The translations under genes and the position numbers were made by a program. From Eledone cirrhosa (lineage: Eukaryota): a DNA stretch of 64,000 bases. Position 1 is the stretch's first letter. Each line of letters starts with the position of its first letter. Location: positions 7,130,001-7,194,000 of the forward strand of contig OZ024759.1 of NCBI GenBank assembly GCA_964016885.1, given 5' to 3'. Below, one piece after another: positions 1-64,000 of this stretch. The notes beneath the pieces were generated by a model, which saw only the letters and a program-made list of their open reading frames with translations, was not told the origin of the DNA and ran no database searches.

Positions 1-1658
1 ACCACAAGGTATTCTATCACAGAAGAGAGATGAAACAAACACCACAAGGTATTCTATCACAGAAGAGAGATGAAACAAACACCACAAGGTATTCTATCAC
101 AGAAGAGAGATGAAACAAACACCACAAGGTATTCTATCACAGAGGAGAGATGAAACAAACACCACAAGGTATTCTATCACAGAAGAGAGATGAAACAAAC
201 ACCACAAGGTATTCTATCACAGAGGAGAGATGAAACAAACACCACAAGGTATTCTATCACAGAAGAGAGATGAAACAAACACCACAAGGTATTCTATCAC
301 AGAGGAGAGATGAAACAAACACCACAAGGTATTCTATCACAGAGGAGAGATGAAACAAACACCACAAGGTATTCTATCACAAAAGAGAGATGAAACAAAC
401 ACCACAAGGTATTCTATCACAAAAGAGAGATGAAACAAACACCACAAGGTATTCTATCACAAAAGAGAGATGAAACAAACACCACAAGGTATTCTATCAC
501 AGAAGAGAGATGAAACAAACACCACAAGGTATTCTATCACAGAGGAGAGATGAAACAAACACCACAAGGTATTCTATCACAAAAGAGAGATGAAACAAAC
601 ACCACAAGGTATTCTATCACAAAAGAGAGATGAAACAAACACCACAAGGTATTCTATCACAGAAGAGAGATGAAACAAACACCACAAGGTATTCTATCAC
701 AGAAGAGAGATGAAACAAACACCACAAGGTATTCTATCACAGAGGAGAGATGAAACAAACACCACAAGGTATTCTATCACAGAAGAGAGATGAAACAAAC
801 ACCACAAGGTATTCTATCACAAAAGAGAGATGAAACAAACACCACAAGGTATTCTATCACAGAAGAGAGATGAAACAAACACCACAAGGTATTCTATCAC
901 AGAAGAGAGATGAAACAAACACCACAAGGTATTCTATCACAAAAGAGAGATGAAACAAACACCACAAGGTATTCTATCACAGAAGAGAGATGAAACAAAC
1001 ACCACAAGGTATTCTATCACAGAAGAGAGATGAAACAAACACCACAAGGTATTCTATCACAAAAGAGAGATGAAACAAACACCACAAGGTATTCTATCAC
1101 AGAAGAGAGATGAAACAAACACCACAAGGTATTCTATCACAGAAGAGAGATGAAACAAACACCACAAGGTATTCTATCACAGAGGAGAGATGAAACAAAC
1201 ACCACAAGGTATTCTATCACAGAAGAGAGATGAAACAAACACCACAAGGTATTCTATCACAGAAGAGAGATGAAACAAACACCACAAGGTATTCTATCAC
1301 AGAAGAGAGATGAAACAAACACCACAAGGTATTCTATCACAGAAGAGAGATGAAACAAACACCACAAGGTATTCTATCACAGAGGAGAGATGAAACAAAC
1401 ACCACAAGGTATTCTATCACAGAAGAGAGATGAAACAAACACCACAAGGTATTCTATCACAGAGGAGAGATGAAACAAACACCACAAGGTATTCTATCAC
1501 AGAAGAGAGATGAAACAAACACCACAAGGTATTCTATCACAGAAGAGAGATGAAACAAACACCACAAGGTATTCTATCACAGAGGAGAGATGAAACAAAC
1601 ACCACAAGGTATTCTATCACAGAGGAGAGATGAAACAAACACCACAAGGTATTCTATC
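1..1658. repeat. 40-bp tandem satellite (~41 copies, runs off window start)
   Basis: Unit ACCACAAGGTATTCTATCACAG(A/G)AGAGAGATGAAACAAAC repeated with only 1-2 variable positions; ends in a reversed SINE head at 1659-1688. Confidence 0.98.
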
Positions 1659-1854
1659 CAACGTTCTAACGACTCTGCCAATTCGCCAACTATATATATA
1701 GTATTAAAAAAAAAAGGATAAAGATCCCTTAACTCCTTGTGGAGTGGTAGAGGCCCTGTCATATGGCCTGTCTAGGGCACTTTTAAACCTGGTGGAGCCC
1801 AACCCTCTCCAGGTCTGAACACAGCTGATTTTTTCTATAGAGGAAGAGTCAACC

Positions 1855-2000
1855 CCAGTACTTCACTGGTACTTTTTTTATCAACCTTGAAAGGATGAAA
1901 GGCAAAGTTGACCCTGGCGGGACTTGAACTCAGAGAGCACAATGAAGGTGGACAAATACCGTAAAGCATTCTATCAGACATCTTAACAACTCGCTGCCTA
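1855..2000 (-). mobile_element. tRNA-derived SINE family B, diverged copy
   Basis: Reverse complement has GAGTTCAAGTCCCGCCAGGGTCAACTTTGCCTTTCATCCTTTC, matching the copies at 2780, 7678, 23810 and 35490. Confidence 0.8.
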
Positions 2001-2227
2001 TATATTTAAAATTGCTTTTAAATGTGTTTTTGCAGAGAGTAGGGTAAGGTGCCCTGGCTTGATAATGACCAGAGTTAGAACCGATGACATCATTGTCGTC
2101 AGTTACATATCGTTAGCTTCTGCTGGAATCTGCTAGATGGCGCTACATCAGCAGTTTCCAAATTCATAGCTGAAGGTTTTCGAAAGGTTTATTCATAAAC
2201 ATAGCTAAATATAGAAAAACGTTAAAC

Positions 2228-2297
<70 letters not shown>

Positions 2298-2479
2298 GCA
2301 TGTGTGTGCGTGTGTATGTACGCATACATGTGTTTTTTATATATATATATGTATATATATATGTGTGTATATATGTGCTTGTATATGTGTGTGTATATAT
2401 AAATATATTTTTGTCCGTATTTCTTATGCCTATATTCTATATAAGTTTATATACACATATATGTGCACAGATAATTATG

Positions 2480-2532
<53 letters not shown>

Positions 2533-2600
2533 GTGTGTGTGTCAAGTATTTCCGTAGAAAAGGTAAAAGAAAGAAGAGTGCTCTACGTATAGTACAGAGC

Positions 2601-2758
2601 TATTCCATTATCCAAGGTTTCACAAAGTCAGACAATTCTAAGAGAGGCGTCTGAAGTCGTTCATCAGATAGAAATCTCAAATTATAGATTTCTATCTGAT
2701 GGCTTCAGACGCCTCTCTTAGAATTGTCTGACTTTGTGAAACCTTGGGTAATGGAATA
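2601..2758 (-). ncRNA. Fold-back repeat containing a hammerhead-ribozyme motif (Penelope-type)
   Basis: Near-perfect inverted repeat; minus strand reads ttctat-CTGATGA-long stem II-GAAA-ccttgg-ATA-atggaa. Confidence 0.6.
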
Positions 2759-2779
2759 ATTATATTGTGTTGTTTATTA

Positions 2780-3180
2780 CGGTGGATTGGCAGTATCGGT
2801 AGAGGGTCGGACGCCATGCTTTCCAGCATAGTTACGTCCCTTTACGGTCTGAGTTCAAATCCCGCCGAGGTTGACTTTGCCTTTCATCCTTACGGGGTCG
2901 ATAAAATAAAGTACCAGTAATGCACTGGGTAATTGCTGGCCTTGTGCCTAAAGTAGAAACAATTATTATCATTTCTATTATAGGCACAAGGCTAGCAATT
3001 TGGGGGGAGGGGAAGTCAATTAAATGGACCCCAGTGCATTACTGGTACTTTATTTTGTCGACCCCGTAAGGATGAAAGGTAAAGTTAACCTCGACAAGAT
3101 TTAAACTCAGACCATAAAGGGCCCAAACTCTTTGCTACAAAGCATGTTGTCTGATGCTCTACCAATACTGCCAATCCACC
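2780..3180. mobile_element. Two family-B SINEs tail-to-tail (+ 2780-2965, - 2970-3180)
   Basis: A box TGGCAGTATCGG, B box GAGTTCAAATCC, central GCCTTTCATCCTTACGGGGTCGATAAAATAAAGTACCAG; the second copy is the reverse complement. Confidence 0.88.
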
Positions 3181-3184
3181 ACCC

Positions 3185-3222
<38 letters not shown>

Positions 3223-3259
3223 GTAATAATATATATATAAACGTTTTATATCTTTTCAG

Positions 3260-3876
3260 AGATGGCAACATTTACATAAGGCACAATAACATGTTTATTG
3301 GATCTGTGTACAAGAAAGCTGTATTTCGCGAGTACACCGACATTACTTTCAACGAAAGAATAGAAAGGGATAGCAGCACAGTACATCTTGGAATTTTGGG
3401 TCCAATCATTCGAGCAGAGGTTGGGGAAACTATTGAGGTCTATTTTAAAAACAAGGCCTCCAGACCCTACTCTATGCTTCCCCACGGCCTACATTACATG
3501 AACAATGAAGATGGAGAGCTTTTCAACAGCAATAAATCGACCCCTGCCAATATGGTTAAGCCTAACACTACGTTCAAATATACCTGGAATGTTCCAATGA
3601 GCGCTGGGCCAAGTGCAAGGGACCCTAATTGTATTTCGTGGCAATATACTTCAGCTGTGGACCCGATAAAAGACGTATACAGTGGACTTATTGGTCCTAT
3701 AATTATCTGTCGAAAGGGGACATTGAATAACGCAGAGAAACGAAGGGACATAGATAAAGAGTTTGTGTTCCTGTTTTGGGTCTTAGATGAGAACCAAAGC
3801 TGGTATTTTGAGGAAAATATCAAACATTATGCTCCAGGTCGAGTGAACGGGACCCGTGATGACGACTTCGAAGAGA
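3260..3876 (+). CDS. Ceruloplasmin/hephaestin-like multicopper ferroxidase, internal exon (cupredoxin domain 5 into 6)
   Basis: ttttcag acceptor, A|gtaagt donor; GSVYKKAVFREYTD, HLGILGPIIRAEVGETIEVYFKNKASRPYSMLPHG, YTWNVP..GP...DPNCISWQYTSAVDPIKDVYSGLIGPIIICR and EFVFLFWVLDENQSWY are typical CP/HEPH motifs. Confidence 0.95.
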
Positions 3877-4115
3877 GTAAGTATAGCAACACTTTAATCC
3901 AGGGCCACCCATCCTATTTTAAAATATACAGTATGGCTTAGTGGTTAGAGCATTGGGCTTGCAATCGAAAGGTTGTGAGTTCGATTACTCAGCTGTAGAA
4001 ATGAGATGATAGGGACTGGGTCCCTATCATTAAATTACCCAAGACACCTCCAACGAGATATACCTACCACCTAAGCCATGTATATATTTATATATGTATG
4101 TATATGTATGTATAT

Positions 4116-4455
4116 GAAGGCACATGGCTTAGTGGTTAGAGCATTGGCTTTGCAATCGAAAGGTTGTGAGTTCAATTCTCAGACCGGGTGATGTGTTGTT
4201 TCCTTGAGCAAGACACTTTATTTCACATTGCTCCAGTTTACTCAGCTGTAGAAATGAGATGATAGGGACTGGGGTCCCTATCATTCCACTGTGAAGTGGT
4301 CGTGGAGGTGCAAAAAAGCACCCAGCACTCACTGTAAATGAGGTTGGTGTTAGGAAGGGCATCCAGCTGTAGAAATCAAGCCAGAATCAGTTCCCGTCCC
4401 ACCCTTGCAAGCAGGGAAAAGCGGACGTAAATTGATGATGATGATGATGATGATG
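4116..4455 (+). mobile_element. tRNA-headed CORE-type SINE family A with RTE-like 3' tail and (GAT)n end
   Basis: A box TGGCTTAGTGG, B box GAGTTCAATTC, CORE-like CCTTGAGCAAGACACTTTATTTCAC..CTCAGCTGTAGAAATG; truncated extra copy at 3933-4030. Confidence 0.9.
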
Positions 4456-4529
4456 TATATATTTATATATATATATATATATGTATGTATATATATATGT
4501 ATATATGTATGTATATATGTATGTATATG

Positions 4530-4560
<31 letters not shown>

Positions 4561-4611
4561 ACGTATGTATGTATACGTATATATATATCTATATATATAT
4601 ATATATTTATG

Positions 4612-4685
<74 letters not shown>

Positions 4686-4687
4686 GG

Positions 4688-4755
<68 letters not shown>

Positions 4756-5236
4756 TGTATATATAGTATATTTTGCAATACACTGTATGCTTAATTAAAA
4801 ACATTTTGAAGACCTTGCGCTATTGTTTTAAAGTAGTGACTATGTCACTTACTTCTATTTTCAGCAAACAAGGGGAGATAAGCTCACAGAGCTCTGTTTC
4901 ATACAGTTGGTACTTATCAAAGCCTAGCACTTCCCTTGTTTGCTGAAAATTATGAATGTTGGATTCTTATAGAATTCCAGTAATAATCTATATATACATT
5001 CATATATATATATCGCTATTTCAGAGTACAAATCTAATTTTCAATTTTTGCAGTTCCTAATTATTACTGGAATTCTATAAGAATCCAACATTCATAATTT
5101 TCAGCAAACAAGGGAAGTGCTAGGCTATTTTTAGTGGTGTAAGTTTGTGAGACACGCTAAGATACCATGTGTGCTATTATATATAGCACACTATTCAGTT
5201 TCTTAATATACTTAGAAGTGTCTAGGATATTAATTC

Positions 5237-5314
5237 ATCACCCACTGATGAGCTTGAATTGGTAATTTTATTCACAATTAACATTGCGAAACAACACCAA
5301 GTTGTCTGGGTGAT
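5237..5314 (+). ncRNA. Type I hammerhead ribozyme
   Basis: Stem I ATCACCCA/TGGGTGAT (8 bp), CTGATGA 5245-5251, stem II closed by GC/GC, GAAA 5288-5291, stem III ACAAC/GTTGT, cleavage triplet GTC (C5306). Confidence 0.85.
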
Positions 5315-5575
5315 TGGTAGTTACCACAATTCCGTTTGTATTTATTTTCTTGCTTTTTTTTATTAAATTGAGACAAGCAAACCCAATTGTGTATAGTTAG
5401 TATTCTTTACACCTTAACGAATCTGGTCCCTTACGATTTGAACACATATATCTATATATCTGTGTTCGTTTTTCTTTTATATTCTATTATAATATACGGC
5501 TCAGAAATATCTCTTTCTTAGAGCTATTTTATTGTAAGAGACTATTTTGAGTTCCTAACTCAATATATACCTTTG

Positions 5576-5623
<48 letters not shown>

Positions 5624-5769
5624 TATTTTCCGTAGTATTGTAATATGAATATTACACACAGTAGATGGACAGCTCACGTAGAGTTTGCTCGACGGTTCCA
5701 GTTGTAGTTTCAAAAGTAATCCGGAGAAAATAGAAGGATTTAAATGGATACAGTTCAGTTAAAAGGAAT

Positions 5770-5890
5770 TTATTGACACGTGTTTCAATAACAGTTACAT
5801 AACCTGAAAACAGCTGCTATCTACAAAGTATTAGTTATGCAGACATTCAATATTTCAATGTTATTATCAACTGTCATTTCATCAGAATAA
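5770..5890 (-). ncRNA. Hammerhead motif with very long stem II
   Basis: Minus strand: ttatt-CTGATGA-aatgacagtt...aactgttatt-GAAA-cacgtGTC-aataa; palindromic stem III ACACGTGT. Confidence 0.7.
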
Positions 5891-6050
5891 TTTTATTGAG
5901 AACCTGTTTGGTTTTTATAGAGAATATTAGGAGGGAGGGGTGAAGTTGTTAGAAGAATAGTTAAGGGAGTGGTTTTTTGATAGCAGTGAGAATTTTTGGT
6001 GGCAGTGAGTAATTAGATTCCCATCTGTTGTTTTGACATTTTTATATTCC

Positions 6051-7677
<1,627 letters not shown>

Positions 7678-7681
<4 letters not shown>

Positions 7682-7860
7682 TGTTTCTACTTTTGGCACA
7701 AGGCCAGCAATTACCCAGTGTATTACTGGTACTTTATTTTATCGACCCCATAAGGATGAAAGGCAAAGTTAACCTCGGCGGGATTTGAACTCAGAATGGC
7801 AAGGGCTGTAACTCTATGCGTCAAAGCATGACGTCCGACTCTCTACCGATACTGCCAAAT
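7678..7860 (-). mobile_element. SINE family B
   Basis: Matches the reverse complement of 2780-2965. Confidence 0.88.
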
Positions 7861-9082
7861 AATATGAGAAAATAACATTGTTCAATAATGACCATATGTT
7901 TAGTTTAAAAACTTGAGATCAATATACCAAAATCTGAGTTAAATCTTTCAAAAAGTACCCTATTTATAAAAATCATGGATACAAATATGTATATATATAC
8001 ACACATATGTACGTCCTGAAAATAGAAATTATGTCTACTCAAGCCAATAATATAGACACACAAAGCGCAAATGATTTCACTTGATCACTGCTATACACTC
8101 CTTGTGTTATAAAAAATTCACAGTATATATACATAAATATACGATTAATATTCATGTCCTCATATATACGATTACCGTTCATGTATTTAATATTATGCAT
8201 ATCTGCAACATACATCACATATTCACACACACATATATACACATACATATGTATAAATAAATATCTGCGTGAGTCCTCCAGCATCGCTCATGTATATATA
8301 CAGACATATATACAAACACATAAATAGACCCTATAACACTTTTATATGCATGTTAATACACACATATGGCATTTGTATAGAGATAATCAAATATCAATAT
8401 ATTAATATAGAAATATCAAAGCATTAAATATCTTTAAAACACTATAGAGTATCTCAAGTTAAAATAATATGTTTTATATATTTAGTATAGAAATTTATCC
8501 TACCTATATCTCAAACAAGATATTGAAAGGGTAGACTTATGAAAGTTATTAGAAGCTATCAGAGTCAAAACAAGTAAAAAAATAAAAATAATTTAAAAGA
8601 TTTAGAAGACCCAGTGATTCTACGGATAACCTTATATTTAGTATAGAAATTTATCTTACGTATATTTTATTTAATACATTGGGAGCATATACATTTTAGA
8701 GTAGTTTATTATATCCTTGTTTATATTTAGGAAGAAAGTTTAAAATGAAAAAGGTGAAGGAATCTAATGATTTATCGACAGGTTTCATATATTAACTAAA
8801 TTTCTTAATTAATTATACTACATTTTAAATTTATATTTATATTTAAACGTTGAGTTCAATCTATGTCTGCAGCAACTGAATAAATTGCTCCTTAAATTAA
8901 GGGAATTTTTGGACTTTAATATAAAGAATATTTCTTCTATACAAAGATCACAATTTTCTGAAAAGGAATTAAAAGGAGTAGCTTATGAAATAATATTCCA
9001 ATTCATCGAATATTTAATATTATCTCGTTTAAGGTGCCAGAGTAGGCTAGATAGCGAAGTTGAAGATTTTTTGTTTGGATCA

Positions 9083-10025
9083 TATTATATATCTATGTCC
9101 CATTCATGAATATTGATATTTATATTTTTATTATTCATTTCATATAAATTAACTCAACTTAATATGACATGACGTAAAGTTGTCACTATCTCCCCCTCTC
9201 TCTATATAGTATTTTCTCTCTCTTGAGTTTTTCTATCTGTATGATTACTTATTATCTCTCTGTTGCTTTCCTTTGTTTTTCTTATTTCTTCCTTTTTTCT
9301 TTCTTTTTTATTTCCTCCTATCGATTTATCTCTTTCTTTTCTACATACATTTCTCTCTCTCTCCGATATTTCTCCAGGTTTTCTTTTTCTCTCTCTCCTT
9401 CTTTCTCTCTCTCCGTCTTTTTTTTTTTTTTTTTGCTTTCTTTCTCTCCGTCTTTTTCTAATTGTGCTTAACACTATAACTAATAAAATAATATAAACAT
9501 TTCACTATCCAGACAGCTTCCAAAAATAATGGTTGCATTTAATAGGGTACGTCAAAATTATTTATAAAACTGTTTATATATTGTATTTTGTCTGATGAAG
9601 GCATACCATATTTTAATTTGGTATCCCTGAAATATGTATAATGAAATAAATATGGTTTTATAAATATAGTTTCCATTTATTAATATCGTATATCTACTCC
9701 AAAAACTTGTCGAGTGCTTTATATCAGTTATAAAATATTTACTTGTTGTATCCCAACAATTTTAAATAGAACTTTTGCATGTATATATATATATATATAT
9801 ACGATATTAAACAAATGGAAACTATATTTATAAAACCATATTTATTTCATTATACATATTTCAGGGATACCATATTAAAAATATGGCATGCCTTCTTCAG
9901 ATAAAATACAATATATAAGCAGTTTTATAAATAAATTTGACGTACCATATTGATCAATGTTGATTGCTTTATATCAGTTATAAAATATTTATTCGTTGTA
10001 ACCCAACAATTTTAAATAAAACTTT

Positions 10026-10030
<5 letters not shown>
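9083..10030 (+). mobile_element. Non-coding Penelope-like repeat with hammerheads at 9584-9648 (+) and 9843-9908 (-)
   Basis: tattttgt-CTGATGA-aggcatacc..ggtatccct-GAAA-tatgTA-ta-atgaaata; followed by an inverted partial copy (CTGAAGA variant) after a TA tract. Confidence 0.72.
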
Positions 10031-10079
<49 letters not shown>

Positions 10080-10135
10080 CATATATATATATAGTGTATT
10101 TCTTTCTTTTCTTTTTTTTCTGTTTTTTTGTAAAG

Positions 10136-10453
10136 GTAATTTATTTCACTCAATTAACGGGCAAATCTATGGCAATAATGAAGGCTTGTTAATTAACTGC
10201 GGGGACAAAGTCGCCTGGTATTTGATGTCATATGGAAGTGAGAAGGATGTACATACAGTACACTTGCACGGTCAAACCTTCATCAACAGCGCTGGATCAC
10301 GCAAAAGAAGCGATGTCATCACACTGACACCGAGTCTCACACGCCAGGTGGAATTTCATGCTACCAATCCCGGTACTTGGTTCCTACACTGCCATGTCAA
10401 CGACCACATCGTTGCTGGTATGGAAACCGTTTACACCATCCTAGGCAATAGAT
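10136..10453 (+). CDS. Multicopper ferroxidase exon, C-terminal cupredoxin domain with copper ligands
   Basis: Polypyrimidine tract then taaag acceptor; phase-1 join gives ES-NLFHSING; HTVHLHG and GTWFLHCHVNDHIVAGM multicopper-oxidase signature; T|gtaagt donor. Confidence 0.96.
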
Positions 10454-10578
10454 GTAAGTATTCTTTAATTGCTTCTCAATAACCTATTAATCCAGTGCTT
10501 CTTAATGTTTTTCTATTGCGGCACCCCTTAACATTTTAATATTCCATCCTAGGCAATAGATGTAAGCATTCTTTAATT

Positions 10579-11524
10579 CAGAGGTTCTCACTGTGGGTGT
10601 TACCGTCCCTCTGTTGGGCATTGAGAAGGTCCCTGAAGCACTGGGGTCTAAGGGGGCGGTAGTGATGATATAATAGTATATTAAATTTCAAAAGGTACAT
10701 ATTATATATAAATATAGTAAAATAAAAAGAATATATATATTTATTTAGACATAGTATATATTATATTATTTATTATATATAAATTAACGATTTTATTTAT
10801 TATATACTAGCAGTGGTACCCGGCGTTGCACATGATAAGGTATTTTGGAACGCGGGCCGCCAACAGGCCTAATCGTGGAAAAACTGCATGCCTGGACAAT
10901 ATGTAAAGAAAATAAGCCGAATACTCTGATGGCTGTATAATCTTTAAGATTTTCCTCGATGAAGCAGGAAAAATGCAGGTTTTCACCTAATGCGGGCCCT
11001 AGGGGATCAAGAAAATGAATTTTTTTATGTGCATAATATGCCTTGAAATTTCGGGAAAATCGGCTAGATGTAAAAAAAAAAAGCCCTAAAAAGCCCTAAA
11101 AAGAAGCCCTAAAAAAATCCCCAAATAGCCCTAAAAATCCCCAAAAAGCCCTAAAATGCTGAAAAAATGAGTTTTTTCACCTAATGCGGGCCCTAGGGGA
11201 TCAAAAAGTTGAATTTATGTGCATAACACTCCCTGAAACATAAGTAATACACATGTAAAGTTTGAAAAAAGTCGGTTGGGTACTTCTCGAGTTTTAGGGA
11301 TTCAAACTCACAGACACATACAGACATCCTCAGTTTTATATATATATAGATTTACAAGTTGCATGTAGGTCTTTCTTGAAATAGGGTTGCAGGTTGCTGG
11401 GGTATTACGTGACTGTGAAGGGGGGGGGCATGAGGGTGAGGGTATTATGTGGCTGTGAGGGGTGTTCTGAGGGATTTACATGGTTGTGAGGGGACTGGTG
11501 GCCTAAAAAGTTTGAGAACCTCTG
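10579..11524. mobile_element. hAT-type MITE with nested Helitron
   Basis: TIR CAGAGGTTCTCA/TGAGAACCTCTG and perfect 8-bp TSD CTTTAATT (10571-78, 11525-32). Confidence 0.9.
10807..11350 (-). mobile_element. Non-autonomous Helitron
   Basis: Minus strand begins TCTATATATAT.. and ends GCAACGCCGGGTACCACTGCTAG at an A|T site; same family as 40342-41232. Confidence 0.85.
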
Positions 11525-11554
11525 CTTTAATTGCTTCTAAATAACCTATTAATC

Positions 11555-12269
11555 CACTGCTTCTTAACCGTTTTCTATCGTGGCACCCCTTAACATTTTG
11601 AAATTCCATTCCACACCTTTAGACCTGGCACATAAGACAAAAGAACTTGAATTTTCAGGTGAAATTATCAGCTACTTAACTGCGATTATTTAATTAATTA
11701 ACTACTATGATTAATTAATACAATTTTTTGAAAATATCCAATCAAAATATTTTAATCTTTAACCCTTTAGCATTTAAACCAGCCATATCTGGCCAGAATT
11801 CTCTCACCTCTTTCTATTCAAACCGGCTATAACTGGCTGCTCATACTGACATTAACCCTTTACATTACTCTATATTTATTATTATATTTTCATAGTAAAG
11901 GCTTTATCTTACATTACCTCACATAATATCGAATCTATGAGATTTTGATATTATTTATTTTGAGAATAATACCTTAACATCAGAATGAATGGCCAATTAT
12001 GGCCAGTTTGAACAGAAAGAGGTGAGAGCATTCTGGTCGGATATGTCCGGTTTAAATGCTAAAGAGTTAAGGTATTTTTCTCAAAATAAATATCATCAAA
12101 ATATCATAGATTCGATATTATGTGAGATAATTTTATGAGATAAAAGCTTTTCCATGAAAATATAATAGTAAATATAGAGTAATGTAAATGGGGGTTAATG
12201 TGACTTCTGTTCTTGCTTCTTCTCTACACCCCAAGAACCAAATCTCGCACCCTAGGTTAAGAACCACTG
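11555..12269. mobile_element. hAT-type MITE containing two nested piggyBac MITEs
   Basis: TIR CACTGCTTCTTAACC/GGTTAAGAACCACTG, near-identical 8-bp flanks TATTAATC/TATTAACT. Confidence 0.75.
11763..12194. mobile_element. piggyBac MITE with an antisense same-family MITE (11856-12066) inserted in its internal TTAA
   Basis: TTAA|CCCTTTA termini; TTAA duplicated at 11852-55 and 12067-70; the uninterrupted junction is visible in the copy at 41586. Confidence 0.8.
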
Positions 12270-12368
12270 TATTAACTTATTATACTATCATTAGTATTTA
12301 TAGTGGTTGACTATTATTGTGGTTACTTCCATTAAGATGACTACATTCCAAATTTGCCCACTCTATCT

Positions 12369-12442
<74 letters not shown>

Positions 12443-12819
12443 CTCCATTCATCTCTGAGAGAAACAATCCAGTCTTGACCACTGGCCACTAGTTTCAGTC
12501 CTCCCAGGTATGTTTACCCATCACTGTCTTTGACAACATTTAGCTGTTTTAACGGCTGTTCTTTCTCATTGTTTTATGTATTCACAGTCCACAACAGCAT
12601 CGAGGGTACTTTTCAATTTACCCATTAACCAATCATTGCCCAGGCCCTAAACACACAAGAAATCGATGGAGCTTACTGCAAAGTTCATATTCTGCCTAAT
12701 TTTTCACCTTCAGTTTTAGGTGTATCCTGCAACATCAGAGACTGAGTTACCAAGTTATATTAGTACACTCGATACTGTCGCTGACTGTCAACTACACTCT
12801 CACCTCGTCTCGATAGGTT

Positions 12820-15800
12820 ATATATATAGAGAGAGATAGATATAGCTATATATAGAGAGAGATAGATATAGCTATATAGAGAGAGAGATAGATATAGCTA
12901 TATATAGAGAGAGATAGATATAGCTATATAGAGATAGATATAGCTATATAGAGAGAGAGATAGATATAGCTATATAGAGAGAGAGATAGATATAGCTATA
13001 TAGAGAGAGAGATAGATATAGCTATATATAGAGAGAGAGATAGATATAGCTATATATAGAGAGAGAGATAGATATAGCTATATATAGAGAGAGAGATAGA
13101 TATAGCTATATATAGAGAGAGAGATAGATATAGCTATATAGAGAGAGAGATAGATATAGCTATATAGAGATAGATATAGCTATATAGAGAGAGAGATAGA
13201 TATAGCTATATAGAGATAGATATAGCTATATATAGAGAGAGATAGATATAGCTATATAGAGAGAGAGATAGATATAGCTATATAGAGATAGATATAGCTA
13301 TATATAGAGAGAGATAGATATAGCTATATAGAGAGAGAGATAGATATAGCTATATAGAGATAGATATAGCTATATATAGAGAGAGATAGATATAGCTATA
13401 TAGAGAGAGAGATAGATATAGCTATATATAGAGAGAGATAGATATAGCTATATATAGAGAGAGATAGATATAGCTATATATATAGAGAGATAGATATAGC
13501 TATATAGAGATAGATATAGATATAGCTATATATAGAGAGAGATAGATATAGCTATATAGAGATAGATATAGCTATATATAGAGAGAGATAGATATAGCTA
13601 TATAGAGAGAGAGATAGATATAGCTATATATATAGAGAGAGATAGATATAGCTATATAGAGAGAGAGATAGATATAGCTATATAGAGAGAGAGATAGATA
13701 TAGCTATATATAGAGAGAGAGATAGATATAGCTATATATATAGAGAGAGATAGATATAGCTATATAGAGAGAGATAGATATAGCTATATAGAGAGAGATA
13801 GATATAGCTATATATATAGAGAGAGATAGATATAGCTATATATATAGAGAGAGAGATATAGCTATATATAGAGAGAGAGATAGATATAGCTATATAGAGA
13901 GAGATAGATATAGCTATATATATAGAGAGAGATAGATATAGCTATATATAGAGAGAGATAGATATAGCTATATATAGAGAGAGATAGATATAGCTATATA
14001 TAGAGAGAGATAGATATAGCTATATATAGAGAGAGATAGATATAGCTATATATAGAGAGAGATAGATATAGCTATATAGAGAGAGAGATAGATATAGCTA
14101 TATAGAGAGAGAGATAGATATAGCTATATATAGAGAGAGATAGATATAGCTATATATATAGAGAGAGATAGATATAGCTATATAGAGAGAGAGATAGATA
14201 TAGCTATATAGAGAGAGAGATAGATATAGCTATATAGAGAGAGAGATAGATATAGCTATATATAGAGAGAGATAGATATAGCTATATAGAGAGAGAGATA
14301 GATATAGCTATATATAGAGAGAGATAGATATAGCTATATATAGAGAGAGATAGATATAGCTATATATAGAGAGAGATAGATATAGCTATATAGAGAGAGA
14401 GAGAGATATAGCTATATATAGAGAGAGAGATAGATATAGCTATATAGAGAGAGAGATAGATATAGCTATATATATAGAGAGAGATAGATATAGCTATATA
14501 GAGAGAGAGATAGATATAGCTATATATAGAGAGAGATAGATATAGCTATATATAGAGAGAGATAGATATAGCTATATAGAGAGAGAGATAGATATAGCTA
14601 TATATAGAGAGAGATAGATATAGCTATATAGAGAGAGAGATAGATATAGCTATATAGAGAGAGAGATAGATATAGCTATATAGAGAGAGAGATAGATATA
14701 GCTATATATATAGAGAGAGATAGATATAGCTATATAGAGAGAGAGATAGATATAGCTATATAGAGATAGATATAGCTATATAGAGAGAGAGATAGATATA
14801 GCTATATAGAGATAGATATAGCTATATATAGAGAGAGATAGATATAGCTATATAGAGAGAGAGATAGATATAGCTATATATAGAGAGAGATAGATATAGC
14901 TATATATATAGAGAGAGATAGATATAGCTATATATATAGAGAGAGATAGATATAGCTATATATAGAGAGAGATAGATATAGCTATATATAGAGAGTGAGA
15001 GATATAGCTATATAGAGAGAGAGATAGATATAGCTATATATAGAGAGAGAGATAGATATAGCTATATAGAGAGAGAGATAGATATAGCTATATATAGAGA
15101 GAGATAGATATAGCTATATATAGAGAGAGAGAGATATAGCTATATATATAGAGAGAGAGATAGATATAGCTATATATAGAGAGAGATAGATATAGCTATA
15201 TAGAGAGAGAGATAGATATAGCTATATATATAGAGAGAGATAGATATAGCTATATAGAGAGAGAGATAGATATAGCTATATATAGAGAGAGATAGATATA
15301 GCTATATATAGAGAGAGAGAGATATAGCTATATATATAGAGAGAGAGATAGATATAGCTATATATAGAGAGAGATAGATATAGCTATATAGAGAGAGAGA
15401 TAGATATAGCTATATATATAGAGAGAGATAGATATAGCTATATATATAGAGAGAGATAGATATAGCTATATATATATAGAGAGAGATATAGCTATATATA
15501 TATAGAGAGAGATATAGCTATATATATAGAGAGAGAGATAGATATAGCTATATATAGAGAGAGATAGATATAGCTATATATAGAGAGAGATAGATATAGC
15601 TATATATATAGAGAGAGAGATAGATATAGCTATATATAGAGAGAGATAGATATAGCTATATATATAGAGAGAGATAGATATAGCTATATATATAGAGAGA
15701 GATAGATATAGCTATATAGAGAGAGAGATAGATATAGCTATATAGAGAGAGAGATAGATATAGCTATATATAGAGAGAGAGATAGATATAGCTATATATA

Positions 15801-16650
15801 GAGAGAGATAGATATAGCTATATAGAGAGAGAGATAGATATAGCTATATAGAGAGAGATAGATATAGCTATATATATATAGAGAGAGAGATATAGCTATA
15901 TAGAGAGAGAGAGAGATATAGCTATATAGAGAGAGAGATAGATATAGCTATATATAGAGAGAGATAGATATAGCTATATATAGAGAGAGAGAGATATAGC
16001 TATATATATAGAGAGAGAGATAGATATAGCTATATATAGAGAGAGATAGATATAGCTATATAGAGAGAGAGATAGATATAGCTATATAGAGAGAGAGATA
16101 GATATAGCTATATAGAGAGAGAGATAGATATAGCTATATATAGAGAGAGAGAGATATAGCTATATATATAGAGAGAGAGATAGATATAGCTATATATAGA
16201 GAGAGAGATAGATATAGCTATATAGAGAGAGAGATAGATATAGCTATATATATAGAGAGAGAGATAGATATAGCTATATAGAGAGAGAGAGATATAGCTA
16301 TATATATAGAGAGAGAGATAGATATAGCTATATATAGAGAGAGATAGATATAGCTATATAGAGAGAGATAGATATAGCTATATAGAGAGAGAGATAGATA
16401 TAGCTATATAGAGAGAGAGATAGATATAGCTATATAGAGAGAGAGATAGATATAGCTATATAGAGAGAGAGATAGATATAGCTATATAGAGAGAGAGATA
16501 GATATAGCTATATATAGAGAGAGAGAGATATAGCTATATATATAGAGAGAGATAGATATAGCTATATATATAGAGAGAGAGATATAGCTATATAGAGAGA
16601 GAGATAGATATAGCTATATATAGAGAGAGAGATAGATATAGCTATATATA
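12820..16650. repeat. Compound microsatellite-derived satellite (AG)n-ATAGATATAGC-(TA)n, ~20-28 bp units
   Basis: 3.8 kb array with an invariant GATATAGCTATA core and variable TA/AG run lengths. Confidence 0.97.
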
Positions 16651-16696
16651 AACCCATAGAGAAAATATTTATTATTTTAATCTGTTGTACTAATAA

Positions 16697-17119
16697 TATC
16701 ATCATCATCATCATCACCGTTTTACGTCCGTTCTTCCACGCTAGCATGGGTTAGACGGGTTGTCCTGTTGTGAGCAATGTCAGGTCAGGTGACCATGTCT
16801 TGCTGATTGTGGCTTGATTTCTACAGCTGGATGCCCTTCCTAACACCAACCTCATTTACAGTGAGTGCTGGGTGCTTTTTTCCATGACGCCTACACGTCC
16901 ACTTTACAGTGGGAGGGGGTGGGGGCATATTGTCTATATGCTTCAGCTTCGGCTTGTACCCGTGGGGGGGTCAGGTCTTCTGTATCACTGCGTGACGCCA
17001 GAGGTCACGGTCGTGTGCCATCGCCTTTGAAAGGTGCAATTGGGTAAGGTCGGCTTTTATCACCTCATCCCAGGTCTTCTTGGGTCTCTCCACTCCGCGG
17101 TTTCCATCGACTTCTAGTG

Positions 17120-17120
<1 letters not shown>
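16697..17120 (-). mobile_element. RTE LINE 3' end with SINE-shared tail
   Basis: (CAT)n, GCTGGATGCCCTTCCTAACACCAACC and CCAGGTCTTCTTGGGTCTC (RPKKTW on minus strand). Confidence 0.75.
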
Positions 17121-17170
<50 letters not shown>

Positions 17171-17621
17171 ATTAAAAAGTGAACAACACAAAATATAACT
17201 ACTCCATTACCAAAGGTTTCTGGATCCCAGACAATATTAATATACGTCTGGATCGTTCATCTGACAGAGATGTTACAGATAAAAGATATGAAATGAAATT
17301 TTAAATCTGTTAAAAATTGGAAGTGAGGCTGGAGAAATAACAGGATAAAAATAAAAAAATTTAAATTTATAGCAATATAGAAAAAGACATGTGTATATAC
17401 ATATACATACATTCAGATAAAATTAAAATATATATATATATATATGTATACATACATAGATGCTAACACACATATATATACACAAACATACATGTACACA
17501 GACATACACATATACATACGCATATATATATAGATACACACACACCTAAAAATATATACAGACATATACAAATACATATACACGCTCACATATATACACA
17601 TACATGCATATATACATATAT

Positions 17622-18070
17622 GTCACTGGACCGAGACCTTTGGCGGTACTCAGTAATAGAGAAGACCCGCCTTACCTAAATACATAGTAAAACCTACTAC
17701 AGTCAGTAGGCATCTCTAACAAAATACACCCCCGTCCCACCACCCCCACCCCATCCACACCGCCCCCTTCTATGTAAAGTTATGTTGGTGCCACACCATC
17801 CAGGCCGAAACAAATGAGATCGTGTAGGTGTCACGACAAAAAAACACACAGTCCACGCTGTAATGTGGCCGTGTAGGCAACACGGTAAAAACCTCCCAGA
17901 CCCACACTGTAAATGTGGTTGGTGTTAGGAAGGGCATCCAGCTGTAGAAAACCTGCCAGACAGTCCTATGCGAGCAAGACAATCACTCTTGCATCAAGTG
18001 GGAAAACCACCGTCCAAACCCATGCAAGCGTGGAACACGGACGTTAAACGTTGATGATGATGATGATGAT
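17622..18070 (+). mobile_element. RTE LINE 3' terminus; near-identical copy at 27753-28180
   Basis: Encodes ..DRDLWR.. end, then shared tail GTGGTTGGTGTTAGGAAGGGCATCCAG and (GAT)n. Confidence 0.8.
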
Positions 18071-18164
18071 GTCACAGACACACTTCTCCACCTTCCTTTA
18101 TAATTCTTTTTATATTGTTTTTGTAAAAAACAAGATTTATTTCTTCTTTATATATATGTGTGTG

Positions 18165-18692
18165 TATATCAAAGGTATATATTGAGTTAAGAACTCAACA
18201 CAGTCTCTTACAATAAAATAGCTCTAGGAAAGACATTTTTCCGGGCCGTATATTATAAATGAATATAAAAGAGAGATAAACACTGATATATAGATATATG
18301 TGTTCAAATCGCAAGGGACCAGATTCGCTAAGGTGTAAAGAATACTAACTATAGACAGAAGTATATTAAGAAACTGAATAGTGTGCGTATATATAACAAC
18401 GCACATGGTATCTGAACTTAGCGTGTCTCACAAACTTACACCACTAAAAATAGCAGCCAGGTTTATTCGACGTTTGAACTAGCTCAACAAATTAACGGAG
18501 CCGAATATATCAAAAGTAAATATTGAGTTAGGAACTCAAAATAGTCTCTCACAATAAAATAGCTCTAAGAAAGAGGTTTTTCCAAGCCGTATATTATAAT
18601 AGAATATAAAAGAAAAACCATCACAGATATATAGATATATGTGTTGAAATCGTAAGGACCAGATTCGCTAAGGTGTAAAAAATACTAACTAT
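18165..18692 (-). mobile_element. Head-to-tail fragments of the repeat family that carries the 5237 hammerhead
   Basis: Reverse complement matches 5125-5220 and, twice, 5395-5580. Confidence 0.7.
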
Positions 18693-18891
18693 AGCAAATC
18701 TGGTCCCTGCTATCCAGGATCCCAGATGACCCCACAGCAAGGCATGAGGGAAACCTAAGGGCAGCAGCAACGAACACCCTCTTACACCAGTGGCCAACCA
18801 ATACAGGCTGAAGATAAAATGTGTAGCAACAAGGGCGGTGCCCCAGCATGGCCTCAACCAGATGGCTGGAACAGGTAAAAGCGTAAAAGAG

Positions 18892-18925
<34 letters not shown>

Positions 18926-19511
18926 AGTTGAAGGACCCAGCATATTTATCAATGCCAGTACCAGTTGTATCAAAGTGTACTCAATAGGCAATGTAAGATA
19001 CATTCCCAGAGTATACACATAGTTATTCGCTTCAATACAACACACGTAAAACGGGTGCTATAAGGTCCCCGGACTCGAGTTTCTGCCGCACTAATGCAGC
19101 AGTAAGGTGCACTGCACCACCCGTCTGCATATATTATGCAACAATGCACAATCGGCTTATGCGGCTTCATCGTGGGTATCGCCTAATCAATAACCAATCG
19201 ATCGACGGAATCCAAACCCCAGCCCATGCCGGTCATGACTGTTTGTGACAACTGACACGGTAAAGTGATTAGATATATACATATATTAGATATATATATA
19301 TATATATATTATATATATTATATATATATATTAGATATATATATATATATTATATATATTATATATATATTATATATATATATATATTATATATATTATA
19401 TATATATATATTATATATATATATATATTATATATATTATATATATATTATATATATATATATATTATATATATTATATATATATATATTATATATATAT
19501 ATATTATTATA

Positions 19512-19568
<57 letters not shown>

Positions 19569-20406
19569 TAGTAATAATAATAAAATTGAAGACTAAAATC
19601 CAAAGAGGGCTCGATAAGGAAAATATATATTAAATATATAAGAACCGTAGAGCAAATATTTATTAAAATAACAGATTAAAGTTTAAGCAAAGAATCACTG
19701 CTTTCACCCTTAACGGGATCTTCTGAAACTAACAAAGTCAATCTGTAAACGCAGAACTGGATATTTCAAAAAACGTTGCAACTGGAGGAAGACAGGAAGA
19801 CGATACTTTGGTTCGTGGAAACGTTCGCTGGCAAAGAACGGGAAAAAACGAATAATACGTCATTAATAGGAGCGGTGAAAAACAATTACGCGCAAAGACA
19901 GAACCACGTTTATGGTATAAAAGAGGTCGTAGACTAATGTTCTCTTAGGTGGTGCATAGAGACGTTCTCGGGCAATGAACGAAAAAACGAAGATAATAAG
20001 TCATATGTGGAGCGTGGAGAACAATATCACGCAAAGACAAAACCACGTAAATGGTATAGCAGAAGTCGTAGACTAAAATTAATCTCCGCTACAGAGTTAA
20101 GAACAAAGTAAATAAATACAATACAGAAGTAATAGAAACAAATAAATACATACATGCAAACAGATACGTACATACACAAGCATACGCAAAACCTTACCAT
20201 AGGTATACATTATATATATTATATATATAATATATATTATATATATATATATTATATATATTATATATATATATATATTATATATTATATATATTATATA
20301 TATATATATTATATATATTATATATATATATATATTATATATTATATATATTATATATATATATATTATATATATATATATATTATATATATTATATATA
20401 TATATA

Positions 20407-20475
<69 letters not shown>

Positions 20476-20512
20476 TAAAATAACAGATTTTAGTCTTCAA
20501 ATTTATTATTAT

Positions 20513-20566
<54 letters not shown>

Positions 20567-20834
20567 TATATATATTTGGAAACTCTGCTTCGTAGAATTG
20601 AGACATATCCGAGGATCTTGCGATTTCAGAGTCAGGTTTGATCACCACATCGATCGTGCCTCGAGCTGGTCACCAAAACAACGATTGTAATATGTCTAAT
20701 AAATCTTATTCGTCGCACCACTGATTCTCCGTTTCTTATGTGATATTATACTCTGTTCTGTAAGAGCATCGAGTGCTCAAACAGCCTACCGCTTATAGAC
20801 GCTTTAAACATCCCACACCAATTATATATATATA

Positions 20835-21910
20835 CTAGCAGTTTAGCCTGGCTTTGCTCGGGTCTGTTCATTTGCTATGAAAAGTTACATACAGGTAAAC
20901 ATGACTTGAAAGCGAATAAGCTTATCAATTAAGTGCATAAAGCAGTTGAACCGGCAAATGGTCCATTCCTGCTCCCTACGCGGGAACAGGCAACATAAAG
21001 TTGGCCATGGGGGAAGCATGGCTCCCCCAAATGGATGCCCGCCACCGACAATGTTTGCCCTTGTGACTTGTTAATGGACATGGCAAAACATGGTCTCACC
21101 GGGAATTGGGATCACCGGAAATCGAATGGGATATCAAACGCCGAGGGGAAGAGGTTCCTCCTTGGCAGTGTATTCGGCAGAATTGCCACAAGTACAACAC
21201 TATGGGTGTTGTCATATTAATATTTAACCAATGAAAGTCGTAAAAAATAAATAATTTAAACATTCCGATTCATATGTCTATAGCATTAATCTGTTATATG
21301 AAGTGTTATTTTGTGGGTTGTTATTTGCAATAAGCCGATTTAAAATACCCCAGAAAAGCTGTATGTCAATATGGAACTCCAATGAGTCCCCCAGCATTTA
21401 AATTATAGAGAGGGGGAATAATCTATTATAGAGAGAGGGAAGATAGATGGAGAGAGTAAAGCTAAGAAACTATAGGGAGGTGTGTAAAACAGTGTTGTCG
21501 TATAGAGAGTGAAGAGCGACAGAGAGAGTAAAGCAGTTAAATTATAGAGAGGGGGAATAATCTATTTTAGATAGAGGGAAGAGCGACGGAGAGAGCGGTA
21601 TGACTATGTTTGTTGTATAAAATGATGTGTTGCTTAGTTTTCAAAGTTTAAGTCGCGTTCCTGAACGAAGTTTTGTCACTGTTGGGTAGTAGAGAGAGGG
21701 AATAAGCATGTTAGAGAGAGGGTTACAGCATGTATTTAGTTTTATCGATTTTTTTCATAGAAGCAGGAAATTTTTTGGCAAAGTTTATTACGCGTTAACC
21801 ATCGTTGGTAAATTTGGAGCACATTGGAAAAAAAATCATCAAAATCGGTAGAGAAATGTGGAAATGCATAAAAATCATACACACACATCTTCCGTTTTAT
21901 ATATATATAT
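20835..21910 (-). mobile_element. Helitron deletion derivative with Pif1-like helicase remnant (~20970-21135)
   Basis: 3' CTAG with subterminal hairpin CCCGAGCAAAGCCAGG; minus-strand translation [50 protein letters not shown]. Confidence 0.88.
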
Positions 21911-21970
21911 ATATATATATATGTTATATATATATATATGTTATATATATATGGTATATATTCTTTGCAG

Positions 21971-21987
21971 CTCACCTGATTCATTGA
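21971..21987 (+). CDS. Probable terminal coding exon of the multicopper oxidase (..NR-SHLIH*)
   Basis: ttctttgcag acceptor, phase compatible with the 10453 donor, TGA at 21985-87, then unique sequence with AATAAA near 22288 and a GT-rich tract; no homology support. Confidence 0.45.
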
Positions 21988-22335
21988 TATCAATAATACA
22001 TCTACTAATGGAGTTAGAGTAACATGGATCAACAGTTAACCCTACCACCACATACAGGGAAAGTTCCTCAACACCACCTCCACACTGAACATGAAACGTT
22101 CTGGAACACCAACACCACCTCCACACTGTATATGGAAATATGAGACTCCACCACCTACCCATACCCGTACCACCACTTCCACGATGAACATGGAATGCCC
22201 AAACCTCGCACCCCCGCCCCACCACCACCACCACCACCAACCCCACCCCACTGTACCTGCCATGTCATTATAGAAATTTTTCTAAGAAATAAATTTACAT
22301 TTTGCACTGGATTCGTTTTGTTGTATATTTATATA

Positions 22336-23650
22336 TATGTTGTGTTGTGTAGTGTGGTGTAGTGTTGTGTTGTGTGGTGTAGTGTTGTGTAGTGTGGTGT
22401 AGTGTTGTGTTGTGTGGTGTGGTGTGGTGTAGTGTTGTGTAGTGTGGTGTAGTGTTGTGTTGTGTGGTGTGGTGTAGTGTAGTGTGGTGTAGTGTGGTGT
22501 AGTGTTGTGTTGTGTGGTGTGGTGTAGTGTAGTGTGGTGTGGTGTAGTGTTGTGTAGTGTGGTGTAGTGTTGTGTTGTGTGGTGTGGTGTGGTGTAGTGT
22601 TGTGTAGTGTGGTGTAGTGTTGTGTTGTGTGGTGTGGTGTAGTGTAGTGTGGTGTGGTGTAGTGTAGTGTGGTGTAGTGTTGTGTTGTGTGGTGTGGTGT
22701 GGTGTGTGGTGTTGTGTGGTGTGTGGTGTTGTGTGGTGTGTTGTGGTGTAGTGTTGTGTGGTGTGGTGTGGTGTGTCGTGTTGTGTGGTGTGGTGTGTGG
22801 TGTTGTGTGGTGTTGTGTTGTGTGGTGTGTTGTGGTGTAGTATAGTGTAGTGTTGTGTGTTGTGATGTGTGGTGTTGTGTGGTGTGTTGTGTGGTGTGGT
22901 GTGGTGTGGTGTGGTGTTGTGTGGTGTGGTGTAGTGTAGTGTGGTGTGGTGTGGTGTTGTGTGGTGTGGTGTGGTGTGTTGTGGTGTGGTTTAGTGTGGT
23001 GTAGTGTAGTGTGGTGTTGTCTGGTGTGGTGTGTTGTGGTGTGGTTTAGTGTGGTGTGGTGTACTGTAGTGTAGTATGGTGTAGTGTGGTGTGGTGTAGT
23101 GTGGTGTAGTGTAGTGTAGTGTGCTGTAGTGTGGTGTGGTGTGGTGTGGTGTAGTGTAGTATGGTGTGCTGTGGTCTGGTGTAGTGTGGTGTGGTGTAGT
23201 GTGGTGTGCTGTGGTCTGGTGTAGTGTGGTTTGGTGTGGTGTAGTGTGCTGAGGTGTAGTGTAGTGTAGTGTAGTGTGATGTGCTATGATGTGGTGTGGG
23301 GTAGTGTAGTGTGGTGTGGTGTGGTGTATGTAGTGTAGTGTAGTGTAGTGTAGTGTAGTGTGATGTGATGTGGGGTAGTGTGATGTGATGTGGGGTAGTG
23401 TAGTGTGGTGTGGTGTGGTGTGGTGTGGTGTGGTGTGGTGGTGTAGTGTTGTGGTGTGATGTTGTGTGGTTTAGTGGTGTGTGGTGTGGTGTGTTATGTT
23501 GTGTTGTGGTGTGGTGGTGTAGTGTTGTGGTGTGATGTTGTGTGGTTTAGTGTTGTGTGGTGTGGTGTGTTATGTTGTGTTGTGGTGTGGTCTTGTAGTG
23601 TTGTGGTGTGGTGAAGTGGTGTGGTGTTGTGTGTTATGTTGTGTTGTGCA
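22336..23650. repeat. Pentanucleotide microsatellite (GTGTG/GTGTA/GTGTT)n
   Basis: Degenerate 5-mer array. Confidence 0.95.
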
Positions 23651-23809
23651 GCATTTGTATAGTGCAGCAGTTGGTCGTCCACAGAAAAAAGTGGACTTCA
23701 TTTTCAGTTTTTATGTTTTATTAATAATAAAACAAAAATAATATTTGGTTAAAATATATTTTATAGCCTGAAAATGTTTCTTCTCAGTAAAGAACTAACA
23801 GCCATGAAA

Positions 23810-23986
23810 TAATTGTTTCTACTTTTGGCACAAGGCCAGCAATTATACCAATGTATTACTGGTACTTTATTTTATCGACCCCGTAAGGATGAAAGGCAAA
23901 GTTAACCTCGGCGGGATTTGAACTCAGTCCATAAAGGGACGTAACTATGCTGCAAAGCATGGCGTCCGACCCTCTACCGATACTGC
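23810..23986 (-). mobile_element. SINE family B
   Basis: Matches the other family-B copies. Confidence 0.88.
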
Positions 23987-24020
23987 CCCCGCACCCTCCC
24001 CCCCCCCTCTGAAATAATGT

Positions 24021-24535
24021 TACACATATATATCATATATTGACAATATGTCACAGGTACACTTCAGTATTGTTTAATAAAATGGAAGTTCTCTGGTCAG
24101 TATTTTACACATATATATCATCTAGTGACAATATGACACAGGTACACTTCAGTATTGTTTAATAAAATAGAAGTTCTCTGGTCATTATTTTACACCTATA
24201 TATCATCTAGTGACAATATGACACAGGTACACTTCAGTATTGTTTAATAAAATAGAAGTTCTCTGGTCAGTATTTTACACCTATATATCATCTAGTGACA
24301 ATATGACACAGGTACACTTCAGTATTGTTTAATAAAATAGAAGTTCTCTGGTCAGTATTTTACACATATGTATCATATATTGACAATATGACACAGGTAC
24401 ACTTCAGTATTGTTTAATAAAATAGAAGTTCTCTGGTCAGTATTTTACACATATATATCATATATTGACAATATGACACAGGTACACTTCAGTATTGTTT
24501 AATAAAATGGAAGATCTCTGGTCAGTATTTTACAC
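24021..24535. repeat. 85-bp minisatellite, 6 copies
   Basis: TACAC starts at 24021, 24106, 24191, 24276, 24361, 24446 and 24531. Confidence 0.95.
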
Positions 24536-24806
24536 TGTAAGTCATGACATGTAACTTCTGACTTTTATGTCATAAACTGTAAGTCGTGACTAGTAAGCTG
24601 TGACTTGTAAATTATGACTTAATTGATAATCCTCTACCACTTATATTAAATAGGTGAGTGATTATCACCATCATCACCCCAGGCTAGCATGGGTTAGACA
24701 AGTTGTCCTGTTGTGGGCAATGCCAGGTCAGATGCCCATATCTTGCTCACACAGAACTGATTTTGGCTTGGTTTCCATGGCTGGATGCCCTTCCTAATGC
24801 CAACCA

Positions 24807-26690
24807 CATTTACAGTGAGTACTGGGTGCTTTTTGTCACGATACTTACATGACCACTTTACAGTGAGTACTGGGTACTTTTTGTTGTGACACCTACATGA
24901 CCACTTTACAGTGTGGACTGGGTACTTTTTGTTGTGACGCCTACATGACCACTTTACAGTGTGGACTGGGTGCTTTTTGTTGTGACACCTACATGACCAC
25001 TTTACAGTGTGGACTGGGTACTTTTTGTTGTGACACCTATATGACCACTTTACAGTGTGGACTGGGTTCTTTTTGTTGTGACACCTACATGACTACGTTA
25101 CAGTGTGGACTGGGTACTTTTTGTTGTGACACCTACATGACCACTTTACAGTGTGGACTGGGTACTTTTTGTTGTGACACCTACATGACCACTTTACAGT
25201 GAGTACTGGGTGCTTTTTGTCATGACACCTACATGACCACTTTACAGTGAGTACTGGCTGCTTTTTGTTGTGACACCTACATGACCACTTTACAGTGAGT
25301 ACTGGGTGCTTTTTGTTGTGACACCTACATGACCACTTTACAGTGAGTACTGGGTGCTTTTTCTTGTGACACCTACATGACCACTTTACAGTGAGTACTG
25401 GGTGCTTTTTGTCGTGACACCTACATGACCACTTTACAGTGAGTACTGGGTGCTTTTTGTTGTGACACCTACATGACGACTTTACAGTGAGTACTGGGTG
25501 CTTTTTGTTGTGACACCTACATGACGACTTTACAGTGAGTACTGGGTGCTTTTTGTTGTGACACCTACATGACCACTTTACAGTGAGTACTGGGTGCTTT
25601 TTGTTGTGACACCTGCATGACCACTTTACAGTGAGTACTGGGTGCTTTTTGTCATGATACCTACATGATCCCGTTACAGTGTGTACTGGGTACTATTTGT
25701 TGTGTCACCTATTTGACCACTTTACAGTGTGGACTGGGTACTTTTTGTCATGACACATACATGACCACTTTACAGTGTGTACTGGGTACTTTTTGTTGTG
25801 ACACCTACATGACCACTTTACAGTGTGGACTGGGTACTTTTTGTCACGATACCTACATGACCACTTTACAGTGTGGACTGGGTGGTTTTTCTTGTGACAC
25901 CTACATGACCACTTTACAGTGAGTACTGGGTGCTTTTTGTCATGATACCTACATGACCACTTTACAGTGAGTACTGGGTGGTTTTTCTTGTGACACCTAC
26001 ATGACCACTTTACAGTGTGTATTGGGTGTTTTTTGTTGTGACACCTACATGACCACTTTACAGTGAGTACTGGGTGCTTTTTCTTGTGACACCTACATGA
26101 CCACTTTACAATGAGTACTGGGTGGCTTTTGTTGTGACACCTACACGACCACTTTACGGTGTGTACTGGGTGTTTTTTGTTGTGAGACCTACATGACCAC
26201 TTTACAATGAGTACTGGGTGGTTTTTGTTGTGACACCTACATGACCACTTTACAGTGAGTACTGGGTGGTTTTTCTTGTGACACCTACATGACCACTTTA
26301 CAATGAGTACTGGGTGGTTTTTGTTGTGACACCTACACGACCACTTTACGGTGTGTACTGGGTGTTTTTTGTTGTGAGACCTACATGACCACTTTACAAT
26401 GAGTACTGGGTGGTTTTTGTTGTGACACCTACATGACCACTTTACGGTGTGTACTGGGTGTTTTTTGTTGTGAGACCTACATGACCACTTTACAGTGAGT
26501 ACTGGGTGGCTTTTGTTGTGACACCTACATGACCACTTTATGGTGTGTACTGGGTGTTTTTTGTTGTGAGACCTACATGTCTACTTTACAGTGAGTACTG
26601 GGTGCTTTTTGTTGTGACACCTACATGACCACTTTACAGTGTGGACTGGGTACTTTTTGTCATGACATCTACACGACTACTTTACGGTGT
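24807..26690. repeat. 48-bp satellite (~39 copies) expanded inside an RTE/SINE tail
   Basis: Unit TTTACAGTGAGTACTGGGTGCTTTTTGTTGTGACACCTACATGACCAC, continuous with the SINE-tail sequence at 24665-24806. Confidence 0.95.
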
Positions 26691-26729
26691 GGGATGGGCG
26701 AGTAAATGTCACTTTATAGAAAATACAAT

Positions 26730-26928
26730 AATAGGGTCAGATGAAAAGTTCATAGGCTGACTAAGATACTCTCATGGAATGACGAGATGAGGTTTATTTT
26801 TCAACATAGTCCCTGGAAAGAAACAAGGCAGTTATTAATAAGAAGTTAAAATTAATACATACAAGATTTCACAGCTCTAACATCACTCCTTCATAGTCAT
26901 CTTATGAACTTTTCAGCCAGCTCTCATA
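26730..26928. mobile_element. Tc1/mariner-type MITE
   Basis: Imperfect TIRs TGAAAAGTTCATAGGCTGACTA / TAGTCATCTTATGAACTTTTCA near TA flanks. Confidence 0.6.
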
Positions 26929-27329
26929 ATAATAATATAATAATAATGAAAATTATTGTGTACAGTGCTCAGGTGCACTACAACTTATCAAAGGTGCATG
27001 TATAGTACATAGAATAATATACAAATGTCAGGAAAGTGAATAGTGTATGAGTCATGATATACACAAACACATGTGAGGGAGAATATGGTGTAGTGAATTT
27101 GGGGGAAGTATGGATGATAAGAAACAGTAGATAGTAATGGTGTATATGATGATGATGATGACCATCATCTTCATCCTTGGAAGGTCCATTATTGGACATA
27201 GGCTGCAACATCTTTGCTGATCCTGTGTCATTCATGGCCAACAATTGTAATTTTCTCAAAGTTGTCTTGTCTTCGGGTGGCCTCAGTGATGATAGTAAAT
27301 AAAATAATTGGATAAGAATATGATTGTGA

Positions 27330-27710
27330 ATACAAGCAGCCAAAATGGAGTAACATTACTCTATAGAGTGTGTAGTTTAGAGATGAGAGAGTCACTCCAT
27401 GTAGAACTGCTACTGCTCCAAATTAAGAGATCACAGCGCCAATACTATGGGCATGTGGTTACAATGTCTAAGCAAAGAATCACTGGACAGATTTTTATGA
27501 GCCCAAACCAACCAGCAAGAGACCCAGGAGTAGACCCCAGGCAAGATGGTTGGATAACATCCATGAGCTTGGCTGGTCTTGCTTGGGGACCCAGCTGGAT
27601 CAACTGGAAACAGTTGCTTTTGACAGGATCCGCTTGAAAGAATGTTTTGAGGGCTCTGTCCCCTTGACTCTCTCTGGAATAAGTGCACAAAGAAGAAGAC
27701 AATATATATA
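27330..27710 (+). mobile_element. Decayed RTE-type LINE 3' fragment
   Basis: LLLQIKRSQRQYYGHVVTM and a frameshifted RPRSRPQARW, the RTE C-terminal motif. Confidence 0.6.
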
Positions 27711-28181
27711 TGATAAATTCCGACCTCACACACTTACACCTCACCAAGACAATGTCACTGGACCGAGACTTTTGGCGGTACTCAGTAATAGAGAAGATCC
27801 GCCTTACCTAAATACAAAGTAAAACCTACTACAGTCAGTAGGCACCTCTAACAAAATACACCCCCCCCCACCCCATCCACACCACCCCGTTCTATGTAAA
27901 GTTATGTTGGTGCCACACCATCCAGGCCGAAACAAATGAGATTGTGTAGGTGTCACGACAAAAAAACACACAGTCCACGCTGTAATGTGGCCGTGTAGGT
28001 AACACGGTAAAAACCTCCCAGCCCCACACTGTAAATGTGGTTGGTGTTAGGAAGGGCATCCAGCCGTAGAAAACCCGCCAGACAGTCCTATGCGAGCAAG
28101 ACAACCACTCTTGCCTCAAGTGGGAAAACTCCCGTCCAAACCCATGCAAGCGTGGAACATGGACGTTAAACGATGATTATG

Positions 28182-28215
<34 letters not shown>

Positions 28216-28519
28216 CCATGTTACGTCTGTTCTTCCATGCTAGCATGGGTTAGATAGGTTGCCCGGTTGTGGGCAGTGTCCGGTCGGCTGACCATGACTT
28301 GCTCATACAGGAGCTGATTCTGGCTTGATTTCTACAGCTGGATGCCCTTGCTAACACCAACCTCATTTACTGAGTGCTTTATTTTCCGTAGCACCTACAC
28401 TTTACAGTGGAATGATAGGGACCCCAGTCCTATCATCTCATTTCTACAGCTGAGTAAACTGGAGCAATGTGAAATAAAGTGTCTTGCTCAAGGAAACAAC
28501 ATATTATATATATCAACAT

Positions 28520-30860
28520 CATCATCATTTTACGTCCGCTTTTCCCTGCTTGCAAGGGTGGGATGGGTCTTATTCTCTCCACTCGTCACGGTCCTTCGTC
28601 ATCTCCACCGTGAGCTTCAATGATCTGAGGTCTGTTCTCACCACCTCCGCCCATGTTTTTCGTGGTCTACCTCTACAACGTCTTCCTTCAACTGGCATTT
28701 CCTGGCACTTCTTCACCCATCGGTCATCCTCCATGCGCATCACATGTCCATACCATCGCAGTCTCCTCTCTCGCACACTACATTCTATCCCTCTCAGACA
28801 CAGTTTCTCTCTCAACAAATCCATGCTGGGTCGTTCACCCACATTGACATTGCACATCCAACGGAGCATGCTTGCCTCATTTCTCTCCAGCCATCGCATA
28901 TCCACTGCAGTTACTGCCCATGTCTCACTACCATGCAGCATCGCGCTCCTCACACAGGCATCATACAACCGGCCTTTCGTACGCAGGGAGAAACCCTTCT
29001 TCGTCAGCAGAGGAAGCAGCTCCCTAAACTTCTTCCAACCTATCCTTATTCTAGATATTATGGCCTAAGAACACCCCCCTCCCATGCTAATCTGATCTCC
29101 TAGGTACCAGAAGCTATCCACCACTTCTATAGCACCCACCTGCATTTGAAAAATGTGTCTATCAATGCGACTTCTACTGTCTAATTTCCCTGTACATCTA
29201 TTGCATACATATTTCTCCATACCTCTTAGTTTGCCTGCTATCCCACTACATCTCTTGTGTACCCAGGATCTGCATTATGTGCATTTTATAGAATTTATAC
29301 CAGTTCCTTTCCTACATATCGAACATAGCCACTCCACTGACGGAATCAGAGTTTCGTCCTCTTTTCTACTTATCAACATTTTTGTCTTAGCTATGTTCAC
29401 CCTCAGTCCTCTTGCTTCCAACTGCTGTTTCCATAGCCAGAATTTATTCTCTAGCTCCTCTACTGATTCTGCTATAAGTCCCAGATCGTCAGCATAGAGA
29501 AGTTCCCATGGACAGCCAGTCTTAAACTCCTCTGTTATGGCTTGGAGGACTATAATGAACAAGAGCAGACTGAGGACCGAACCCTGATCTACTCCTACTT
29601 GTATCTGGAATTCCTCACTAAACTCCATTCCTACCCTGACTTTACTGACAGTACCTCTGTACAAAGTTTGCACTGTCCTCACAAGCCATTCCTCAACACC
29701 TAGTTTCCTTAGGGACCACCAGATGACAGATCGGGGTACCCTATCAAAGGCCTTCTCTAGGTCAACAAAAGCTAAGTATAGTGGCTTATTCTTCTAAGAA
29801 CCTCTCTTGTAATTGTCTCACTAAGAAGAAGGCATCTGTACTTCCCAGGCACAAATCCAAACTGCATATCATCTAGTTTGTCCCTTTCTCTAGTTAGTTG
29901 TGCTAATATTCTCTCTGCCACTTTCATAACCTGATCTATCAGTTTTATACCCCTATAATTGCTCCTCTCCAGAGCATCTTCTTTACCTTTGTAGCAATTT
30001 ATGAGAATACTGCTGCACCAGTCTTTGGGTATGACACCACCATATATAGCCTGATTGATCATGCGTGCAACCAGTTTAGTGTCTACGTCCTCTGATGCCT
30101 TCAGCATCTCAGCAACTATCCCCGACGGTCCAGCAGCCTTACCATTTTTCATTTCCTTAATCGCCTCTTGGACCTTATATTCGTCAATCTCAATAGCTGG
30201 TCCCTCTGTCGGATCTACTGAGGGTAATTTCTCTCTCCCGTTCGTTCTCCACATTCATCAGTCTCTCATAATAATATTTCCAGGCCTCTTTTTTCTGATC
30301 ATTTGTGACACTAAGTACACCGGCATCATTCTGGACACGTTTATCTCCAACAACACCCTGATTTGCCTTGACACATTGCCTTGCAATGTGGAACACTGCA
30401 CACCGCTGATCTACCCACCGCAGAACATTGGCAAACCTCCTACTCTCAGCTTCCCTGCATGCTAAGTACACCTGACGTCTAGCTTCTCTCTTAGCAGCTT
30501 CTCTACTCCCACCCTTTTTCCAAGCCTACCATGCTAGTCTTTTGTCTCTAATCTATTTACTGTGCTGTTCCACCACTAGGTCACTCTCTGTCTGGTTGGA
30601 GCTCTGCTCCAGCCACAAGTTTCATCAGTAGCCTGCAGTAAGTTGCCACGTAAGAAATTCCAGTTATTATCTATGTCATACGACTCTAAATAGTCTTTTT
30701 TTTTTGTCATACACATCTTGAAGGGCTTTCCTAAATGTGTAGGTTATTAGGTGGTTGGCAGGTTTCTGGAGGTTAGTGTTGCAAATAGTCAGTGTACTTG
30801 CATCGCACAAAATTCAAGAAGTCTCACTGTAACCTTGCCCTCCATGTACCCCAGTGTAAC
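28520..30860 (-). mobile_element. RTE-clade LINE pseudogene (RT and C-terminus)
   Basis: NYRGIKLIDQVMK, QFGFVPGK, QGSVLS, LLYADD, RRLRWYGHVMRM..GRPRKTW, with frameshifts and stops. Confidence 0.93.
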
Positions 30861-30877
30861 CATCCTGGAGCTGGGAG

Positions 30878-31130
30878 TGCCGTGTTAGTTCTTTTAAGTT
30901 GGTATTTAAAAGAGGAATTGTGATTATAAAATCTTGCTTTAAAGGAAGTGGAAGTGGCACCAAAATAGGTAAAAGAATTAGTACCAGTTATAACCTTACA
31001 TTCATACACTAAATTTTTATCAAGACATTGGTTATTAAGAGGACATTTAGTTCTAACAGGGCAATTACAATTACGATTAGAGAAATTACCAGAGTTATTA
31101 ACAAGTGACCTAGTATTATTTACAGAAGGA
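30878..31130 (-). mobile_element. Penelope-like element GIY-YIG endonuclease relic
   Basis: CNC..KCPLNNQCLDKNLVYECKV..TYFGATSTSFKARFYNHNSSF..TAL, a Cys-rich linker plus VY..YFG..R..H pattern. Confidence 0.8.
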
Positions 31131-31544
31131 ATTGGATTGGAGAAGTTATTCACTCTCTTTTGTTGTTAATCCTCCTTTCTTCTTCCTCTATTCATTCATC
31201 CATTTATTTATTTTTATTCATTTAAATATTTATGTATGTATTTATTTATTTTTTCTTGCCTTCCTCCTTTTTACACCCTCTCTTATATCTCTAATTCGCT
31301 CCACGTTCTTTTCTTCTTTAAGTTTATCATGTTATTATTTGAGGTATATAAATGTTGACATTTGATGAAATAAATCACTGCCAATACAGGAATTGAAATA
31401 TCAAAACCGTAGATGTATGTCATATATCAAATCATATATTTTATATGACGAGGACGTAGTGAAAAAACAACACAGTACCTTCGAAATATATATAATAAAG
31501 CATATATTTTGATTATGTGAATATCTTCATTTGTTAATATTTAG

Positions 31545-31598
<54 letters not shown>

Positions 31599-32835
31599 GG
31601 AAGCAGAAAATTGCTTATTGTGATCCAGTTTTTGGTTAAGAAAGCCAGTTTCATGGATGGTTTCAACGTACGGTTAGGGGTAACTCCACAAGTTTGTAAG
31701 AATTCCGTTCAATCTTGGAGTATAAAGTATAAAAGAGAAAACACGGGTAAGCATTAAGAGAAGGATTTTATCCAGGTATTTACGACCGTTTCATTGGTAA
31801 GTGCAACCTTATATTGCTATACTGCAAATAGCAGCCACTCAATTATAATTGTTGTTCACGTTCAAATTTTCAAAATAGTGAGTAAGTTATTCTTGAAAAA
31901 GTTCTTAATATATAGAGAAACATTTTTTGGGAATTGTATTTACTAGTATAGAGAGAGAGGAAGAGGAATTAGAAGGTGAGGGGACAAAGGGGGTAGTATA
32001 GAGAGAGAGGAAGGGGGAGAAGAGTTAGGAAGTAGAGTATCAAACTGAGATGGAGGGAGGGGTAGAGGTGGAAGGATTCCTTGATCAGTTTTGATATGTA
32101 GACTTCATGTCGTGGAATGTAAACAAACAGCCCGAATTACGCCGTACAGTGCTCGGCAACCATCGTTGACCTTTTGTTCAACACTGACACAGGAACGATG
32201 TACTAGTTTCAAGCTTATTAGCTATTGTCAGCATCGTATACCTTCCTGTCAGATGATTGAACGTCTGAAAGTATATACTTTCCTTATGCATATTAACGGC
32301 TGAGCAGCCTAATTTGCATATCCAGTGAGTTAGTCGGCCGGGCATAGCGAAAACGATAAATGGAAAAGAATGAAACAAAATTTCATTTCTCACTCTTAGT
32401 ACGGCTGATACTTAAATATAAGTATTTATACGTACATACATATATGTGTACAGACGTACAGTAGTATGTATATATATACATACATGCACACATATATATA
32501 TATGTACGTATGGGTCTACCGAACATTTATTATAATGCTCGGTTTGTATATATATATATATACATACTACTGTACGTCTGTATACATATATGTATGTACG
32601 TATACATACTTATATTTAAGTATCAGCCGTACTAAGAGTGAGAAATGAAATTTCGTTTCATTCTTTTCCAATTATATATATATAACTGTTATATGTTTCA
32701 CTTATAAATTAGATGTGATATAAGCTTGGTTGATCTTGTTTGGGGACCCAGCTGAATCTGTTGGAAATGGTTGCTTTTGACAGGACCCACTGGGGGGAGA
32801 GTTTGAGGAGTCTGCTTCCATGACAGTACTTGCCA

Positions 32836-33643
32836 GTGGTGATAGTGTTGGAGGTAGTGATAGTGGTGGTGGTGGTAGTGGTGATTGTGTTGGAGGTGGT
32901 AGTGGTAGTGTTGGTGGTGGTGGTAGTGTTGGAGGTGATGATAGTTGTGGTGGTGGTGGTGGTAGTGGTGGTGGTGGTGGTGGTAGTGGTGGTGGTGGTA
33001 GTGGTTGTGGTGGTGGTGGTGGTAGTGGTGGTGGTAGTGGTAGTGGTGGTGGTAGTGTTGGCGGTTGTGTTGGTGGTTGGTGTGGTGGTGGTGGTGGTTG
33101 TAGTGGTGTTGGTGGTTGTGTTGGTGGTAGTAGTGGTGGTGGTGGTGGTGGAGGTAGTGTTGGTGGTGGTAGCGGAAGTGGTGGTGGTGGTGGTAGTGTT
33201 GGTGGTGGTAGTGGTGGTGGTGGTGGTGGTGGTGGTGGTTGTGGTGGTGGTAGTTGTTGTGGTGGTGGATGTGGTGGTAGTAGTGTTGGTGTTAGTGGTT
33301 GTGGTGTTGGTAGTGTTAGTGGTTGTGGTGGTAGTGGTGGTTGTGGTTTTGGTGGTAGTGGTGGTAGTGTTGGTGGTGATAGTGGCGGTGGTGGTGGTAG
33401 TGGTTGTGGTGGTAGTGGTAGTGGTGGTGGTGGTGGTAGTGTTGGTGGTGGTAGTGTTGGTGGTGGTAGTGGTGGTGGTGGTAGTGGTTGTGGTGGTGAT
33501 AGTATTGGTGGTGGTGGTGGTAGTGGTGGTGGTAGTGATTGTGGTGGTGGTAGTGATTGTGGTGGTGGTAGTGGTAGTGGTGGTTGTGGTGATAGTGATT
33601 GTGGTGGTGGTAGTGGTTGTGGTGGTTATGGTGGTGGTGGTAG
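32836..33643. repeat. (GGT)n-type microsatellite; resumes at 35085-35250
   Basis: Degenerate GGT/AGT/TGT triplets. Confidence 0.95.
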
Positions 33644-33719
33644 TAGGCAAGTGTAGGTGCCATCAAGGTGCTTTTGTTGTTTGGATGAAAGCGTCCATGT
33701 TTCACTTCCAGGCCTTCAG

Positions 33720-35077
33720 AGGTAGTTGCTGAAATGCTGAAAGCATCTGGAATGGTGGGACATACTATGGTCACCTGTATAGTTAACCAAGTAATACAGA
33801 ATGGGATCATACCAAATGACTGGCGTAGCAGCATCATCATTAACTGCTACAAGGGTAAAGGAGATGCCCTAGATAGGGGCAACTATAGAGGCATTAAATT
33901 AATTGACCAAGTCATGAAGGTCACAGAAAGAGTTATAGCGCAACTAATCAGAGAGTGAATTGATCTAGATGAAATGCAGTTTGGGTTTGTATCAGGCAAA
34001 AGTACCACAGATGCCCTTTTCCTTGTACGACAACTATAGGAGAATTACCTAGCTAAAAGTACTTAGCTTCTGTTGACTTGGAGAGCGCCTTTGACAGAGT
34101 CCCCCGCTCCATTATCTGGTGGGCTCTTAGAAAACTAGGTGTAGATGAATGGCTTGTGGGAGCTATACAGTCAGCAAGGTTAGAATTAACAATGAATATA
34201 GTGAAGAATTTAGCTTAAAAGTTGGTGTTCATCAAGGCTCTGTCCTTAACCCCCTCTTATTTATTATTGCCCTTCAGGCTATAATAGAGGAGTTCAATAC
34301 CGGCTGCCCATGGGAACTCCTATATGCAGATGATCTAACGCTCATAGCTGAATCAATGGCTGAACTAGAGAAGAAATTCCAAATGGAAGCATGGCCTAGA
34401 ATCAAAAAGCCTTAACCTTTTAGCATTAACATTACTCTATATATACTATTATATTTTCATGTTAAATGCTTTATCTCACATAATTATCTCACATAATATC
34501 AAATCTATGAGATTTTGAAAGTATTTATTTTGAGAACAATAACTTAACATCAATTTGAGTGACCAGTTACAGCCAGTTTCAACAGAATTCTGGCCAGTTT
34601 TGGCCAGTCTGAACATTAAAGGGTGAAAGTTAACTTGTCTAAGACTAAAGTTCTAGTATGTAGGAAGGAAAATAGGGCACAGGTCCCCTCTGGGAAATGG
34701 CCATGCTCAGTGTGTAGGAAAGGAGTAGGCAGAAATTCCATTTTATGTCCCAAATGCAAACTATGGGTGCATAAAAGATGTAGTGGGATCACAGGTAAGC
34801 TACCTAAGAACATAGATTTTATATGTGGCCGGTGCTCAGATGCATTAAGTAGCAAGTGCCCACAGGATACTAGCTCCTTCTATTGCCCAGATGGTTCTAT
34901 AGAAATAGTGGACACTTTCCATTACCTGGGTGACAAAATCAGCAGTGGTGGAGGGTGTTCTGAAAGTACTGTAGCCAGAGTCAGAACGGGATGGAAAAAG
35001 TTAAGAGAGCTTATACCGCTGTTGGCCACAAAAGGTTTCTCTCTAAAAATGAAAGGCAGAATGTATGATGCCTGTAT
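33720..35077 (+). mobile_element. RTE LINE RT fragment interrupted by a piggyBac MITE (34416-34623)
   Basis: NYRGIKLIDQVMKV, HQGSVL, LLYADD, WPCSVC..WVHKRC; the MITE splits GGCCTTAA|AGTTAAC. Confidence 0.92.
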
Positions 35078-35489
35078 ATGAACAGTGGTAGTGGTGGTGG
35101 TGGCTGTAGTGGTTGTGTTGGTGGTAGTGGTGGTTGTAGTGGTTGTGTTGGTGGTAGTGGTGGTTGTGGTGGTGGTGGTGGTGGTGGTAGTGCTAGTGTT
35201 GGTGGTAATAGTAATGGTGGTGCTAGAGGTAGTGGTGGTGGTGGTGGTGGCTTTTCGTTTATTTACTTATCCATTTATCCGTTTATTTAGACAAGCTGTC
35301 TCTCTATTCGTTATGCAGTGAAAAAGCTGCTTTATTTGAGATTGCAACCTGGAGCAGTCTACCACTAACCCAGGCTCTGCAGCACTCTGGACTGAGGATA
35401 GTCAACTCTTTGACAGGTTTGCAGTCGAGCCCCTAGTTCTGTCCGCCGGGGCTGTGGGACGGCCAGTGCGTGGAACCCCATTTGCTCAT

Positions 35490-35675
35490 AATAATTGTTT
35501 CTACTTTTGGCAGAAGGCCAGCAATAGCCCAGTACATTACTGGTACTTTATTTTATCGACCCCGTAAGGATGAAAGGCAAGTCAACCTCGGCGGGATTTG
35601 AACTCAGATTGTAAAGGGACGTAACTATGCTGGAAAGCATGGCGTCCGACCCTCTACCGATACTGCCAATCCACA
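35490..35675 (-). mobile_element. SINE family B
   Basis: Matches the other family-B copies. Confidence 0.88.
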
Positions 35676-36499
35676 TGAGGGATGGGGAGGGTGGGGGTGA
35701 TGGATTTGATAACAGTGGGAGTTTGGTTCCTCTGTGTTCGGACCTGGTGTACATGTGTGTGTGTAATTTTACACTATATCTGGGGGGGGGGGGTTGACAA
35801 AATCGTCTTTAGCAAAGCATTCATTTCTAAGACAACAAAGAAAAAAATGTTACAAAACAAAAAACAAAAAACATGAATTCAAGGGAAACAATTCTGTATA
35901 TATTTGATAATTATCTCCCTTGTTCAAGACCACCATTTTGTTTTTCCACATTTCTGTCATACGCTGCAAATTTTATTTGAAAAGGAAATATTTAAACTGT
36001 TTGAAAATCTAAAATACAAAAGAAGAAGAAGATATTTCTTTGGCCTCTTGAGTGAAATGTGTAAAATATAAGTCTTTTGGCATTAAAAACTGCGATAATC
36101 GATGTCGATTTAGCATAAAAACAATCTAACGACAGTTGACATCGTCTCGGTTTATGGTAAGAACCACCCCTCCAAGTCAGCTCGGTTTTGTTATTTGGGA
36201 TTTCCCTCGTTCTTCTTGCTGCTGTTCCTTGGCTTTGGACATTGATCCAAGCAAATATGTGATCGCACAACATCAAGGCAAACATCTTTCTACTCACTCA
36301 TATACCAAATTATATATAGCAACAGTTCTATACATATATATTTATATATATATAATATACATATATACATATATATATATATAATATACATATATATATA
36401 TTTATATATAATATACATATATATATATATACTACCGTGAACGGTTTTTGATACTTGAACAATCAATTTAATTGATTACACAAACGGAATTTGAATAAT

Positions 36500-36578
<79 letters not shown>

Positions 36579-36619
36579 TATAAAGAGTCGGGGCCCGACG
36601 ACTGAGCTCTTGTATCAAC

Positions 36620-36684
<65 letters not shown>

Positions 36685-36900
36685 CGGAGTATGCAAAAGA
36701 ACGTTCAAATATCAATTAACTAATCAGTCTAGGAATATAAGTTTTAGTCTCAGAAGGAAACGGCAATAGTGACTTCGAAGTTTTGGCGTTGATACCTCTT
36801 CAGATATATTTTGAATCTGAATTTCTTTCACATTTCTACAATTTTATTTTTAATATATAGTTATATATATACATTCACTCACATATATATATATTAACAT

Positions 36901-36967
<67 letters not shown>

Positions 36968-37153
36968 ACACACACACACACATATTTACAGGATCTCACT
37001 TAGCGAGAAACTCTGAGTAACAACGGTGTGACTCCTTGCCTTCAAACGAATATATATATGTCTATAATGTATTGAGTACACTCCCAAGCGTACATTATAT
37101 AACATATATATATTATATACAATTTATAACGCCGAGAGAAATCTGTGGCCAAG

Positions 37154-37289
37154 ATGTCTTCACCGAGAATTGATCCGACAAAAAGTTCCAAGACACCTGT
37201 TAATTTTGTTTGCCAAAGATGTCACCAGGCGTTGAAGTTGGATTATTCCTTCAATGTGATGGAGCAAAAGGCTTGGAAAGAACTGACAG
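37154..37289 (+). CDS. BECN1: Beclin-1/Atg6 coding exon 1
   Basis: MSSPRIDPTKSSKTPVNFVCQRCHQALKLDYSF..KELT resembles Beclin-1 VSFVCQRCSQPLKLDTSF; G|gtaggt donor (phase 1). Confidence 0.92.
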
Positions 37290-37744
37290 GTAGGTCCATC
37301 GTTTTCATCATCATCATCATCATCATCACTGTTTAATGTCCCTTTTTCCATGCTTGCAAGTCTGGCCAGGATTGGCCACCCCGTACTTTGCTCTGGCAGG
37401 ACTGTAAATTTGGCTGGGTTTTTTTAAATTTTTTTAGTTGGATGCCCTTCCTAACACCAACCACATTTACAGTGTAGGATTGAATGGTACTGTTATGTGG
37501 AGGGACAGGCCAGTTGGCCGCCCCGATCCTTTCTCACGGCACAACCATAGTTTGGAACCCACGCCCGCAATTACTGTGTGGAACTGGATGGCACCGTTAT
37601 GTGGATGGGCAGGACTGTTGGCAGCGGAAGAATATAAAATCTTGAGACCATTTCCTCATCACTTCCACCTCCCATTCTACACCTGCCTGGTTTCTGTTGA
37701 TGTTTGTTTATGTTTCTATAACCCTTTCGGTACCATATTTCTAA

Positions 37745-39397
37745 TGAAAGACACTGTTTATGATGCTCAGAAAAAGGAGGCAGGGAAATGTCATCGTGAG
37801 AGACTGATGAATGGGGGAGAGAGAAATTACCCCCAGTAGACCCAACAGAGGGACCAGCTATTGACATTGACGACTATAGGGTACAAGAGGCAATTAAGGA
37901 AATGAAAAATGGTGAAATAGGAACTAAACTGGTTGCACACATCATCAATCAAGCTATATATGGCGGTGTCATACCCAAAGACTGGTGCAACAGTATTCTC
38001 ATAAATTGCTACAAAGGTAAAGGGGATGCTATGGAGAGAAGCAATTATAGGGGCATAAAACTGCTGGATCATCATCATCATCATCGTCTTCGTTTAACGT
38101 TTATCTTCCACGCTAGCATGGGTTAGATGGTATCAGGTTATGAAAGTGACAGAAAGAATGCTAGCACAACTAATTAGAGAAATGGTCAAATTAGATGAGA
38201 TGCAATTTTGTTTTGTGCCTGGGAAAAGTACAACAGATGCCCTCTTCTTAGTGAGACAACTACAAGGAGGTTCTGACATCTGGTGGTCCCTAAGGAAACT
38301 AGGTGTAGAGGAATGGCTTGTGAGGACAGTGCAAGCTATGTAGAGAGGTGCTGTCAGGAATTCCAGATACAAGTAGGAGTACATCAGGGTTCGGTCCTCA
38401 GCTCAGTCTTATTCATTATAGTCCTCCAAGCCATAACAGAGGAGTTTAAGACTGGCTGCCCATGGGAACTTCTCTATGCTGACAATCTGGTTCTTATAGC
38501 AGAATCAGTAGAGGAGCTAGAGAATAAATTCTGGCTATGGAAACAGAGGACTGAGAGTGAACCTAGCTATGACTAAAGTGTTGATAAGTAGGAAAAAGGA
38601 CAAAACTCTGATTCCGTCAAGGAAATGGCCATGTTCAATATGTAGAAAAGGAGTTGGCATAAATTCTATAAAATGTACACAATGCAGATCTTGGGTACAC
38701 AAGAGATATAGTGGGATAGCAGACAAACTAACAGGTAGGGAAAACTACATATGCAGTAGATGCTCGAGGAAATTTGACAGTAGAAGTCGCAGTGATAGAC
38801 ACATTTTTTATATGCAGGTAGGTTCTATAGAAGTGGTTGATAGCTTCCAATACCTAGGTGATCAGATTAGCAAGGGAGGAAGGTGCTCCGAAGCCATAGT
38901 ATCTAGAATAAGGACGGGTTGGAAGAAGTTTAGGGAGCTGCTTCCTCTGTTGACAAAGAAGGGTTTCTCCCTACAAACGAAAGGCCAGTTATATGATGCC
39001 TGTGTAAAATGCGACAGCTGGAGAGAAATGAAGCAAGTATGCTCCGATAGATGTGCAATGTCAATGTGTGTGAATGACCAAGCATAGACGAGTTGAGAAA
39101 GAAACTGTGTATAAGAGGGATAAGTTGTGGTGTGCGGGAGAGAAGGCTGAGATGGTATGGACATATGATGCGCATGGAGGATGACCGCTGGGTAAAGAAG
39201 TGCCAAGAAATGCCAATTGAAGGAAGGCGCAGTAGAGGTAGACTACGAAAAACATGGGCGGAGGTGGTGAGGGCTGACCTCAGATCGCTGAAGCTCACGG
39301 AGATGACGAAGGACCGTGACGAATGGAGAGATGCTGTGTAGAAAAGAACCCATCCCATACTTGCAAGCAGGGAAAAACAGACGTAAAATGATGATGA
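37745..39397 (+). mobile_element. RTE LINE pseudogene
   Basis: RT motifs, C-terminal RRLRWYGH..KTW and (GAT)n tail; many deletions. Confidence 0.92.
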
Positions 39398-39859
39398 AAG
39401 ACACTATCTATGTCTTTAGCGCTTTTGTTACTATGTTTCTGATGTAAGACACTGGCTATCATCATCATCACCGTTTTAAGTCCATTCTTCCATGCTGAGT
39501 GACCATGCCTTATACAGAAGTTGCCATCAGCTGCTATGAGGGATTGAACCCCATATCTTCCAGATAGCTGATATCTGGAAGATATGGGGTTCAATCCCTC
39601 AGCAGCTGATGGCAACTTCTTTTTCTGTCTTTTAAGGGTGTTCACTCTATTTCATAAGCTATCTTTACAGCATTTCATTGCTTGAGCACTTTCTTTATAC
39701 TTATATATATAAGTAAAATAGATGTTTGACCACGAGCTCGGCAGTTTCAGTTAGTTAACTCTCCTTCATCAGCAGAGCATCTCATATTGAAAGGAAATGA
39801 AAGACAGGAAGGGATGTAGAGAGGAAGAAAGAATAGAAAATACACATATACGTCATCAT

Positions 39860-40175
39860 TCATCATTTCGTTTTACGTCCGCTTTTCCCTGCTTGCAAGG
39901 GTGGGACGGGAACTGATGCTGGCTTGATTTCTACAGCTGGATGCCCTTCCTAACACCAACCTCATTTACAGTGAGTGCTGGGTGCTTTTTTGCCGTGGCA
40001 CCTCCATGACCACTTTGCAGTGGAATGATATGGACCCCAGTCCCTATCATCTCATTTCTACAGCTGAGTAAACTGGAGCAATGTGAAATAAAGTGTCTTG
40101 CTCAAGGAAACAACACATCACCCGGTCTGATTTTGATTGCAAGGCCAATGCTCTAACCACTAAGCCATGTGCCTC
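39860..40175 (-). mobile_element. SINE family A
   Basis: Reverse complement of 4116-4455. Confidence 0.9.
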
Positions 40176-40261
40176 CATACGTATTTATATATATATATAT
40201 ATATACACACACGCACACACACATATATATTATACACATTGATTATTTATCTATTTTCCAG

Positions 40262-40332
40262 CTCCACCAAAAAGCAGTTCTATAGACACGGATGGATCCA
40301 TTGGGATATTGTCTTCTCAAGAAAGTTTACAG
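40262..40332 (+). CDS. BECN1: Beclin-1 coding exon 2 (APPKSSSIDTDGSIGILSSQESLQ)
   Basis: ttttccag acceptor, phase 1 in, CAG|gtaata phase 0 out; gives ELT-AP as in Beclin-1. Confidence 0.75.
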
Positions 40333-40341
40333 GTAATAATA

Positions 40342-41232
40342 TCTATATATATAAAACTGAGGATGTCTGTCTCTGTGTGTGTGTGTGAGTTTGGATCTCT
40401 AAAACTCGAGAAGCACCCAACCCACTGTTCAAACTTTCAATGCCCTAGGGACCACATTAAGCGATCTAGCGATCTCTCTCTATAATTATTAGTCTTTCTC
40501 TGTTTAGATAGATACATACATATAACGTCGCACCCTTATAATAGCTGTCTGTATGTCTGGCTGTCTGCATTACATCACTTCCCACAATTCCCTCTGCGTC
40601 CAGACCGCGCCCTTATAATATCTGTCTGTATGTCTGGCTGTCTGCATTATGTCACTTCCCTGAGGATGTCTGTCTGTGAGTTTGAATCCCTAAAACTCGA
40701 GAAGTACCCAACCAACTTTTTTAAAACTTTACATGTGTATTACATATGTTTCAGGGAGTGTTATGCACATAAAAAAATTCAACTTTTTGATCCCCTAGGG
40801 CCCGCATTAGGTGAAAAATTGCGCTTTTTGGGGGTTTTTTGAGGCGTTACATGATACCGATTTCTTTGAAATTGTAACTATGTATTAGTCAGTCTCTTCT
40901 TACCGTAAGCAAAGAAAATCCAACTTTTTGATCCCCTAGGGCCCGCATTAGGTGAAAAACTGCGCTTTTTTCAACTTTTTAAGGCTTCTTTTTAGGCGTT
41001 ACGTCTAGCCGATTTTCCCGAAATTTCAAGGCATATTATGCACATGAAAAAAAATTCATTTTCTTGATCCCCTGCTTCATCGAGGAAAATCTTAAAGATT
41101 ATCCAGCCATCAGAATATTCGGTTTATTTTCTTTACATATTGTCCAGGCATGCAGTTTTTCCACGATTAGGTCTGTTGGCGGCCCGCATTCCAAAATACC
41201 TTGTCCCATGCAACGCCGGGTACCACTGCTAG
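40342..41232 (+). mobile_element. Non-autonomous Helitron
   Basis: A|TCTATATATATAAAACTGAGGATG ... CCCATGCAACGCCGGGTACCACTGCTAG|T; internal duplications. Confidence 0.88.
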
Positions 41233-41585
41233 TATATTATATAAACATACATATATATATTTATATATTATATAAACATACATATATATATTTATATACT
41301 TGTAGAAATAGAAGCTTTTGTTGTATTTTTGAATTAAAGAAAGTTTAGAACCTTCTGATAGTGGGGTTTAGAACCCTCTGAAAATGGAAAAGGATGAGTA
41401 TTACGTCAATACTCATCTTTTTCTATTTTCAGAGGGTTCTAAACCCCACTATCAGGCTAAAATTTCTTTAATTCAAAAATACAACAAAAGCTTCTATTTC
41501 TACTAATTTTCAAACTTCACTCTCTGTTTTAAAACAAACTTGCTTTATATTTATATACACATATATATATATATATCATGTTTAA

Positions 41586-44178
41586 CCCTTTAGCATATAA
41601 ACCGGATATATCCGGCCAGAATTCTCTCACCTCTTCCTGTTTAAACTGGCTGTAACCTGCCACTCATACTTATGTTAAGGTATTGTACTCAAAATAAATA
41701 ATATCAAAATCTCATAGATTCGATATTATGTGAGGTAAAGCCTTTACTGTGAAAATACAATAGTATATATAGAGTAATGTAAATGTTATGTGAGATATTA
41801 TGTGAGGTAAAGCCTTTACTGTGAAAATACAATAGTATATATAGAGTAATGTAAATGTTATGTGAGGTAAAGCCTTTACTGTGACAATACAATAGTATAT
41901 ATAGAGTAATGTAAATGTTATGTGAGATATTATGTGAGGTAAAGCCTTTACTGTGACAATACAATAGTATATATAGAGTAATGTAAATGTTATGTGAGGT
42001 ATTATTAGAGGTAAAGCCTTTACTGTGAAAATACAATAGTATATATAGAGTAATGTAAATGTTATGTGAGGTAAAGCCTTTACTGTGAAAATACAATAGT
42101 ATATATAGAGTAATGTAAATGTTGTGAGATATTATGTGAGGTAAAGCCTTTACTGTGAAAATACAATAGTATATATAGAGTAATGTAAATGTTATGTTAG
42201 ATATGTGAGGTAAAGCCTTTACTGTGAAAATACAATAGTATATATAGAGTAATGTAAATGTTATGTGAGGTATTATTAGAGGTAAAGCCTTTACTGTGAA
42301 AATACAATAGTATATATAGAGTAATGTAAATGTTATGTGAGATATTATGTGAGGTAAAGCCTTTACTATGAAAATACAATAGTATATATAGAGTAATGTA
42401 AATGTTATGTGAGGTATTATTAGAGGTAAAGCCTTTACTGTGAAAATACAATAGTATATATAGAGTAATGTAAATGTTATGTGAGATATTATGTGAGGTA
42501 AAGCCTTTACTGTGAAAATACAATAGTATATATAGAGTAATGTAAATGGTATGTGAGATATTATGTGAGGTAAAGCCTTTACTGTGACAATACAATAGTA
42601 TATATAGAGTAATGCAAATGTTATGTGAGATAGTATGTGAGGTAAAGCCTTTACTGTGAAAATACAATAGTATATATAGAGTAATGTAAATGTTATGTTA
42701 GATATGTGAGGTAAAGCCTTTACTGTGAAAATACAATAGTATATATAGAGTAATGTAAATGTTATGTGAGGTATTATTAGAGGTAAAGCCTTTACTGTGA
42801 AAATACAATAGTATATATAGAGTAATGTAAATGTTATGTGAGATATTATGTGAGGTAAAGCCTTTACTGTGAAAATACAATAGTATATATAGAGTAATGT
42901 AAATGGTATGTGAGATATTATGTGAGGTAAAGCCTTTACTGTGACAATACAATAGTATATATAGAGTAATGCAAATGTTATGTGAGATAGTATGTGAGGT
43001 AAAGCCTTTACTGTGAAAATACAATAGTATATATAGAGTAATGTAAATGTTATGTGAGATATTATGTGAGGTAAAGCCTTTACTGTGAAAATACAATAGT
43101 ATATATAGAGTAATGTAAATGTTATGTGAGGTATTATTAGAGGTAAAGCCTTTACTGTGAAAATACAATACTATATATAGAGTAATGTAAATGGTATGTG
43201 AGGTAAAGCCTTTACTGTGACAATACAATAGTATATATAGAGTAATGTAAATGTTATGTGAGGTAAAGCCTTTACTGTGAAAATACAATAGTATATATAG
43301 AGTAATGTAAATGTTATGTGAGGTATTATTAGAGGTAAAGCCTTTACTGTGACAATACAATAGTATATATAGAGTAATGTAAATGTTATGTGAGATATTA
43401 TGTGAGGTAAAGCCTTTACTGTGACAATACAATAGTATATATAGAGTAATGTAAATGTTATGTGAGATATTATGTGAGGTAAAGTCTTTACTGTGACAAT
43501 ACAATAGTATATATAGAGTAATGTAAATGTTATGTGAGATATTATGTGAGGTAAAGCCTTTACTGTGACAATACAATAGTATATATAGAGTAATGTAAAT
43601 GTTATGTGAGGTATTATGTGAGGTAAAGCCTTTACTGTGACAATACAATAGTATATATAGAGTAATGTAAATGTTATGTGAGGTATTATGTGAGGTAAAG
43701 CCTTTACTGTGAAAATACAATAGTATATATAGAGTAATGTAAATGTTATGTGAGATATTATGTGAGGTAAAGCCTTTACTGTGAAAATACAATAGTATAT
43801 ATAGAGTAATGTAAATGTTATGTGAGGTATTATGTGAGGTAAAGCCTTTACTGTGACAATACAATAGTATATATAGAGTAATGTAAATGTTATGTGAGGT
43901 ATTATGTGAGGTAAAGCCTTTACTGTGACAATACAATAGTATATATAGAGTAATGTAAATGTTATGTGAGGTATTATGTGAGGTAAAGCCTTTACTGTGA
44001 AAATATAATAGTATATATAGAGTAATGTAAATGTTATGTGAGGTATTATGTGAGGTAAAGCCTTTACTGTGACAATACAATAGTATATATAGAGTAATGT
44101 AAATGTTATGTGAGGTAAAGCCTTTACTGTGAAAATACAATAGTATATATAGAGTAATGTAAATGTTAAAGATTTAAT
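41586..44178. repeat. piggyBac MITE with internal 60/72-bp satellite (41725-44165)
   Basis: Starts TTAA|CCCTTTAGCAT; unit AGGTAAAGCCTTTACTGTGAAAATACAATAGTATATATAGAGTAATGTAAATGTTATGTG, with or without a 12-mer; ends with degenerate terminus AAATGTTAAAGATTTAA. Confidence 0.9.
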
Positions 44179-44415
44179 ATAGAAATAACTTCTACAGGAC
44201 TAGAACTGTTTCATTCAAAAGAAATCATCAGGAAAGCTTTCCTGATGATTTCTTTATATATATGTATGTCTCTGCTATTTACCCTTCTCACTCACCATTA
44301 CTCTCTTTCTCACCCTTACCTAACACCCAACATGTCTCTACACTTAATACTCTCTCATTCTCTTCTTTCTTTTCCTCCCTTCTAAATGTTTTCTATATTT
44401 CTCCCCTCAACTCAG

Positions 44416-44471
44416 GATATGGATTTCACCCCTCAACCCTACACACACCGAAGATATATAGGCCCTCAAGT
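44416..44471 (+). CDS. BECN1: Beclin-1 coding exon 3 (DMDFTPQPYTHRRYIGPQ-V)
   Basis: ctcag acceptor after a pyrimidine tract, GT|gtaagt donor; phases 0 to 2 fit both neighbours; RRYIGP resembles RRFIPP of Beclin-1. Confidence 0.8.
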
Positions 44472-44703
44472 GTAAGTCCAATATTTGTTTTAAGGGGTGA
44501 CTGTTTGAATTGAATGTTTACATATCATCATCATTTTACGTCTGCTCTTCCCTGCTTAATCATCATCGATTAACATCCAATTTCCAGGCTAGCATGGGTT
44601 AGACGGGTCCCATTTAGAGGCAAGTTGGGTCAGGTGACTGTCTCGCTCATATAGGATTGTTTCTGGCTGGTTTTCTATGATTGGATGCCCTTCCAAACGC
44701 CAA

Positions 44704-44735
<32 letters not shown>

Positions 44736-44988
44736 GTAAAAAAGCAAAAAACAGTAGTAAATGCTAAAGGGATTTTCTCTCAGAATAACATCAAAACATT
44801 TATTTACAAAATAGCAATTTCCGCTTTATTTTTACCGGTTTCAGCTTGTAGGCTTTTTCGCACGATGGAAGTGTATAATGCAATTTAATTGCATATTAAT
44901 AAGAATAATAAGAACATGGGGGCAAAAATTGTTTTTACATCCATATTTAGGGAGAAAAGTTCACTACTAAACTACAGTCAAATCTTAA

Positions 44989-45890
44989 CCCTTTAGTGTT
45001 CAAACCGGCCACAATTATTTCCCCTTCATTTGTTCAAACCACCCGATACCGCCAATAACACCCACACTAAAATATCATTCTAAAAATAAACAATCCGTCA
45101 TCAAAATCTCGTCAATTCGAGATTACTGCGAGATTAGGCCCTTACCGCAAAAATTAACACTTAATATAGTGAAACAACTTAAAACAACACGTGTTTTTTT
45201 AACGTTGAAAGTAGAACAGATTTTTGTGTATCAACATGGCTTATGAAAGTAGCGATACCGACTTTGAAGGTTTTACACACGACGACATTCAGAATGAACA
45301 AGAAAAAAAAGATAATATTAGTGATTTATCTTCAAATGAATCAGATGTTTACATTTCTGAAATTTCATCCGACGATGATTGTTTTGAAAGTGAAAACGAA
45401 GATCCCCAGGACGCCATTGAAAATATTACAGCAACGTGGTTGAAAAATACCACACCAATATATGTTCCCGATTTTATTCAAAATACTGGTCCACAACACA
45501 CATTAGCTCCCGATACTAAAGCACTGGATTATTTCTTTTTGTTTTTACCACAAACTTTCTTCGAAGTTGTGGCAGAAGTAATTAATTGATATGCCCAACA
45601 ACAGATTTCAAATCAAGGAAAACCCGATCTGTTTGGCGACTGACAGATGCTGCGGAAATGCAAGCATTTTTTACCGTAAATATTATGTTCGGTATAAAAC
45701 AATTTCCAAGACTGTGGAATTACTGGAACACTGATATAAGGTTTAGTGATCCTTATATATCAAGTATTATGCCGAAAACAACGTATTTAAAATTAAACCT
45801 GTATTTGCACCTGGTTGATACTTCAAATGCCCCTATTAATTAATTTCACCTGCCCATAAAAGTCAAATTTGACCAAAAAAATCAGGTAAA
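44989..45890 (+). mobile_element. piggyBac transposon 5' relic with transposase N-terminal pseudogene (45237-45880)
   Basis: TTAA|CCCTTTAG terminus; acidic N-terminus, ALDYFFLFL..VIN*YA, W...D..EMQAFF...I.FGI..FPRLWNYW, ISSIM...YL.L..YLHLVD. Confidence 0.82.
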
Positions 45891-46939
45891 TTTATATAAT
45901 TGTAAATTATTGTGTGTGTGTGTATATATGTGTGTGTGTGTATATGTGGGTGTGTGTATATATATGTGTATGTGTATATGTGTGCGTGTGTGTGTGTGTG
46001 TATATATATATATGTGAATGTGTGTGTATATATAGATATATGTGTGTGTGTATATATGTGTGTATATATGTATATACACACACAAGGAAAACTCTGATAT
46101 AACACCTGCAACCCTGATGGTATCCAATGATGTTGACTTGTTCTTCTTTTTGGTAAATATCATCTTGGTTAAGTGAGTGGGACTGGCTTTGTGCAGTGCC
46201 TTTGCTCACTATAAAAGCTTCACGGCACAGGCATTGTTTTATATCTGGAGATCTCTCTGCACTTGTCGTCACATGGTACCATGGGCCCAGCACTGTGTCA
46301 ATGATTGTCATAAGTGTAGTGTTTGTACCAGAGTTTTCAAGTCGCTGGCTGGACTAAAAAGTCACACTTGTTCAGCGCATCGGTAGAGGTTCTCCTACAT
46401 GGATATAAAGTAGTGGCCGTACTCGAAAACGAGTTGGCAGCCACCATATATGTATATATGTGTGTTTAGATATGTATATATATATGAGTCTCTGTGTGTG
46501 TTGTAGACACCTGACCATTTTTGCAGACCTCACCAATGAAAACCCATTGTTTGCTTGGAATGAATGAACCTTAAAATTTAGGGGTGCCTCTCAATGTGTT
46601 TGTATTTGTCTATAGGTACTTAGCATGAATTTACTTTTGCCTTTGTATCACAATGTATTTTTCACTAAATAGTTTTTTTAAAGAATCCCTATTCTTTAAA
46701 TTCATCAGCCAATGACCTCCACCCATTCCAATCACCACCCTTTCCTACCAGAAGAAAATGTATAAATACCACCATATTACTTGGACAATGGGCTTGCCTG
46801 ATGATTTCTCCTGAATGAAACAGTTCTAGTCCTGTAGACGCCATTTCTATATTAAATATTTATACTCTGCTATATATTGAGTACCTTACTTACTGTGGTT
46901 ACCCCCGATTGAACCCGGGATAAACTTATATATATACGG

Positions 46940-47470
46940 GGCTTCAACAGCAAACGGCCAGAGGAAACAAGCACCACCAAACTCTGGGAGGGCTCTTCAG
47001 AAACAGTAGACAGCTTCTGCTACCTAGGTGACTGAATTAGCAGCGGAGGTGGGTGCTCAGAAAGTACAATAACTAGTGTAAGAACGGGATGGAAGAAGTT
47101 CAGGGAGCTACTGCCACTGCTAGCTGCAAAAGGCTTTTCCCTCAAAATGAAAGGCAGACTGTATGATGCGTGTATACGAACAGCAATGTTGCATGGTAGT
47201 GAGACCTGGGCGCTGTCTGTAGAAGACTTGTGTAGATTGGAAAGAAACGAAGCCTGCATGCTGTGATGGATGTGTAATAAGGGGAATCAAATGATGTGTG
47301 CAGGAGAGGAGATTACGTTGGTATGGACATGTGATGCATATGAAGGATGACAGCTGCATAAAAAGGTGCAGAGCACTAGAAGTCGATGGAAGCCGTGGAG
47401 TAGAGAGACCCAAGAAGACAACCTATGCTAGCGTGGAAGAATGGACGTAAAACGGTGATGATGATATATA
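46940..47470 (+). mobile_element. RTE LINE 3' fragment plus tail (inverted twin at 52780-53295)
   Basis: YLGD..GGCSE..RTGWKKFRELLPLL..LYDACIRTAMLHGSETW. Confidence 0.88.
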
Positions 47471-47647
47471 TATATATATGTATATATACATATGTATATA
47501 TATATATATATATACATATGTATATATATATATGTATGTATATATACGTATGTATATATATATATGTATGTATATATACGTATGTATATATAAGTATGTA
47601 TATATATGTAAGTATATATACGTATGTATATGTATATATATTTGGCA

Positions 47648-47990
47648 TGGAGGCACATGGCTTAGTGGTTAGAGCATTGGCCTTGCAATCGAAAGGTTGT
47701 GAGTTCAATTATCAGACCGGGTGATGTGTTGTTTCCTTGAGCAAGACACTTTATTTCACATTGCTCCAGTTTACTCAGCTGTAGAAATGAGATAATAGGG
47801 ACTGGGCTCCCTATCATTCAACTGCAAAGTGGTCGTGGAGGTGCCACGGCAAAAAAGCACCCAGCCCACACTGTAAATGAGATTGGTGTTAGGAAGGGCA
47901 TCCAGCTGTAGAAATCAAGCCAGAATCAGTTCCCGTCCCACCCTTGCGAGCAGGGAAAGGTGGACGTAAAATGATGATGATGATGATGAT
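47648..47990 (+). mobile_element. SINE family A
   Basis: Full tRNA head, CORE-like domain and tail. Confidence 0.9.
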
Positions 47991-48109
47991 ATATATGTAT
48001 GAGGATGATATACATACGTATGTATACATACATACATATATATATATATATACATACATATATACGTATGTATATATATATATGTATGTATGTATACATA
48101 CGTATGTAT

Positions 48110-49175
48110 ATCATCATTATTTTGCGTCCGCTTTTCCCTGCTTGTAAGGATGGGATGGGTCCTATTCAGCACAGCATCTCTCCACTTGTCACAGTCCTTT
48201 GTCATCTCCACCGTGAGCTTCAGCGATCTGAGGTCTGCTCTCACCACCTCCGCCCATGTTTTACGTGGTCTACCTCTACTGCGTCTTCCTTCAACTGGGA
48301 TTTCTTGGCACTTCTTCATCCGTCGGTCATCCTCCATGCGCATCACATGTCCATACCATCGCAGTCTCCTCTCCTGCACACCACAACTTATCCCTCTTAA
48401 ACACTGTTTCTCTCTCAACTCGTCTATGCTTGGTCATTCACACACATTGACATTGCACATCCAACGGAGCATGCTTGCCTCATTTATCTCCAGCCGTCGC
48501 ATGTCCTCTGCAGTTGCTGCCCATGTCTCACTGCCATGCAGCATCACGCATCTCACACAGGTATCATATAACCAGGGAGAAACCCTTCTTTGTCAACAGA
48601 GGAAGCAGCTCCCTAAACTTCTTCCAATCCATCCTTATTCTAGATACTATGGCCTCAGAACCCCCCCCCCCCCCCTGCTAATCTTATCACCTAGGTACCG
48701 GAAGCTATCAGCCACTTCTATAGAACCCACCTGCATTTGAAAAATGTGTCTATCACTACGATTACTACTGCATACGTAGTTTTCCCTACCTGTTAGTTTG
48801 CCTGCTATCCCACATCTCTTGTGTACCCAAGATCTGTATTGTGTACATTTTATGGAATTTATGCCAGTTCCTTTTCTGTATATTGAACATGGCCATTTCT
48901 CTGATGGAATCAGAGTTTTGTCTTCTTTTCTACTTATCAATACTTTTGTCTTAGCTAAGTTCACTCTCAGTCCTCTTGATTCTAACTGCTGTTTCCATAG
49001 CCAGAATTTATTCTCTAGCTCCTCTACTGATTTTGCTATAAGAACCAGATCATCAGCATAGAGAAGTTCCCATGGGCATCCAGTCTTAAACTCTTCTGTT
49101 GTGGCTTGGAGGACTATAATGAACAAGAGTGGGCTGAGGACCGAACCTTGATGTACACCTACTTGTATCTGGAAT
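48110..49175 (-). mobile_element. RTE LINE 3' fragment
   Basis: QGSVL, LLYADD, RRLRWYGHVMRM..GRPRKTW. Confidence 0.92.
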
Positions 49176-49179
49176 TATA

Positions 49180-50330
49180 TGCGTGACCCAGCTTATGTTG
49201 TTGTCCACAATTACTCACAGGTCTCTGATGTTATTGGATGCCACTAGAGTTTCACCCGAAGGAAGAGAGTATGGGAGTTTCAGGACATCTTTTTTTTCCA
49301 AAGTGGATTAACTTGAACTTATCCTCATTCAGTAGCATATTGTTCTTTTCTGCCCATTGGATAACAGCCAGTATGTCTGACTGAAGGCAAGTCCGGTCAC
49401 CCACGCCATTGATGACCCTTTGGAGCTTGGAATCATCTGCAAAGATTCTTATGTTGCTTTGCTTGATGATGTCAGTAATGTCATTAATGTAGATGATGAA
49501 AAGAAGTGGGCCCAACACAGTGCCTTGTTTGACGCCACTGCTGACTTTGGCAGGGCTTGATTTTACTCCTTTGACTACATGTTGGGTTCTGTCTGTCAGG
49601 AAACACTTGATCCACTGTAGTAACCTTCCAGAGACACCAATGTTGGATAGTTTTTTCAATAGAACCTTATGATCAACCCTGTCGAAGGCCTTGCTGAAAT
49701 CAAGGTAGATGACATCAGTGTTGGAGCCCTCTTCCAAGGCTCTCAAAACATCGTCAAAGTGATGCAGGAGCTGCGTTAGGCAGACCCTTCCATTACGGAA
49801 CCCATGTCGGTTGGAGTACAGCAGGCCATTGCTTTCGAGAAAGTGGGTTATTCGTGATCTCACCACCCTCTCAAATACCTTAATGATATGAGAGGGGAGT
49901 GAGAACGGACGGTAGTTCACTGCCGGGGACTTGTTTCCCTTTTTGAAAACTGGGACAGAAAGTTTTCAGGAATATAGCCAGCATCCAGTGAGTTCCTCCA
50001 CAGATTAGCAAGAGGAGATGCAAGTTGGTGTCGACACACCTTCAGGACACAAGCAGGCAACCTGTCGGGGCCTACTGCTGAATTGTGTTTAATTTTGTTT
50101 ATTGCCGCTAAAACATCAGGGGCGCCAAACGTTATGTCTGATATAGTGTGTTGGGGGTTAACATCACTGATACGGCCCAGATCGGCCATATCAGGATTGC
50201 TGAAAACAGAGCAGTATTGTTTCTGGAGTCTCTCGCCCATGGTTTTGGCATTATCTTGGAGTGTGCCATTTTCATCAACTAGAGGGCCAACAGTGGAGAC
50301 GGTGACCTTGTGTTTTTTCCCAAATGAAAA
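49180..50330 (-). mobile_element. CR1/Jockey-group LINE reverse transcriptase fragment
   Basis: NYRPFSL, HGFR..R.CLTQL, YLDFSKAFDRVDH, SGVKQGTVLGPLLFIIYIND, IFADD. Confidence 0.9.
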
Positions 50331-50364
50331 TGTATGTATATAAGTATATATATATATATATATA

Positions 50365-51220
50365 TATCTTCTTGGTTGTCCATCGTAAACGATGATGACA
50401 TCTTCTTTATTGTCAGACTGGCAACTCCCAGAGGTTACCTCCGCCTCTCGCCCATCGCCGCAGGGCTTTGGGAGTGCACCCTAAAGAAGAAACCTGTGTG
50501 GGAAAGGTTTATAGTGGGAGGGCCAGTGCACAGTGACAGTCCCACTCACTCGGCCGCAGAAGCCAGAATCTGGTGGTACGGAGGACCGTCACGACCAGGG
50601 ACTTCCTTGGATGGCCATGACGTCTGTAGTGCCCTAGCACTCCACACCGCTTGCTGTCACCGCCTTTGTGACTGTTGGGACGATGTTGTCCTCCTCCACT
50701 CACTCCACCGGGTCCAGTCTTCGCATGCAGGGGCAGGCATCCCCTATCTAACTCTCCGGGGGGTTGCAGACCCGTCCGGCTACCCTCAATCTGGTTCGGC
50801 CCTCCAGCCAAGGCGGTTTACCGGGGTGTGGCCACTGTCGCATGCTACAGCTTCTTGGGGCCACAGGTGAGAGCTGAGTGTCAGGTGGGACCCAATGCAG
50901 AACGAGCTGTTCTGAAAAGGGCACCGCTAATCCTCCCTACAGAGGTACATGCCCCTCCCTGACACCCCAGGCATATACACACGCATACGCATACATATGT
51001 ACATGTGTATATACATATTTAGACATTTTTGGATGGCCGTTGACTCTTATCAGTTCTTCCGCCCTTTGTCAGGTTTTGTTTTTTGTCCTGCAGGGTGTCC
51101 AAAATCACCCTCCTCACCAAGTAAACTTGGTGGGGTTGCCAGTTTAGTCGCTGATGACCCGACCATGCGACAGGTTGTACTGGTTTACATGTTAGCAGTA
51201 ACACTCAAGTGACCTGACAT
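50365..51220 (-). mobile_element. GC-rich non-coding retroelement fragments (probable RTE 5' UTR derivatives)
   Basis: GC-rich island between TA tracts; GTGAGTGGGACTG..CACTATAAA shared with 46172-46215; family assignment is inferred. Confidence 0.45.
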
Positions 51221-51591
51221 ATATATATATATATATATATGTATATGTATATATATATATAAGTATATATACATATGTTGTTATACTTTGGGAGGGTCAT
51301 GTTGCCAATAAGAAACACACACACCAGTTGCTTTCACTCCAATTTATTATAAATTAAATTATAAATTTAAAAATTTATAAATTTCCGGTTGGAGTGAAAG
51401 CAACTGGTGCGTGTGTTTCTTATTGGCAACATGACCCTCCCAAAGTATAACAATATCGGTTTCAACACACGATTTCAGATAAAGAATCTTGCTAAACAAA
51501 TTCAGAAACGAAATATATATATATGTATATGTATGTATATATAAGTATATATATATATATATATAATATTAATATTAATATAATATTAATA

Positions 51592-51895
51592 TTAGTCTGT
51601 TGGTTCGAGGGGCACAACTATTCAACTCCATTCCGGTACATGTCAGAAATCTATCAGGATGCAGTGTGGAATCATTCAAATTGCAGCTGGATAGATACTT
51701 AAGCACCATTAGAGATGAACCCCATCTCCCAGGATATACACAACGAGCACAAACTGACTCAAACTCGCTCCTACACATGTCAAAATTAACAGAGAATACA
51801 ACCTGGCAACCACACCAGACTCTGAGGGTGGAGTCTTCGACTTGGCCTGAGCATGGACTCAAACTCAAATGAAATGAAATGAAATGAAATGAAAT
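51592..51895 (+). mobile_element. CR1-like LINE 3' end with (GAAAT)n tail
   Basis: RGAQLFNSIP..VRN....VESFKLQLDRYLSTIRDEP, then 5-mer tail. Confidence 0.8.
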
Positions 51896-52242
51896 AATAT
51901 TAATTCAAAATATTAACAAAATAGATATTCTTGTGATCAATTATATTTTATTATACATATTTCAGAGGTACTGAGTTAAGTTTAACAGTACGTCCTCATC
52001 AGATAAAATAGGATGATGCATGACATACCCTGACATAGTAGATGGTCAAGATTCAGTCTTAACCATCTACTATGTCAGTACCTCTGAAATATGTATAATA
52101 AAATATAATTGATCACAAGAATATCTATTTTGTTAATATTTTGAATTAATATTAATAACTCTGGAAAACCTTTTTTGTTGAGTGCTTCCAATCTATTGTA
52201 AAACTCATTCTTTGATGTATTCATTGAACCTTGTTTAACTTT

Positions 52243-52245
<3 letters not shown>
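51895..52245. mobile_element. Hammerhead-bearing fold-back repeat (HHR 51944-52010, minus strand)
   Basis: tattttat-CTGATGA-ggacgtactg..cagtacctct-GAAA-tatgTAta-ataaaata; inverted arms 51895-51972 / 52076-52156. Confidence 0.75.
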
Positions 52246-52290
<45 letters not shown>

Positions 52291-52569
52291 GTGTCTTGCT
52301 CAAGGAAACAACACTTTATTTCACATTGCTCCAGTTCACTCAGCTGTATATATATATATATATATATATATACAGCTGAGTGAACTGGAGCAATGTGAAA
52401 TAAAGTGTTGTTTCCTTGAGCAAGACACTTTATTTCACATTACTCCAGTTCACTCAGCTGTAGAAATGAGATGATATGGACTGGGGTCCCTATCATTCCA
52501 CTGCAAAGTGGTCATGGAGGTATGGACTGGGTGCTTTTTTGTCATGACACCTACACTGTCCACTTTACA

Positions 52570-53962
52570 GAGATCTCGGTCGTGTGTCATCGCCTTTGAG
52601 AGGTGCAATTGGGGAAGATCAGCTTTTATCACCTCATCCCAGGTCTTCTTGGGTCTCCCACTTCAAGGTTTCCATTGACTTTTAGTGCTCTGCACCCTTT
52701 TATGCAGCTGTCATCCTTCATATGCATCACATGCCCATACCAATGCAACCTCCTCTCCTACATATGTATATATACATATATATATATATCATCATCACCG
52801 TTTTACGTCCATTCTTCCACGCTAGCATAGGTTGTCTTCTTGGGTCTCTCTACTCCACGGCTTCCATCGACTTCTAGTGCTCTGCACCTTTTTATGCAGC
52901 TGTCATCCTTCATATGCATCACATGTCCATACCAACGTAATCTCCTCTCCTGCACACATCATTTGATTCCCCTTATTACACATCCATCACAGCATGCAGG
53001 CTTCGTTTCTTTCTAATCTACGCAAGTCTTCTACCTTCAGCGCCCAGGTCTCACTACCATGCAACATTGCTGTTCGTATACACGCATCATACAGTCTGCC
53101 TTTCATTTTGAGGGAAAAGCCTTTCGCAGCTAGCATTGGCAGTAGCTCCCTGAACTTCTTCCATCCCGTTCTTACCCTAGTTATTGTAGTTTCTGAACAC
53201 CCACCTCCGCTGCTAATTCGGTCACCTAGGTAGCAGAAGCTGTCTACTGTTTCTACAGAGCCCTCCCAGAGTTTGGTGGTACTTGTTTCCTGTGGCTGCT
53301 TGCTATCCCAGTGCAGCTGCTACATGTAAAGCCTACATTCTTAGATAAGCTTCCTGAGATCCCGCTACATCTCTTGTGTACCCATAATTTGCATTTGGGG
53401 CAGAGGATGGAATTCCTACCTACACCTTTCCTACAGACTGAGCAAGGCCATTTCCCTGAGGGGATCTGGGTTCTGTTTTCTCTTCTACTTACGAGGACCT
53501 TAGTCTTTGCCAAGTTGACTTTGAGACCTCTTCTTTCTAGGCCCTGCTTCCATGTTTGGAATTTCTTCTTTAGTTCCACCATAGATTCAGCTATGAGCGT
53601 AAAATCATCCACATACAGATGTTCCTATGGGCATCCGGTCTTAAACTGCTCTGTTGTAGCCTGCAATATGATAATAAACAGGAGAGGGCTAAGAACAGAG
53701 CCCTGGTGGACACCGACCTGTATGCTAAATTCCTCGCTATATATGGCTTGACAGCCTTCACAAGCCATTCATCTACTCCAAGTTTTCTAAGAGCCCACCT
53801 GATTATAGCACTGGGCACTCTGTCGAAGGCTTTCTCCAGATCGACGAATGCCAAGTAGAGCGGCTTACTTTTACCTAGGTACATTTCCTGTAACTGCCTC
53901 ACAAGGAAGAGAGCATCAGTGGTGCTTTTTCCTGGCACAAACCCAAACTGCATCTCACCTAG
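52570..53962 (-). mobile_element. RTE LINE fragments
   Basis: QFGFVPGKSTTDALFLVRQLQE..AFVDLEKAFDRVP, WPCSVC..WVHKRC. Confidence 0.92.
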
Positions 53963-54033
53963 ATTTACCCTCTAGTATTACTTTGTTAACAATACATGTA
54001 TATATATCTCTTCCTTCCACCTTTTACTTCCAG

Positions 54034-54127
54034 AGACTTTGACATGGATGATGAACTAAGTTCAGACTTTACCTTACTTGGTGAGACAGGTTTAGGTGTG
54101 ATGGAGAACCTCAGTCTAAGACTTAAA
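54034..54127 (+). CDS. BECN1: Beclin-1 coding exon 4 (BH3 region)
   Basis: ttccag acceptor; DFTLLGETGLGVMENLSLRLK resembles SFTLIGE..GTMENLSRRLK; AAA|gtaaga donor. Confidence 0.93.
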
Positions 54128-54160
54128 GTAAGATATACCTTCTCTCTTTCTCTTTCTCTC

Positions 54161-54191
<31 letters not shown>

Positions 54192-54192
54192 A

Positions 54193-54690
<498 letters not shown>

Positions 54691-54704
54691 ATACACATAC
54701 CTAT

Positions 54705-56390
54705 ATCATCATGTTTCATCGTTTAACATCCATCTTCCACGCTAGCATGGGTTAGACGGGAGTTGTCCCACTTGAGGCAAGGTTGGTCGGGTGACCGTGT
54801 CTCGCTCATATAGGACTGTCTGGCAGGTTTTCTACGGCTGGATGCCCTTCCTAACACCAACCACATTACAGTGTGAACTGGGAGGTTTTTACCGTGTTAC
54901 CTACACGGCCACATTGTGTGTTTTGTTGTGACACCTACACGATCTCGATCTCATTATCTCATTTATTTGGACTGGATGTTGTGGTACCAACTTTACAGAG
55001 AGAGAGTGGGAGGATAGGGTAGGGTTAGTGGGTTGGGGTGTATATTTGGTTAAGAGGTGCCTACTGACTGTAGGTTTCGCTTTGTACATAGACAAGGCAG
55101 GTCTTCTGTATTACTGCATAGCGCCAAAGATCTCGGTCCAGTGACATTGTCTTAGAGAGGTGCAAATGTGTAAGGTCGGAATTTATCAAGTCATCCCAGG
55201 TTTTTCTGGGTCTACCTACTCCGTAACTACCATCAATTTTGATCGCCCTGCACATTTTTATACAGCTGTCGTCTTTCATACGCATCACGTGGCCATACCA
55301 ACGTAGTCTTCTCTCGAGTAAACAGTATCTGATACCTCTTATTTCTAATTTCTCACTTAGTTCATTTATGTTTTGCCATTCACGTATATTACTATTACAC
55401 ATCCAATGGAGCATGCATGCTTCGTTCCTTTCCAGTCTGCGCAGGTCCTCTGCACGTAATGCCCATGTCTCACTGCCATGTAGCATTGCTGTTCGTATAC
55501 AGGCATCATACAGCCTGCCTTTCATTTTTAGAGAGAAACTTTTTGTGGCCAACAGCGGTATAAGCTCTGAACTTTTTCCATCCCGTTCTGACTCTGGCTA
55601 CTCTACTTTCAGAACACCCTCCACCACTGCTGATTTTGTCACCCAGGTAACGGAAAGTGTCCACTATTTCTATAGAACCATCTGGACAATAGAAGGAGCT
55701 AGTATCGTGTGGGCACTTGCTACTTATTGCACCTGAGCATCGGCCACATATAAAGTCTACGTTCTTAGATTGTTTCCCACTACATCTTTTATGTACCCAT
55801 AATTTGCATAAAATGGAATTTCTGCCTACTCCTTTCCTACACACTGAGCTTGGCTATTTTCCTTTCTACAAACTAGAACTTTAGTCTTAGACAAGTTAAC
55901 TTTAAGGCCTTTTGATTCTAGGCTATGCTTCCATGTTTGGAATTTATTCAGCTATGAGCGTTAGATCATCTGCATATAGGAGTTCCCATAGGCAACCGGT
56001 CTTGAACTCCTCTGTTATAGCCTGAAGGGCAATAATAAATAGGAGGGGGCTAAGGACAGAGCCAACTTTTACACTAAATTCTTCACAATATTCATGACTG
56101 TTTCATTATACATGGCTTGTATAGCTCCCACAAGCCATTCATCAACACCTAGTTTTCTCAGAGCCCACCAGATAATGGAGTAGGGGACTCAGTCAAAGGC
56201 TTTCTCCAGGTCTACAAAAGCTAAGTAGAGGGGTTTACTTTTAGCTAGGTACTTCTCTTGTAGTTGTCGTACAAGGAAAAGAGCATCTGTGGTACTTTTA
56301 CCTGACACAAACCCAAACTGCATTTCATCTAGATCAATTCGCTCTCTGATTAGTTGTGCTATAACTCTTTCTGTGACCTTCATGACCTGT
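54705..56390 (-). mobile_element. RTE LINE 3' half including 3' UTR
   Basis: RT motifs to DRDLWRYAV; stop at 55061, then the tail shared with the SINEs. Confidence 0.92.
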
Positions 56391-56500
56391 ATATATATAT
56401 TTAAGAGTTAAACAAGATTCAATGAGTACATCAAAGAATAAGTTTTACTACCTTGATTAAATCTTAACCATTTAACATCTCAGGGTATGTCATGTATCAT

Positions 56501-56553
56501 ATTTTGTCTGATGAGGACGTACTGTTGTACCTCCGAAATATGTATAATAAAAT
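56501..56553 (+). ncRNA. Minimal hammerhead ribozyme motif
   Basis: attttgt-CTGATGA-ggacgtac tgtt gtacctcc-GAAA-tatgTAta-ataaaat. Confidence 0.75.
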
Positions 56554-56593
56554 TTAATTGATCAAAAGAACATCAATTTTATTAATATTTATA

Positions 56594-56625
<32 letters not shown>

Positions 56626-57178
56626 GGTCAACTAACTATAGAGGCATTAAGTTAGTTGACCTATATATATATATATATACATACCTATTTATATATATAT
56701 ATATACCTATACATACATATATATATTTCCCACCCACTTTTCTCTTGAAGAAAGGCTTATGCCCGAAACGTCCCCCCCCCCCCACCCTCAAGAGCGTGAA
56801 ACTAATAAACCTTTGTTTGTACTGCCTCTCTGTTTTGTTCCCGCTCCATTTTTCACTATATATATATATATACATACCTATATATATATCATCATCATCA
56901 TCATCACCGTTTTACGTCCGTTCTTCCACACTGGCATGGGTTAGACGGGTTGTCCTGTTGTGGGCAGTGTCTGGTCGGCTGACCATGCCTTGCTCATACA
57001 GGAACTGATTTGGCCTGATTTCTACAGCTGGATGCCCTTCCTAACACCAACCTCATTTACAGTGAGTGCTGGGTGCTTTTCTTCCGTGGCGCCTACACGT
57101 CCACTTTACAGTGTGGGCTGGGTGCTTTTTTGCCGTGACACCTCCACGACCACCTTGCAGTATATATGTATATATAGG

Positions 57179-57246
<68 letters not shown>

Positions 57247-57290
57247 TATACATACATACCTATATATATATATATCTATACATACATACC

Positions 57291-57322
<32 letters not shown>

Positions 57323-57716
57323 AATCATCATCATCATCATCATTTTACGTCCGCTTTTCCCTGCTTGCATCATTTAACGTCCATCTTCCACGCTAGCATG
57401 GGTTAGACGGTTTTGTTCCATTTGATGCGGGATTGGTCGGGAGACCGTGTCTCGCTCATATGGAAGTGTCTTTGGCAGGTTTTTTACAGCTGGATGCCCT
57501 TCCTAACACCAACCACATTTACAGTGTGGACTGGTGGACTGGGAGCCTTTTTACTGTGTCCCCTACACAACCACCTTACAGTGTGAACTGGGTGCCTTTT
57601 GTTGTGTCACCGACATGGCAGGATATGGTAGGGTGTGTGGGTGGGTTGTATATTAGGTTAAGAGGTACCTACTGACTGTAGGTTTGTATGTAAGGGAAGG
57701 TGGGTCTTCTGTACGT

Positions 57717-57747
<31 letters not shown>

Positions 57748-57825
57748 CATACATAAATAACATATCAGTGTTACCAGCAGCCGTACTCATTACTAAAATC
57801 CCCCACTATTTCTTCATCATAACAG

Positions 57826-57888
57826 GCCACAGGATATCTATTTGACATAATGTCTGGTCAGTCAGAAGTGGACCATCCCCTCTGTGAG
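57826..57888 (+). CDS. BECN1: Beclin-1 coding exon 5
   Basis: [21 protein letters not shown] (cf. [21 protein letters not shown]); aacag acceptor, GAG|gtaata donor. Confidence 0.96.
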
Positions 57889-58162
57889 GTAATAACCTTT
57901 CATTTCTTCTTCTGTCTTCTTTTAAAATGTTTCTATCTAAAAACCTTCCGACATAATTTTATATAAGGACCTTTGTTAAGTTCTGAACCAGCCCTGTTTC
58001 TGTGATAAAAAATTGTTTATTTTAAAGCTGTTTGCTTCAAAGAAAACCTTGCATTATAATTTTTTATTTTCAATTTGAGTCCCAAAACTAACTTAACCCT
58101 TTAACATTTAACATGACTCTATATATACTATTATATTTTTGTGGTAAAGACTTTATCTTACA

Positions 58163-59027
58163 CTAGCTGAATTACCTGGCATTGCCCAGGTTACTGCTGT
58201 TCTTATTCAGATTAGTAATAATTATTTTAAAATATCTATATTTTATTAAAAAAATATCAAAATAGTAGATAATAGAATTTAGAAATGAAAATCTGCCAAT
58301 CTCGAAACACCTCAGGGTAAACAATATTGATTGTGTAATTTTTTGTCCAAATGAATAAATTGTTGCTACACACTCACACACATACACTCTCACATATATA
58401 TACTAAGACACACGCATACATACATTCACGCAGACACACGCATAACTTTTCACCTCATTTTTGGTCAGTTGCTACATACGTGTAGATATGTGTATTTAAT
58501 AACGTACCTAACGAACGCACACTCACAGAAACACAATGTGACAAATACATACACTCATACACTCACACACACACACACATACATTCACACACACATACAC
58601 TCTCACATACACTCACACACATATAAACTCTCACATACACTCACATACATATACTAAGACAGACACACACACATTGTCTGTCATCACATATGTATCTGTA
58701 TGTGTAGACGTGTGTGTGTGTTTAATTGTCTGTGTGTGAAGATAATGTGTATGCAACTTACGTAGTAACAAACTCACAAACACACTCACAGACACACACA
58801 CTCATATACAAAATATGACTCGTCTTCGTGGTTTACTATAGTTCACTATAGAAATGTTATTATAGATAAAATATTATATTGTTTTAATCCAAATGAAAAT
58901 AAAAATTACATGTTGACACTCCCAGGCTCTAATACTATTACCTGGTAAAATTTGATTTGATTTGGTCCAGCTGTTTGAGAATCTATAGGAACAGACAGAC
59001 TGATAGACAAAGAATTTTATATAGAGA
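58163..59027 (-). mobile_element. Non-autonomous Helitron nested in a piggyBac MITE (~58098-59182)
   Basis: CTAG end with hairpin CCTGGGCAATGCCAGG, TC start; splits the MITE at CA|TAATTATCTCAC (A|T site). Confidence 0.82.
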
Positions 59028-59435
59028 TAATTATCTCACATAATATTAAATCTACAAAATTTGTCTGTTTTTATTTTGAGAACAATACCTTAAGGTTAGT
59101 ATTAGCAGCTGGTTATGGCCGGTTTGAACAGAAAGAGGTGAGAGAACTCTGGCTGGATACAGCTGGTTTAAATGCTAAAGAGTTGTTATGTTCCAAACAC
59201 CTCTGATTCTATGATACAAAACTGTTGGCTTAAAAAAAAACCTAGCATTATAATTTTATTTTCAACTTGTGTTCCAAACACCAACTTAATGAAAAACTTA
59301 GTCATATTACTAAATCCCCCGAAATTCTTGATTATTTTAAGTACCATATGTAATTAGCCCCAGCACCAGCTCTACTATATTTCTTAGATGAGAAAGTTTC
59401 CTATGAATGTCTAATATATTTTGTTTGTTGTTGAG

Positions 59436-59509
59436 GAATGCACGGACACCCTTCTTGACCAGCTTGATCGACAACTATATTTTACAGAGGACGAATGTAA
59501 ACAGTACAA
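59436..59509 (+). CDS. BECN1: Beclin-1 coding exon 6
   Basis: [24 protein letters not shown](K) (cf. [23 protein letters not shown]); AA|gtaagt donor. Confidence 0.95.
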
Positions 59510-59700
59510 GTAAGTACATTTGATTATTTGAAGAGACATTAAAGTTACAGCTTATACCTCTGTAGGTTTAGCTGACCTTGTGTATTTATATATATATATA
59601 TATATATAATATATATATGAAGTATTTCCGTAGGAAAAGAGAGTGCTCTATGTAGTCTACAGAGCTTTATAGTTATGTAATAAACAACATAAGATAATTA

Positions 59701-59766
59701 TTTCATTTACCAGTGGTTTCTTGAAGACATGTTTATTTATGTCTGTCTTCATTCATCAGAAAAAAA
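59701..59766 (-). ncRNA. Hammerhead motif (same repeat family as 2546-2758)
   Basis: Minus strand: CTGATGA-atgaagac..gtcttcaa-GAAA-ccactgGTA; flank GTATTTCCGTAG..GAGTGCTCTA shared with 2546. Confidence 0.6.
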
Positions 59767-60139
59767 TATTTATTTATGAAGTAGTAATATGGATTTGAAA
59801 ACAGAGTAGAGGATAAATGAAAGTGAGGCTGAAATAAAATAATGGGCAAAAAATTGAGAGGAAAAGAATTAATAAATAAATATCCAAATACATAAACATA
59901 CACAAACTCACTCGTATACGTAATAGAACGTAAACACATAAGTATATGTGTGGCTACATGGAAATACAGATACACACAGGTGCGTGTGATCTTTCACTCA
60001 CATATACACAACGACATGTTGGGAAGTAGTTGGGGGACCAGATATAAATAAATAAAATCAAAAATCAAAGGATAGGAAATAAAATGAAAGCAAAAAGGGA
60101 CGGGTTGATAACGAAAGGTGGGGGCGGGATTAATGAATC

Positions 60140-60619
60140 ATTTCATTTCATTTTACATCCACTTTTCCCTGCTTGCAAGGGTGGGACGGGAACTGATTCT
60201 GGCTTGATTTCTACAGCTGGATGCCCTTCCTAACACCAACCTCATTTACAGTGAGTGCTGGGTGCTTTTTTGCCATGGCACCTCCACGACCACTTTACAG
60301 TGGAATGATATGGACCCCAGTCCCTATCATCTCATTTCTACAGCTGAGTAAACTGGAGCAATGTGAAATAAAGTGTCTTGCTCAAGGAAACAACACATCA
60401 CCCGGTCTGAGAATTGAACTCACAACCTTTCGATTGCAAAGTCAATGCTCTAACCACTAAGCCATATGCCTCCATATATATTTACACAAACATACGTATA
60501 TATACACACACATACATAAACGTATACATGCATACACACACCACCACCCCACTTTCAAGAGCGTGAAATTAATAAACCTTTGTTTGTACTGCCTCTCTGT
60601 TTTGTTCCTGTTCAATTTT

Positions 60620-60705
<86 letters not shown>

Positions 60706-61068
60706 CACACATATATATACATATATATGGAGGCACATGGCTTAGTGGTTAGAGCATTGGCCTTGCAATCGAAAGATTGTGAGTTCAATTCTCAGACCGG
60801 GTGATGTGTTGTTTCCTTGAGCAAGACACTTTATTTCACATTGCTCCAGTTTACTCAGCTGTAGAAATAAGATGATAGGGACTGGGGTCCATATCATTCC
60901 ACTGCAAAGTGATCGTGGAGGTGCCATGGCAAAAAAGCACCCAGCACTCACTGTAAATGAGGTTGGTGTTAGGAAGGGCATCCAGCTGTAGAAATCAAGC
61001 CAGCATCAGTTCCCGTCCCACCCTTGCAAGCAGGGAAAAAGCGGACGTAAAATGAAATGATGATGATA
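60140..61068. mobile_element. Head-to-head SINE family A pair (- 60140-60473, + 60728-61068)
   Basis: Two near-identical full copies in opposite orientation. Confidence 0.9.
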
Positions 61069-61541
61069 TATGTATACATATGTATATATATACACACGCA
61101 CACACAATATATATATATATAAATAGATGGATACTTCTAGATAATTCAAAGATTCGAGTTTACTCTTTCACAAAGCTATGCCCAAATGTATATTTATCTA
61201 TGCTTTATACTATAAAAATTATTCCTCCTTGTCTCTCTATCCTTAATCCATTCTCTTTTGCTTTCTATACTTCTAGTAACTATATTTTTCCTCATCTGTT
61301 TCTCTCTGTCTTTCTTCTTTCTTTCTTCTTTCTTCAATAATTTAAATTATTTGAATCTCTAACAGTTATGTAAATTGCTATTATGTATTTTAAAACTTTC
61401 TCACACGCACCCTCTGTATTATATGTAATTTTTTCATGTCTCAATCTTAAGGTATATAAATATTGAGTTTTGTCATATCATGTTCACTACCATGACTGAA
61501 TCTTAACCATCTACTATGTCAAGGTATGTCATGCATCACCT

Positions 61542-61608
61542 TATTTTATCTGATGAGGACGTACTGTTGAAGATAGCTCAATACCTCTGAAATATGTATA
61601 ATAAAATA
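61542..61608 (+). ncRNA. Minimal hammerhead ribozyme motif
   Basis: tattttat-CTGATGA-ggacgta..tacctct-GAAA-tatgTAta-ataaaata. Confidence 0.72.
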
Positions 61609-61849
61609 TACTTGAAAACACGAATGTCTATTTTTGTTAATATTTTGAATTAATATTAATAACTCCGGAAAACCATTTCTGTTGAGTGCTTCCAATCTAT
61701 TGTAAAACTAATTCTTTGATTTATTCATTGAACCTTGTTTAACCTTTATATATATATATACAGTATACTGTATATACACATACATACACATATATATATA
61801 TATACAGTATACTGTATATACACATACACATATATATACATATTTCATT

Positions 61850-62185
61850 CATTTCATTTCATTTTACGTCCCCTTTTCCCTGCTTACAAGAGTGGGACGG
61901 GAACTGATTCTGGCTTGATTTCTACAGCTGGATGCCCTTCCTAACACCAACCTCATTTACAGTGAGTGCTGGGTGCTTTTTTCCCGTGGCACCTCCACAA
62001 CCACTTTGCAGTGGAATGATATGGACCCCAGTCCCTATCATCTCATTTCTACAGCTGAGTAAACTGGAGCAATGTGAAATAAAGTGTCTTGCTCAAGGAA
62101 ACAACACATCACCCGGTCTGAGAATTGAACTCACAACCTTTCGATTGCAAGGCCAATGCTCTAACCACTAAGCCATGTGCCTCCA
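61850..62185 (-). mobile_element. SINE family A
   Basis: Full-length copy. Confidence 0.9.
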
Positions 62186-62402
62186 CATATATATATATAT
62201 ACACACACATACACCCACACAAGCCTATATACATGTATAGATAGACAGAGACACACATACACAGGTAAAAGTACTGTAATATACAAAAACACACACACAC
62301 ATATAAACATACATACAATATAAGGAAGAGCACATAACACGTACACACACACACACACACACACACACGTACATACAACCACACGCGCGCACATGCACAT
62401 AA

Positions 62403-62436
<34 letters not shown>

Positions 62437-62441
<5 letters not shown>

Positions 62442-62745
62442 TTCAAAATATTAATAAATATAGACATTCAACGTAATCAAAATATATTTTATTATATATA
62501 TTTCGGAGGTACTGTGCTGTTTTTTCAGTACGTCCTCATCAGATAAAATATATAAATACTGAAAAAACAGCACAGTACCTCCAAAATATATATAAAATAT
62601 ATTTTGATTACGTTGAATGTCTATATTTATTAATATTTTGAATTAATATTAATAACTCTGGAAAACTTTTACTGTTGAGTGCTTCTAATCTATTGTAAAA
62701 CAATATTCATTGATTAATCAATGAATATTGTTTAACTTTTGGTAA
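62437..62745. mobile_element. Hammerhead-bearing fold-back repeat (HHR 62485-62550, minus strand)
   Basis: Same family as 51895; inverted arms 62437-62531 / 62557-62650. Confidence 0.72.
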
Positions 62746-63294
62746 TATATATCTAATCTATCTTAAGGACGATCTGTCGATTTTGAGAATGTAAGCAAAA
62801 CCTGTCTTTTCTTCATTTCCGTAGTCTCCTCATTTAAGCAGTTTTAAAACCTTATTTATACCACTCTAAAATTCAAATTCTCCGTTTATCTCTCTGATTT
62901 TAAATGACTATTTTCATGTTTTTAATATGTCTCAATCTGTTGGACCTTTCCTAAAGGCTAAACTACTCCTAAAGTCACCCATTTCCCGCCCTCCCACCCC
63001 CACACACCACCATTGCTATATGGTCCAATCATATCTCAGCGGCTTTAGTAAGTTCTCTAACAAATCAGTATAGCAAAGCTACCAACCCGGTTACTACTCC
63101 TTAAGTTTAGACCTGTTTGATGGGTTGACTGCGGAATTTGGAAAGTCTAAGCACTCAATGACAATGTCACAGATGAAGATAAATTCACCTCCTGCTGCAA
63201 GACGAGAATACAAGGACCCCTCTTTATTTCAGACACGGATGGCCAACAAGATTTTGTCTTCCACACCCCTCCAACCCATCCATCCCACCCTCCC

Positions 63295-64000
63295 AACTTC
63301 AGAGTTGGTACCATCAACGTAGGCACATTGAAAGGTCGCTCAAATGAGGTTGTAGAGATGCTTGAACGTAAAGAAGTTGATGTTTGTTGTGTTCAAGAGA
63401 CTAGGTGGAGAGGGGGATCTGCCAGATTCATCGTGGGTAAAAAACGATGCTATAAACTTTTCTGGGTGGGAAATGACAACAGACAGGGTGGAGTAGGAAT
63501 TATGTTAGCTGAATAATGGGTAGATAAGGTAATTGACGTAAATATAGTGAATGACAGAATAATTAAAATAAGACTAGTTCTAAATAGAACTACTGTAACA
63601 ATAATATCCGCTTATGCACCCCAATCTGGTTTACCTGACGTTATAAAGGACAGGTTCTATGAGATGCTAATGCACACTACCTCCCAAATAACCGACAGTG
63701 ACTACTGGCGATCTAAACAGTCACGTTGGACAACATAGTGATGGCTATGATGGAATTCATGGAGGCTATGGGGTTGGAAATAGAAATGAGGAGGGCTTCA
63801 GAATCCTGGAATTCTGTGACGCAAATAGCCTCACTATCTGTAATACAAACTTCAAAAAACGTGAAAACCACTTGATCACCTATAGATCAGGGGAATATAC
63901 CAGCCAGATAGATTATATCCTTACTAGAAGACGGGACAAAGTGTCTGTTGTAAACACTAAATCCCTCGCCGGTGAAGAATGCACCTCCCAACATAGCCTA
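63295..64000 (+). mobile_element. RTE LINE APE endonuclease region (pseudogenised, runs off window)
   Basis: RVGTINVGTL..DVCCVQETRW..GGVGI..IISAYAPQ..GD..SQIDYIL, with stop and frameshift. Confidence 0.9.

What the first reader, a model, noticed from the sequence alone, without database searches (positions are those of the whole stretch)
5237..5314. Fully stemmed type I hammerhead, sense within the multicopper-oxidase intron
Unlike the minimal motifs, this one has a perfect 8-bp stem I, a 5-bp stem III with a 5-nt loop, an intact core and a GUC triplet, so it could fold as a monomer. It is on the transcribed strand of intron 3877-10135 and could cut the pre-mRNA after C5306 (inference).
Basis: partly seen in the sequence, partly recalled or inferred. 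Interest (0 to 1): 0.75.

Follow-up and report, generated by a model that had tools for sequence, protein, structure and literature searches.

The report
Pseudoknotted hammerhead in a retrozyme copy
The self-cutting RNA motif is really there, but it is one of several hundred copies carried by a small jumping repeat and is probably not a switch of the gene it sits in; its one unusual trait is an RNA knot, kept across related repeats, that likely props up a very weak stem.

Summary
The hammerhead is real, but it belongs to a mobile repeat, not to the gene. All stems and the core are at the stated places.
(1) It lies in a 456-bp truncated copy (5124-5579) of a non-coding 506-bp unit. The genome has 932 pattern hits (0 control). 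Copies form partial tandems and end at two fixed sites beside (AT)n, as Penelope-type insertions do: a retrozyme.
(2) Stem II has 2 bp and a 32-nt loop. For 5237-5314 alone the hammerhead fold is about 5 kcal/mol above an inactive rod.
(3) The 5' flank (5228-5237, outside the finding) pairs with loop II (5255-5264). This pseudoknot covaries across 13 subfamilies (permutation p 5e-5) and holds in 37 of 41 held-out copies.
This copy shows no sign of selection (18 of 34 close copies are equally intact), so control of the ceruloplasmin-like gene is unsupported. Cleavage and expression are untested. The scan noted Penelope-type retrozymes in this genome and pseudoknotted PLE hammerheads in other genomes before; it had no note on this family.

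The parts
3600..3876 (+). Exon of a ceruloplasmin/hephaestin-like multicopper oxidase gene (5' edge of the exon not determined)
   Evidence: phmmer to ceruloplasmin E 5e-69; GT at 3877
3877..10135 (+). Host intron, filled with repeats
   Evidence: GT..AG, frame continues into 10136; downstream exon matches Cu-oxidase_2
4743..5126 (.). Neighbouring, different two-armed repeat with a decayed minimal hammerhead; meets the retrozyme copy at a 3-nt microhomology (5124-5126)
   Evidence: 2546 candidates, 125 matches from 40 scored; arms mapped on 7 loci; minimal cores in 4 of those 7 loci
5124..5579 (+). 5'-truncated, less-than-one-unit copy of a 506-bp non-coding retrozyme unit (unit positions 324-506, then 1-271, counted from the cut site)
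5178..5199 (+). TATA-like run (5178-5185) and initiator-like TCAGT (5195-5199); possible internal promoter, speculative
   Evidence: TCAGT 40-62 nt upstream of the core in 64 of 132 copies, against 3 and 0 in two control windows; CCAGT or TTAGT in other subfamilies, absent in one. Homologous sequence, so weak
5228..5237 (+). Pseudoknot 5' strand (directly upstream of stem I; 5237 is shared with stem I). U5230 is a copy-specific change from C, turning a C-G pair into U-G
5237..5244 (+). Stem I, 5' strand
   Evidence: 3 of 7 counted pairs change on both sides
5245..5251 (+). Catalytic core CUGAUGA
5252..5287 (+). Stem II (2 bp) with 32-nt loop II; 5255-5264 is the pseudoknot 3' strand
5288..5306 (+). 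GAA, stem III (5291-5295 with 5301-5305), loop III, C17 at 5306; predicted cut between 5306 and 5307
   Evidence: 3 of 5 stem III pairs change on both sides
5307..5314 (+). Stem I, 3' strand
5316..5325 (+). Small conserved 3' hairpin (3 bp, 4-nt loop)
   Evidence: U-A to C-G change in 6 of 36 rows
5580..5620 (.). (AT)n run at the element's 3' end; likely insertion target
   Evidence: TRF 5583-5620; AT run follows 109 of 142 fixed ends, background 9.7%

Best explanation
This type I hammerhead is part of a truncated copy of a 506-bp non-coding repeat with hundreds of copies, likely inserted by Penelope-type enzymes into an (AT)n run of the intron, and it is predicted to reach its cutting fold only through a pseudoknot between its 5' flank and loop II. 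Shown: the motif; the repeat family; the circularly permuted, partly tandem copies with two fixed 3' ends at (AT)n; covariation of stems I and III and of the pseudoknot across subfamilies. Inferred: in the active ancestors the pseudoknot held stems I and II side by side, as loop-loop contacts do in other hammerheads, and blocked a rod-like misfold. Cleavage then released unit-length RNA from multi-unit transcripts, the unit was probably closed to a circle, and a Penelope-like reverse transcriptase/endonuclease copied it starting at one of two internal sites. For this copy: dead on arrival as a mobile unit (one ribozyme, 52 bp short of a unit) and drifting neutrally. It may still cut a minority of pre-mRNAs after C5306, without a selected role.
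For: Family: 47 matches from 40 scored of 1995 candidates; 173 hits within one mismatch of a 24-mer, 63 exact, 0 control; 932 hits to the wider pattern, 0 control. Unit: hammerhead spacing 506, 507 and 515 bp in three tandem loci; 33% GC; longest stop-free frame 71 codons. Ends: of 191 pieces that stop inside the unit, 73 end at unit position 180-190 and 69 at 262-280; an AT run follows 109 of these 142 against 9.7% background; 5' ends are scattered. Partial tandems, inverted 5'-truncated copies and (TA)n targets are described for PLEs (PMC8557442, passages), as are two internal RT start sites and AT-rich cleavage (PMC11167929, parts 1-2 of 4). Pseudoknot: own-subfamily duplex mean -9.2 against -7.0 kcal/mol across subfamilies, permutation p 5e-5; three rival pairings and one control p 0.13-0.29 (78 of 109 copies, 13 hand-made groups). 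In a 36-row alignment 94% of cells pair and 3 of 7 pairs change on both sides; slid controls 24-42%. Held-out copies of the two most distant subfamilies keep it: 20 of 23 and 17 of 18 at or below -5 kcal/mol. With the two knot strands tied up, stem III probability rises from 0.07 to 0.97. Such pseudoknots with 1-2-bp stem II are shown to drive fast cleavage elsewhere (PMC3088659, passages). Neutrality: core plus stems 32/1188 changed against 251/7845 elsewhere, p 0.42.
Against: No cleavage or expression data. Even with the knot, simple energy sums leave the full active fold about 6 kcal/mol above the rod (-14.5 and -6.5 against -27.2; pseudoknot and core contacts are not modelled). Only stems I and III form when the knot strands are tied up; stem II stays at 0.0. 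This copy's knot is weaker than its closest sibling's (-7.5 against -9.9). Subfamily D has a weak knot (-4.4), and some cross-subfamily pairings are as good as own ones (J flank with the window's loop -9.2 against -8.8). Shuffles ignore relatedness; 'pairs with a change on both sides' alone was reached by 70 of 500 shuffles. The strand windows were chosen after seeing the data. No copy contiguous with an autonomous PLE was found in 156 loci. Circular RNA is inferred; multi-unit linear templates would give the same copies.
Confidence: 0.75

Rival explanations
1. The copy has been co-opted: it cuts the multicopper-oxidase pre-mRNA at 5306 during transcription and tunes the gene's output, like the CPEB3 intronic ribozyme.
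For: Sense orientation; 0 of 36 core and stem positions changed against 7 of 239 elsewhere in this copy. The cut site is 4.8 kb before the 3' splice site, 1.2-1.4 min at the mammalian polymerase rate quoted in PMC10919898 (passages), which describes such tuning for CPEB3.
Against: 0 of 36 is what drift gives at about 3% divergence; 18 of 34 close copies are equally intact and 13 of 34 also keep all 9 knot pairs. The copy's one change in the ribozyme's pairing weakens the knot. The intron also holds hammerhead relics at 5885 (-), 7173 (-), 9592 (+) and 9900 (-). 42-44% of Xenopus retrozyme copies are intronic, and 8 of 9 tested dimers did not cleave (10.64898/2026.07.22.740005, parts 2-3). At the mussel retrozyme's rate of 0.1/min (PMC7229834) only about 12% would be cut in that time (my arithmetic).
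Confidence: 0.07
2. The ribozyme design is real, but this copy (or the family) cleaves only with help, from a protein or a second copy, and is otherwise trapped in the rod fold, so nothing is cut in the intron.
For: The rod is the predicted ground state in 4 of 4 sequence lengths tested. The nested fold is 0.6-10.6 kcal/mol above the ensemble in all 14 copies tested. The Anolis PLE hammerhead cleaved only with PLE protein (PMC11167929). Compatible with the retrozyme origin; it differs only in activity.
Against: Loop III is not palindromic and helix III is 4-6 bp in the subfamily examples, unlike dimer-type motifs. A conserved pseudoknot is the mark of fast monomeric hammerheads (PMC3088659).
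Confidence: 0.3
3. The stretch is the terminal repeat (pLTR) of a 5'-truncated autonomous Penelope-like element, not an independent retrozyme unit.
For: The insertion footprint is that of PLEs, and retrozymes are proposed to derive from pLTRs (10.64898/2026.07.22.740005). PLE-type RT and GIY-YIG fragments (my reading of the translations) lie within a few kb of some copies.
Against: Going upstream, long copies run back into the unit's own 3' part and a second hammerhead at 506-515 bp, never into an ORF. None of the PLE-like fragments is contiguous with a copy (flanks of only 0.7-3 kb).
Confidence: 0.08
4. The main conserved partner of loop II is loop III (kissing pair), not the 5' flank.
For: Loop II and loop III are complementary over 5-8 nt in most subfamilies, with a G-C to G-U to A-U series.
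Against: Not own-subfamily specific (p 0.13); lost in subfamilies E and J and in copies lacking three loop III bases. Stems II and III stack end to end, so the two loops lie far apart in the active fold (PMC10085705, passage). It fits an inactive fold better.
Confidence: 0.08

Closest known systems
Metazoan non-LTR retrozymes (Cervera and de la Pena 2020, PMC7229834: passages and part 3 of 6; review PMC7761336: parts 2-3 of 6; Li, Clavereau and Pollet preprint 10.64898/2026.07.22.740005: parts 1-3 of 5)
   Same: Non-coding, low-GC unit with one type I hammerhead, head-to-tail copies, many dispersed monomers, co-occurrence with PLE-like sequences; length within the 51-972 bp range of the preprint.
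   Different: Unit of 506 bp against the typical 170-400; mostly 1-1.5-unit dispersed copies rather than long arrays; helix III of 5 bp and stem II of 2 bp with a 32-nt loop and a base-paired pseudoknot instead of loop 1-loop 2 contacts. Circular RNA not tested.
Pseudoknot-stabilised hammerheads (Perreault et al. 2011, PMC3088659: passages), including the human C10orf118 intronic hammerhead and Rfam RAGATH-1 (RF03152)
   Same: 1-2-bp stem II with a helix joining the stem I side to loop II; about 40% of that survey's hammerheads use one.
   Different: Here it rides on a high-copy animal retroelement and has a long knot (up to 10 bp here, 13-14 in subfamily J) in a very long loop II. The RAGATH-1 score is far below threshold (19.8 against 56.3).
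Hammerheads of Penelope-like elements (Cervera and de la Pena 2014, PMC4209133: parts 1-2 of 4; Frangieh et al. 2024, PMC11167929: parts 1-2 of 4; Craig et al. 2021, PMC8557442: passages)
   Same: Insertion footprint: partial tandems, inverted 5'-truncated arms, two fixed 3' ends, (TA)n targets. A large helix III is described for fungal and protist PLE hammerheads.
   Different: Animal PLE motifs are minimal, dimer-type, with long helix II and no helix III. The two ends here are about 85 nt apart, not the 30-40-nt tail. No ORF.
Conserved intronic ribozymes (CPEB3, PMC10919898: passages; amniote RECK and C10orf118, via PMC3088659 and PMC6765202 passages)
   Same: Sense-strand ribozyme motif in an intron of a protein-coding gene.
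   Different: Those are conserved across species; this is a recent repeat copy about 3% from its family majority, with no sign of selection.

Membership tests
Type I hammerhead ribozyme | Core CUGANGA, GAAA, NUH triplet | tested here: met
Type I hammerhead ribozyme | Three helices, stem I open, supported by covariation | tested here: met
   95.8% of cells paired, 10 of 24 pairs change on both sides; stem II is invariant, so it is neither supported nor refuted by covariation
Type I hammerhead ribozyme | Stem I-stem II tertiary contact | tested here: met
   pseudoknot by covariation; not probed experimentally
Type I hammerhead ribozyme | Active fold is accessible as a monomer | tested here: inconclusive
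   nested fold 5 kcal/mol above the ensemble; the knot removes the rod but cannot be scored properly
Type I hammerhead ribozyme | Self-cleavage | not testable with these tools
   needs an in vitro assay
Rfam hammerhead families | Score above the gathering threshold | tested here: not met
   RAGATH-1 19.8 against 56.3 bits; no other hammerhead family at E up to 10
Non-LTR retrozyme | Non-coding unit of a few hundred bases, GC under 45-50% | tested here: met
   506 bp, 33% GC, longest stop-free frame 71 codons
Non-LTR retrozyme | Head-to-tail units each with a type I hammerhead | tested here: met
   family level: L006, L010, L092. This copy is a sub-unit monomer, so it would not count as 'active' under the preprint's two-unit rule
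Non-LTR retrozyme | Accumulates as circular RNA | not testable with these tools
   no RNA holder listed
PLE-mobilised element | Partial tandem and inverted 5'-truncated copies, fixed 3' ends, (TA)n targets | tested here: met
Autonomous Penelope-like element | RT plus GIY-YIG ORF between pLTRs | tested here: not met
   no contiguous ORF in 156 loci with 0.7-3 kb flanks; no genome-wide partner search was made
Domesticated intronic ribozyme | Purifying selection on the motif in this copy | tested here: inconclusive
   0/36 against 7/239 changes, as drift predicts; low power
Domesticated intronic ribozyme | Conserved at the orthologous site in other species | not testable with these tools
   no relatives held for G000; contigs of X1-X3 do not span the junctions

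The most novel reading that the evidence does not exclude
The middle of loop II is a built-in switch strand. Paired with the 5' flank it forms the pseudoknot and the RNA cuts; when the loop II region pairs instead with loop III and the 3' strand of stem III, the RNA locks into an uncuttable rod, which lets the circle survive and lets reverse transcriptase read through. Sense copies such as this one would then cut host pre-mRNA only during a short window of transcription, so hundreds of insertions could act as weak, timed intron cutters.
Probability: 0.15. Interest if true: 0.62.

Novelty: new variant of a known kind. Interest (0 to 1): 0.3.

Why it matters
For the host gene, little: intronic retrozyme copies are common and this one shows no selection. 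For RNA biology it adds an animal retrozyme family whose hammerhead replaces loop-loop contacts by a long pseudoknot, with natural compensatory variants from 13 subfamilies that form a ready mutational series. Standard descriptors and Rfam models score this form poorly, so it is likely under-counted in animal genomes. I did not find it described in the searches, but one key paper was not available and no supplements were read.

Tried and rejected
Expression: no RNA holder listed; no evidence either way. DNA contigs of X1-X3 (one sample, one study) confirm the repeat family and the missing 5' stretch, but no listed piece spans this copy's junctions, so presence or absence of the insertion could not be read.
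Rfam over the whole window gave AT-repeat artefacts and tRNA-like matches, and no hammerhead among the 150 of 156 rows shown.
One search's 10,173 hits are not this family: most listed hits are another family in 466-469-bp arrays whose cut triplet, by my reading, is not the GUC of my pattern. I use the 932, which itself includes a few double counts and at least two unrelated hits (L064, L093).
Other pairings tested and not own-subfamily specific: loop III with loop II (p 0.13), 3' flank with loop II (p 0.29), 5' flank with 3' flank as an extended stem I (p 0.24), upstream control (p 0.28). A 5' hairpin at 5217-5231 pairs in 94% of cells with no compensatory change, so it is unsupported.
Cofolding two copies gave no active dimer, only the rod.
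A pattern for other stem II base pairs found 1 hit.
A covariance model found no second intact member in the window and could not be run on the whole genome.
The bacterial promoter scan is irrelevant here.
An autonomous partner was sought only in fetched flanks.
Lunse et al. 2017 on PLE hammerhead variants was not held. No supplements were opened; those of PMC7229834 (mussel motifs), PMC4209133 and PMC3088659 may show similar knots.

Full report
Observation. The motif is as described: stem I 5237-5244 with 5307-5314, core 5245-5251, GAA 5288-5290, stem III 5291-5295 with 5301-5305, 5-nt loop III, GUC with C17 at 5306. It lies on the sense strand of intron 3877-10135 of a ceruloplasmin-like gene. 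It is the only one of 9 hammerhead-like cores in the window with a 5-bp stem III. Rfam gives only a sub-threshold RAGATH-1 match.

It is part of a repeat. The 251 bases around the motif have 1995 candidate matches in the genome; the 40 scored gave 47 matches at 86-100%. A 24-mer has 173 hits within one mismatch, and a relaxed pattern 932 against 0 control. Homology covers 5124-5579. Copies with two hammerheads give a unit of 506-515 bp, 33% GC, with no frame over 71 codons. The window copy holds unit positions 324-506 and then 1-271, so it lacks 52 bp and has a single ribozyme.

How copies were inserted. Among loci L001-L148 (4 duplicates dropped), 191 pieces stop inside the unit: 73 at position 180-190, 69 at 262-280, 49 elsewhere. 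An AT run follows 109 of the 142 fixed ends against 9.7% background, and 5' ends are scattered. Many loci have an inverted arm at the 5' end. This matches the PLE footprint of partial tandems, inverted truncated copies and (TA)n targets (PMC8557442, passages) and internal RT starts at two sites (PMC11167929, parts 1-2). Copies read through the cut site, so the template was a ligated circle or an uncut multimer (inference). No copy was contiguous with an RT or GIY-YIG frame in 156 loci. This fits a non-LTR retrozyme (PMC7229834; preprint 10.64898/2026.07.22.740005). Earlier scan notes reported the same footprint for other families in this genome. I reached the reading before opening them and took the preprint lead from them.

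Folding problem. For 5237-5314 the lowest-energy fold is a rod in which the core and stem II pair with loop III and the 3' strand of stem III. The nested hammerhead is 5.0-5.2 kcal/mol above the ensemble at four lengths, and 0.6-10.6 above it in 14 family members.

Pseudoknot. The ten bases upstream of stem I (5228-5237) are complementary to the start of loop II (5255-5264), both beginning at the tops of stems I and II, where a stem I-II contact is expected. I sorted 78 of 109 fetched copies by hand into 13 subfamilies. Own-subfamily duplexes average -9.2 kcal/mol against -7.0 across subfamilies (permutation p 5e-5; shuffled -3.0); three rival pairings and a control show no such specificity. 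In an alignment of 36 hand-picked copies the 7 counted knot pairs are 94% paired, 3 change on both sides and 3 on one side, and slid controls reach 24-42%. Copies fetched afterwards from the two most distant subfamilies keep it: 20 of 23 in K, where both strands have different letters, and 17 of 18 in J, with a 13-14-bp helix. K flank with K loop scores -7.9; window flank with K loop -2.6. Tying up the two strands removes the rod and raises stem III to 0.97.

Limits of the pseudoknot evidence. Subfamilies are related, the windows were chosen after seeing the data, subfamily D has a weak knot (-4.4), some cross pairings equal own ones, and energy sums still leave the full active fold about 6 kcal/mol above the rod. 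Pseudoknots of this kind with 1-2-bp stem II are known and needed for fast cleavage in other hammerheads, including a human intronic one (PMC3088659, passages).

Is this copy special? No sign of it. Of 34 close copies (the window's included; chosen as best hits, so biased towards intact), 26 have an intact core, 18 intact core and stems, and 13 also all 9 knot pairs. Core and stems are not better conserved than the rest (2.7% against 3.2%, p 0.42), so copies decay neutrally after insertion. The window copy has 0 of 36 changes in core and stems, 1 of 18 in the knot (C5230U, -7.5 against -9.9 kcal/mol in L002) and 7 of 239 elsewhere. The intron holds four other hammerhead relics on both strands. 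In Xenopus 42-44% of retrozyme copies are intronic and 8 of 9 tested dimers did not cleave (preprint, parts 2-3). The cut site is 4829 nt from the 3' splice site, about 1.3 min at mammalian rates (PMC10919898, passage); at the mussel retrozyme's 0.1/min about 12% would be cut (my arithmetic; rates in this animal are unknown). That a cut intron can still be spliced is recalled, not checked. No RNA data were available.

Verdict. A real type I hammerhead design in an ordinary, probably inert retrozyme insertion. My odds: mobile-repeat origin 0.95; the knot is the stem I-II contact 0.75; this copy cleaves measurably as a protein-free monomer with its flank 0.5; selected control of the gene 0.07. 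Retrozymes and pseudoknotted hammerheads are both known. Their combination in this family was not found in my searches (Lunse 2017 not held, no supplements read), and the scan has no note on this sequence, though it noted pseudoknotted PLE hammerheads in other genomes. That the host is a cephalopod comes from earlier scan notes and was not tested. Novelty: new variant of a known kind. Interest 0.3.

Noticed in passing
window 4743-5579, junction 5124-5126: Between two (AT)n runs the right arm of a different two-armed hammerhead repeat stops just before its own core and continues as the retrozyme copy over a 3-nt microhomology. Either a template switch between two element RNAs in one insertion or a later deletion between neighbours.
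   Followed up: partly
window 18165-18694 (-): Second copy of the same family: unit positions 84-413 joined to 81-272, a partial dimer from which the whole hammerhead (about 175 bp) is missing.
   Followed up: partly
window 7069-7613 and 9149-9696; cores at 7173 (-), 9592 (+), 9900 (-): Large inverted arms (95-98% complementary) carrying minimal hammerheads in the same intron, around a GIY-YIG-like fragment at 8917-9081 (-): probably a two-armed PLE insertion.
   Followed up: no
window 5885 (-), 52002 (-), 56508 (+), 61550 (+), 62542 (-): Further minimal hammerhead motifs.
   Followed up: no
L160-L182 (subfamily K): The commonest core is CCGAUGA (8 of 23) rather than CUGAUGA (6 of 23), so a U4C variant appears to have been propagated.
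   Followed up: partly
   Followed up: no
window 30875-31081 (-): GIY-YIG-like fragment similar to the PLE-type frame in L105 (E 4e-11).
   Followed up: no
window 3927-3998 and 4125-4182: tRNA-like matches in the same intron, probably tRNA-derived SINE heads (31.8 and 27.5 bits).
   Followed up: no
window 52311-52408: Perfect inverted repeat around an (AT)n run; its arm matches the SINE-like sequence at about 4219-4252.
   Followed up: no
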